Positions 1 through 64,000 are shown, numbered from the stretch's first letter. The stretch is 64,000 nucleotides of DNA from Monocercomonoides exilis PA203 (GCA_001643675.2 LSRY02000004.1:62001-126000), one strand, 5' to 3'. Notes: generated by a model not told the origin, from the sequence alone. Numbers and translations are program-made.

Positions 1-321
1 AAAAAATAATTGGTTTTGCAATCAAATTTGATGTTAAACCCTTCTTCTGGCAGAACAAGAAATTTTCGTGATTTAATTTCCTCAAAAAATTTTGTTTGCG
101 CCATGTAATTTTTAGTGAATCTCACTATCAGCTGTTCATAAGTCCTTTGTCAAATAACAATTATTATCGATGAAAATCTAAAATTATTAAATAATTATTA
201 AAAACTTTATTGTATCTTTACTTCGCTGGATCACTGATGGAATGCCATCCCAAAGGGTTGTTGTAAAATCGATAGATGGATCATTTGCATATGGATGAGG
301 AAAAGAAGCCTGTTGAGCCAT
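1..321 (-). CDS. 5' end of a spliced gene running off the window; possible FCH/F-BAR-domain protein
   Basis: ATG at 321 gives MAQQASFPHPYANDPSIDFTTTLWDGIPSVIQRSKDTIK. After a short GT-AG intron it continues TYEQLIVRFTKNYMAQTNFLRKLNHENFLVLPEEG. 'F...LWDG..v.qR' resembles the FCH N-terminus. Manually spliced; not in the ORF track. Confidence 0.4.
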
Positions 322-946
322 GGTTAAAGTTTATAATCTTAATTAATATGGGTGAATTTTCAATAATTGAAAGCGAATGTCCAGTTCAAATAATATATTT
401 GTGAAATAAGAGAGAAAATTCACCATTTCAAGGCACTTATGTCAGAAACAAGAAATTTTTTTTATATCAAAACCAAAAAAAATTAATTAACAAAACGCAT
501 AAGACTTCTATAAATAAATAAACATTAAATTCATTTGCTTTTCAAAAAATTAAAACTTGAATAATAACAAAAATAGTTATCAATTGTCCACATCTTTCCT
601 CAGGAAGAAACTAATTGAATATTCTAGTAATAATCCATTGTTTCTTTTTATTTTGTCTTAACATTCACATGAAAAAAATTTTTTTTATTTTCAAAAATTT
701 CTTCCAGTATAAATAATATTATCTATCAAAGTTCGGTTCATTATTATATACAGTCAACACTGTCGTGATGTACTCAGCAGACGCCAAAATATTTTCAAAA
801 TAAAAGACAAATATAAAATTAATGATGCAAAATATTCAAAAATCCAAAAATCAAAAAATCCAAAAATAATATAAATTTTCAAACAAAATAAGGTCAATCA
901 CAATAAATTTTCTTCTTCTAAGCAATGCACAAATCATAATCTTCAT

Positions 947-1657
947 TTACTGAAATTTAAATATGCAGCATCTCCCAGACGTCAATAACAACTCGTTGAT
1001 AGCAGAATCGCTTTCTTGACAAACTTCTTTCCGAACTGCCTCTTCTGCACAGCCTGCTTCAATGGACAGCCAATACGCTCTTCTGTTAATTCTGTTTCTT
1101 TCTTGGAGTTCTTGTTTCAGTTGAGCAATCGGGTCATTTGTGTTCAAAGAAGAATTTCCATCTGATTTGAGTTCTGAAGAAGAAGATTCAATTGGAGCTA
1201 TGCTTTTTTCATGTTCATCCTCTTCTTCTTCGCGGGCAGCACCACTTTGAGACAAAATGCTTTCTTTTGCTTCTTTGCCTTCAGACTCATCTTCTGTTGC
1301 ATCTTCTCCATCACTTTCTTCTCCTTCTCCTTCTTCTCCTTCTTCTTCTCCTTCTTCTTCTTCGCTGTCATCCATCATTTTCATGAAAGAGGTGTCGAGT
1401 GCATCTGAATCTGCCTCCTCTTCGCGAGACATTCCAACCAGCTGATGCATCAGCTCATCAAACTGCGCAGGCTCCAGCGCCATTTCTGGCTCTGCACTGC
1501 CACAGCTATTCTGGTGGAACTCCAATGGATTGGATAACGCTGCAAAAAGAAGATCTTCTTTGAGGAACTCCAATTTACCCAGTAACATCGGAGAAGCAAC
1601 TGTTTGTTGAGTGCTTGAAGAAGAGGAAGGCTGAGGCTGCTCTTCAACTTTTGATGG

Positions 1658-1689
<32 letters not shown>

Positions 1690-4600
1690 ATGATTGAGTA
1701 GCACTTTCATCTGCTATCTGCTCATCCAAAGAATGATCTTCTGAAACATCAACCCAGCTGCTGCGTGCTTCCCTCTCTGCTGCTCCGTCTTGGCTTTCCT
1801 GTCTGATGTCATCGTCTGTTTGGGCTGCTGAGGAAGTGCAGTTCAGCTTGAGAAGCATACACTTCACTTCTTCTGAAGCATTTTTCTGTGTGAGATTTTT
1901 CATTTTCATTGCTACATCGCTCAGATTGTCTTCGCCACGGCATTCCATTTCAAATGGCACACCAAAAAGAGCAAAACGTGGATTGTACAGCACAGAATAC
2001 ATAAGATGAGAAGGAGACGGTGCTTTTTCAAGCAAAGATGTGCTTAAACCCTTTGAGACAGATATGCTTCTATTTAAAGTTGGAACAAGTTGAATGGCAA
2101 TTGTGAACGGAGATTTGCCATTTGGTGATTTTTCATTGCGAGACAAGGGAAGAGAGGAAAGAGGTGTTGTGTGTGGAACAACAGCCACAATGCTGTTGAT
2201 GCCAGACAATCCATTTGTCAGTGCTTTCTTCTGTGGCTCAGTCAATTTGGCTGCCAGTTCAATTATTTCCTCCTTTTCCAATCTTCTTATTGTTTTTGCT
2301 TTTTGCTCTTTTCTTTGTTCTTTCTGCAACAAATTGTGCCAAAGTCGCTCGGCTTCTTGAGTTGGATCAAGAAGTCTATTTTCGTTCTCTTCTTCACTTT
2401 TCGTTTTCTCTCTCTCTTTCTCTTCTTCTCTCTCCCTCTCGTCTATTTCGCCTGCTGCTTTCTCTCCTTCTTTTGACTTGTCATTCATTCTGCCTCGTTT
2501 CTCTTTCAAAGCAGCCTTATGAACAACTACAACACGAAACATCGACTCGTCAAAGATGTTGCTGAAGCTGTTCTCAGCCACCTGGCGATGATAGTTGGAG
2601 TCAAGCACTGACAACGTCACGTCCAATGCAAGCGCCTTCATCACACTTTCAACTGGAGACATCGAAGCAGATGATGATGATGATGATGATTCCGGCTTCG
2701 CTGGTTTAGATAGATCAGCAATAATCTTTTTGCGCTCTTCCAAATAGTTTTTAGGCCCATCATCTGAGCTCATTGACTTGTTCACCTGGTAATTCGTAAT
2801 CTCACTCACAATGTCACTTACACACAGCCACTGCTCCATCGCACTTTGTTTTTCTGTGCTTTTTCTGCTTATGCCAGCTTCGTTGTTCGCCTGCATCATG
2901 TCCAAAATCCATCCTTCTTTGCTCAATGCGCCTTGGCTGGCCATTCCCCTCATTCGATTGGCATACAAATCGAGCACAACTTTCACCAGCCACTCGATCC
3001 ACCAGCTCATCCGCGCGAATAAGCTGCTCAAAAATCGCTCGCTCATTTTCTTCGCTTTTGAGCCCAGCGTCGAATCAGCAAAAACTTCTGGAGAAACAAG
3101 AAATTGGAGGAGTGTCTGCACTGTCCCCTGCTTTGGAACACCAAAAGTGCCAAAAGATGAGAACGCTTTCATCTTCTTCACTTCGTCAGACTTGTCTGTA
3201 ACAGCTTCAAAGGTCTTTGTCTGGATCAGCGGGAGAGCAGATGGCACAAAGAAAGACAGGCTCGTGTCGCACAGCTTTCCTGCTCCCCAGTGGCGCAAAA
3301 CGAGAGGCGCCTGCTCCACCCGGGGCTTCATCAGGTTCTCTTCTCGGAAGAGTTCTCCGATTGGCGTTGAAGAAGGGATGTAGCATTCAGACGAGGCAGA
3401 TGCACTCCACACGAGATGACAGGGCAGCACAGGCTGAGTGGTTGTGTTGTTTGCTTCTGCTGCGATGTTGTCAATGACCTGATTCAGCGTGACTAAAGCA
3501 TCAAACCCTTCATTGATGATTCTCTCGGCCACAAGCTTTGAAGGCGAGTCTTCTGTTTCTTTAACTTTCTTCTGCATCTGATGAGACAGAATCTGATATG
3601 CCATCCAGCAGACAACACCAGTAGGAGTAGAGGCATGCAGAAGGATCGTCGGCAAAAGCACCTCGTTTGTCTCTTCGTCGACGACTGTGACGCGTCGCAT
3701 TGAAACAGACGATAAAGTGGCAAACGAAGTCAAAAGAGGAAGCGTTGTAGTGTTAGTTTGAGAAAGCTCATCAGAACTGGAAGAAGAAGAAGATGATGAT
3801 GATGATGAAGATGATGATATATCATGCTCAATGTGAAGTGGCTTTTCGAAAGAGATTGGAACAGAAATAGGCAAAGCGGATGAAGAGCGGCGCGGAAGCA
3901 GCTCCACAATCAGCTGCGGGATGACGATGTGTGTGTTTGTTGAGATGCGTGCTGAGTACTCTTCGAGAAGAGGCTCAATCAGTCTGTGTCTGAACAGAAT
4001 CCACGGCAGACGGCGGGGCTTGCGGGTGGGCGACTGAATAAGTGAAGCCTTGTATCGAGCGGGAGAAAGAGTCGATGAAAAGTCACTTGGCTTCACCAGA
4101 GACGAAGACGCCGAATACAAATCAATCGCTGACTGGCGCAGTCCAGTCCTCAGCTCCTCGAAGTTGCTGGTCTTCTCTTCGGCAACACCAAAAATAGAGA
4201 AGATGATCCTTTCCTTCTCGTTTTCATCGTCCCAATCGACATATTCGCTGCTCTCATCAGCTGCACCTGCCTCTCCTCCATCTGCTCTGAGCTTTGCCTC
4301 CTGCTGGCGCTTCATTGCAAATGCGATGTAGTCTCTCAGCTGGCTGAGTGTTTTGAACTCTTCCATCTCGTCCTGAAGAGTGTGTGCCACAAGTGTCGAT
4401 GCTGTGAGGGGAGTGATGAGCGCACTTGGTGAAAGAGAAGGCGGCACACAGTTGCACCACAAAGGCAGATGCCCTTTGAAGGACTGCAGAACCTTGCTGT
4501 ATTCTGTCTGCTCTTCAGAAGCATCTACTTTCTCAGGGAATGTCCCTGTCGATCCGACTGTTTTGATTAACTCTGAAACAATCTCCTGCGATTTTTCCTG

Positions 4601-7600
4601 AGAAATTCCTGTTTCTTTTGCAATTTGTTTCATCATCTGCTCAATCTCTTTGTCTTGCTCGTTCGTAGTTGAGTCCTCAGCCCCTTCTGTCTGGTCTCTC
4701 TTGTAAAAATCCTTCAGCATCGAGTCCCTCAGATATTGTGTGTCGCCCAGGTTGAATCCCAAAAGAGTGACAAATGCCAACGGGCTCTTCGCCTCCATGT
4801 CTAATTCTGTGCAGCCAGTCAAGCTGTTTCTGGAGATGGCCTTTCTGTTGACTGCAAAATGCTTGCTGTTCCCTCTGGCTTCCATCCACCCTGCCTCTCC
4901 GGCTGTCCTCCCTTCCAAGAAAAGAGGCGTAGCACTCGTCAGCGAATAGCACAGGTTGCACAGCAATGTGTCTTCAATCGATTCTCCTCCTATTTTGTCT
5001 CCTGGCATCCCGCTGGCTGCAACAACAGCGTCTGCCAATGGAGCCAGTGGACGCACTCCGAGCGTGTCTGCATAACAAATGCGAGTCTCAACATATTGTG
5101 GTACATTCACTGCATTGTCAGTTTGAATGCCATTTGCTTCTCCTTCGCTGCTGTCTTCTCTTTTGGTCATCAGATAATTTTTCTTTCTTTGGTCGTTGAT
5201 TGCATTTAATGCATTGAGGAGTAATTCGTGTGCTTTGGTGTTGAGTTCTTTTATTGTTGTGCTGCCTGTGTCAACCTGAACAGTCAAGAAGTTCCCCTTC
5301 AATTCATATGCACCAATCCTCAAATCAACCAGCCTGCCTTTTCTTTTCTTTTGTGCCTGTTCCGTCTTCTCTTTGGATTCTCTCTCAGACTGCTTGTCCA
5401 GTTCGTCCTGCACCCTCAGCTCATAATGTGCATTTGTGTCTGCAATGGCTGTGCAGAGGGAGTCAGGCAGCACCAACGGAGCTGGAGTCTCGCTGCTTTG
5501 TGAAGAAGACGCTGAAGCTGATTGGCTTGACTTTTGTTGAAGACTGCCCTGCCTGTGATAGAGAAGAGCATATGCAATTGGCTCGCCAGTGACTGGAATG
5601 CTCAGGGGGACCATTCTTTCTTGCATGCCTCCATTTTCAGCATCGCCATCAACATAAAAGAACGGAACCAGCTGCAAAGACATTTTGGGAACAGAAAGAG
5701 ATGGAAGCGTTGCAGCAGTAGTAGATGCAGGTGTTGAAGATGAAGAGGAGGAAGATGAAGATGAAGAATTTGAAATCTGCTTTCTTCGCTCTTCCAGATT
5801 TGCAAACCAATAGCGTTCGTTTGCAGTTATCTCCGAGCAGAACTCGAGTGGGTGCTGCCGAGTTGGGTCAGGCGAAGATCCGAAGAAGTGTTCGAGTGTT
5901 GCGCAGTCGCCGTCAGCGCCGATGTCTCTCACCTGTTTGTGTGTCTGCTCTGTCCATCTGCCTGTGACGCGGTTGCGGTGGCAGATGTGCTGCTTGGACT
6001 CTTCGTCTGCATGGTCAACAGCAAAAACAGAGGAAAGACTGAACTGAGACAGATTAGCAGAAGAAGCTGAAGAAGCAGAAGACGAAGCAGAGCACTTGTC
6101 AGGACAGTATTCTGCTGCTATCTTTGCACCTTCCCAAGCCAACACCTCTCTTTTCACGACATTTGCATGCTCTTCCTCCTCCTTCCTGTTGTCTGCCTCT
6201 TTTCTCTCAGCACATTTGAGATCGAGCACACGTGGAAAGGCGAATGCTCTTGTGTCAAAAGACGGAGTGATCGATGAAACGAGCTGCACCGCCTTCTGCT
6301 CAGGAACACGCGCAACAGCCATCTCTCTTCTGCGCATCTCGTCTGGCCCCAGCATCGCCCCTTCGCCTTTCTCTCCTCTGCTTCTGGCTGCCTCAGACTC
6401 CTTCATCGCCACCTGTTGGAACGACGATGGGTTCACGCGGAAGCGGTTGAGGAACACAAACAGGTTGGGCGCTGCTTCAACGAGGCGCGTCTCTTTGCGA
6501 GTGCAGCCGGTGGTGCAGTGACAAGGGCGGGACAGGCGTGGGATAAGCGGATAGTCTGGATATTGTTCAGAGCAGACCCACGCATTGGACGAGAGGAACG
6601 AAAAGGCTTTAATTCTGTGCTCTGAAGAAGCTCTTGACGAGGACGATGAGGAAGACGAGGATGAAGCAAACTGAGCGCTGTCGAGAGACGAGAGCTCTTC
6701 ATTTGATATGAAGAACGGCTTTGTGAACAGTTGCTCCAGCGCATAATCCATGTTGTTGAACGAGGTTGGAATGAACTTGTCATCTTTGCTGTTTGTTGCA
6801 TTCTCCTTCCCTTCTTTTTGCTGGCTGTTTCTGAGCTCTGTCAGCTCGTTCACAGCAGCAGCTGAGACAGGAATGGTGATGCTGTGTGTCTTCTCTACGG
6901 TGACAGTCCTTCTTCCACACTGAGTGCAAGTGAGTGTAGTCTCCATTGTCGACGTCACAGAATCACACACCGCTTTCATCAGAGCACACAATCTGCTCAC
7001 TTCTTCTTCTCCCATTTCTGCTCTTCTCTTCTTCTCTTCTTTTTCTCCCTCATCATCAGAGCTGTTGTTGTAGCTGATGAGCGACTTCTCCCTCTTCACA
7101 CACGCCTCCATTCCTCGGATGATCGCACTGAGAAAGAAGAACAGCTGCACATTTGGCGCACGAGGCGCTTGGAGCACCCGCTTTGGCACCAAACCAGGCG
7201 CCACAAGAGGCTTCAGCAGGATGCCGCTGTTCTCCACACCGAACGTGTAGATACCCAAAAAGCGCTGAAGGAGAAGGCAAAGGCGGAGGACAGAGGGAAG
7301 TGTGGGCGAGCTGAGATAAGGTGAGGACGAGAAAGGAGAGGAGGCTGAGGAAGATTCGAGGGAGTTCATTGAGAGTGCCTTTGCAGTGGCTGAGGAGATG
7401 ATGGCGGAGGAAAACAGACCCGAACGGCGCATAGCCATCTGGATCGTCGAGGCAGACAGGCCTTGCCCATCTACCCCGCCGCCAAAGAAAGACTTGCCGA
7501 GGCGAATGCTGTTGCCCATCCGGCTGCTCCGCATGATGTCGTCGTCTTCTTCTCCCCGCTTCAGCTTCATCGCTCCGCCAAGCAGCATCTTCGTTCCTTG

Positions 7601-8896
7601 CTCCGTGATGTATCTGTCGCTGCCACTTGCTTCGTTTCTGCTATTATCTGAACTGTGAACGTCTTTCTCCATTCCGCGTCGCTCATTCTCGCCTTTTTCT
7701 CTTTCCACTCCTTTTCCTTCCACCTTGCTTCCTTCGTTTGTCCAATCAACTTCCAAAAGCGCGCGTTTAACTTCTTCAATTTCTGCCAGCAATTCCATCA
7801 CGCCGTGCAGCGAAAATGCAGCAGAAGACACAAAAAATGAATTCTGGTCGTAGTTCCGCCTCTGCCCAGGCATTGAAGTCTTGACGCATGACGGAAGCAC
7901 CCCGTTTTCAGAGGCACTCGCTTCTTTCTGGCGTCTTCCGCGGCGGCGCCGTAATGATAATTCAGCATTCAGAAACTCCAGCCCCGAAACTGCAGAGGAA
8001 ATCTGAAATGAAGCTGTTGTTATCGGCTTAATCTCGCGTTTCTGATCAAACGAAGGCCCGTCTGGCATCTGCTCGTCGGAACCAAAAAATCCCCTTCGGC
8101 GCTTTCTTTGAGACTTTCTTTCCTGAGATGTTGATGATGCTCCTTCTGCTGTAGTTTTTTGTGGTGATGAGCTTGTCCCTTCTTGTGACTCAGAAGCAGA
8201 AGCTGACGCAGAAGCTGAATTAGAACCTGAATTTGCAACAGAAAATTTGTTTGAAGATGATTTTGAAGCATTGGAATTTTCCTTTCGTTTTTCAACAGGT
8301 TCAAATACACCAAATTTCTTATAAAATTGTTTTGGCACAGCAATACGATTGTCATCAAGAATTTTATTAAAAGAGTGTATGAGATTGCCATATTCTTGCC
8401 GCTCGTTGGCTCCTTTTATGTTTTCTATCTTTAAATATCTTTTTAAAACATTTATATTTTCTCTCTTGATTTTAAAAATTGCAAAGACAAGATGATCAAT
8501 ATCTTCGAGTGCCCCTTCAGTAATCCCTTCACTTTTTTCGGCTGCGTACTTCAAAACAGAACGAATATTTTGAACAGTTTTCAAGAAACGCGTCAAATTA
8601 TCATTTGAAGATAAATTTTTTTGAAGATTAGCCAAGTAACACCCAAAAGAGTATTTGTATAATTCTCCAAGGAATGTAAATAAATTTTCAGAATTCAAAT
8701 TTAAGCGATTATCCAGTTTTTCAAATAATGAGAATTCGGCCGAAGTTCCCAAAAAGTAAAAGTCTTTATCAGGATCCAATGAAGATTGCGACATCCATTC
8801 TTTTCCTGTGGCAATTGCAGCTGCAAGCTGTGCCCTTTCAACAAAATTTCCCGAGTCCATAGGTGTTGAAGGTTTTCCAATGAAAAAATTCTTCAT
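947..8896 (-). CDS. 2649-aa protein with a degenerate ubiquitin-specific protease (USP/UCH, C19) fold followed by possible ubiquitin-like segments; predicted pseudo-DUB
   Basis: Single uninterrupted ORF. USP landmarks occur in the correct order: GVENSGILL (Cys-box position), TTLTCTQCGRRTVTVEKTHSITIPV (finger CxxC), PNLFVFLNRF, FPRVLDL, FSLSSVF..., GRWTEQTHKQV and AYALLYHR. Confidence 0.7.
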
Positions 8897-9071
8897 TTAT
8901 TGTTATGGTTGCTTAGAAATCCTTCAAAAATGATACTGTCAAATTTTAATTATTCAATTTTACAGCGATATTTTATATTAAACATTATTGAAATATTAGC
9001 ATAAAAATGAATATTTTTTCTGAAAAATGAAATATTTTCTACAGTTTGATCATTGTTTAAAGTGATTTTCA

Positions 9072-12000
9072 ATGGATTTGCAAGCAATCCTTTTGCAAAT
9101 CGAAGATTCATTACAGCAAATACGTTCCTCACAAACAGATGAAGCAAATGAATTTGCTTTGGAAAGAGAATTATCTTCAAGATTAGAGCTTTTGGAAGAA
9201 CAAACAGTTTGTAAAACATAATTTTCAAACAAGAGCAGATTTTTCTTTCTTCAAAATTCCATATATGTATGACTTTCAAGGAACGCAAACGCTCCAGTAA
9301 ATTAGCTGCTGAACGTAGGTTGGAATCGGCTCGGCATAATTTTCAGCAAACTGAAAAAAGATTAGAGACAGCGAGAAGTCGTGAAGAAGAAAAGAAAGCA
9401 GCTCTTTCGAAGCGCATTAATGAAATAAGAACATCAATTACGAATGGATGGCATGTCAAAAGAAAAATGGAACAAGACAGAGAAAAAACAATTCTTCAAT
9501 TTGATAAACAATTAAAAATTCCAGGTGCCTTAAATTTTTAAAAAATTTTTTGTCATAATTAAATTGTATTATTATGTGTTTGCTTTGTCAGGAACTCAGA
9601 GGGTAATAAATGACATTCAAGCGCCTCCTGCTTGTAGTTATCAGCAAACGCAAAACAGTCTTCTTTCTACGTTATCATCAACTCAAAGATCATCTCTTTC
9701 TTCAACTATCAGAAGCGACAAAATCGAGTCGATTGGAATTCCTCCCATTGTATGTTGTTCTTTCATCACATTTGAATTATCTAATGGAAAATATAAATGA
9801 AAAATATCTTTAATGTTTGCATAATGTTAAGTTTGCATCGTATTTTTCGGAGCAGCACAACTATATATTAGCACTTTGTGAATCTTCGTCAATTTTAAAA
9901 CAGAAGACTATCAATCTGTTTCGAGAAATTCAGAGGATAACAGAACTTGCTTCATTCACACTTCTTCAGACAGAAAAAAGCAAAACCCATTCATCTGACT
10001 ATAAATCGTTAGCTGCGAAAACAAGAACGGAAAGGGGTGACTGCCGCAGTGTCTGTAAAGATGATGGAGATATTAGTGAAATGGATGGGTCGGATGAGAT
10101 TATCATTCCGCCTGTTGATTTGGATGCTGTTGATGAATCGTCGCGCTTGCCTCGTTTTCTGATTGGAGAACCAGAAAACTTACACTCCAGATTGGCTCAG
10201 CCTGCGACAGCAGCACAGCGCAATTCAATGACTGTTTATTCGCCTGAAAAGATGTCATTGTCTGATGGCTTAGAAGAAAGCAATGAAAACAGACTATCAG
10301 AATCAATAGCATCAACATCCACGTTATCAACTTCTACTTCCTCCTCTTCTTCTTCTTCTGTTCTTTCTCCTCTTCCGAGGCTGAACGAAGCAGCGCTGCG
10401 TATTCCCCTCAGCATTTCACTCTGCACACCCACTTCAATTGCGCCTCTGCTCCCTTTGCGGACAGAAGACGAGCTGCCTGAGCTCTACCGCTCTCCTTCT
10501 CTGATCTTCTTCAGCGACACCTTCGCTCCTTCCTCGTCTTCTTTCATGTTCAGCGCCTTCGCCTCGCTTCTCTCCCGCCTCCGCCACAGCGCCGCCTCTC
10601 TTTCGACGAGCATCGCAGCTGAAGTCAGCGCAGAGCAGCTTCGGCGGCGGATGAAGAGAGAGAAGATGCAACTGACTGAGACGCTGGCGAAGGTGCAGAC
10701 GAAGACAGAGCGTGTCAGCAGGCGAAGAGAAGAGCGAAGAGAGATCGCCACGACTATTCAGAGGATGATGGCTGCTCTGCTCTTTTCGGTGGTGTCACTT
10801 GGAGAAGAGAAAGAGATTGAATCTTCTTCTTCTTCTTCTGCACTCAGCACAGACAATGAAATGGTTGGCAGAAGAAGTCTGATTGAAAGTCAGCAGTCGA
10901 ATGAAAAGACAGCCAGCAGAGCAGCACACGACGAGAAAGAGAGCCAAAACGAGCCAGCCGAAAGAAGCCGAAAAGTCACATTTCATTTCTCATCAGAAGT
11001 GTCACAGCAGAAAACACAGGATTCTTCATTGACTGTTTCTTCGAGTGTTTCTGCGGGTGCATCTGCTGCTTCGACGCCGCAGACATCGCGTCTTCTGCAG
11101 ACGCTGAACAGAATGATTGCCTCGTCTGCCCTGACACCTTCCCTTCTTCGCGACAGACGCTCCCACACATCTTCACTCCCACCTGCCTCAGACAACGACG
11201 AGCAGCTCATTGATTCTCTTTTTGCCCTCCTTCCTTCCACAAAGCAGGTCAAATCTTCTCCCTCTTCGCTGCTGAATACACCTCGTTCTGTGTCTCCTTC
11301 CTCTTCTCCTCGCTCTGCCTCTTGTTCCTCAGAAAAGAGCTCTCCGCTTCTCTCTCCGTCTTCTCTGAGCCCTCCAACCTCTCCTGTGTCGATGGCACAA
11401 TCACTCCCAATTCCAAAGTCAATTCCTTTTCCTGTCTTCCCTTCGCCTTTCGATTCTTCTTTTTTCACAAGTCTTATTTCTTCATCATCACCTTCTTCTT
11501 CTTCTTCTTCTTCTTCTTCTGTTAGTGATTCCAAGACATTTCATGAGTCCCCATCATCTTCTGATGGCTTTGTAGCTCCGACTGTTTTGACTTCTTCTCC
11601 TTTTGCTTCGCCGCATGCCACTCACTTCATCCACAACCCTTCTTCACCTCAGCCTCTCCTCACCTCATCTCCCACACACCCCACACACACAGCTACCCAG
11701 CTCTCTCCACAGAATTCATCATCATCATCATCATCTTCTTCTTCTTCTTCTTCTCCATCATCTTCTCGCCTTCGCCATCTGATAGCGCAGTTCCAGTCAC
11801 TTTCTCTATCGCGCACACGAATACTTTGTTTGTCTTCTGTCCTCAATGAGCAGATCACCACACTCGCTGCAGAAAGAGCGCAGTGGGAAGAGCAGGTGAA
11901 AAACGAGACAGGACGCGATTGGGACGAAGAGGCATTCAAATTGATGAAAGAGAAGAAGAAGGCAAAGGAAGCAGAAAAAGAACAGAGCAACACTCAAGCC

Positions 12001-12414
12001 ACACCCACCACTCCATCAACATCACCCCAGTTTGTTCTTGCACACATCGCACAGACATGTCCTTTTCCTGCCACAAACCAGTCGCAGCTGTCTGTTCCTC
12101 GCCCCCAGTTCAAATTCCAGACACCTCCTTCAATCCATTCTCAGTTGGCTTCTCCATCATTGTCTACAACTACACCTCTTCTGCATATTCTGTCTTCTTC
12201 TCTCACATCAACACAAACACCAAAGCAGATTCACCCTCCACTCAACCAACAGGCAGATGAGCCTCAAATGCCCACAACTCCTCGACAAGAACAAGCATCA
12301 TTTGCGAATGTGCCTGTTGTAAGCCAACCAGAAGGTGGTGATTCTACATTAACACCAACTGTTCCAGATCGCGTAATTTCATCTCCACCCCATTCACACT
12401 TCTTATCTCAATAA
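9072..12414 (+). CDS. Hypothetical coiled-coil, Ser/Pro-rich protein (multi-exon)
   Basis: Exon MDLQAILLQIEDSLQQ...LEEQT from ATG 9072, then exons in ORFs 9269-9541 and 9564-9800 and the long terminal ORF 9817-12414, separated by AT-rich introns. No family motif recognised; internal splice sites approximate. Confidence 0.6.
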
Positions 12415-12695
12415 CCACTTCTTGATGAAGCTCTTAACAGAATCAGATCACTTCACTTTTATATTTTTTTTTTAATAAATTTTAATGATATCCAAAAAGT
12501 TTAAAGGAAGGAAAAAAATTTTTTTTATTATCACACATGAATCAAATCACTTTTTTTTCTAAAAGTTCATGTTTAACAAATTTTCATTATTCCTGAAAAG
12601 AAATAAAAATAAGTTTTTCATAATGTTGATTAAATGAATCAGAACTTTTTTTAGGATGAAAAAAATATGTTACAGTTGGTTGATCAATTTAAAAC

Positions 12696-14753
12696 ATGCC
12701 AATCTGTTCACAATGTGGATGTCGTGATATAGAAATTGATCCCCAACGAGGGATTTCTATTTGCATTCAATGTGGACACGTTTGGATATTTTTAAAATTT
12801 TATTTATTTTTTAATTATGAATTTTTATAAAACAACAATGTTTATTAGATTGTTGCGGACAATTCAATGGTATCGGAAATTGGATTTCAAGAAAATGCTG
12901 CAGGAGGAACGTCCGTCGTAGGACAATTTGTGTCATCATCCGGCTCGTTTCATTCATATGGAATGGGTTCAACAAAGGAGTCTCGTGAAATAACAATACA
13001 AAAAGCACGAAGACGAATATCACGAATTGCAGCGCAAATGCAATTAAATAGCAGACAAATAGAAAGTGCAACCCGCTTGTATATCCTTGCTATTGAAAAG
13101 AATTTTGTTCAAGGAAGAAAATCCGATATTGTGTACGCAACTTGCCTGTATGTTGTGTGCAGACGTGACCAAACACATCATCTGCTTATTGATTTTTCCG
13201 ACACTCTTCAAGTTAACGTCTTCACGCTTGGTGCTTGTTTTCTGAAGTTTTGTAGATGCCTAAATCTTCATCTTGCTGTAATTGATCCTTCTCTTTACAT
13301 CCACCGCTTTGCTGCAGGACTCGAATTCGGAGACAAAACGCATGAAGTTGCCATGACAGCATTACGAATTGTCTCTCGAATGAAGCGTGATTGGATCCAT
13401 ACAGGTCGCTCTCCGGCAGGTGTGTGTGGTGGAGCGTTGCTGATTGCAGCGAGAATCCACAATTTTCGACGGACGCAACAAGAGATTGTGAATGTCGTGA
13501 AGGTCTGTCAGCACACGTTGCGTATGAGACTGAAGGAATTTGCTGAAACACCTGCGGCACAGCTTTCTGTTGAAGACTTTGAGAAAAGAGAAGATAAAAA
13601 AGCAAACGAAGAGAATGCACAGCAAGAGATTGACTACAAAGAGGAAGAGAAAGCGAGGCTGCTGTATGTCATGGAAGACAAAAAGATGCGCGCAGTCAAA
13701 AGGGAGCCAGGTCCATTCAGTGCTGAAGGAGAAATAATCATTGGCGATGATCTGATGGATTCAGGAATGATGAATGAGGAAGGAGGAGAAATGAAGGCTG
13801 AAGAAGGTGTTTATGACAGAAACGAAAGAGAGGCCAACGAAAGAAAAGAAGGAAATGACAACGAAAATGAACCTGGCAAAGAAGCAAATGCAGCCAAAGA
13901 AACAGAAAGTGGAGAGGTAGAAAAGAATGAGGAGAGCGAAGAATTCGATGAAGAATGCGATCCACCTGCATTCCGAAGAGCAAAGTTGAGAGAAGCACTG
14001 GAAAAAGTGAAAGAAGAGGAAAGGAAGCTGAAAGAAATTGAAGATTCATACAAAATGGTTGAGGTGGATGACGGGGTCATTGATGTGGATGAGGGAGACG
14101 GAAATGACGAGGCCAAAGGAATAGAGGCGTTGGACAAGCAGCTTGATGGAGAATACAGGAAGAAGAAAAGAAGGAGAGGAAATGCAGCAGCCAATGCGAA
14201 AGAGAGGAGTGGAAGGGGAGGCAGAAGAAGAGGGAGAGGAGGCAGAACAGCAAGTGCAGTGCGAAAGAGGAGAACAGTTGAAAAAGACGACGAGAGCGAA
14301 GAGGAAGAGGAAGGAGAGACAACTGAAACTGATCCATCTTTTGCGGATATCAACAAGAAGAAAAAGCAAAATAGACAGAACGGCAGAAGAGGAAGAAAGA
14401 GAAGAAATGGCAGAGACGAAGAAGATGAAGAAGAAGAAGAAGAAGAAGAAAGAGAAGAAGAGCTTCAGGTTGAGAAAAGAATGAAAGTTGTGCCTGCAAA
14501 GGCCATTGGCGAAGGAAATGATAAATCTGATGGGAAAAAAGGGAAAAGAACAAAAAGGAATCAACAGAAAGAAGAGAAAGGACAGCAAAAAGAGACAGAA
14601 AATGAAGATAATTCTGAGAAGTCAACAAATGACAGCAAAAATAAATCCAAAAAAGTTGAAGTCAAAGAAGAAGAAAGATCCGTCATAAAAAATGAAGATG
14701 AAGCTGAAGACAACAAAAGAAAAGAAGAAGAAAACAAAGAAGATAATGACGAT

Positions 14754-14784
<31 letters not shown>

Positions 14785-16145
14785 GCAAACCAATCAAAGA
14801 CGAGAAAGAGATTGAATTTGAGCAAAAAGAAAGAGAAAAACGAGTGTTTGGGCGGCTTGTAGGGGGAAGTGTGTCAGCAGGGGCGATTCCGCTGGAGGTG
14901 GAAGACGAGCTGAATGAGAAGCAGCATCAGAACAAAGACCTGATCAAGAAGACGACGGCGCTGGAGATAGCAGAAATCACGCTGGATGGTGAAGAGATAG
15001 ACGAGCAGATGAAAGGCGTGCTGGCTGCGAAGGACGAATACCTCAGCGCAGAACAGAAGAAGAGCCTGGAGATGGCAGAGGCAAACAGCAAGGAGGAGAA
15101 GAGGAGGAAGAAAGAGGAGGAAGAAATCGGATTCAGAGGAAAAGCAGATGAAAGGCCAAATGTGCTGGCGGGTATTCCACCTCTTGCTGAAATGCCTCCC
15201 ATTCAACCTTTCTCTTTCAGCGAGCCTTCTTCTTCTTCTTCTTCTTCCTCTTCCTCTTCTTCAATGTCATCTGAAACAGACACATCCACTTCATTTCAGC
15301 AACACACTTCATCAGAAGCAGAATATCCCACTTCATCCTCTTCATCATCATCTTTTTCTTCTTCTTCCTCTTCTTCTTCTTCTTCCTCTTCTTCCTCTTC
15401 TTCTTCCTTTTCAGACTATTCTCTTCTTCACAAAGAAGCCAACGAGAACTACGATGAAGAAGACCCGTCGACATGGACAGACATCAAAGACAGCGACGTC
15501 GCCAAGTTTCTGTGCACACCAGAAGAGGCGCATCTGAAGGAGCAGATTTGGGACGAGTTGTATTTGGAGTTCATCACAGAGATGCAGAAGAAGACGAAGG
15601 CGAAGAGGGAGAAGGCAGAAGAGCGCCTGGCAAACGGCGGAGGAAGAAGGCGGAGGAGGCAGAGGAAAGAGAAAGACACTGCAAGTGCAGACGGAACATC
15701 TGCTGCTGCGAAGGAAGAAGGCGGAGCAGGGCCGAAGATGGAAGAGGTGTTTGACCCAGCAAACATGACACCAACTGAGCTGGCAGCGTCTTCTTCGCTT
15801 TCGCTGCTGAAGAGGCGTGTGAGCACCAAGCTCGACTACTCTGCACTGCACAGGCTGTATGAGGTGGATCCGGAGCAGCTCTCCCAGAAGTCGATCTACT
15901 TTGGAGACGACGACGGAGGGGCAGACGATGTGCTGATGGTCGACAGGAAGAGCACTCAGCTTGGAAGTGGCGAAAGAGACAGAACTCAGAGAACACTTGT
16001 CATGGGCGGCGCTGGCACTGCTGCTCCGTCTCCAGTGCAAAATGCTTTGATGCAATCGCAGCTTGACCCAACTCAGGTTGTGAGCGATCAAATGTATGGG
16101 TACGGAGATGGAATGCCTTATGAAGATGTAGATTATGACGATTGA
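12696..16145 (+). CDS. BRF1: TFIIIB subunit BRF1 (TFIIB-related factor)
   Basis: Exon 1 MPICSQCGCRDIEIDPQRGISICIQCGH is the Zn ribbon, followed by intron 12780-12848. Then two TFIIB cyclin repeats ([63 protein letters not shown]) and the C-terminal TBP-binding block (EEAHLKEQIW...KRRVSTKLDY). Confidence 0.95.
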
Positions 16146-16325
16146 ACATTTCATTTTTTTTTTCTTTTTCTTTTTTTGTTCTTAATATGTTTTATCCTAT
16201 CATTTCAAGCTTTTATTTAATTGCTTCGTTTTATTTTTTGATATTAAATTATATTTGTGTTGTAAAATTTTCTCATGAAAATAAAGTGGACTTTTTTCAA
16301 TATTGATCAAGAAAACCAACATCAC

Positions 16326-18606
16326 ATGACGACTTTTCAAGAGCTTGGAATTTCTGATGATCTAAGCAAAATTTGCTTGGATCATGGATGGAAGGCTCCA
16401 AGACCTATACAAGTGCAAGCCATTCCACATGCTTTAAAAGGTAGAGATGTTGTAGGCCTTGCAGAAACAGGATCAGGAAAAACAGGAGCTTTTGTTCTTC
16501 CAATACTTCAGGATCTTCTAGACAATAAACGGCCTTGTCCGGCAGCTGTTGTTCTATCTCCAACACGGTTAATTTCGCTAAAATTTTTCCTTAAATATTT
16601 GATTTTTATTAAAATATTTTTTATTAATTAAAAGAGAGCTTGCGCTTCAAATTGCGGAAGAATTTCAAATCATTGGGAGGAAACTTGGACTAAAATGTGC
16701 TCTAATTGTTGGAGGAGTAGGTCTGACAAAAGTTATTGTTATTTATTTGTAATATAAACTTTTTTGTTCCTAGATCTTCAAAAGCAAGTTAAAATTCTTT
16801 CAGACCGGCCGCACGTAATTGTTGCTACGCCTGGAAGACTTTTCGATCATATTAGATCGACTAAAGGATTTTCTATCGATAAAATTAAATTTTTGGTATT
16901 GGACGAAGCCGATAGACTTTTAAACCCTGATTTCAAAGACTCTCTTGATGCCATAATTCATCATTGCCCTCGAGATCGTATCACATTCTTGTTTTCTGCA
17001 ACAATGACAAACAAAGTTACAAAATTGCAGCGAACATGCTTGAAGAATCCAGTGAAAGTGTCTGTTTCTGCTTCAAAGTTACAGACGGTTTCAACTCTAC
17101 GTCAGAGATTTCTGTTTTTCCCTCAGCACACAAAAATGACCCATCTGGTAGCTCTTCTGCTCGAACTTGCAGGGAAGTCAACTATCGTTTTCACACGGAC
17201 CTGTCCAACAACCTTGAAAACGGGAAGGGTATTGCAAATTTTGGGTATTAAAGCTGAAGCTCTGCATGGCCAAATGGATCAGCAACGTCGATTTGAAATA
17301 TTAGATCAGTTTAAAAAAGGCAAAGTGGAAGTGCTTGTAGCAACGGATGTGGCAAGTAGGTTTGTAAAATTGTTGTAAGTGAATTTATTGAATGTTTATG
17401 TTAAAGCAGATGTGAAATACAATTTTTTACATGATTTTTCGAATGGACTCAACATGTTAGCTTTGAATTTAAAATAATTATTTTATAATTTTGTTTTGAA
17501 AACAAATTTATTACGCTCTTCTTTATGATATTTTTCTTTTCTTTTCTTTCTTTTTAATTCTTATTTAAATATATCTGTGTATCATTGCATAATATAAATA
17601 GAGGTCTTGATATTCCATCTGTGGCATGTGTTATAAATTTTGACTTGCCGCAAAACACGAAGACATATCTTCATCGTGTTGGAAGAACAGCTCGTGCAGG
17701 CAGAACAGGACTGGCCTTCTCGTTTGTCACGCAATACGATGTTGTTCTGTTCAAATCTATTGAAGACACTCTCGGAGAGGCAGCGAAAGCAAAAGAAAGG
17801 AAGGAAAAGAAGGAAAAGGCAATGAAAAAGAAGAAAGGGGATGAAGAAAATGAGGAGGATGATGAAGATAATGGAGATGAGGAGGAAGAAGAGATGCAGG
17901 AAGATGAAGATGAAGATGAAGAAGAGGAGGAGGAGAAGGAGAAGGAGAAGGAAGCATGCAATGAAGATGAAAGTGATGAAGGTGAATCAGGAAAAGAAGA
18001 GAGTGATGAAGAGATAGATTCTAAAAAGACGAAAAAAACATCTTCAAAATCAAAGAAAGATATTCATTTTGCTGAAGAATCAAAGAAAGATAATTCAAAA
18101 TGGCAGATGGAGCAATATAAAATCAATCCGTCCATTATTCACACTTTGGAAAGAAGAGTTGTTGATGCAGAGCGTCTTGCTTCTATTGTATGCCAAATAT
18201 TAGTCATGTTATTTTATTGGATTGTTATATACTAACTATTGATGATTAACTCTTGAAATTTTGACAATTTTTATTTATTTATTTTTATTTATTTTCATAT
18301 TTGCATCATTTGTTTTATCATATTTTTTGAAACGTTCTTTAGGAAATGCGCGATGCTGAAAAGAAGAAAGGCAAACGAAGCAGAACAGCTTCACTCCTTA
18401 CAAATGAGGATGAAGATGAAGGAAGCAGTGTTTCTGCACTTTCTCTATTTGGTGGAGAAGATGAATCTAAAATTAATAAATCAGGTGGAGCAGATGAAAA
18501 TATAAGTGGAGAATTAGAAAGAGAAGGCAAAGATGATGATTGGATTTCAAAGAAAGATGAATCAGGAAAAAAAAGAAAAAGAAAGTCAAAAGGAAATAAA
18601 AAGTGA
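16326..18606 (+). CDS. DDX47: DEAD-box RNA helicase DDX47/RRP3 (5 exons)
   Basis: Q motif (FQELG...PRPIQ), [19 protein letters not shown] across intron 16568-16634, [38 protein letters not shown] across an intron, and [20 protein letters not shown] and SATMT.KV.KLQR are typical of the RRP3 subfamily. Confidence 0.88.
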
Positions 18607-18962
18607 AAAGAATGAATGAAGAATAATTTTTCATTATTATTTCATTTCATATTTTTTATTATCATTTCGCAAAACGAACTTTTGTTTTGAATTTATTCAT
18701 TCTTTTCAAAGAGAAAGAAACAACATTTATCATTCTTATTTATTTGAAAATATTTAAACGAAACCAAAAAAAGTATATTTCTTCAAAATGAGACATCTAG
18801 TGTTTCATCTGAAATTTTCAAAATCATTGATGTTTATAAAAGTTTTTTCGAATGAAGAAAAAGCAACAAAAATTAAACATTTTTCGATTATGTGGTTGAA
18901 GGGCAAATGGGGATCATTCGGCCAGTTTAAAAAATGAATGGAAAAAATGAGTTATGAAGCAT

Positions 18963-20340
18963 TTAACTGCAACCAACTTCTGACATATCATGTTTGAAAC
19001 ATTGTTGAATCAAATAATGATGTGAAAAACGAAAAATAAAAATTTGTGGGATCAAATTTATGATCCTCTTGATATTCTGATGCTGATTCTCCATCTCCTG
19101 CCCCAAACTCATCTTCATCTGTATCTTCTGATGATTCTTCAAAAAAAAGGTTTCTGACTCGTCTTCTGATTTATCTTCCCGATCTTCATCGGTTTTTTCA
19201 GCCACTGGAATAGAATACAATTTTCTTTTGATGAATGAATTTATTCTCATTTTTTATTATTATGAAACATAAACTCAGCAAGGTGACCGTCAATATATTT
19301 GTCTCTCACTCCAGATTTTGGTGAAACATTCTGAAATCTCGATCATAAGCTCTCCACACTGTTTGTGCATACTTTTGTGATAGGATCTACAAAGTGAAAC
19401 TGATAACACACAGTTCAATGAATTTAGTTATACTCCGGCAAACACTTGTGGACTGGCCATTCGTCCAAATAAATTGATATTTTTAGTTTGATATTTGAAA
19501 GGATAAACGGAAATAATGTTCTTTTATTTCTTTTTTCAACTCTACCAATGAAAAATCTGCTCTCTCTTTCTTTATCAACCTTTTCAATTCCTTCGAATGA
19601 CCAAATAAGAGGCTTCCTCCTTCCTTTGTGGTATTTCCCTCTTCTCAACAGGGCTTTATCGATTTTAATAAATCTCCCCTTGCCTCTGACCGCCTGAAAA
19701 TCTTCACATAAGAACTTGGCAGAATGTAATCGGCAATGAGAATACCAAAATGAAACTGATCCTCTATCAAGATTAAGCATTAAACATGTCTATGAGATAA
19801 TAATATTTAGACAGTAATACAGAAGAATAAGCAATTATTTGTTAAGAGGAATTTTGATGTTTAAAAGGAAGTTTTGTGAAAAAAGCTAATGGATTTGCCA
19901 CAATATGAGCATCAAATTGTCTTCTTGTTTCAGATCTTTTATAAACATCCATTTAGGTAATTCTTTTTGAAAAGTCGCATATGTTAAATTTTCAATAAAA
20001 TCGAAAATTTCATATTTAACTCAAATTTTTGTTGACATGTTCCAAACTTATCCTATATGAAATCTATTTTTGGATAATGCTATTTCACTCATTCCAAAGA
20101 AGATTCGTGAGAAGAAACAGAAATTTGAATAAAATATTAAATTTTTGATATTTTAGAAAATAAAACATTTGTGACTTTTCAAAAAGAATCACCAATTTTC
20201 GAACAATAATTTGGACAGTTTTCTTCATTCGTGTGAAGGGTGTTGTTGAAGATCCAGTCGAATGACCCTTCGTTGATGAAAATACAATGTTCAATTCATT
20301 TATCTCTTGTTTTGAACAGGATATGCTCTTCAACATCACT
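18963..20340 (-). mobile_element. Decayed Merlin/ISXO2 (IS1595-family) DDE transposase pseudogene, interrupted by a 240-bp palindromic insertion
   Basis: Minus-strand translation shows CPNYCSKM...CSYCGKSISFF (N-terminal Cys motif), GKGRFIKIDKALLRRGKYHKGRR..IWSFEGIE, RNKRTLFPFI, IYLDEW, IH*TVC..HFVDPITKVCTNSVESL*SRF and HLAEFM, then an acidic tail. Multiple stops and frameshifts. Element ends not defined. Confidence 0.85.
19955..20194. mobile_element. 240-bp fold-back (MITE-like) element, degenerate copy B, flanked by ATTT/ATTT
   Basis: Left end aggtaattctttttgaaaagtcgcatatg... is the imperfect reverse complement of right end ...catttgtgacttttcaaaaagaatcacca. Direct repeat attt at 19951-19954 and 20195-20198. 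Aligns with copy A at 21067. Confidence 0.85.
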
Positions 20341-21066
20341 AAATAAATCGATTTCAGATGAGTTTTAATATTTGTATTTTTTTGTACTTCTTTTTAAATT
20401 AATGAATATTTGCACACAAATAGTTTTTATAATTAATGGGTTCAAGAAAATAAAAGAATATTCAACATTCTTTCTTTTAATATATATAAACACAGAAATA
20501 TGTTTGTATTTGATATCTATTTGACACATAATAATTGAAAAAAGAAAAAAACAAGTTAATTTCTGCTTGTCGTGTAATACTCATTTCCTGCTTGAAGATT
20601 CTAACCTTCATTAATTTTAAGCAAAAAAAGTTTAATTTTTGTTTCACACACAACTTTTCAAAACCATCTCATATTATGAAATCAATTGTATTTTCTTATC
20701 AGCTTGCAGGAATCATTGATAGAATGACAAAATGTTATGTGACTTTACACTTATTTCAAAAAATGAACCAATTTTGTTGAAATTTTCAGATCACAAAAAG
20801 TGAATCTGGAACAAAAAATTTCAATGAAAAAGCTTGAAGTTAAATATTTTGTCCCATATTTTTATTAAACAACAATGATTTTTTTGATTCTTCTTTCTCT
20901 CAAAGATTGTTAATTTTCTTTCCAATTTTTCTCAATATTCATTTCGTTATTTCAAAATCACAAAATCATAATTAGAAAAATAACTTATTTTTTTCTTTTT
21001 TAAATACAGTTTGTGCAAAACATACTGTAACAATTTCTTTAATACTATTGAGAAAAAAATACACTT

Positions 21067-21306
21067 GGCTAATTTTTTTTGAAAAGTTCCTTATGTTTAA
21101 TTTTCCACTAGAATGAAAATTTCATATTTCGATCAATTTTCTGTTCCCACTCACCAAATTTCGCTGTCATGAAAATAATAACATCGCGATGATTTCACTT
21201 TCATGACAGCGAAATTTGGTGAGTGGGAACAGAAAATTGATCGAAATATGAAATTTTCATTCTATTGGAAAATTAAACAAAAGGAACTTTTCAAAAAAAA
21301 TAAGCC
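21067..21306. mobile_element. 240-bp near-perfect palindrome (MITE-like), copy A, flanked by ACTT/ACTT
   Basis: 108-bp arms (21067-21174 and 21199-21306) with 3 mismatches by manual comparison. The 24-bp spacer is centred on the perfect palindrome catcgcgatg (21182-21191). Direct repeat actt at 21063-21066 and 21307-21310. Confidence 0.93.
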
Positions 21307-21616
21307 ACTTGAATTATTGAACGATATTTTGAAACCAAAAATAATTCTGAACTTATATTTTTATTGTGCATTTCAGTCCATTCACAAAATATTCGTTAGA
21401 AGAAAAGCTTTTGATATGCTAAAAATGAAAAATTCGAATTTCACTGCTTCTACGATTTCAATTTAAAATAGAAATAGAAAATGCGACAAATAATTCAAAT
21501 AATCGAAAAAAAAATTCTTTTTTTTATTTTGTTATAATATGAATTATACAAAAAATTTTGTCAAGGAAAAATACATTATGTTTAACTATTGAATTAAAAA
21601 ATCCTTTTTTCATCAA

Positions 21617-21688
21617 GGCCTGATGGTCTAGTGGTATGATTCTTGCTTTGGGTGCAAGAGGTCCCGGGTTCAATTCCCGGTCAGGCCC
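21617..21688 (+). tRNA. tRNA-Pro, anticodon TGG, no intron
   Basis: Acceptor stem GGCCTGA/TCAGGCC, A-box TGGTCTAGTGG, anticodon arm CTTGC-TTTGGGT-GCAAG and T arm CCGGG-TTCAATT-CCCGG. 72 nt long. Confidence 0.97.
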
Positions 21689-21691
21689 TTC

Positions 21692-21696
21692 TTTTT
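21692..21696 (+). terminator. RNA polymerase III oligo-dT terminator of the tRNA-Pro gene
   Basis: TTTTT lies 3 nt downstream of the tRNA 3' end. Confidence 0.75.
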
Positions 21697-21998
21697 GAAT
21701 TTTTGAATGAGAACTGTTTATTTGAATTATCTTTTTCAATCTTCAATTCTTTCAATAATTATCAAAATTTCATTAAAAAAACTATTTTTTTTGAAAGATT
21801 AATTTAGCAATATCAGAATATTTGAAATGGTGAAATTTAAACATATAAACACTCTGAGAAAAATTTCAATAAAATAAAAAAGTTTCTTCAAATAAAAAAA
21901 ATTCTTTATCTTTTTAAAGATAGAGAATTAAAATTAAAAATAGAATTACAACTTCAATTTAAAAACTATATTGACGTTAAACATTGATTTTATAAAAT

Positions 21999-23815
21999 TT
22001 ATTGCAAAGACTGATACACCTTCATTGCCTTTCTCTTCTTTGAAGAACATACGCAACACAAAACGATTGCAATAATCATGAACACAAGAGAGATACTCGC
22101 CAAGACCACACCAGAAACGAACAGAGGATGTTTGGTGGTCATTTCTTTGTCTCTGCTCGCGTTCGTCAGCCACTCATTAACTGCATCTCGAATAGCATTA
22201 CGTGCTTCCTTCAATGATTCAGAATCAGAAGATTTTGGTGAATGGAGATCTGTGCAATGGGATCCTTTGTCAATCAAACGTATCTTCCAGTTTTGACGAG
22301 CTTCTCTGCCATCGTCTATAAAACATTGCATAAATCATTTAAAAATTATGAATTAAATTGATAAACATGAGATATTATTTATAAAAGAAAATAAATAAAT
22401 ATTTTATAAACAGCAAAATCATATAGAATAATCTTTCACATCCACCCAGCACAATATCCAAGTACATACCTTTAAACGAGCCAGGAGTAATTCCTAATTT
22501 GCTCCAAGGATCGAATCCGCCATTTGTCCATATCACATTCGTTGCCAATGAATTCCTTTCTTTAAAGTATTTGTTAATCTTGCTGACGTCTGGTATCCTT
22601 CCTGGTCCGAATGCTCTTTCGCATATTCCGTGATAATAATCCAGATTTACTCTTGTTGATCGCAGAGAGTTTTGGGGAGGAGCTGTTTGGAAGTAGCCAA
22701 ACTCGTTGCATGTTTGCCATGTCCATTGACGCCCATTTTCCAATTTGTTGGCTGTTATATTTTTGATAACAGGATCTAATGACACAAACTCATTGCACGT
22801 TGTGTCCATTTTCTCAGTCATTTTGTTGAAAAATTCTAACAGATGGCTGGATTCTGTTTCTCCGTTCACTAAGGGCTTGCTCATTGTGCTACAGAGCAGA
22901 TCTTTATATGCCTTGTCTGGTTCATTGTCCATGTTGTATTGAACGGCATGCGCAACCATATCTCCCATCCCAGAAAGGAAATCAACATTATCCTCCACTT
23001 TATCACACCCTGATGCTTTTTGAAGTTCTACATATTTTCCATTGTCAATTGTTGCCTCCATTTCCTTCATGGCATTTCTAACATGCCCTGCACAATCATC
23101 TGGCAAAGCCGCTGATATGGTCTGATCATATTCAATAAACTCATCTTCTGCAAGAACAGGACCAGAAGAAGAAATGGAACCCAAAGCAAGATGAGGATAC
23201 ATTGCTCTGAACCAAGCTGAAAGACAACCAGCATATGAACCTCCAACAATTATAACTTTATACAATTGTTTGTCTTTATTTTCTTTTTTGAGAAATTCGA
23301 TAAAATACGCAAGATCTGCAAGAGCTTGATTTGTATTCAGATATTTGAGGTTTTCAACGGAATGTTCCGTAAATGGAAGAGATTCGCCATAATACCGATG
23401 TTCAAGAGATGCAAGAAATGCCCCTTTTTCTTTTGCAAGCGCTAATATATTTAATTGATTCAGATAAAAATAAATAAACAAAATAAATGTATCTGCGAAC
23501 GATACGAAATTGCACACTATAAAGAAAGTTATCTTCAAGACAATTATCTTTCATTTTGGCTTCTCCACTGATATATACAAACATCAAATGAGTCCCTGTG
23601 TAAAAGTCATCGTTTGTAACATATCTTTGCCTGAAAGTTATGTTGCTCTTTGGATCAAAATGGTCGAGCTTTTGATCCAACCATCGAACATTTGGAGTCG
23701 AAGGAGCTTTGGTTTGCAGAGTCAAACTTCTTTCTGAACTTAAAGAAAATGTTTGAGTTCCAAAAAACCTTGCCTGAGAACTCGAAAATAAAATGTACAA
23801 TAGAAATATATGCAT
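21999..23815 (-). CDS. Serine peptidase family S28 (PRCP/PRSS16-like) with signal peptide and C-terminal transmembrane helix (3 exons)
   Basis: QKLDHFDP...TFRQRY, LEHRYYGESLP, LKYLNTNQALADLAYF, GGSYAG (Ser), WTWQTCNEFGYFQT, NGGFDPW (Asp) and SHCTDL (His). Hydrophobic N-terminus; LFVSGVVLASISLVFMIIAIVLCCVC-KKRK at the C-terminus. Confidence 0.93.
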
Positions 23816-23886
23816 CTACAAAACGAATAGACTGATCATAATCCCTTTTCAAAAATTGATATTTTTGTATTTGTAACAAAAATTGT

Positions 23887-26800
23887 ATGTCACATTCAAA
23901 AGTATCAACAGGATATTTTCAGGCTGGGGCTTTGGTTGAAGTATTTTCTGCACACGGAAGTAATCCAGAATCATGTTGGTTAATGTTTTTCAAGAAATGT
24001 TATTTCAGATTTATTATTTAATTTCAATATAAAAGGCTGCAAGCTTTCTGGAACTGTCAAAAAATACTTTGATACAGAGGCAAAATGTAACGCATTTATA
24101 TGCCCCCAATCTTTGGCAAATAAAATGATAATACCGAAAACAGATTCGTCGTCTTGTTTGCGCGATATTCTTAATTCAGTGTTGATTTAAAAAAAATTCA
24201 GTGAATTTGACACAACCTTTTCTTGTTTTTCAGATATTTTTACCGCCGTCAACACCTTTCAAGTTTCAATTAAAGTTTGATGCTTTCGAATATCAAAAAA
24301 TAGATTATATAAATTTAAAAAAATTTGAAGCGTTCAAGATGCAAAACGAACAAAACACAGATTATCTTTTTCGACTGTTGTCAAAACAATCGAAACAAAT
24401 GAAATTCACGCTCAAATTCCGCTGATAAATATCCAGAGGGGCACCGTATGTAATTTTTTTTGAATTTGAAATAATTTAGAAAACAATTTCAATGGCTGAT
24501 TTAATGATACTCATAAACTTTATTCTTTTTAATGTTAGTGGTTAAATTTATGTTTTGATATCGATGGTTTTGTACGATCGCTTTTCCGTGAATCTTTTAT
24601 GAGTCTTGATAGAATTGAGTTAATGCCTGAATTTCGTCTCAGAAAGATATTTACTCTTCGCTGCTGCCCCCCAACAACAGTTGACGATGGAGGTATGAGA
24701 GAATTTCTCTTTGCAAATCAGTTTGATTTATTTTTCGATTCAATTATTGTAAATACCGATAATTGGGGATATTCAAAGGCATTGCATGCGGATATGCTCC
24801 GCCTGGATTCACGTCAACAGACCCAATTCCAACATCAGTTGCATTTCCACCAGCTGTTCGCTCAGAGACGCAAGTTGTTTGGTTTGAGAAGATGCAGTTT
24901 TGGCTAGGAAGATCTGAGGCAGAGCTGTCTTCAACGATGTCATCCACAACATCGACGCTGTCTGCTTCTGTGACAACAAACAGAACATCCCCAACTGCTG
25001 TTGCAAGACGACCAACAACACAAAGTTCAAAGAGAATCCAACAGACACAACCACATTCACAGGCTATACGACAACCTCCTTCTGCTTCTTCGAGTTCTCT
25101 TCAATCAATTCAACAGTCTTCTTCACAGCCAAATGACTCGCTTCCTTCTTCTTCTCGCCGTATTTCTGCTTTCAGCAGACCAAAAATAAAGTCACTTTCA
25201 AAGCAGCCCACAATCAGGCCGAAAACAACAGCTGTAAAGCCTTCGTCTTCCATTGCAACACCTCAGCCACTTTCTTTGTCTTCCACACAAACACCTTCTT
25301 CATCTGCTGCTTCTCAATCAGAACACACCCCAACCTCTTTTGCTTCTCCATTCACTCCACTCCCTTTCTCTCCCTCTCGCGACTTTCAGACGTCTTCTCT
25401 TCCGACTTCTCTTCCACACTCTCCAAACACAACATCATCTGCTTCCTCTTCATCAACAGCCAATTCACAACAGTCTTATTCAGAGGCAAAGCAACGAATA
25501 AAAATTACACAAAAGCCAAAACCTTCTTCAGACTACAGCAAACAGCGGCAAAATGCAGCGATGCCACCTATAATCACGTCTGTGCTGGATGGCCATGCGG
25601 AACTGCCTCCAAATCCGCAGAGAAAAGAATCAACACTCAGAAAATATTACAACACACAAAAAGAAGATGAATATGAAAACGACAGAATGATCTCAAATCA
25701 AGACTTTGAAGAGGACGGAGGGAGATATGAAAGAGAAGGAAGAGAAGGAAGAGAAGGAGAAGAAGACGATGAAGGAATCATCGACATTGAAGAAGCAAAT
25801 GACATGGATGACGTGATTGATGATAACAGCGAGGATGATGGAGCAGATGACGAAGGAAATGAAGATGATGGAGAAGATGGAGAAGATGAAGGTGATGAAG
25901 ATGGGGAAGATGAAAGCAGCGATGATTCATTTGGCGACATGAACGAGTCCTTCCATCCGTCTTATCCTCCTCCAAAAACGAAGATTGGCTTGCCTTCCAA
26001 TCGACTCAGCAACAGACAGCCAAACGATATGAACTCGACAACATCCACATTTGATTCTTTGTCTTCCACAGACAGCTCTTCTTCTTCCTCTTCCTCATCT
26101 TCCTCTTCTTCTTCTAATTCACCTCATTCTTATTCATTTGCTGATGATCCTTTCCTTCCCCGTTCACATGCTCCTCTTTCTGAAGAAGCAGCACAAGTTC
26201 TGAAGGAAGCTTCAAAACTGCTGAAATCTCGATATGGAGGAGACGAAGAAGGGAATTTTGATGAAGAAGAAGAAGATGACGATGATGAAGGTGCTGACGA
26301 AGATCAGCTTATTCACAATGAGGAAGACGATGAAGATGACAGCGAAGAAAGAGCAGAAGAGAAAGGCAGAGGAGCAAAAGATTATGAAAACATTTCCGAA
26401 GACGATTTTTTGGATGAAGACGAATCGTTTCAGAGAGAAGGCCGAATGCCCCATTCATCAATACAGACACCAGAATATCGCAGAAGTTCTCCTTTGAGCT
26501 CACAGGCAAAAGTGAGTGCTAATCTTTCAGCGGCGCTGAGCGGAAGAAGAGAAAACTATAATTTGTATGAAGACAATGGAGATGACAGCGATGACGATAG
26601 CGATGAGAATGAACACAGAGACAATTCATTGAAAATACAAAGCAGCACAAAAAGAGTGAGAAAGGAGTCACAAATGGATGAAGAGACGAATGGAACTCAA
26701 AACAACGCAGACTCAAATACGAAGTCAGAGTTGCTCAAAACACCACGCAACAAACAGATCAAAAGTGTCTCAATAAAAAGGTTTGATTTTGTAGAAAAGA

Positions 26801-27982
26801 GCAAAAGATAAACTATTGAACAACTTCGTTTTTTTAATTTCCTTTTTCTCTATGATATTCAGTGATGTCAAGCCCAGTGACTCATTTGATCCATCATCCA
26901 CGCAACATTCAGTTGATACACTTTCATTCACTCTGAGTCCAAATTCCACTCCACTCAAGCCATTTCGCTCGGTCTCCCAGCAAAGCAGCCAAATGAGCAC
27001 ACCATCGATGAATGAGAAGGAGCTGGATTCTTCATTCACCCTCTCACCCACACCAGCACGTTCAGCAGGCACAAAAGACGATTTCTTCGGTCTGCCTTCT
27101 CCTTCAATGTTCACACGCACCATTTCACCTGATTCCTCTCCCAAACCAACTTCAACCTCTCCTCCTTCTTCTTCTAACCAAACATCTTTTCTTTCTTCTC
27201 CTCATTCACCTTCTTCAGATGCCTTTTCTTTACCCATTTCATCAACAGCATTGCCATCATCTTCTTCCTCAAATGGCTCACTTCAACACGAAATCAATTC
27301 ACCCACATCACAAACAACACTTCAGCAATTACCTCAAGCATGCCTTTCTCAAATGAACAAGTCTTCTTCTTCTTTTTCTTCTTCTTCCAATTCAACATCT
27401 CAATCCTTGTCTCAATCTGCTTCTAATGTTCAACCTTCCTCACTTACAAACGCTCAAACACATCAACAGTCACCTCTCACTCAGAACACATCACAACAAA
27501 ATGACAGAAAAGTGCCAATCGGCAAACAACCCCCCAAAACATCCAAACCTTCCGTCTCACAAAAAGTAGCGAAGCAACCGAAGAAGCAGCGAGTTGTGAT
27601 TATTTCTGAAGACCCAGAGTCAGACGACGAAGATGCGCTGTTTGCAAACGAGGAAATTATTGTTCATCATGTCACTTCATCTTCACTCAGAACAACTTCA
27701 TTCAAGTTGAATGAGAAGAAGACTTCCTCAAAACACAGAAAAGATTCATCGAAATCTGCCAAAGCAACTTCTTCGTCACATTCAGGCTCACACGAGCATT
27801 TGGATGAAAGCGACGAAGAAGGAGAAGAAGAGAATTCGCACACGAGCGATGAGCAGAAACAAAGGAATTTTACAAAAGATGAAGACAACGATGACGATGA
27901 CAAAGAAACAGTTGAGCTTCTTGTTGACACAAGAAGTGGCTGCCTCTTCGATCCAAAAAGCGGACAATATTATTCTCCATAA
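23887..27982 (+). CDS. CFAP20DC: CFAP20-domain-containing protein (C3orf67/CFAP20DC-like), multi-exon
   Basis: Spliced N-terminus YFQAGALVEVFSAHGSNP..., NLTQPFLVFQIFLP, HRLSFSTVVKTIETNEIHAQIPL, WLNLCFDI, SLDRIELMPEFRLRKIFTL. C-terminal ELLVDTRSGCLFDPKSGQYYSP matches the family's terminal 'C.FDP.TG.YY' motif. Confidence 0.85.
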
Positions 27983-28339
27983 ATGTTCATAAATATTTGT
28001 CTCGAAGAAAAGTAAATTCTATTTTTTTTTCCTTTTTAAGTTTCTTTAAAAACAAACGGATAAAACAAAAATTTGATAGATTTTTCTGTGGATTCATCAA
28101 CAAAAAAATGATGATATCAGCTTTTGAAAACGAAACTTTATTAAAAAGTGAAATATTAATGAATTGCAACATCTGAAATGTTGCTTATTAAACATGGTCG
28201 TTTAACAAACAGTTTAAAAGAAAGCGCAACGGTTTGCATTTTCTGACTTTCAATTGAAACATTGCAAAATAATTATTAGGCGACGTTTCATCTTGAGTTT
28301 ATGACTTTGTGAAAAGAAATAAGAAATATAACAAAAATT

Positions 28340-31295
28340 TCATCCCTTTTCAATATCAGACTCACTTTCCTTTTCCTTTTCCTCTTCAATTTCCATTTTG
28401 CTTTCTTTTTCTTTTCCTTCCTCCTCTTCTTCCTTGTGGTCATCATTATCTTCCTCTTCCTCTTCCTTCTTTTTTTGTTCCATTTCAACCTTTTCTTCCT
28501 TTTCTTCTTCTCCATCCTTTTCCTTGTCTCCCATTTCTTTTTCTTCTTTCTTCAGCACGCAATTAGATCCTTTTGAACTTTGTGTCTCTGCTTCAATTTT
28601 ATTCTCAACTGTCGGCTTTTTCACGGGCTCTATTTCTGGAAGACCAAAAAAGATGATTTCATTGCTCACATTTCCAAATGGCTTTGGATTTTGCTTGTCT
28701 GCATCGTTTTTCTCAAAGTTTTCGTTTTCGTCTTCTTCTTTGTCATCTGAATACAACAATTCAGCTTCGATATCGTCATCATCCAATTCTTCATATTCCT
28801 CCTCCTCTTCGTAAATATCATCGTCCTCTTCTTCCTCTTCTTCCTCCTCCTCCTCTTCCTCCTCTTCTTCCTCAAACTCATTCTCTTCTTCGTCATTCAT
28901 CAGCTTTCCTGTTCCAACTTGTATTCTGTCGTCATTCGGCCAAACGATCCTGTTCCATTCGCTGTTCACAAAGTCCATCATGTCCTTCGATGCCATGTAG
29001 ATCAGCGGATTTCTCATTGTCAACATTCGCACTTTCGAAATCATCCGCACAACATCTGCCAGAAAGAGGTTGGGCGTGAAGTAATAATTGTGCGTCTTCA
29101 GACGTGCCTTGATAACAAACATCGCTGCACAACATATTAAATGATAATATTGAAAAATAAATGTAAGAGAAAGAAAAAGTCATAAATGAAAAATTAAGTC
29201 AGCCAATAAAAAAATAAAGCAAATATTCATTTAAATACATTCAAATAAATGTGAATAACATACACAGAGGCTGTGCCTTCTCTGAGTCGATGTCAAAAGA
29301 CGTGTAGTGCTCGATGTGGTCTAAAAACGGCCAAGCAGACTCCTTCCGCATCATCTTATCGAAAAAGGACATCATCAGCGTGTGGCACTGCTGGATGTAC
29401 TCAAAAGACGGGGGAGAATACGACGGATGGCACAGAAAAGCGAGAGGAGAGTCAAAAAGAGGCGAAGGATGGAAGACTTCACAGGGAAGAAGCTGGCCAT
29501 CAAACGGAGGTGGAGTGAAGAAGCGCTCGATGGTGGTGATGTGAGGATTGGGGTCTAAAGGAGACCTCTGAATGAAGTGATTGGGAGCAGTTGAAGATGA
29601 CGGCGACAATGAGGTGTTTGAATTGCTGGATGAGAGAGACTCTTCAGATGGATTTGGAGACATACTTGATGAAGGAGAAGACGACGAAGAATCGACTTTT
29701 GAGGTATCTTCAAGCTCAGCTGGTTCTGCACCCGAAGGCGAAAAAGAAGGAGAAGGGACAGACGGAGTGTCACAGTCAAACGGATTCAAGTCCGAGTCAT
29801 CATCGATCATGTCGATTGTCTCAGATGTGGAAGGAGGGAAATCAGATTCATCTTCTGCCTGGTAAGATGCAACAGCAGGCTGAGCTGATGGCTCGTCGTC
29901 AGTTTTGACGCACACAAACGAAGGAGGCGTCTCAAAAAGCGGGTCAGATGGAAGCGAAGAGATGGAGGCAGTGGGGTGATGGATGAACGAGCGATATGCA
30001 GAAACAGGAAGAGCTAATGGATCAGCTGGAATGCCTGTGGATGTTGACGGGGCAGGTTGGTTGAAGCTGACGGTGCTGCTTTGTGTTTGTTCTGACGAAA
30101 AGGAAAGTTGTGTGCCAGAGGCAGAAGATAATGTTGGCGTGGTGGTAGTCGATGGATTTGAGATAGGTTGCTCACTGCCTTGTATTGGTGAAAATGAAAT
30201 ATCCTTTTGCTGCTCAATGATCTCTCGATAGTTCAGCGGTGGAATCAGCCCAAGCTCTTCCAAGTTGGTTAGTGGCTTTAATACAGACACCTTAAAAGTT
30301 CTTCAAAATTAACACACAAAATCAGATAATTAAACAAGTTTATTACAAAAGAAATTTTATAAAAATTGAAAAAAAAGAAGATAATTCTACCTTGCTTTTT
30401 TTGAAGAAGACACAACAATTTCATATGGATTTTCTTTTGGAATTGTTCCCTCCATCAGATCATTTGTCACAATCACCGTCGTAGCTGTCCTTTTTGGAGG
30501 AGGATAAACCTTTGCACATCGAGAAAATCTCGAAATCCTTTCCAAAATAACTCGCCTTTGCCTTTCAACCATTTCTGATACCCTTAAAAAATTGATACGA
30601 GGATGAATAATACACTCCATAAGAGTAGCATTTTGATATTCTTTGATATATCCAAGCCATTGCTCCTTTGGCATTGTGATATTTGAGGAAAATCCTTGTT
30701 TTGAAAAATATTCAACTGCAAGATTATCGGCATATGTAAGGAAAAAAGTTATTCCTATAGAACGTGCATATTCCTTTGCATGCGCCATTACGCGAGAACC
30801 ATAACCCCTCACTTGCTCATTTGCATCAACAGCACAAAATGCTATTTCTCCAAGTCCAGTTTCTTTAAACATTCTAATCGTAATTCCCGCAACAATTTGA
30901 ACTTTGTTCTTTAAACATATTATAGAATGATGATTTCTATCAAATATGAGTCTTGTAATGTATGTTTGACTCATATTAGGAAGCTGACGAGACATTAAGT
31001 TTTTCAAGCCTGTAAGCAAGAATAGACACTGCGTGCTCCCTTGATATTTCTCTGGATCAAGAGGCTCTGATGATGTGTATTGCTCATCTTCAAGAGGAAA
31101 TACACTGTTGTTGTAGCAAGCAACAAAACGCGTTGAACCACTTGCTTCCCCAACAATTAAGGCTCTTTCACGAATTGGCAGAGTATCTCCAACAGATCCG
31201 TTAAAAATTGTACTAGAGTGGTACGGAGTTGTTGGAGAAACAGCTGCCTCGAAAGATGGAGATTCAGGGGGAGGAAGAGAAAGTGGGCTATCCAT
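28340..31295 (-). CDS. GCN5: Histone acetyltransferase GCN5 (GNAT domain plus divergent bromodomain; 3 exons)
   Basis: LLTGLKNLMSRQLPNMSQTYITRLIFDRNH, GEIAFCAV (catalytic Glu), EQVRGYGSRVM, FLTYADNLAVEYFSKQGFS and GYIKEY..ATLMEC. The bromodomain SAWPFL...PLSMFVIKARL...FLADVVRM is split by an intron. Confidence 0.93.
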
Positions 31296-31769
31296 TCATT
31301 AAATTTATGGGAATATTTAAAAATTTTACTCTTTACTTTTTTCTTAAAAAAATAAATTTAAAGTCATAAATAATCACATTTTAAAAACTTTGGCTTTTGA
31401 AAACTAAAAATAATTTCCTTTGCAAAGAAATTAAAATTACAAATTGTAAAAAGATACTAATAAACTTTTATGTTTATTTGTTCTAAAAATAGGCAAATTC
31501 ACATTTTCAAATTTGAGTAGAACATTCTAATTGCCCAATTTGAAACACATAATCTGCATCTGTCCTTCAATCTGTAACTCAAAGAAGGAAAATCAATTTT
31601 TGCATCCTTTTAAGAACTTGCACTTTTCCATGATTGGAAATTGAGATAATAGGTACAATCTCATAAATTAGGGCCGAATCTAATCTTTTAATTATGGATC
31701 CGATGTGTTTGCTATTCACGCTTTATTGAACTTTCAAAGCATTTTAATGACCTAACATCGTAAGAGTTT

Positions 31770-34700
31770 TCATTGCCAGATGTCAGCAGTGGAGTAGATT
31801 GATTGAGCAATTCCAGATGGCTGCAGAGCATTTCTTTCTGCAAAGAACACCATCTGGTTAAGCATTTCGACCTGCCTTCGAAGCACCTTCTGCAGCTGGG
31901 CTTCCTGCTGTTCAAGCTGCATGATGGATGCTCTTTCTGCCTCTTGTGCAGCGTCAATGTCTGACAGCGCTTTCTCCATAAACCTCTGCTCAGCTGCCAT
32001 CCGCTGCGCATGAACAGACTCCGTCTTCATCAAAACAGCCTCCATCTCCAACAGCTTCCGTTTCCCAGCTGCATCACGAAGACGCGCAGTGCGCACATCT
32101 GCCTCTCGCAGTGCCATTGCCCTTGCCTCAGCGAGCAGCGCAGCATTCCTCCTCGACTGCTCTTCCCTTTCTCTTCGCGCCTCGTTCTCAACATTCTCTC
32201 GCGCTGCCTTCATCCGCTGCTTCTCACTTTCCTCTCTCAGCTTCTCCACTTCATCGTCTCTCTGGTTCCTCAGAGCTTCCTCCAAAGCCATCCGCCTTGC
32301 TGCTCTCCTCTTTCCTTCTTCTGCAAGTGCCACTTCTTCTGCCAGCTGAGCACGCGCTGCCTCTGCCTCTGCCTCTGCCATCTTCCTTTCGCGTTCCATC
32401 GCTCTCTGCCGTTCAGCTTCTCGTTTGGCTTCTCCTTCTACTCTTGCCTGCTGTTTTCCGTCTTCCCTGTCTTGTGCAATCTGTGCAAGAAGATCTTTTA
32501 TCCCGTCCATTCGCATGCGATGGTCCAAAATTGCCTTCGACTCATCCTCGTCTTTCTTCGCTTCCACATCCTCTGCAATTTTTGCTGCTTCTGCACGCGC
32601 TTCGTCTTCCACTTGCCGAACTCTTCGCTCTTCTGCTCTTGCTTTCATCTGCTCCTCTTCCTTCGCAGCCAAATCATCCATTGTTCTCTTAGCAGCATCT
32701 GCAGCTCTTTGTGCAGCAGCAACAGATGCTGATACTTTTGGCTGTGCATTTTTGTGCATCTCTTCAATTGCCTTAATTCGTTGCTGTCTTTTCACATCTT
32801 CCAGCTGTTGTGCTCCATCGTCTTCTGCCTGCTTCAAAGCGGAAAGTGCCTTTTCTGCTGCCCCGTGTGTTCTGTCATACTCTGCTTGTGCTGCTTCCCA
32901 CTCCTGCTGATCAGATGCCGCCTTTGCTTGGAGCAAGGCAGCTGCTTGTTGTGCTCTCATTCTCTGAGCCACTGCATCTTCTTCGTTTCGAATGCGCTCC
33001 CTTTCTTTCTGCTCCCAGTCAACATACACAACTGGAGCACGATCAAACAGCGGATAAATCTTGCAGTCAGCTGGAAGAGGTGTAAATGGAGTGTTTGTGG
33101 AAAATGCTCTTTGTCTCAGCCACTCTGGCGCACTTTGGCGAATCTTGTGGGCAGTCAGAACGATCTCATGCACATCCAGGAATGAATTTGGCTGAATATT
33201 GATTGCTGAACCATCGCGACTTTGCGAATGTGGCTGAACGATTTGAGAGACAAATTGCTGAGAAGTGAAAAATGCTTCAAATTCTGCGACAGAAGTCATG
33301 TTCATCAGAGTGCTGCGTGCACACATCAACACAGCAACAGCAATGCATATCGCAAAGTCGATTTGACAGGGCTCATTTTCCACAAACAAAAGATGATCAA
33401 TCAGTACCTCCCATTCAGATTGCGAAAACATGTCTGAAAAAAGTGTCTGCATCGGCTCCCAAAAGTAGACTGCAGGAGATATGTTGTATTTTTTGAAGTG
33501 ATTATGCAATTTGGGTGCGAAATGCTGCAAAACCATTTCTGCTCGCTGAAGTGTGCGAGTGGGTGGAGCAGGAAGAGTATCAAACCATTCGGCACAGATG
33601 TTTGTGATGATTGTTATGAGCAGTTCTGTCAGCACCACATCGTTGTCAATAGCTTGAAGAAATGGATAAACAATGCCAGGAAGAAAGCCAGCTCGAATGC
33701 GATGGTTGCGCTGCGCATTGATTGCGTCCATTCTTCTTTTTTGTGAATGGCTGTTGGATCTGCCTCTTTCCTTTCCACTTCCACCCATCAGCATTTCATC
33801 TTCATTGTCACTATCTCCAAAATGATTAAATGGATGGGTAGATGAAGATGCTGATGATGAGGCGAAAGGAGGAACAGGGTTTATCATCTCTCTGAATCCC
33901 ACATCACAACAGCTTGGCGACCAATGTGCAAGTGCAGAGAGCACACGAATAAACCTCCTCTTCACTCTGTCGTCGCGAATAGGATACAACTCTGGAATGT
34001 GTGTGAGACCTGGATGCTCTCCTTTCGCAACAAGCGCACTGGTTGCTTGTTTGGAAAGGGGAAGTGACAGCAGATTTGCCCAGATGGACACTCGGTGCTT
34101 TGACGGAAACTCGCCCGACTGGCGAAGCACTGAAGCGAGATGAGATTGGCTCAGACGAGGAATTTTCCCTTTGGCACGAGGAGAGTCGGGAACAGGCTCA
34201 AAGAACGGCTTTCCCCCAAACGAAGCATACGGTTTCACACCAGGGAAGTATGAAGAGGAAGAGGAAGAGGAAGAGGAAGAGGAAGAGGAAGAGGAAGAGG
34301 AAGAGGAAGAAGACGACGAAGAAGATGGTCTTTTTGTTTTGCTTTCAGGTGGAGCAGAAAAAGTAAAAGTGATTTTGCTTTTTAAGTTAGATGATTTTTG
34401 TGAGTCTGTTTCTGAAGAATACGGCGGATCTGCTCCAACATTAATCTCAGACCTCACTCGTGTGTAAAACGGAGGTCTATGACTGGATTTCGCTCTGGCA
34501 TTTCTCTTTCCTTTGATTTTTGCCTTTGACACACCATCATCAACAGAATGAACTTTGGAATTAGATGTTCTACTTGTGCTTTGTTGTTGTTGTTGTTGTT
34601 GTTGTCCACAATTCACTTGAGAGTTATCGATATTTGAAGGCGGAAAGGATGACGATGAAGATGACGAAGAAGAAGTATTCACAAAAGAAGAAGACAGAGG

Positions 34701-36530
34701 AGAAGGCTTTGCTGTTGATTGAGTGTCTGAATCTCGAAGATCATTTGCTGCCTCATCTGACAGAGCAGACGACTCTGTCTGCGGGACAATCAACGAAGCC
34801 GGACGTAATGGTGATGAAAAAGCAGCAGGTGAAATTGAACGTGCGTTCTCTTTCTTTACAGGCGTTCGTACAAAACGAGGTGAACTCTTCTTTTCGATGA
34901 CTTCTTCTTTCAGTTTTTCAAGTGCTGTTTGCGGCGGAGGCTGAATAAACGAGTGCAAATGAGTGTGGACAATCTTTGACTCTTTTGTCAGTCTGCTAAA
35001 GTCTGAAGGCTGCTTTTCTTTTGCATCCCTGTCAGATGAGACAGATGCTTCATGGAGAGACGATGAAGCCGAAGAAGAGCATTCAGGCAGCTTGTTTGCC
35101 TCTGGTGCATTCAGATGATAATCAGTTAATTCACCCATCTTCTCACCCAATCGGCGTTCTCCTGATTCCAACTGGTCGAACAACAAATCTCTGATCAGAT
35201 CGCTCGGATGAACCGTCTTAATCCGCTCTTCGCGCCTACCCTCTGCAGCCCTTTTGACTTGCGATAGAGAAGGAGGAGGATGAGGAAACAACATTTTTTT
35301 GGTTTCTTTTCTTTCACTTCCGTTTTCTTCTCCTTCACTTTCATCTTTCTCTTTTTCAATTCCAGTGCAAAGTGCATCTCGAAGAGTTGGCTGATGTCTC
35401 GAAAAAAGTGGGGATTGAGAAAACCTTATTGCGTCTGGATCCACTGTAAACAGTGAAGGCGTTTCGTATCTGCGTTTTGCAGCTAAAGAAGAATAAGAAG
35501 CAGACGACTTGACAACTCCATCAAACCAGAGACAACCAAAGTGACGATATGGCAGAACATGATACAGATCGGGATGAAATGGCATTGATGAAAAGGAAAC
35601 TGGCAAATTTGAAGACAGAATTCTCTTATGAGGAGGAGTGACAAGTTTATGAACAGACATTATTTCATCATCATCATCTACATGATCTTTTGCAATAATT
35701 GCATTTGATTGAATTGTTATTTGCCTGCTGTGGTCGCAATCCGAGTAGAGCTTATGCAAATCAAGAACTCTGAATGATTTTGTCCCATCAGATGACATGA
35801 CCTCTAAATATAAATATTGCGAATGTACTGGAATTGGAGATACAGAAATCGATCGATCAGTCAAATTATCCTTATCAGGAGGCTGAAATGAAAATGAAAG
35901 AATGTTCATTCCAGGAAGATCGATGCGATACATAATCATCATAAATGGAAGAAAAACTATGCGAATAATTCCATCTGAAGTCAAAACAGCCAAAAAAGAA
36001 CTTTGATTTTGTGAAACAGTAAATCGAGGATTTGAAAAAATAGGCGGATTTTCTATGAAAGAAATTTGTAAAATGCAAGGAGGGGATGTATCTGGATGAT
36101 AGTATTCACCCAAAGCTCTTGAGTAAAAGCGAGTTAGAGCCAATGAAGTTAGACTATTATATGGCAGCTCAAAAACGACTTGGGAACTGTAATCATCTGA
36201 TTCTAACAAATGGGTAAACTGCTGAAATTCTTTTGGAATAATAAAGTTATCATTGGAATAGAATGGTCCGCCTGAAGAAGAAAGCAACGAATGCAATGTT
36301 GACATTGAAAAAAGAGGCGGAAGAGGAACAACATAAAGATTTGGAGATTTTCTTCCTGCAAGAATAAGAATTTTACCATCCCCAGAAACAGTGCAACAAG
36401 AAAATTCATTTGTGGCATCAGGAATCATCTGAGAAAGAAATGATCTTGTATTTCTGTTGAATATTGAAACTTTTCCATCTTGCTGCAAAATAAATGCTAG
36501 TCCTCCATTTCTTATTGCTTCCTCCGACAT
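31770..36530 (-). CDS. TBC1D31: TBC1D31/WDR67-like protein (WD-like N-terminus, TBC domain, long coiled coil)
   Basis: LRQSGEFPSKHRVSIWANLLSLP, KGEHP...YPIRD..KRRFIRVLSALAHWSP, FLPGIVYPF and YFWEPMQTLFSDMFSQSEWEVLIDHL match TBC1D31. E/R/A-rich coiled-coil C-terminus. Start uncertain: first in-frame ATG is 36530, and an upstream exon is possible. Confidence 0.85.
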   Translation of the reverse strand: MSEEAIRNGGLAFILQQDGKVSIFNRNTRSFLSQMIPDATNEFSCCTVSGDGKILILAGRKSPNLYVVPLPPLFSMSTLHSLLSSSGGPFYSNDNFIIPKEFQQFTHLLESDDYSSQVVFELPYNSLTSLALTRFYSRALGEYYHPDTSPPCILQISFIENPPIFSNPRFTVSQNQSSFLAVLTSDGIIRIVFLPFMMIMYRIDLPGMNILSFSFQPPDKDNLTDRSISVSPIPVHSQYLYLEVMSSDGTKSFRVLDLHKLYSDCDHSRQITIQSNAIIAKDHVDDDDEIMSVHKLVTPPHKRILSSNLPVSFSSMPFHPDLYHVLPYRHFGCLWFDGVVKSSASYSSLAAKRRYETPSLFTVDPDAIRFSQSPLFSRHQPTLRDALCTGIEKEKDESEGEENGSERKETKKMLFPHPPPSLSQVKRAAEGRREERIKTVHPSDLIRDLLFDQLESGERRLGEKMGELTDYHLNAPEANKLPECSSSASSSLHEASVSSDRDAKEKQPSDFSRLTKESKIVHTHLHSFIQPPPQTALEKLKEEVIEKKSSPRFVRTPVKKENARSISPAAFSSPLRPASLIVPQTESSALSDEAANDLRDSDTQSTAKPSPLSSSFVNTSSSSSSSSSFPPSNIDNSQVNCGQQQQQQQQSTSRTSNSKVHSVDDGVSKAKIKGKRNARAKSSHRPPFYTRVRSEINVGADPPYSSETDSQKSSNLKSKITFTFSAPPESKTKRPSSSSSSSSSSSSSSSSSSSSSSSSSYFPGVKPYASFGGKPFFEPVPDSPRAKGKIPRLSQSHLASVLRQSGEFPSKHRVSIWANLLSLPLSKQATSALVAKGEHPGLTHIPELYPIRDDRVKRRFIRVLSALAHWSPSCCDVGFREMINPVPPFASSSASSSTHPFNHFGDSDNEDEMLMGGSGKERGRSNSHSQKRRMDAINAQRNHRIRAGFLPGIVYPFLQAIDNDVVLTELLITIITNICAEWFDTLPAPPTRTLQRAEMVLQHFAPKLHNHFKKYNISPAVYFWEPMQTLFSDMFSQSEWEVLIDHLLFVENEPCQIDFAICIAVAVLMCARSTLMNMTSVAEFEAFFTSQQFVSQIVQPHSQSRDGSAINIQPNSFLDVHEIVLTAHKIRQSAPEWLRQRAFSTNTPFTPLPADCKIYPLFDRAPVVYVDWEQKERERIRNEEDAVAQRMRAQQAAALLQAKAASDQQEWEAAQAEYDRTHGAAEKALSALKQAEDDGAQQLEDVKRQQRIKAIEEMHKNAQPKVSASVAAAQRAADAAKRTMDDLAAKEEEQMKARAEERRVRQVEDEARAEAAKIAEDVEAKKDEDESKAILDHRMRMDGIKDLLAQIAQDREDGKQQARVEGEAKREAERQRAMERERKMAEAEAEAARAQLAEEVALAEEGKRRAARRMALEEALRNQRDDEVEKLREESEKQRMKAARENVENEARREREEQSRRNAALLAEARAMALREADVRTARLRDAAGKRKLLEMEAVLMKTESVHAQRMAAEQRFMEKALSDIDAAQEAERASIMQLEQQEAQLQKVLRRQVEMLNQMVFFAERNALQPSGIAQSIYSTADIWQ
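34255..34308. repeat. Perfect (GAGGAA)9 microsatellite encoding poly-Ser on the minus strand
   Basis: Nine tandem gaggaa units read directly. It lies within the TBC1D31-like CDS as alternating TCC/TCT codons. Confidence 0.9.
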
Positions 36531-36723
36531 TGAGATGGTATGCACCTCTTATTATTGATTTTTAAAAATTGTTTTTAAATTAATTAATACAAATTACTAC
36601 TGTTTGATCAAACAATAATTATATTAAAATTTGTCCTTTTCAGAATCACAAATACATTATAACAAGTTAACAATTAGAAGAAGATGCTATAAACAAAAAA
36701 CAATAAATTACGGTGATGTGTAT

Positions 36724-39700
36724 TTAATGACGAAATTGACGTGAGGATGAGCTAACATTTGCAGTTGAAGGTCTTATAAAACTCTTACGAGAACTTGATG
36801 AAGATGATGAGGATGTGGTAATATTAGAACTTTTCCCACTATTTATTTGTGCAGCTTGTGCAGCCATCATCGCCTTTAGAACGTTCAATCCAGTTCTTTC
36901 TTGAAGCTCTTCAGGCAATTCCGAAGAATATCTTGATTCCTTTCTCCTTCCTCTTCCTCTTTCCTGTGCTTCTTCTTCCTTTTCAAAGTCCCGAATTCCC
37001 TTCACACCCCACCCAACTGCAGCTGCATCGCTCCTCTGCTCCTCAGAGCCCAAGCTCCGTTTGACAGGCCCGTCCCCAGCAGACCATCTGCCCACAATTG
37101 AGTGGACAAGCAATCGCTGTGCATGATTCGCTGGGCACGAATAGTCGACATATCGCGCAGAGCGGCAGCTGTGGAACGAGTGGACAGCAGCCAAGGCAGA
37201 CGTCGAAGTGGTCCCGAAAAGTCTCGCTGAAAATAAAATAAAATAAAGAGAAGAATAAAGAAAAAAAAATTATTAAAAAGGTGAAGAATTAATTCATTTT
37301 TGTTTGAACATAAACAATTTTAATGACAAACCCAAAACAAGAGCTGCAACCACTCCTGCTCTGCCGTGTCCGTTTGTTGACTGCACAAACACACGATACC
37401 CTTTCGTGACAATTGAGTCGACGATGTAGTCAACAAGCTGCATCAGCTGCTTCTCGTCCACATCAGCTGTGCCTTCCTTCCACTTCAGCCTCGCTTCCAC
37501 GAGTGTGTCCAGCGACTGAGTGAATTCTCTCTCTGGAATGACAATGCTCTCTGAGGGAGGAAACAGAGGCTCTGCGTCTTCTTTCTCCTTCGCTGCTTTT
37601 GCAGCTGCTTCTGCGTATTTCTTTCTGCGAAGGGCAGCCACGTCAGCAGCAGTGTCTTGGCCATAGTTCCCTCTCATCTTCCTTTTCCTCTCCTGCCTCT
37701 TCTCTTCTTCCTCTTTCGCTATCCTCTCCTTCTCCTTCTGCATTTCTTCCTCTCTCTTCATCGCCTCCCACTGCACCGCCCGCTCCTTCTCCATCTGCAC
37801 CTTCAGCACTCTCATCGTGTCCTCTCGCACCATCATCACCGCTCTGAAGAAATAAGACTCACCAGAACTGTCCTGCGCTCCTGTTGATGTTGAAGCACCT
37901 GCCATTGAAGTGCGCAGACGGGCAGGATACGACGTTGCCAGTGCCAACGCAGGCGATTTCCTAATCTGCTTCTCTTCGTCGTCGGTTGAGATGATCACAA
38001 ACATGTTGATGCCTGCCTTCAGAAGCGCATACAAAGAACAGCTTTTCTCCTTTTCGCTTTCAAATGCTTCGTTTCGCTCTTTCTCTTTGTGTCTTTCAGC
38101 ATCTCTTTCTGCAGCAGACTGCTTCTTTCCTACTGCCTTTTTCGCTCCACTTGAGCGATCGCCTTTGCTTCTCTGTCTTTCTCTTCCACCAACAAACGAA
38201 CTCACTCCGTCTTCTTCATACCCAGCCTTGTCATATTCCCCTCTTTCCCCATCCGCTCCGTCGCTTCCTTCTTCTTCTCTTTCTCCGCACCTCACTCTCC
38301 CAACCCCTTCCATCGCATCGCTTATCGTCGGATGCCCGCCTATCAGCAGCACCGAAGGAATCACCCAGTTTGAGTTGGGAAAAGGCCCCACAAACATGTC
38401 GCGGTCAGCCACAGCATCGAGAAACAGAGGATTGACAATCGTCGACGGATACGGCTGCGGCTGCTGCTGAAAGCGACCAGCTGAAGATGAAAGGGCAGAA
38501 CTCTCAGAAGAAGAAGAAGAAGAAGAAGGAAAATGCTGTCTTTTAAGAACAGCAAAGGAAGGATCCATTTCGCGCAGTTTGTCGTCGTCTCTGACTGGCG
38601 GGGCAGCTTCGGCTCTTTCGCCGTAATGTGACAGACGTGCTGACGAAGAAGGCTGCGCAGTCGATGGCCGCCTCCGATATGGGTCTCTGTACGAAGCTTG
38701 TGCAGTGGAGAGAAAACGCGAGTCTGATGGTACTTCTTGATGCATTTTGCTTTGCTCAATTCTTGAGTCTGCATAACACTCAGATGGCTGAGGTGCTCCA
38801 CGCGCTTCATATTCTGTTGCACGACGCGCTTCTTGATTGGAAAATGACTGCTGACTTTTTTGCGTTGTTTGAATAAATTCTTCTGAAGGATGGTCCAAAT
38901 GAGTTTTAATAACAGGATTTGTTACAATAGAATTTCGGGAAGCAGGCAACGGTTGCATTTTCAATGGAATATATTTTCTAATTGAAGGAGGCGACGCAGC
39001 CTGCGATTTAGCTTTTAAAACTCTTCTTGCATTTTCATTGGCGATAGTCTTTCGTTGTTTCGAAAAAAGAATGAAATAAAAAAAATCTGAAAAAAAAGAA
39101 GACAAACTTCTTGATTAACATAATCTCTGTACACATCTTCAAACTCCCTAAAAATCAAAGATATTTGTATTTTAACACTCAATAAATTATTATTTTTTGA
39201 ATTACCGTTTTGTTCGTCTATATATTGTACCGCAAGCGTTAATGTACGTTGCATGAGTAATATTTATTCCAAAACACATTCTGTATGCATCAGCTGGAGG
39301 AGTATGCACCAGAATATGACTGTTATATAACTAAAAAGAAAAATATATTTGATTCGAAACTCAACAATGGTAAATAAAATTGAAATACTTCATTCAGTAA
39401 TTGTGGTGTTATAAATTTAAGTGGAGACATGAAAGATATGGACGAAGGAAGAGGTGGTAACTGATCAAATGAAGCTGAAAAAATTTTTTGAAAATATTAA
39501 ATTTATTTTAAATTAAACCTCTCTCAATCTGTGCTAATTCACTACATTTATGACACAGTAGTGCCATTTCCATTTGTTCAACATTTTTTGGTGGTTCAGG
39601 AAATTCGGACGCAACAGGATCAGAAGAAATAAAAACAGGTTCTTGAAGCTTTTCTCTAATTTTTGCTGCAACAGGTATTGGTATGAAAAAAATACAAAAG

Positions 39701-39750
39701 TTTAAATTTTCTGTGCTGCCACATCCGACGCATTGTTTCACATCGGTCAT
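36724..39750 (-). CDS. PTP/dual-specificity phosphatase-fold protein with inactivated P-loop and an N-terminal CxxC...CxxC segment (about 6 exons)
   Basis: In-frame manual splicing links MTDVKQCVGCGS...LCHKCSELAQIER to SFDQLPP...LLNE, LYNSHIL..., EFEDVYRDYVNQE and the 37294-39105 ORF. That ORF carries GPFPNSNWVIPSVLLIGGHP and YRVFVQSTNGHGRAGVVAALVLG. The last exon has ALAAVHSFHSCR...SCPANHAQRLLV. Confidence 0.65.
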
Positions 39751-39932
39751 GCCAAAATATTTTATGTTTTCAAAAAATGATCGTTTAAACCTTAAGTGGC
39801 TCCAATTTCTAATGCCCAAATGTAATGATTCTGCGATATTAAGAAAGCTACAAGATAACCACAAGGTCGGAACAGAACTCCAACAATAATCTTTGACAAA
39901 TATGCTTCAATGAATGCGAATGCTTTTTCTAA

Positions 39933-40730
39933 TCATATATATCCATATCTTTTTCTTCCTTCAATTCTCTTTCTCGTTCCTTCTCTCCATTTTTCTTCAA
40001 GAACTGGCAATTTTTCTTGAGATTCAGTAAGAAGATATGTGATTTGATGTCTTGATCGTTCAAGTTTCGTATGTACTGCTAATTTTCCACTTCCCTAAAA
40101 AAATAAAATAAAAAAAGAAAAGAAAAAAATAATGTCTTTTGATAACAAATGCTCAAACCAGGTATCGCTCGGTTGGGCGAATAATAAATTCTGCACCATC
40201 GGGCTGTTTTCTCAAATCATCCTGATGAATCTCAGTAATTTCCTGTTCATCAACTTCAAATGGCTTTCTTCTTTTCTTTTTTGTTCCAGTAAATAAAGCC
40301 TCTAATTCTTCTGAAGAAGCCGTCGAACTTTTTGTTTCATTTCCACTTGGTATTGAATCTAAGTTTTGAGGTACGTTTTTTGGGCTTTGAGGTGATTTTT
40401 GCTTTTCTAACATGCTTTCAGAATCCTGTTTTGACGTTTGTTTGGCACAGGGAGACTGGAGAGAAAAAATTATGAAATTTGAGAAAAATTTCATAAAAAG
40501 ATAAGAAAATATAATTTAAAGCAGCAATAACAATAAAGGAATACTGGAACGCGTTTTATTGGCTCTGGAAGAGCAGCAGAAGATATTCCTAATAAGTCAC
40601 TTAAAAAGTCATCGTCAGATTCATCATCATCTTTCTCAGTTATCAACTCATTTTTTTGTGATTTTTTGTCACCATCATCATGGACATCTTTTTTGCTATC
40701 TGTGGAATGACATTTTTCTTCCTCAGACAT
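39933..40730 (-). CDS. PRCC: PRCC-like spliceosome-associated protein (3 exons)
   Basis: The last exon (not in the ORF track) translates GSGKLAVHTKLERSRHQITYLLTESQEKLPVLEEKWREGTRKRIEGRKRYGYI*, matching the PRCC C-terminal 'HQITYL...W.......KYGF' motif. Joined to ORFs 40153-40494 and 40491-40760. Confidence 0.8.
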
Positions 40731-40817
40731 TCGATGATTTTTATTAAGGTTATATCTCAATAAATTTAATATCGGATTAGATCAAACTGCATCTTCAATA
40801 AGAGCTTGGGCTCTTGC

Positions 40818-43800
40818 ATGATAGGTTTGTGCTTATTGCTCATAAGTTGGGCAAAATGCACAGAGCTCGATGACATTCTTTTTGAAAACGTAGTTTCACA
40901 TCACATTAGCTCAATGTTTTCAACTTTCTCTTTTCTTAAAATGGAAAACAACAAGCATATGCTTTCATCTGATTTATCACTTTTATTCACAGAACACCAG
41001 AAATCCATAAAATTGGAACCTCTTTACTTTTCTTCACTTTATTTTTGTCAACCGATTAATCTCCAAAATTCTACGTTTTCTTCGCAAGGCTTATTTCTTC
41101 GAGCAAATTTTAACAAATATTTGATCAATGTATTAGCAAAATCCTCTCTAAATATGAATTCATGTTATTTATCCTCAAATGGAACAAGGCATTTGCCATT
41201 TATATTGAATAATGGTGAATCTATCTTTAACAACATATCATTTACTAAGTTTTCTTATCCTTCATGCTCTTCAGATGCTTTATGCTGCATGTCATCATCC
41301 TTTTCAAGCATTTCACTTCAACATTCTGTTATTTCAAACAATAAATTTCACTCAACATTTCTTTGCAATGGAATTGGATTATCTTCATCAATTGTTGATT
41401 GCAGTTTTTTAAATGTATCAGCAATTATTGATAAGCCATGGAAAAAAAGTTTATCGTTGGTTATTTCTTCGTCAATTCAAAGCAGTTATTTTGAGAAATG
41501 CTCCAATTCTTTTTATGGAGGAATCATACAAGGACTTGACCATTCTTGCGAAGATTTCAGCTGCTTGAACAGTTCATTCAAGAGTTGCTTTCGTAGCAGA
41601 ATAAGATTTGAATCCAATTCAAAAACAGAATTTAATTCTTCAATGACACGTCAAATTTGTTTTCACACATGCACATTTTTTGCATGCGAATTTTTATTAT
41701 TGAATGCCAAAGACGAGAATGGAAATTGCGTTGACGGTTATTCTAGTGATGTTACAGCAACCCCAGTAAACGATTTATGTAATGGGGGTGCGATATTCTT
41801 CTCAACGATAGGATCTCAGCAAGACACAACTGCTGCTTGTGAAACAGCTTCATGGCTGATAAATTCAGACGCTTCGACAATTCTACTAAATGTTAGCTTC
41901 TGCATGTTTGTATTAAATGAAGCAACATCTAATGGAGGTGCAATTGCAGCTGTTGCAGAAAAAGGAGGAAGTAGCATTTCTGTTGTACTAAATGGCTGCT
42001 TACTAGTCAGCTCTACGGCAGAGAATGGCATTGGAGGAGCGCTATGGATTGAAGGTCTGAAGGAAGATACAAACGACGAAACTGAGCAAAGCAGAGGCGG
42101 ATGCTATTTTTGTGCAGAAAATTGCCATATTGCCAACGGAAAGGCTGCAAAACAAGGTGCTGGAGCAGCAATACGATATGCGAATCATTTATTCGGATGT
42201 GTGCTTCATTGATTGTGAATGGAAGATAATTTGCCTTTATTAAGGCAGATTGAATTTTCTCAAATAATGATGAATGAACATATGCGGACTTTTTTTATGT
42301 TGATAATAATTGTTCTGTCTTATTTTTTGCTTATGTGAATCTTGCTTTTTTTCTCAAAATTAATCAATAATAATAATAATTTTTTTTTTTTTGAAATTTA
42401 TATAACTGTATTTGTATATATTTTCAGTTAATTACATATGTTTTAATGTGACATTCACAACATGCTTATGCACACAATCAAATGATGGAGCGCTGCTTTT
42501 GTCACTTTCGAAAGGCACAAACATCCTCGAGTTTGGGAATGTCCTTCTGGAATGCTTTTTCATATCGTGCATACCTGAGAATACGGAAAGTGAAGGCACT
42601 CTTTCATCAAACATCCCTCTTTCTTCTCATTCTTCCACTGCAAATGGATTGTCTGCCAACTCGCGTGTGTGCGGTGTGGTTATTGAAGACGAGGCAGATT
42701 TTTCACCAGAAGAAAACATCTTCACTTTGTGCTTTTCCACACACAGCAACAATTTCGTGTACTTTTCGCGAACAGACACCTCAAAATCTGATTGGATTTT
42801 GTCAAGACAGACAGAAATGCATATGGACTATATTTCTGAGTTTTCGGTTGACAAAAAGTTTTGCGGAACATCGAACCGCTTGACATGCAGCACCATTCAA
42901 TTTGCTGTGTCTGATGCAGCAGACGACGGGTCATTCACGAAACTGCTGCTCCACGAGCCGTGCTGGTCGGATATGCCAATTTACTTCGGATCGAAGTTCA
43001 TCGAAATAACAAATGCACCCGGAGAGTTCGGAGCGATAGTCTTTTCTTTGGTGCAGGGATATTGTGATGCAGAAGTTACAAGTGGCTCATTTATGGCGCA
43101 TAACATATCAATGGACCTCTCCGGAGATTTGATGAATTACGGTTTGGGATCATTTATCATCACTTCTGGAAGCTCCTCTGCTACATCTCAGCCATCTTCC
43201 CAATCCAACTCATTTTCTTTTGGATCCATCTGCTTTGATGAATCGTGGGTGCAAGGCATTCACGAAGAATGGTACGACGGTTGCTCATATGTGCCGCTGT
43301 TTCTGCTGCATGGAGGTGTGCTGAAGCTGATTCACACCACATTCGAACACTTTCTAACAAAAACTGTATTGTTTCTTGTGCAACCACTTGACACAACAAC
43401 ACTTTCAACTTCCTCTTCAATTTCGTCAGCAGATGAGCATTCCTCTCAACAGCACAACGAATTAGATGGAGAGCAAGAGTCTTCTTCAGACATCCAACTT
43501 ATCTTCATCAACACCACTGTTTCAATGGTCACAACTGAAGGCGTCATTCCTTCTGTCATTTCGAATTTTCCTCACACTTCAATTTCCAAAGACTGTTATG
43601 ATTTATCTCCTACATCTTTATGTGATATTTGCACTTCTAAGGTGTGCTTGTACTCAATGAACAGCATATTCGGCTACTGCACTGCCAACTCATCTATTTG
43701 CGGAGGCGCGATTGGCTTATATGAAGATACGTCACATTCAGTTGAGTTTCACAACACTACTTTTTTGAACTGCAAAAGCAAGGTTCAAAGTCCTGTTCGA

Positions 43801-46272
43801 CTGAAAAGCGATCTCAGTAGAGGTGGTGCACTGTTTTTGTACATTGGTGATCCGCTCGGTGCGATTAACGGAGCAGATGATATTTCCCTGAATCATTTTC
43901 TCTTCCACGAAATGACATTTGAAAAGAATAACGCAGAAATTGGCAGAGATCTCTTTCTGGTTGTCCCTTCATGTGAATTACTTTCACTTGATCGTTTCGA
44001 TTGGGATATGAACTTCTCTGTATTCAACACAGTCAATTCTGTGTTCTGCTGCCTTGGCAATGATAGATTAGGCACGGAAGATATCGATGTGCTTGAAATA
44101 CTTCTGTTTTTTATTGGTCAAACTGTTTTTGTGAACGGGGCAACTGGCGCAGATAATCGTATCTGTGGAAGAGAGGAAGCTCCTTGCGCAACTCTGAACT
44201 GTGCATCACTTCATGTGCCTTCTGCAGAGAATAATTTAAACATTCTATCGGAAAGGGCTTCATCAAATGCTGAACAAATTGCACAGATCCAACTGTTTTA
44301 TCGATCATCACTTGCTGATGAATGCAACCTGAAAGATGTGTCGCTCATTGGCGTATCTTCAGCCATACAAAGCAAATGCATTCCAATTGTGGTTGATTTC
44401 TTATCAACATCTGCGCTATCAATTGCTGCTATGTCATGCTATGATAGCGTTAGCATCTCGTCTCTTTCGTTTGCGTTTGATGATGTGACTCTTCCATCTT
44501 ATTATGTTCTGCTATATCAGACGTATGGCTTCTTAGAACTAAAGAAAGTGATATTTTCCTCACTTGACGTGAATCAAATGAAACAGCATCATTGCGTGTT
44601 TTGCCAGAGTTATGGAGGAGTGGTATCCTTCAGCGAAGTTAATGTATCGTTTCTAACTGGAACATGTCAGTGCTTATTCTTTACTGAATGCCCAGACGTT
44701 GTTATTGACTCTTCTCAATTCTCTGCTTTATCAGCTGTTATTAACTCTTTGATATCTAACGAACAGACATTGGACCAGAATAACAGCAATAAATTGTGCA
44801 GCTGGAATACTGGAATTATATTGTCTCAATCATCTCGTGTTTCTATGCTGAATACAACTTTATCCAACTCATCTGTTGGCGGTGTTGCAATGAATGGTGG
44901 ATCCCTTTTTGTGAAGAATGGCGAATTTTTGCACAATAATCCATTAATTGAGAACTGTCCTTCAGCAAGGAGAAATGTTTTCTGCAATGAGTCTGGTGTG
45001 TTAGAGATTGAGAGTCTGAAAGGAGGAGATGGTTTGAAAGAAGATTCGTCATTATGGATGCTTAGCGATGGATGCACATTGGAAGGGATTGCAGCTGAAA
45101 GAGCATCTTCTCTATTCATGCCCACTCTCACTTCTGTTTCTGGACTGATTGAAGAAGACCTCATTCAAATTACAGTTATTGGCTCTTGCATCATTCCATG
45201 TGAGCTGAAGTTCCAGATCGATTCAGAAGAATTTATGAAGCGAAACAGGCAAACGTTCACGTTCAGTGAATTTATCTCAGAGACATCTGCGAAAGCATCT
45301 GTACCAATGTCATTGTTCAGTGAAAGTGCTAATGTCCTTCATCTCACAATTACTCTTGTTGTTGGAGAAAGCCAAACACAAGTATCGAATCCTTTATATT
45401 TCAACATAACTATTTTCAATGCTTCAGGCAATTCCAACAGTCAATCAGACATACTCACAACATATCTAAAGAATGTGCTTATCATCTGCTCCTCTTGCGT
45501 ATTTGTGTTTACTGTGATTATATCCGCCATACTCATCGTCGCTGTCACATCCAGCCGCAAAAAGAAACGAGAAAGAAAAGTTAATATCGAAAATTCTGGT
45601 TCTGCAAATCAAACGCAACCTGCGCCCATTCCAGAAGATACAAATATATCAGTCGATAGTACTACACATTCCACAAATGAATCTGCTGAAGATTCATTTG
45701 ATGCAGTCACACTGGACATTAACTGCACAAATACAACTTTATCTTCTCAAAAATGCATCCAGAAAAAGGAGTGCGATATAAGCTCTCAGTCTCTTTCTTT
45801 CCTGATAAACCCAAAGCCTTTGACTTCAGTCACAGAGAATCCAGACATAAGCTCATCTGAATCGCAGTCACTTCAATCTGTGTACGTGGATTCTTCGCCT
45901 CCCGAGTCTCATTCTGCATCTTCAGCTTCACTGCCTCTTGCCACTTCTGCTTCGGCTGCTGCTCCCTCTGAATTATTTCCATTGTCTGACACATGCCAAT
46001 TTATTCATTTCATCCCTTCAGCAACAACATTGGCACAAGTCACGAGCTCAGTGTTTTCATGCAGCCTTTCAGAATCCAATCAGGATCCTTTACCAGCACA
46101 GCAGTCAATGTGCAACAAAAATCCTTCTGAAGCCTCTTTTTCTCAGCTGCAAGATGAATATGCAATGGAACCAAGATTTCAACAAGACACTTCTGCTCCT
46201 TTTTCTTTGAATCAGATGCGAATGGATTATTCGACATCTCAATTGTTTACTGACAACTTTAGAAGCAATTGA
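40818..46272 (+). CDS. Large Cys/Ser-rich type I membrane (surface) protein with GGAI/GGAL beta-helix-like repeats (2 exons)
   Basis: Signal-like MIGLCLLLISWAKC; repeated GGAI/GGAL motifs; VFVNGATGADNRICGREEAPCATL; LEIESLKGGDGLKEDSSLWML; TM VLIICSSCVFVFTVIISAILIVAV followed by RKKKRER. AT-rich intron at about 42199-42427. Confidence 0.75.
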
Positions 46273-46870
46273 AGTTGGCTTTTGAGCATATACATTTGAT
46301 TTCAATTATTAGGCGGTTTTTCGAAATGTGATAACATAACCGAAAAATAGAACATTTTCTTTTCCATCATTATCATCATACTTCAAAATATGTATTTTAT
46401 AATGATTATAATTATTTATAATGTTGCTTGCAACACTTTTTGAATTTTTTTTTTCGTTTTTTTAATATTTTTCTATTTGATTTCTTGTTATCTTAATGCA
46501 TTGTTCTTGTTTTTATTCACTTTTTATGTATTTTTTTTGAAAAAAAGAGCAAATTGAAACATTCTTCACTTTATAACGTTGTCTTGCCTCTAACTTATAA
46601 GTTTTAAGTTTTATAATAATATTTTCATTCTTGTATTTATCTTGTGTTCGCATTTTTTTGCTTTATATTGAAATTTTCCATTTTTTCTTTAAACAACGAA
46701 TAATAAATTCATTTTTTAGAGAAAAAAAATGCCTATTATAATTATTAATTGTTTTATTTTGGAAGTAATAACATCAATAAATGCAGATTGAAAACAGTTG
46801 TCATCATCTCCAGGAAAATTTCATAAGTTGTTTTTTTCTCCAAACCATAACTGAAAGGGCTTGAAAAGAG

Positions 46871-48293
46871 ATGAGTCGGCACAGCCTGAACAGGAACACG
46901 AGAGCGTACTTCTCAGCGTCTGAGCGGGCAGAGGCTGGATATGGAACGAAAAGGCAGCGCGTGGGTGCAGATGGGTTCAAAGGGTTCGGGTGCTGCACGC
47001 TTTGCCTGGAAAAGGCGCGGAACCCGGTGACGTGGTTTGCATGGGAGGTGAGACGAGGCCTCGTGGAAAGAAAAGTGAAGGGAAAAGGAAAAGGCAGATG
47101 CCAAGCATTCATTCATTTTTCATTATCTTTCTCTTTTTTGTTTTTTTGTTCATTCTTTCGTTGTGGTGTCTATTGCCAATTTTTGTTTTTGTTTTTGTGT
47201 TTGTGTGTGTGTTTGCTAATCAGTCTGGAAGGGCATCTGTTCTGCAAAGAATGTCTGGCAGAAAACCTGGGGAAGCAGAAGGAAGTGAATGGTCGGCGAC
47301 TGAAAGAGCTGAAGGCATTGCAAGCAGCAGAAGCGGTGTGGATGGTGGTTGAGGGCTGAGAGCCGAGATAGAGGGTCTTGGTTGAAAAGAATATCAATTA
47401 GAATCCATCTTTCTATTTTATTATAAATTTTTTGTTTATTTCGTGGAGAAAAGAAAATGAAAAACAAAGGGTGACTTTTATCCTTTTCAATTCATATATT
47501 AAAATTTATATTCATTTTCATCTTATTTTATTATTATTTTTTCCTAAAACTTACGACGGAGTAGGAAAAGGAAGCAGCGAAGGCAGCAGCAGCACAAGAA
47601 AAGCGAGTCGCAGAGTTTAGAAAGCGAGAAATGGGGCTTGGGGAAGGAGGTGGTGGAGGTTTGAGAGAAGCAAAAGAGACAGGGGAAGAGAGGAGAGTGA
47701 AGAAGGAAAAGGAGGAACGAGAGAGGAGAGAGAAAGAGGAAATAAAGAGATTGAGCAAAGTTGTTTGTCCAGGCTCTGGGCATCGAATCAGATGGAAGGA
47801 TGTTGTGGAGATTGTGTTTGGAGATGGAGGTGTGGAGAAGAGTGGAAAGGGGACAAGGCAGTTGGGTGCAGGTGCAGAGGAAAGAAATGGAAAAGAGAAT
47901 GGAGATGGGAGTGGAGGATGGAAGGGAGGCAAGAAACGGGAGGAATGGGCGTGTGGGATGTGCAAAGACATTTTGTCACAAGTGAGCAGAACGAGTGTTG
48001 TTGGAGTGTGTGGGCACGGATTCTGTGGGAGATGCATGGAACTGATGAAGGAGGAAGCAAAAACAGGAGCTAATCAAGCAAGCGAAGAAGAGGGAGAAGA
48101 AGAGAGAGAAGAAAAGGGAGAGAAGAAAGAAAGAGGGAAACAAGAGGGAGGAAAGAAATGTGGATGTTATGTTTGCGGGAAAGAGTTTGAAGAGAAGGAT
48201 ATAATCGTGCTGGAAGAGGATGGGACAGGATACGCACTTCATGATGGGGAGAAGGCAGTTGCAAGTGTAGAAGGCACAATACACCTGATCTGA
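46871..48293 (+). CDS. NOSIP: NOSIP-like RING/U-box protein (3 exons)
   Basis: MSRHS...YGTKRQRVGADGFKGFGCCTLCL..ARNPV, EGHLFCKECLAENL, CPGSGHRIRWKDV, CGMCKDIL...CGHGFCGRCM and CYVCGKEF...DIIVLEEDGTGYA are all hallmark NOSIP blocks. Confidence 0.92.
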
Positions 48294-48606
48294 CGCATAA
48301 GCATATTCACATTGAAGAATTTGTTCTCTGAGAGTACATTTGCATTTAGTTCTATGCTTGGAGGGCGTTTTTAATAAAGAAGAAAAATAAGTGGAAACAC
48401 TATTTTTTCGATGCTTGATTCCTATTTTAATCTTTGGGGCTAAAGAAACACTTAACACTTCGCTTTCCTCATTTCATAATCTCTGATTCTTTCTTTGAAA
48501 TAACATTAAAGTATTTATACTTCAGATAAATAACTAAAGTTATTGCATAATATTGGTTATGATCACTAATATTTCACATTTTTGATTTTTTAATCAAAGC
48601 AATTGA

Positions 48607-51600
48607 ATGTGGTTTCAAACGCTTGGGATTGAGATAAACGATTTATCTGAAGAAGAAAAAGCTGTGCTACAAGAGATATTCCCAACAATTGAAGATTTTG
48701 AAGAAACACTAAATGAGGCTGTTACAAATAACATACAGAAAAAACTTTTAGAAAAAAGCAACCTTTCTGAAAGCATTCAACAAAATCTTCCTGCAGAAAT
48801 CTCAAAGCAAATTAGTATGATTTGATTTTCAATTTTTAGACTCAAAGAAAAATATTTTTTTTATTTGTGCATTTTAGCAAGCAAATTATTGAATATTGCA
48901 ATAGGAAAAAAAGAAGAATCGCAACAGCAAACGGACATTGAAAAAAGCGAAACTGGGTTGTCCGATAATCTTTTGGAATCTCATAACAGTCAAGAAATTG
49001 AAAAAGAAAAGAAAGATGATATACCACAAACAGATGAATATTTACAGAATCAAAAAAGGGTACAAATGGATGAACGCAAAGCAGGCGTTAATGATATTAT
49101 GACAGTATGCAATTGTCATTTATCTATATTCAAATGTGACTTAAAAATTTATTGATTTGAAATGATTTAAGAAACTTGATGAATATTTCCCTCAGCTTTT
49201 CACGAAATTTTCATCATTGGAATCTGTTGTTCTTGATTCACTCGCTGCTGCGAACGAACGAGCTGAGTCAGAAAGAAATGAAAGAATTCGATTTCAAGAA
49301 GAAGTTATAAGATTGCAGACACAGATAATGAATGAAGAAGAACAAAGAAGGAAAATAGAAAGTGAAAGATTGCAAAACGAAAGAAATAACAGGTTGTGCT
49401 TGAGCGATAAAAAAGCTGAAAATGACGATTGCTATGGAATTCTTGAAGAGAAAACGATGAATTTGAAAGATGTTTCCCAAAATGAATTGCATAAAGAAAC
49501 GTGCAATGCCATTTCAGCAGATCATGTAGATAAACAATTTAAAGTTGACCCATCTTTTTCTGTAAAAGTTGGACTAATGAAAAGTCAAACAGAAGATAAT
49601 ACCAATTATGATCAAATCAACACTGAAGCTAATAATAACAAAGAGAGCCAACAATCAGACACATTAAACGAACAGAAATACGAAAGACTTGGCGGAAGCG
49701 AAGATATTTTGAGTGAGCAAATTGTTCAACAAAGCACTCTTACCTCAGGACAAGCGAACGAGACGAATCAAAAAGCAATCGATGTAATCACTGAATCAGA
49801 AAGTGTATCTAATCCTCAACTTAGTCCCAATCCATTTACTTCCAATGCCTCCTCTCCATTTCCTGCTCGGCTGGGCTGCGATGTTTCAGGCGATGAAGAG
49901 TCGCAGCAGCGCAGTTCGGTGTCGTTTACTCCTCCGCCGATGATCTTCTTGGCGCCGATGGGCGGAGCAGCTGAGCAGAAGCAGGAAGACATGCTGCCTG
50001 AGCCATCGTTTGCCCCGCCTGTTTTTCCGAGAGACGCAGACTCGGCTGAAAGCGATGCAGAGGCCGACAAGGAAGCAGAGGATGAACAGCAAAAGCACAA
50101 AGAAGAGCCAACCGAGAATGAATACAGCAAGCAAAGCTCACAAATATCACAGCAGACATCCATTCCGCTGTCACTTCTGAGCAATCTGCCGCCTCTTCCT
50201 GCGCAGTTTGTGTGCAAAACAGAGTCAGAAGACAGCAACAGCGCTGCAAATGGACAGAGGCTGCCAGATGCTCTCTCGCAGCAACACGATGAGGATAAAT
50301 TGCCATCGACTGAGCAGACAGACAAGTCGGATGAGAAAGAGCTTCATTCTCTCATGAGCGACCTGTCCTTATTTACAGAGCTTGATCTCCCACCTGCACC
50401 CACTTTGGATGCAACTCCAAAGCCAAAGCCAACTGCACTGCCTCCAGCAGAATCAGCATCTCCTTCTCCGTCTTCACTGCCTAAACTTCCACCAGCTCCT
50501 GCTTTGACTGATCCTTCTCCTATGCTCATTGCTCCGTTGAATGTTGCTGATCTCCCGTCTCCTCCTCCTGCCTCCTCATCAGCTTCTGCTTCTTCCTCAT
50601 CTTCTTCCTCCTCTCTTCCACCATCATCATATTCTTCTTCTTCTGCTTCTACTTCTTCGAATGTTCCTGATACGACACAGAAGACAGAAAGTAGTCCTGC
50701 TCTTCCTGCACTCCCACAAGTGCCATCGCTGCCATTCAATCAGGTATCACCTTATCCACAAGTTCAAACAGGCTCTTCTTCTGCTTCATCTGATTCCTCA
50801 AAGTCTGTTTCAGAAGATTCTCAGCCATCAAATGCAGCTGCTCCTACCAATCCAGCAACATCAACATCAAACGAGGCATCTACTTCAACTCCATCATCAA
50901 CAATCCTCCAGCCAGCAATAGCTCTGCCTCCTCCTCAAAGCACAAAACCAGCATTTGATCTTTGCTCCTCTCCTCCACCGCCACCAAAGACAAGCATGTC
51001 CCCTCCGTTTGTCTATCCTCCTCCTGCCGCTCTGCCTCCTCCTCAGTCAAACCCTGCTGGTGCTCTCAGAATGCCCTCTCCTCCTCCAAAGGCTTCTGAG
51101 CCACACACTTTCAAGCTTCCTCCAATTCCTCCTTCATCTCCCTCATCTTCTCCATCAACACTCCCAGTGAATGAAGCTGTCCCATCAAAGACTGAGCCTG
51201 CTGTGACGAATGCTCTGATGATGCCACCTCCATCGCCTTCCCAGAGCAATCCTTCACCATCTGAGTCATCTTCTCATCTGATACAGCCTCCTCCTCCTCC
51301 TCCTCAAAACACAGGCACACACACAAGTGGCACTGTGTTCTCTCTTCCTCCTCAGAAGACACCAAACACAACAACAGCAACAACTCCATCGTTTGGCCCT
51401 CCACCTTCATCGTCTGCTTCTCAATTTTCTTATCCCCCTAACCCAACTCCGATTACTCCTCCTTTTTCTTCATCTTCATCTGCCTCATCCTCCTCCTCCT
51501 CCTCATCATCATCATCTTCTTCTTCTTCTGCTTCAACTTCTTCGCCTGCTGTTGCTGTTCCCTCTGGAAATGTGTTTTCAATGGCATCGTCGTATGCACA

Positions 51601-52426
51601 GGCTGTTCCAAAAGAACTGGCTAATCAATTTCCAACACACAAATCTTCAACCTCCTCTCCATCATCCTCATCATCTGCATATCGTTTCGGTCTTCCATCC
51701 ACTCCTTCCCCAACCACCCCAACTGCCTCAACCCCTTCTCCAAGTCCAGATCGCACTGTCATTCGCGAGCCTCCTCACTCGTCTTCTGTTTCCTCTCCTT
51801 ATTCTGCTGCTCCAGCGTCATATTATTCCCAAATGCCAAGCACTTCCGCCCAGCCAGCTGGACAGATCCAGCAGAAGTACCAGCCAGAAATTGAGTACGA
51901 CACCATTGGCGAAGAAACAATCGACTGCGAAATTTGCTCTGCGAAAATACCTCTGTCCAAATATGTGGAGCACTGCGAGACACACAACCCGAATGCAGCA
52001 GCCATCCTGTCTGGAAGGGCCAATCCTTCTTCATCAAGTGCCAGCTCATCATCATCAGCAGCAACAGCAAGTGCTAACACAGCCCAGCTCTCACAGCCGT
52101 CCCGTCCGTCCCAGCCCAGCAGCGCCTATCAGCTGTCACAGCCGCCAAAAGCCAGTCTTGGGATACCCATTCCGTACATGGCGTCCTCCTTCAATCCTGT
52201 CCCGACTTTCAACCAGCCTCCGCCGCAGATGTCTGTCTCATCCTATCCGATGTACCCCACTTCGTATGCCTCGCCTTACTCTTCCTATTCTGCTGCCACA
52301 TACCCAGCATCGTCTCTGCCGCAGTTTTCTATGCCACCACCTGCCTCTAATCCTGGTGCTCTCTCAAATGGCTCTTCTCCTGTTGCTCCTGGGCAGCCAA
52401 CAAACTATTATGCTCATCAAATGTGA
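48607..52426 (+). CDS. Hypothetical Pro/Ser-rich protein with N-terminal coiled coil and one C2H2/UBZ-like zinc finger (3 exons)
   Basis: ORFs 48607-48825, 48865-49155 and 49217-52426 are joined by GT-AG introns. CEICSAKIPLSKYVEHCETH lies near 51925-51985. Confidence 0.65.
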
Positions 52427-53427
52427 AGAAGTTAAGCAAATTGAGTTGTTATTTTGAGATGATGTAAATGTTGCAGGCCTTTTTTTAAGGAAAAAATTTT
52501 TAAAAGAAATTATATTTTATTTCAAATAAATAATTCACAATTTCAAATTTTTAATAGATTTATTTTTAATCAATTTTATCTATTATCGCATTTGTGTTTT
52601 TACATCGTTTGTATTTTTGTCCGTTTCTGCTTTATTATTTTTAATTATTATTATTATTAAAGCAAATGAATTTGATATGTTGATGTTTTATTTTTCTTTT
52701 TTCTTTTTGAAAAACACTTTTATTGAGAGGCGGTTATTTTTTTGCTCGCTCGAGTATTTTTGGGGAAATAAAGTTACTTTGAATATTTTCAGGTTGTCTT
52801 TTTTAACTTTTTAAAAAATTAATGAAAACGATAGAAAAGTTGCTAATCTCATTAATGTCAAGCAAAAAGGGAGGAAGACACAACAAAAGAAATTTTAATT
52901 ATAAAATGAGCGGGAAAATGATTACGACTCCAATTAAAGCAATCGAATATCCAAAACTTCAAAATTTTAAATAAAATTAAAAAATAAAAATTAAAAAAAA
53001 AAAAAAAAAATAACTATGACATAAACAGAACAGAATTGTTAAGAAATTCAGTATAAATGAAACAAAGTGTTCGTTTTCAAAAAAATGAGTTAATTCAATA
53101 GAACAGAACGAACAACATTAACTCATCCTCCAAATCAAGTCATTTACAAAAAAAGGGAATCGGAAACTCTTCCAAATATGAACACTTTCTTTCAATAAAC
53201 AAGAAGCACAATTATTATTCAACTGATAGTGAGATAATAACAGAGTTTCTAAAGAAAAACATAACTTAACAAAACACAAGTTAAAGAAAAAGTTAAATAA
53301 AACTAAGTAAAAACATGTAAAATTAAACAATCACATTAAAAATCTTTTAGCTGTTCAAGAGAAGAAACAAGAATTCTAAACTGATAACAATTTAAATAAA
53401 AAAGACTCTCAGTTATTTATGTAAGAT

Positions 53428-56400
53428 TTAGCTAAGCCTTAAAACAAGTACAGTGACATTGTCTTGAGACCCCATCGACAAAGCAACAGATTTCAGTTTG
53501 GATGCAATCGCCGAAGCAGAAGCACCCCAGTTCTCGTTGCGCTGCTCTCGTGTCTCTCTCTGCTGCTCGTGTGGATGGAAGAAAAATGTGCCTTCCTGCT
53601 CAAGCACTGAAGTGGAAGAGTTTTGTGCTTGAGCTTTCAGTGAGGCAATATTTGACTGTTTGGCACGAGATGAGGAAAGCGAAGGAAGAGAAGCAGTGTC
53701 TTCGATGTTTGTATGGAAGTATTCGTTTTCAGGTGAATGAATATCGCCATCCACAGGGAAAGAGGAGCATGATGCGATGGAAGGAGAAGAGATGTTTGGA
53801 GACAATGAACTCGCAGGATAACCACCAGGCAGAGGAGCAGAAGAAGCGCACGATTCCATCACAAGCTTGGCTACATCGTCGTTTGTGAGGACGTCATACA
53901 GCCCGTCGCAGCCGAGAACGATGTACTTGTCTCTTTGCTGCCGCTTCCGAAGCACAACACGCTCTGGCTGGCTTTTGTAGTTGTCTGTGCTGAGTGAGTG
54001 TGAATGAGAGTGTGCGTGTGATGAAGAAATGCTATTGGATGTGATAGTGGAGTGTGTCGTCAGCTGCGTGTTGGCAGATACGGTTGAGACAAGAGATGAA
54101 ATTGATCTCTGCTCGTCGTCTTCTCTTGCATCGCTTTTGTATTCTCTTTCTCTTTCTTTCTCTTTCTCTTTGCCACATTCCTTTTGGCAGGCACCATTAT
54201 TCCCCTTTGATGAGCCATAGTTCTTCTCCTTTTCTTCAGGACGAACAACATTTGTCCACCGATGAGTCCAGCCGATGCTGTTGGCCTCTGCCTCTCCGCA
54301 GATCCCTCTTCCAACAGCAAAGTCTCCAAATGCCCGCGCAACAGCAAGCACATTCAGGAAGCGCATGTTGGGTGCGACGTAGTTGCCTTCCTTTCGTGCA
54401 ATTCTGCCGATTTCACTGAAGGACACCAGGTTGTGGTCGTGTGTGAGGGCAAAGGCGCGGAATGTGTGGATGGCGCGGGAGTGTCTGAATGTTAGCGGAT
54501 GGGCAGAAGGGTTGGTGTGAATGGTCGAGATGGAAGACGAGGCAGTCAAAGGCGAAAGGGAAGTGCGAGATGAGGAGGATGTGAATGGTGACGTTGCGGA
54601 TGTAGTTGAGAGAGAAGATGAAGTGAGCTTCGAAGGACCTCTTCGGGGACGAATAGAAAACGGTGATTTTCTCATGTGTGACGAAGCATTTGCGCTTTCG
54701 TCGTCTACAATTTCGTCTGTTTCAAAGAATGTGAAGTCGCTCATTTTCCTTTCTCTGCTGAATTGGTCGCTGCAGTTGCCTTCGAGATACTCCTGAATGG
54801 ACGACGGGCGTTGGGTGGCAGATGCTTGAGACATACACAAGGGATTGAAGCTCTCTTTGCCTTGTGGCGCATTCTGTCCCAAGGGAGATGGAAACACAGA
54901 TGACGATGTTGTGGTGTTGCAAGAAGTGACTGACTGGCTGTCTTCGATGTCTGAGTCACGTGTGTCGTTCTCGTCCAGATCGTCTCTGTCCTCAAACACA
55001 TCCTCGTTCTCGTCGTCTTCCTCGTCCTCCACCACATCGCTGGTGTTGTCTGTGTTGTTGCTCTCTCTTTCATCCTCTTCAGCGTCGCTGCTGTCTGAAC
55101 TCGAATTGTCGGCTTCTCCATCGCCAATCGCGAAGGAACTCAGGCTCAGCTCGTCCAGCCCGTCTTGCGAGCTCTCTTCCGACCCGTCAAAATACGAGTC
55201 CGGATCAGCATTCCCGCTCCTCGCATCAAATGTCAGCGGATTCAGCCCCAGCTGCCTCATCTCCCGCTCTTTCCTCCTCCGCTTCTTCAACTTCTTCAGC
55301 AGCTTCTTCAGCTTCTTCTTGCTTTTGACGTCTCTTCCTCTCTCTTCTCTGATCAGAATGGCGCGTGCATCGCCCACGTGTGCTGTGTAGATCTGGCTGT
55401 GTGTCAGCATCAGAATGACTCCGGTGCTTCCTCCATCGACTTTGAGTCTTTTGAGAACAGCATTCGCAATCAGTGCAGTGTGCTGGAGAACAGCACAGAT
55501 GAATGGAGAGATTACTTTGGATGAGGAGACAGTTGGCAAAAGTGGAAGGAATGTGGAGAAGAATGATGAATTGTTTGCTGAAGAAGAAGAAGAAGAAGAT
55601 GATGATGATGATTGAGCACAACCTTCATACAAAGAGAAGAGCGACACTCTCTCTTGTCTGACGTGTGGTGTTGGCAGCACAATGTCTGGGAACTTGTCTT
55701 TGAGCGAGTCATACTCCACAGAAACAGGAAGCTGCTGGACAGAAAAGAAGGGGATGGGGCATTCTGTGTCGACATACTCTGAGAAGTCGAGTAAGTCGCA
55801 GTTGCTGAAGTCGAAGTCTGGCTGCCAGTCGTCGTCATCATCAGCTTCTGCTTGGCTGCTATTCTTCTTCTTTTCTCCTTCAAACTCCTCGGCCATCTCA
55901 TCATGCAGCTCCACCTCTTCATAACTTGGTGGGAGTTCTCCAAATGCACTTTCTGATGCCTGTCTCCTGTGCAAGTGCTCAGCTTCCTTTTCTTTCCTCT
56001 TTTTTTCCATCTCTTTCTCCTTCTCCATCATCTGCAGCCGCTTCTCCTCCTTCATCTTCTCTTTCGATGTCTTGTAGCTTTTGCAGTTGCGCTCAATTAG
56101 ATATACGAGACAGTCAAACATTGCCTGCAGAAAAGAAGGGAAAAGAAGAAAAGACAGCTGCTCGGCACATGCATGAGTGGCATGCCCGTCGAAGACAGCA
56201 AACATTCCGAGGGACAAAGGAGACATCTCAGAGAGAGAGGAGAGGGTGGTCTGGCGGAGTGGGGAAGGGGTGAAGCAGACAGGCAGATAAGGCGCAAGAG
56301 AGGAGTAGAGCGACTGGCACTTGCTCATCGAGACAGAAGAGGAGGCAAAAGACGACATTGATGCAGAGTGGGCGATGCCTGACTGGAAACACGGGACGGA

Positions 56401-59400
56401 TGGCTGAGGGGTGGTGGATGAGAAGGAATAGAAAGGGTCGCATTCAGCTGGGAAAGGAAGGGGCTGTGTGGATGGATAGCGGTGGGCAGTGGGAGAGGCA
56501 GGCTGGAAGCGCGTGGGGAGAGGGATGGGCATGCTGGCAGGACTCTGCTGGAGGAGAGTGGCAGAGGTGGTGGTGGTGTAGTTGCTGCCACGAGAGGCGG
56601 TGGAGGAGGTGCGGGTGAATGTGGTGGAGGAGATGATGCTGTCGAATGGCGAGACGGAAGAGGAGGAGGAAGAGGAGCGGGGACTTTGACTGAGAGAGGG
56701 CTTGTTGTTGATCACAGGTGATAATGAAGGGCTGGAGTTGGAAGAAGAGTTGGGAGACATTTTGCTCAAAGTTTCTGGGGGAGGAGAAATGGCAGCAGCA
56801 GACGCCTGGCGCTTCAGAGGATTAGGCGAAGACTGTGGTGAAGGTGAAGCTTTTGGCTTGGCAGAATTGGGCGACTGCTGCGGAGAAGGAGGCGGAGATT
56901 GTTTGCTTCCAGTTCCCTTTGACGACGGTGGATGAGGAGGCGGAGGAGGAGGGGGTGGGGGTGGTGGGGGCGTTGTTGAACGTGCAGGTGGAGGTGTGGT
57001 TGACGTATCTGTGCAGCCAAAGCTCTGCAGAGAGACCTGTGAATAGCTGTGTGAATGAGTAGGAGTACGAGAGGGAGATGCAGACGGAGAAGGAGGAGGA
57101 GAGCTGGCACGAGATGCACATCGGCTCATTCCTTTCTTTGGAGGAGGCGGAGGAGGAGGCGGCGGTGGTGGGCGAACAGAAACGTGTGGTTTTTGTCCTT
57201 GTTGTGCTTGGGAGCTTAATGGATTACTGGACAATGATGCACTTGGTGAGTGTGTGGGTGTCTGTGAAAAAGGAGAGGAAGATAAAGAAGAGGAAGGCGA
57301 ATGAGAAAAAGAGGGGGAAGGCGAAGAGGCAGAGGAAGCGGTTGGAGAAGCACAAGAAATAGAGAGAGAGGAATCAGAAGAAGGAAGAGGCTTTTGTTGT
57401 GCATCTTCAACTTGGACGAATGAGAAGTCAGACTTGTTTTCACTTTCACTTGATGGACTTGCTTCAGACGCTGCTGTGCTCTGCATGGAGAGTGGAGAAG
57501 GAGCAACTTCTGCTTTTGTGCTTTCCTTCGGCTGGCTGTTCAGCTCGTCTGCTGTCATGTCAGGCAGAGGAAGCTCGTCTGTGATGGGCGGCGTGGGCGG
57601 AGTGGGCAGAGTGAGCTGTGGATCCAGCAAGGGTGTGGGAGGTGGTTCTTCCAGTGTGCCAATCACATCAAATGGAGGAGGAGGTATTTTCGGTGGAGGT
57701 GGGATGTCTTCATCGTCTGTGCCGCTGTCTGTGCACTCGTCAAGATCCAATTCAAGTTCAAAGGCTTCGACTTCTTCTGTCTCACATTTCTTTTCACTTG
57801 ACGATGATTCAGATACTTTGCATTCATCTTTTTTGTTTGTGCAGCTCTCCTCTTTCAATTTTGTTGGTGTAGCAATTCGTTCCACAACAACACTTGTTCT
57901 GTCTTCCACAGGCGCTGACGGAGCAACTGTTGACATTGGAGGATTTTTTGGTGGTTCATATTTCAAGTCAATCTCTTCTTCTGGTGCAGGAGATATCGCT
58001 GGCGATGCAGCAAGAGGAGCAGTTGGTGTGGACTTGGCATCTGATGGCTTTGTGTTCGTGTTCTTCTCTTCTGCTCTTCCACTCTCTGCTTTCTTTCCTC
58101 CTTTCTCCTCGTTCATCTGCACATGCTGCATCCAACTTTCTCTCCTCTTTCTGACTGTCTCATCGTCGCAAAGGGTGACATCTCTGAACATTCCTTTCAG
58201 CTGCGTTGCTCTCGTTTTGTCGACTGCCTCCATCATCTTCTTCGTAAACTCATTCATTTTGTGCGTTGCCCCGTCGTTTCTCGAGCCAGTTCGCGCCCAG
58301 AACGAAACAATGCTCACACACCAACTCGGAAGCAAGTGGACAAACTGAGGAATTGATGGCTGCTTTTGTGGCTGTGATGATGTTTGTGAACGAGTGCGTG
58401 AAGAAGAAGAAGAAGAAGATGATGATGATGACTGATTGTTCTGCATGGCCGCTGCTCTGTACAATGCGCTGAATGGGCTGTCATCGTCTTTGTTCTGATC
58501 TGAGTGTGGAATCTCCTGTGCAATGATTGCCAGACACACCCCGATTAATGAATGCAGGTCACGAGATGACAAAAGAGCATCCCAGAAGATAGAGCGAAGG
58601 AGCTGTGAACGAGGCGTCGAAAGAGTCGAGAGAGAGGAAAGAGTGTCCAAGAGAGAGTTTTGAAGCGGAGTGAGGGGTGTTGTTGATTGCGATGACAGCA
58701 CTTTGCTGAGAGAGGCCATTTCTTCGTCTTGTTGGAACTGGACGATGTGTTCAGGAGAGAGAGTGAATGGGGGAATAGGAATAGTACACATCATGTTGGA
58801 TGAAGGATTGCAAGTGGACGGAGAAGAGGAGGATGAAGATGAAGAAGAGACTCCATCAAGTTCTTCGACTGTTGGTGCATACTTCAGCTGCACGCCTGTC
58901 ATGAATGGGAATGCAACAGACGGAAGAGTCGTGTCCAGCGCAATCAATATCCTCCTATCAACTTCCTCTACAAACTCACTCTGAGACAGCCTTTTCCTTT
59001 TCCCTGTGTCGATCTCTCTTTTCAGCTGTTCTGATATCTTTTCCCTCAGCTCAGTCACATATCCCCCGTCTTCCATCCTGTTCGACCACACATTCCTCGT
59101 CTCCACCACATGGAACGGGTGGAAGGCTATCGCATCTTCTTGTGCTTTTCTTGAGCCCAGCCCTTCAGAATAGCTGCACCAGTCAGACAGACGCAGCTCC
59201 CGCCCACTCTGCTTCCGCCTAATCTTCTTCAGCGAGCTCTCCACCTGCTGCAGCTTCGCCTTGTTCTCTCTGCTTCCGTTGCTCGCACTCAAAACCAGCA
59301 CATCTGGTGTGTTCTCTTCCTCCGAGTCTTCTTCATCGCCATCTTCAAAGGCAGACTTCCCTCTCAGCACAACTGTCTCTGGCACAACATTCATCCTCGA

Positions 59401-61664
59401 CCGCAGCGGCATTCGCGACTCAAAGTTCGACGGCGGCTTCAGCTCAGACACAAACAGAGGCAGCTGCGCTCCGAGTGTTGCTCTTTGTGTGAGCTCCTTC
59501 TGGTTCTGCGAGGAAAAGACAGCAAGTCTCTTGACTGGGGCAGCATTAGCAGCGCCTGAATTTGGCTGCTCAGTTCTGATGAGGTCTCTCCACTCGCTCA
59601 CCCACTCGCTGTTCTGCAGGATCGGGTTGCCAGAAAAGTCGAGCATTTTGAACTGCTTCCACCGTTGGCAAGGGACAGATGTCATCTGCGGGAGAGAGTG
59701 GATGTGGTTGAAGGAGACATCCAGCACAACCAGCGAAGACTGAAGCAGAGAGTTCTGCGTCGACCCTTTCAGCGTCGTGAACAAGTCGTCAGGGAGTGTC
59801 TCCAGCTGGTTGTGCGAGATGTTCACCTCAACCAACGACTGGTGCATGGAGAAGAAGGCAGAGGGGATGGAGGATATTCCCGTGTTCTCCATCGAAAGGA
59901 CTGACAAATCTTTCGGCAGAAGTCTGAAGAATTTGTCAGTCACATCCGATGGCAGTGTGCTGAAGTCTGTTCCGCTGAATGAAATGCGCTTCAGCGGCAG
60001 CATCAGCAGCCCCACTGGCAGTGAAGTGACAGAGCAGTGGCTGAGATCGAGGTCAGTCAAGGCAGACAACTTCGACAGCAGGGAAACAGACTTGATCGAA
60101 CGATTGCATCCAAGTTGGAGCTTCTTCAGTGATGTGAATACGTGAACTTCGTTTTGCTGCCCTCTGTCTTTCAGATGCTCCCATTTTTTGTCCTTTCGCT
60201 CGGACATTTCTTTCTCTCTCTCTTTCTCTTCTTTTGCCCGCTCGGTTTCTCTTTCTTCTCCCACAAACGGAATCTCCGCCATGTTGCATCCAGTGCAGTT
60301 GACTTCTTCCAGTGACGCTTTCTCGATTGCTCCTGGCAGCATCGCCAATCGCATGTTCATAGACACATCCAACGTTCTCAGCTGGCTGAACACACCAAAG
60401 TTCCCTCTCAGGCCATTCGGCTCCAAGTCGTTTCCTCCAACGCGAATGGTTCGCAGCGTCTTTGCCGGCAGATCAGCTGCGTTGAGTGCGGTGAGCCTGT
60501 TGTGTGTCAGGTCCAGTGTCATCAGCGCAGGACAGCGAGATATCTGAAGTGCATCACTGGATGAAATCTCATTGAAGGATAGATTCAGCTGTTCCAACGA
60601 CGCCATTGCAGAATCATTGATGAATATGCATCCAACAATTCTGTTGTGAGACGCATCAATCACCCGCAAGTTTTTTGATTCTGGAATTCTGCCGAGCTCG
60701 CTTGTGATGCGGTTACGCTGCAAGTATAATTCGCCAATTCCTTTCAATGGTTCAATCCATGTTTTCACTTGAGTAATCATATTTCCCTCAAGATGCAAAA
60801 AACTCAGCTTCTTTGCAAAGAAGAATGTTTGAGACTCTATTTGTTTAATTCTATTGTATCTCAAATCCAATTGTTCTAGCGAAGGAAATCCTTGAAGGGA
60901 ATGAATCGTTAAAGAGCTTATGAGATTAAAGCCAAGATCTAATTCACTCAAAGTTGGAATGATCAATCCATTTGGAAACTGTTTGATAGCATTATTTGAT
61001 AAAACCAATCGTGAAAGTGAAGAAAATGAAGGTTTGCCCTTTGAATTAATTAACGTTGGTGGTAATGATAATATTCTATTTCCCGAAAGGTCAAGACGAA
61101 CTAGATCTCCAGAAATGAGAGTTTGCTGAAGAAGCATTATGTCGTGCATCGAATTACAGCTTAAACGTAATTCTTTAACTTTAGACCCCTAAAATGACAA
61201 GTGATTAAAAGAATTACGGAGAAAGGCATGTCGAATAATAGAAAATAATTGAATAAAATACCTTCAAAAGAGCAAGATTTAATGTGTGAATTTTGTTGAA
61301 CGAAAGGTCAACAGAATCAAGATTTGGTAACGAAAAAAGTGTTGTCGGTATCTGAGTTATGTCGTTCAAAATAAATTTTAACTTGTTTAGGTTTTTGAGC
61401 TTTGTAATATCTTCTGGGAGAGAGTTAATCCTATTAATATGAATTACATATAATACAGGATTTTTGCAAGTCAAAATATATTGTTTTATAAACAACAAGT
61501 TCGTTAATTAATGAATATCATGCATGATAAATGAAGGCAAACCCATTTCGCACAAGTTCAATGTTAGTAACTTTTGTCAATTGTGCAATATGCTCTGGCT
61601 TTATTTGGCTAATTGTACGATTTTGAATTGCTATCGCATTGTTAATAACCAGATTTCCGCACAT
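53428..61664 (-). CDS. Leucine-rich-repeat plus PP2C (PPM) phosphatase, about 2700 aa (at least 3 exons)
   Basis: Many LxxLxLxxNxI/L repeats. PP2C motifs: GSRKAQEDA, FAVFDGHA, GSTG, AHVGDARAIL, LTHDH, LAVARAFGDF, LGCDGLYDVL and GSQDNVTVLVL. Upstream exons MCGNLVINN...LVRNG and INSLPEDITKLKNL; start tentative. Confidence 0.9.
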
Positions 61665-61846
61665 TTTATTTTGATCTGTAGTACATAGTTTTTGTTTTTC
61701 AGAAAAAGATATGGAATTGATTATTGTGATTGATTCTGTGTAATACTGATTTTTTATTAAAACAATAACATTTTTGAAATAATATGACCATTATAAACTT
61801 CTTCGTTGATCATTGTTCAAATTTAAATTTTGTTTTATTGAGCAAG

Positions 61847-64000
61847 ATGTTTCGACCTACAATTCCAATATCACCTTACTTGAGAACTCGTACAAGAGTA
61901 AAGCCGTCTGAGTATGATTTGTTGTACGAATTGAAAACGATATTTATTATTTTATAGATTTTTGACACCAGAAGAAAGAGAAAATCAACTCCTTGATGAG
62001 CTTAAAAAGCATCAATTTAAAGCAAAGCCATTCAATAAAAAGGTATTTATTAGAAAAATCATTAGATATTTGATTCAATTCTTTTGAAAGATTGTTACGG
62101 CATGCGGAACTCTTGGATTAAAACAAATAGCAAAAGCCAAAACAGTCATACCCAAGGTGTGCTTTCTCCTATCAATAAATTATGAAATATTGTTATAATG
62201 ATTTGTTTTTGAAATAGACTCCAGAATTTGTTCGTCGTGTAAAAAAGCAGCTAAAACAATGCAAAACGAATGAGATTGTTGCAAAGCAAAGTCATAAAGC
62301 GTTTAAGGCTCTTCCATTAAACGAATCTATTTTTTCAACTGTTTGCATGTTTCTTTTTAAACGTTCAAATTTTTTAAATCAATAAATATATTTAAAGGTT
62401 ACGGGAGTACCGCCTCGTAAGCTTCCAAATGTTACAAAGCCACAACCTTTCACTTTGTTGAGCGATCAAAGGGCGCAGCGCTCTCTAGCACATAACAGTG
62501 AAAAAAGTTTAGAAAAGGAGGAAGGTGAACAATTTGTGTTTAAAGCTCGTCCAGTTCCAAAATACAAAACGATTGTTTGATAAACTTTCAATAATTTTTA
62601 AAATCTGAAAATGATAATAATTTATAGCAACCAATTCAACGTCATGAAACAAAAATAGAAGTTAAGCCATTTCGCCTTCTAACAGATTTGAGAGGAAAGC
62701 ATGAAGAGGTTTGACTTTTCACTTTTTGTGTTTAGTAATTGATTCAAACTTTCTTTACAGGAACATATTAAGGAGGAAATAGAAAAGAAGAAAGAAGAAG
62801 AAACAAAAGTTTATCCATTTAAAGCGCTTTCAACAAAACTTGAACATAAACCCTTTGTATGGAATTATTAATTCGTGTTATTGTTTATTTTGATTTGCAT
62901 CACCAACATTGCAGGTTCCTGTACTCCCATCATCTTCTGGGTTGCATCAGCCAATTGTGCCAAAGCCATTTCACCTCCATACAGAAGAAAGAGTGCTGGA
63001 GCGCACTTCACGCAAACATTCATCTCGTCCAAACGCTTCATTTTCTCGTTCCTCAAATTCAACGCAGAATGAAACTTCTAGAGAAAAAACTACTTTCAAA
63101 GCGAGGCAAGCAACTGTCTTGCGCAAACCTCCGTTTGTTCCACAGAAATCGACTCGACCATTGACAAAGCCTGTTCAATTTGTCATTCATAGTGATCTAC
63201 GTGCAGAAGAACGCAAGCAGTTTGAAGAAAGGCAAAAACAACGTTTGATGAAAGAAAAAGAAGAGAGAGAGAGAAAGAAGAAAGAAGAAGAAAGAAGGTT
63301 GATGGAGGAAGAAGAAAGATTCAGAGAAGAGCACAAATTCAGAGCTCAGCCTATTCGTGCATCGTTTGACCATCCAACATTTGTCCCAACACTGGGAAGA
63401 TCAAAGCTGACAGAGGCAGCAACACCTCATTTGATGACAAAAGAAAGAGCAGCTGTAAAGTTATGGGAGCTTTACAATCATAGAAGATATTATGAAAATG
63501 ATGTAGATGATAAGCAGTTGGATGAACAAGATGATGAGACCTGCGGAAATGATGGTGAAATGGATGAACTGAATGAAAGCGATGTTGAAAAGCTTAAGAA
63601 AGAAGAGCAAGAGGCAGAAATTGAATATGATCATCGACTGATGACACCTCCTGGGGCAAAAGCGACATTCAATCGGAGCTTTCTCCCAATGGAAATTCGG
63701 TATATCTCTCCAGAATCGACAATCCGCGATGACATGATTTCGAGCAACGATCAACAGCCCAGCAATTCAATTCACGGGCAAGAATTACCTCGCACATCAA
63801 TGGATGATCAAGATGCTCTGAGGATAGAAATTAATCAATTCAATAAAAAGGATGAAGAAAATCGTATGGAAGTTGAAGACAGCAATGAGACTAATAATGC
63901 CATGTCTGTTGTGCCATCTGTCTTTGCAGTTCCGTTAAAACAAAATCTGAACGAAAGTGGTTGTGGTGATGTGATTTCAGAAGAAATACACGAAACAGAA
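61847..64000 (+). CDS. TPX2: TPX2-like spindle assembly factor, intron-rich 5' half, runs off the window
   Basis: Manual splicing gives repeated FKAKP/FKALP/FKARP/FRAQP and PFxL motifs plus PFVPQKSTRPLTKPVQFVIHSDLRAEERKQFEERQK, the TPX2 C-terminal domain signature. About 7 introns of ~45-70 nt. Missed by the ORF track. Confidence 0.85.

Follow-up and report, generated by a model that had tools for sequence, protein, structure and literature searches.

Sola2 elements and miniature transposable elements

The Sola superfamily of DNA transposons is said to have been described by Bao et al. in 2009. To our knowledge, Sola2 transposition has never been studied biochemically and no experimental model exists for it. 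The closest known counterparts of the elements reported here are Sola2-type transposons from Dictyostelium fasciculatum and Polysphondylium pallidum, which have inverted ends of 12-22 bp and 4-bp, AT-rich target-site duplications of the form 'AWWT', i.e. ATAT, AAAT and ATTT (Bao and Jurka, 2013; PMC3627910). In the published alignments, the ends of these dictyostelid elements begin with G, terminate with C and are flanked by AAAT or ATTT; the authors regard a duplication of 4 bp as consistent with Sola2 (PMC3627910). The proteins of Sola2_DFa-2 and Sola2_PPa-1 contain, in addition, four recognizable blocks: (i) NRTD(T/M)CP(Y/M)C; (ii) (M/C)DFKEN; (iii) W(S/C)D(G/N)A(K/R)HFKS; and (iv) YHGKS(D/E)(V/C)D (PMC3627910, supplement).

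Classical MITEs of the Tourist and Stowaway kinds, as well as fold-back-like MITEs, are small, non-coding, AT-rich elements with terminal inverted repeats (TIRs), high copy number and uniform length, which insert near genes and inside other repeats. All these properties are shared by the MITEs of Monocercomonoides exilis described below. But while classical MITEs generate a TA or TWA duplication, those of M. exilis generate a 4-bp duplication of the form A-N-N-T and, in the case of the A-type, they are self-complementary over almost their whole length.

The ONT assembly of M. exilis PA203 consists of 101 contigs that amount to about 82.3 Mb, 35% of it being unclassified repeats (PMC8767320). 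The window analyzed here, that is, the whole stretch of 64,000 nucleotides along which all positions are counted, contains two 240-bp fold-back elements, named copy A and copy B. Both are non-autonomous MITEs, likely to be cut-and-paste elements of the Sola2 group moved by a Sola2-type transposase.

Two 240-bp fold-back elements in the window

An earlier note, made from the sequence of the window, had pointed out a pair of 240-bp fold-back elements, and both are indeed present where it placed them. Copy A (positions 21067-21306, unstranded) is an A-type MITE of 240 bp, a near-perfect palindrome with ends GGCTAATT...AATAAGCC, flanked by an ACTT target duplication (left, 21063-21066; right, 21307-21310; unstranded). 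The arms of 108 bp with 3 mismatches that the note had read between ACTT and ACTT are confirmed by the flanks and by the predicted fold, a hairpin with a 108-bp stem and 3 internal mismatches whose folding energy as DNA is -115.3 kcal/mol versus -22.7 for shuffled sequences (z = -26). Copy B (positions 19955-20194, unstranded) is an older copy of the B-type 240-bp MITE and lies between the two members of an ATTT target duplication (left, 19951-19954; right, 20195-20198; unstranded). Its inverted ends extend over 78 nt with a complementarity of 83%, and its folding z-score against shuffles is -7.9. The consensus ends of the B family are GGGTAATTC...GAATTACCC, the terminal GGG/CCC having decayed to AGG...CCA in copy B.

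The alignment of the two copies spans their whole length of 240 bp with no gap inside it and an identity of about 70%, in agreement with the equal length and the lack of terminal gaps previously noticed for copy B, the ATTT/ATTT flanks of which are also confirmed; this same alignment also accommodates representative genomic copies of both types. Copy A is 92.5% identical to the A-type consensus (20 genomic copies), and copy B shares 83-86% identity with other B copies. The G+C content of the region is 28%. No coding signal was found in the two 240-bp elements, and the ORFs that overlap them are short and extend into the flanking DNA.

Copy number, consensus sequences and termini

A first-look search of the 82.3-Mb genome returned 1064 candidates with copy A as query and 917 with copy B. 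For each of them, 40 candidates were scored, and nearly all of these measure 229-241 bp. The consensus of 20 A-type copies and that of 29 B-type copies both measure exactly 240 bp; the mean identity of the copies to their own consensus is 90% (A) and 92% (B), and the self-complementarity of the consensus over its whole length reaches 92% (A) and 82% (B). A and B are two gap-free homologous subfamilies with about 900-1,000 candidate loci apiece.

Regarding the ends, A-type elements start with GGCTAA or GTC(T/A)AA and B-type elements with GGGT(A/G)ATTC, followed in both types by TTTTTGAAAAGT; the termini can be summarized as GG(G/C)T(A/G)ATT...TTTTTGAAAAG. When a maximum of one mismatch is allowed, the 22-nt B-type terminus GGGTRATTCTTTTTGAAAAGTC has 824 genomic matches (420 forward and 404 reverse), versus 0 for its reversed control.

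Insertion of copy B into a Merlin-like element

Copy B is hosted by a decayed Merlin-like element (positions 18901-20582, minus strand) with ends GGCAAATGGGG... and a 9-bp duplication, TG(G/C)TTGAAG, of its own; its match to DDE_Tnp_IS1595 is weak and under the cut-off (E = 0.025). Five genomic paralogues of this host element (L060-L064) read without interruption ...AC ATTT TCG..., with a single ATTT, while at the same site the window reads ATTT, the 240-bp copy B and ATTT again. Copy B was inserted precisely into the Merlin-like element, whose five paralogues represent empty sites for its ATTT duplication. The nesting is reversed in L061, one of the paralogues, where an A-type MITE is interrupted by a Merlin copy whose own duplication is 8 bp long. 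Since nesting occurs both ways, the Merlin elements and the MITEs are independent kinds of elements and Merlin is not the mobilizer: its duplications are of 8-9 bp instead of 4 bp, and the MITE sits inside it. The opinion in the earlier note that the neighboring Merlin transposase was unlikely to move the MITEs is borne out by this nesting.

Short inverted repeats are common in DNA with a G+C content of 28%, and copies A and B could, in principle, be immobile structural palindromes or inverted repeats arisen by chance in AT-rich DNA. The probability of such an origin is practically nil: it is refuted by the consistent duplications, the paralogous empty sites and the presence of hundreds of fixed-length copies scattered over the genome. 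Likewise, chance is ruled out by the copy number, by the counts of the terminus against its control and by the rate of perfect flanking repeats given below. In consequence, the classification as non-autonomous MITEs that had been proposed from the window holds, based on TIRs, 4-bp duplications, lack of coding capacity, many copies and empty sites; the comparison of both copies with the whole assembly that was then suggested yields many further copies with consistent 4-bp flanking duplications.

Target-site duplications

Perfect 4-bp flanking repeats are present in 38 of 49 independent copies, each end being allowed to shift by up to 3 nt in this reading, versus an expected chance match of about 0.008 per copy given the local base composition. 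The copies with perfect duplications are 237-242 bp long, 24 of the 38 being exactly 240 bp. Their duplications are distributed as follows: ATAT (20), AAAT (6), ATTT (5), ACTT (2), ATGT (2), AATT (1), ATCT (1) and AACT (1). Position 1 is A and position 4 is T in 38/38; AWWT accounts for 32 of the 38 and ANNT for all of them. The remaining 6/38 have C or G at the middle positions, which makes the target less strict than AWWT. The target rule, read as a 4-bp duplication, is A-N-N-T with a preference for AWWT. The A-Y-T-T target proposed from the two copies of the window is not supported by this tally, in which ATAT is the preferred sequence.

The invariance of the outer A and T in the 38 duplications can also be read in a different manner. 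Mirage and ISL2EU are groups with 2-bp duplications and, if the true duplication were the two central bases (N-N), the element would end in T-GGG...CCC-A, insertion would take place at A|NN|T and a group of the Mirage or ISL2EU sort would be indicated. As the outer bases never vary, the 2-bp and the 4-bp readings predict the same filled and empty sites. Nevertheless, a duplication is conventionally called as the longest exact flanking repeat, and the duplications of Sola2 have been read in print as 4-bp AWWT (PMC3627910). The 2-bp reading is, hence, considered very unlikely.

Resident Sola2-type transposase genes

A search of the genome for the UCH protease domain identified a group of open frames of roughly 1,100 aa. 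One of them (L082, in C47) runs for 1,166 codons without a stop and has the UCH domain at residues 431-709; its C-terminal part gave no match in a Pfam search. At least 117 scored genomic copies of this C-terminal part (438 candidates) were obtained, most of them 86-98% identical and with open frames of 1,050-1,300 aa, together with diverged lineages of 56-59% identity and one lineage of 37%, seen in L061. A fragment of the transposase is 91% identical to the M. exilis protein MONOS_11334.

Among 1.84 billion representative proteins, 654 relatives of the transposase were detected. In an alignment of 80 relatives, the residues C, C, H, D, D, H-G-K and D never vary; they are located in the blocks RTDxCxxC, DFKE(N), WxDxGxH(F/N)R and HGKxxCD. 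The Pfam family DUF7869 is touched by only 11 of these 80 relatives, with which the protein Atlas agrees; beyond DUF7869, no name for the transposase family was found in Pfam, cluster names or the protein Atlas. In a by-eye, motif-by-motif, unscored comparison, Sola2_DFa-2 and Sola2_PPa-1 share the blocks in the same order. To judge by these motifs, the resident genes appear to encode a Sola2-type DDD transposase with an inserted deubiquitinase (ubiquitin-specific protease); most of the copies are intact.

Proposed mobilization of the MITEs

According to the explanation that we favor, these MITEs would be moved by the resident Sola2-type transposases, and the cleavage steps given here should be understood in the same conditional sense. 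A Sola2-type DDD transposase would act in trans and bind the termini of approximately 22-25 bp, GG(G/C)T(A/G)ATT...TTTTTGAAAAGT, at both ends. It would then excise the element and insert it at an A-N-N-T site, with a stagger of 4 nt between the cuts, and the repair of the resulting gaps would give rise to the duplication of 4 bp. The length of 240 bp may come from the descent of both subfamilies from one short progenitor whose halves were mirror images of each other, which would also be the reason why the A-type elements are near-perfect hairpins.

The earlier note had left the mobilizer unidentified. A Sola2-type DDD candidate is now available in the genome, accompanied by the AWWT match, while the link through the termini was not found: no element with both the MITE termini and a transposase gene appeared among the long elements examined from a screen of 30 sites (see below), upstream of the C47 gene or among the metagenome relatives. 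The C47 transposase gene has, within 1.5 kb on its upstream side, its first exon and a promoter region common to several subfamilies, and no GGG-type terminus was seen in that stretch. This gene has, upstream, a diffuse inverted repeat of about 320 bp that starts with AATATTC and lacks a sharp outer edge; its partner is located just downstream of the gene. Most other transposase copies have 10-11 kb of other DNA intercalated upstream, which suggests that the transposase elements are large and that their ends lie further out. In the L018 and L061 contexts, MITE and Merlin insertions adjoin the transposase genes and no element ends are readable. The metagenome relatives correspond to 11 short contigs, in which no complete element with its flanks was found; the sole clean pair of inverted repeats (CAGGAATATTC...) is that of contig L090, which reaches the contig edge with no readable duplication.

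Other transposase superfamilies have to be weighed against Sola2. Sola and Ginger were the superfamilies previously put forward for the 4-bp duplications: Sola fits, on account of the AWWT spectrum, while Ginger does not, on account of its ends, which Bao et al. are said to have given in 2010 as TGT...ACA and not as the GGG/GGC/GTC...CCC/GCC/GAC of the MITEs. The target duplication of piggyBac and Kolobok is TTAA, which is found in 0 of the 38 duplications, and both are rejected. The PIF/Harbinger-related (PHIS) lineage could move the MITEs if it cut its symmetric A..T target with a stagger of 4 nt instead of 3 nt. Genes with DDE_Tnp_4 are abundant in the genome (at least 147 matches, with many intact genes among them), PIF-type ends often start with GG and one resident family makes a 3-bp AAT duplication, of the A-N-T type. 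That family is a Harbinger of 2.7 kb with a 589-aa ORF and AGACC...GGTCT ends; it is the sole Harbinger family with both ends resolved, and neither these ends nor its 3-bp duplication are those of the MITEs. Similarly, a divergent DDE_Tnp_4 element (751 aa), of which only the left end was read, begins with TAGATG/GATG, and no DDE_Tnp_4 gene was seen within a MITE-ended element. The PIF/Harbinger families checked are accordingly rejected: one of them pairs AGACC ends with a duplication of 3 bp (AAT) and another has a TAGATG left end, versus the 4 bp of the MITEs. We know of no PHIS lineage in print with 4-bp duplications. Harbingers that target ANT have been published (PMC12477816), which counts in favor of this lineage; even so, we regard it as an improbable mobilizer.

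Finally, the abundance of Sola2-type genes might be a coincidence, and the MITEs might be moved by a transposase of some other superfamily, known or unknown, that generates 4-bp duplications (Academ, Chapaev-like CMC, Ginger or one not yet described). Several superfamilies make duplications of 3-4 bp, and the screens found no transposase of any kind within an element with MITE termini. On the other side of the balance, the ends are neither TGT..ACA (Ginger) nor CAC.. (CMC), TTAA is missing from the 38 duplications, and the AWWT-dominated spectrum is the one in print for Sola2 (PMC3627910). In view of this, the chances of a different superfamily are considered slim.

Hybrids, a third MITE family and Pack-type elements

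Apart from the A and B subfamilies, other elements share the ends or the duplication. Hybrid copies exist, such as L026, in which an intact ATAT duplication flanks an element that is A-type at its left end and B-type at its right end. The window itself contains a 5'-truncated copy of a third MITE family (positions 20640-20855, unstranded; GGGGGAAAATA...TATTTTGTCCC, followed by ATAT), unrelated in sequence to A and B, with GGG..CCC ends and 583 candidates in the genome; the duplications of its complete copies are ATTT, ACAT, ATAT, ATCT, AAAT and AAGT.

Longer elements were screened genome-wide with the exact 20-nt B-type terminus followed by 216 bases and then by 'not ACCC'. This screen for termini with no partner at 240 bp yielded 30 sites, two classes of elements among them. 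Class X (6,251 bp; C51:122297-128547) bears the exact B-type terminus at either end and is flanked by an ATGT duplication; at least five copies are 89-96% identical, and about 20 more are further diverged. Its interior has a G+C content of 43-50% and gave no match in a Pfam search; it is made up of pieces, with frameshifts, of an IQCH-like ATP-grasp gene of the host. Class Y holds a piece homologous to the class X cargo at the same distance from the element end. Within the long B-terminus elements examined (class X and class Y) there was no transposase, only host-gene fragments. Thus, longer elements with the same termini, one of the checks that the earlier note had recommended, do occur, while the transposase ORF that they were expected to enclose was not found among those examined. 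Classes X and Y are Pack-type non-autonomous elements and not the autonomous partner. Class X resembles Pack-MULEs and other Pack-type elements in that it has the termini and duplication of the MITEs and carries pseudogenized IQCH-like pieces; it differs from Pack-MULEs, which belong to the Mutator superfamily, in being Sola2-like and in its protist host. Taken together, the hybrids, class X and the third MITE family with the same ends and duplication suggest that one machinery may serve several families.

Classification and comparison with dictyostelid Sola2

The elements had been proposed as a possibly undescribed family. This stands at the level of the family, inasmuch as no description of M. 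exilis MITEs was found in the papers searched, and does not stand for the kind of element, which is already known; the family is best filed as an uncatalogued one of a known kind (Sola2-type MITE) and not as a new kind of transposon. A Sola2-type assignment of these MITEs, with their roughly 1,000 copies, and of their cargo-carrying relatives would explain part of the unclassified repeat fraction of the genome and extend the host range of Sola2-like elements to Metamonada. In addition, the fixed A-N-N-T signature gives a means of annotating the remaining repeats, and the coexistence of hundreds of intact transposase genes with short and uniform substrates offers a possible experimental model for Sola2. 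A bolder proposal is that an active, deubiquitinase-fused Sola2 lineage drives both MITEs and Pack-type elements and that the 240-bp hairpin is functionally constrained, instead of reflecting mere descent, for example as a single-strand fold-back substrate or as a preferred length for synapsis. If this were true, the M. exilis genome would be a natural system for the study of Sola2 transposition; for the moment, we hold the proposal to be rather doubtful.

Compared with the dictyostelid Sola2 elements (DFa-1/2/3 and PPa-1/4/5), the likeness of the M. exilis MITEs covers (i) the duplications, the three most frequent ones being the three named in that work (PMC3627910); (ii) the short TIRs with a G start and a C end; (iii) the existence of non-autonomous relatives that keep the ends and lose or replace the inside; and (iv) the DDD transposase, with RTDxCxxC, DFKE, DxxxH and HGKxxxD blocks, that is also encoded in the M. 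exilis genome. Nevertheless, the dictyostelid elements are 10-15 kb long and carry Fanzor, while those of M. exilis are 240-bp hairpin MITEs in families of roughly 1,000 copies; the ends are GAG/GA in the former and GGG/GGC/GTC in the latter. Two further differences concern the M. exilis target, whose middle positions may be C or G, and the M. exilis transposase, into which a ubiquitin-specific protease domain is inserted.

Sola2-Type Transposase Genes and Neighbouring Elements

The Sola2-type transposases, a DDD family named by motif comparison with published Sola2 proteins and regarded as the candidate mobiliser of the A-type and B-type MITEs (the genomic subfamilies of copies A and B), include a gene on contig C47 (C47:1632460-1639000; loci L082, L094, and L095) in which a complete UCH deubiquitinase domain is inserted ahead of the catalytic core. 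At least 117 genomic copies of this transposase gene are present, the majority of them intact. The C47 gene is flanked on both sides by inverted repeats of ~320 bp (C47:1632537-1632861 and C47:1638143-1638463); upstream of most other Sola2-type transposase copies, 10-11 kb are intercalated.

A divergent Sola2-type transposase gene (37% identity) is seen at locus L061 (C18:704670-708066). Downstream of it, ~270 bp past its 3' end, an A-type MITE is interrupted by an inserted Merlin-like element, whose 8-bp duplication is AAAGGAAC.

Non-Autonomous Elements

B-type MITE termini also bound a Pack-type element of 6,251 bp (C51:122297-128547; L075 and L076) with an ATGT duplication, whose cargo consists of fragments of an IQCH-like ATP-grasp gene that contain frameshifts. 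A 56-aa segment of this gene has ~300 genome-wide matches, some of them within open frames, the longest being of 1,553 aa.

On C80, two B-type MITE copies (L030, C80:1364083-1364319; L031, C80:1367083-1367319) are found 3 kb apart and in opposite orientation. Since their flanks are identical on both sides, the pair is suggestive of a segmental duplication, local and inverted, rather than of two separate insertion events.

A third MITE family, ~230 bp in length, with GGGGGAAAATA...TATTTTGTCCC ends and 583 candidates genome-wide, is represented in the window by a truncated copy (20640-20855). It bears no sequence relationship to the A-type and B-type MITEs, with which it has in common (i) GGG..CCC ends; and (ii) A-N-N-T duplications. 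Copy A and a tRNA-Pro (TGG) gene located 310 bp downstream of it (window 21617-21688, + strand) share one TE-filled intergenic region, bordered on one side by a DEAD-box helicase gene (window 16.7-18.2 kb) and on the other by an S28 serine carboxypeptidase gene (window 22.4-23.5 kb).

PIF/Harbinger-Type Elements

DDE_Tnp_4 genes (PIF/Harbinger-type), many with intact ORFs, occur in tandem-like arrays with a spacing of ~2.3-2.5 kb (C62:192-235 kb; C22:115-133 kb; C1:535-545 kb; C1:726-745 kb), which is an unusual arrangement for cut-and-paste elements. Elements of this type include (i) a 2.7-kb Harbinger family whose ORF encodes 589 aa and whose ends are AGACCTATTTTA... (L078, C13:449.5-452.2 kb; L079, C31:886.5-889.2 kb), with a 3-bp duplication that is AAT (A-N-T type) instead of the classical TWA; and (ii) a large element, spanning 4.7 kb or more, in which a 751-aa ORF is found and the DDE_Tnp_4 match is interrupted by ~660 bp of inserted sequence. 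Two copies of the latter (L080 and L081; C12:627.8-632.5 kb and C20) are 97% identical, and its left end is TAGATGAATTGCAC.
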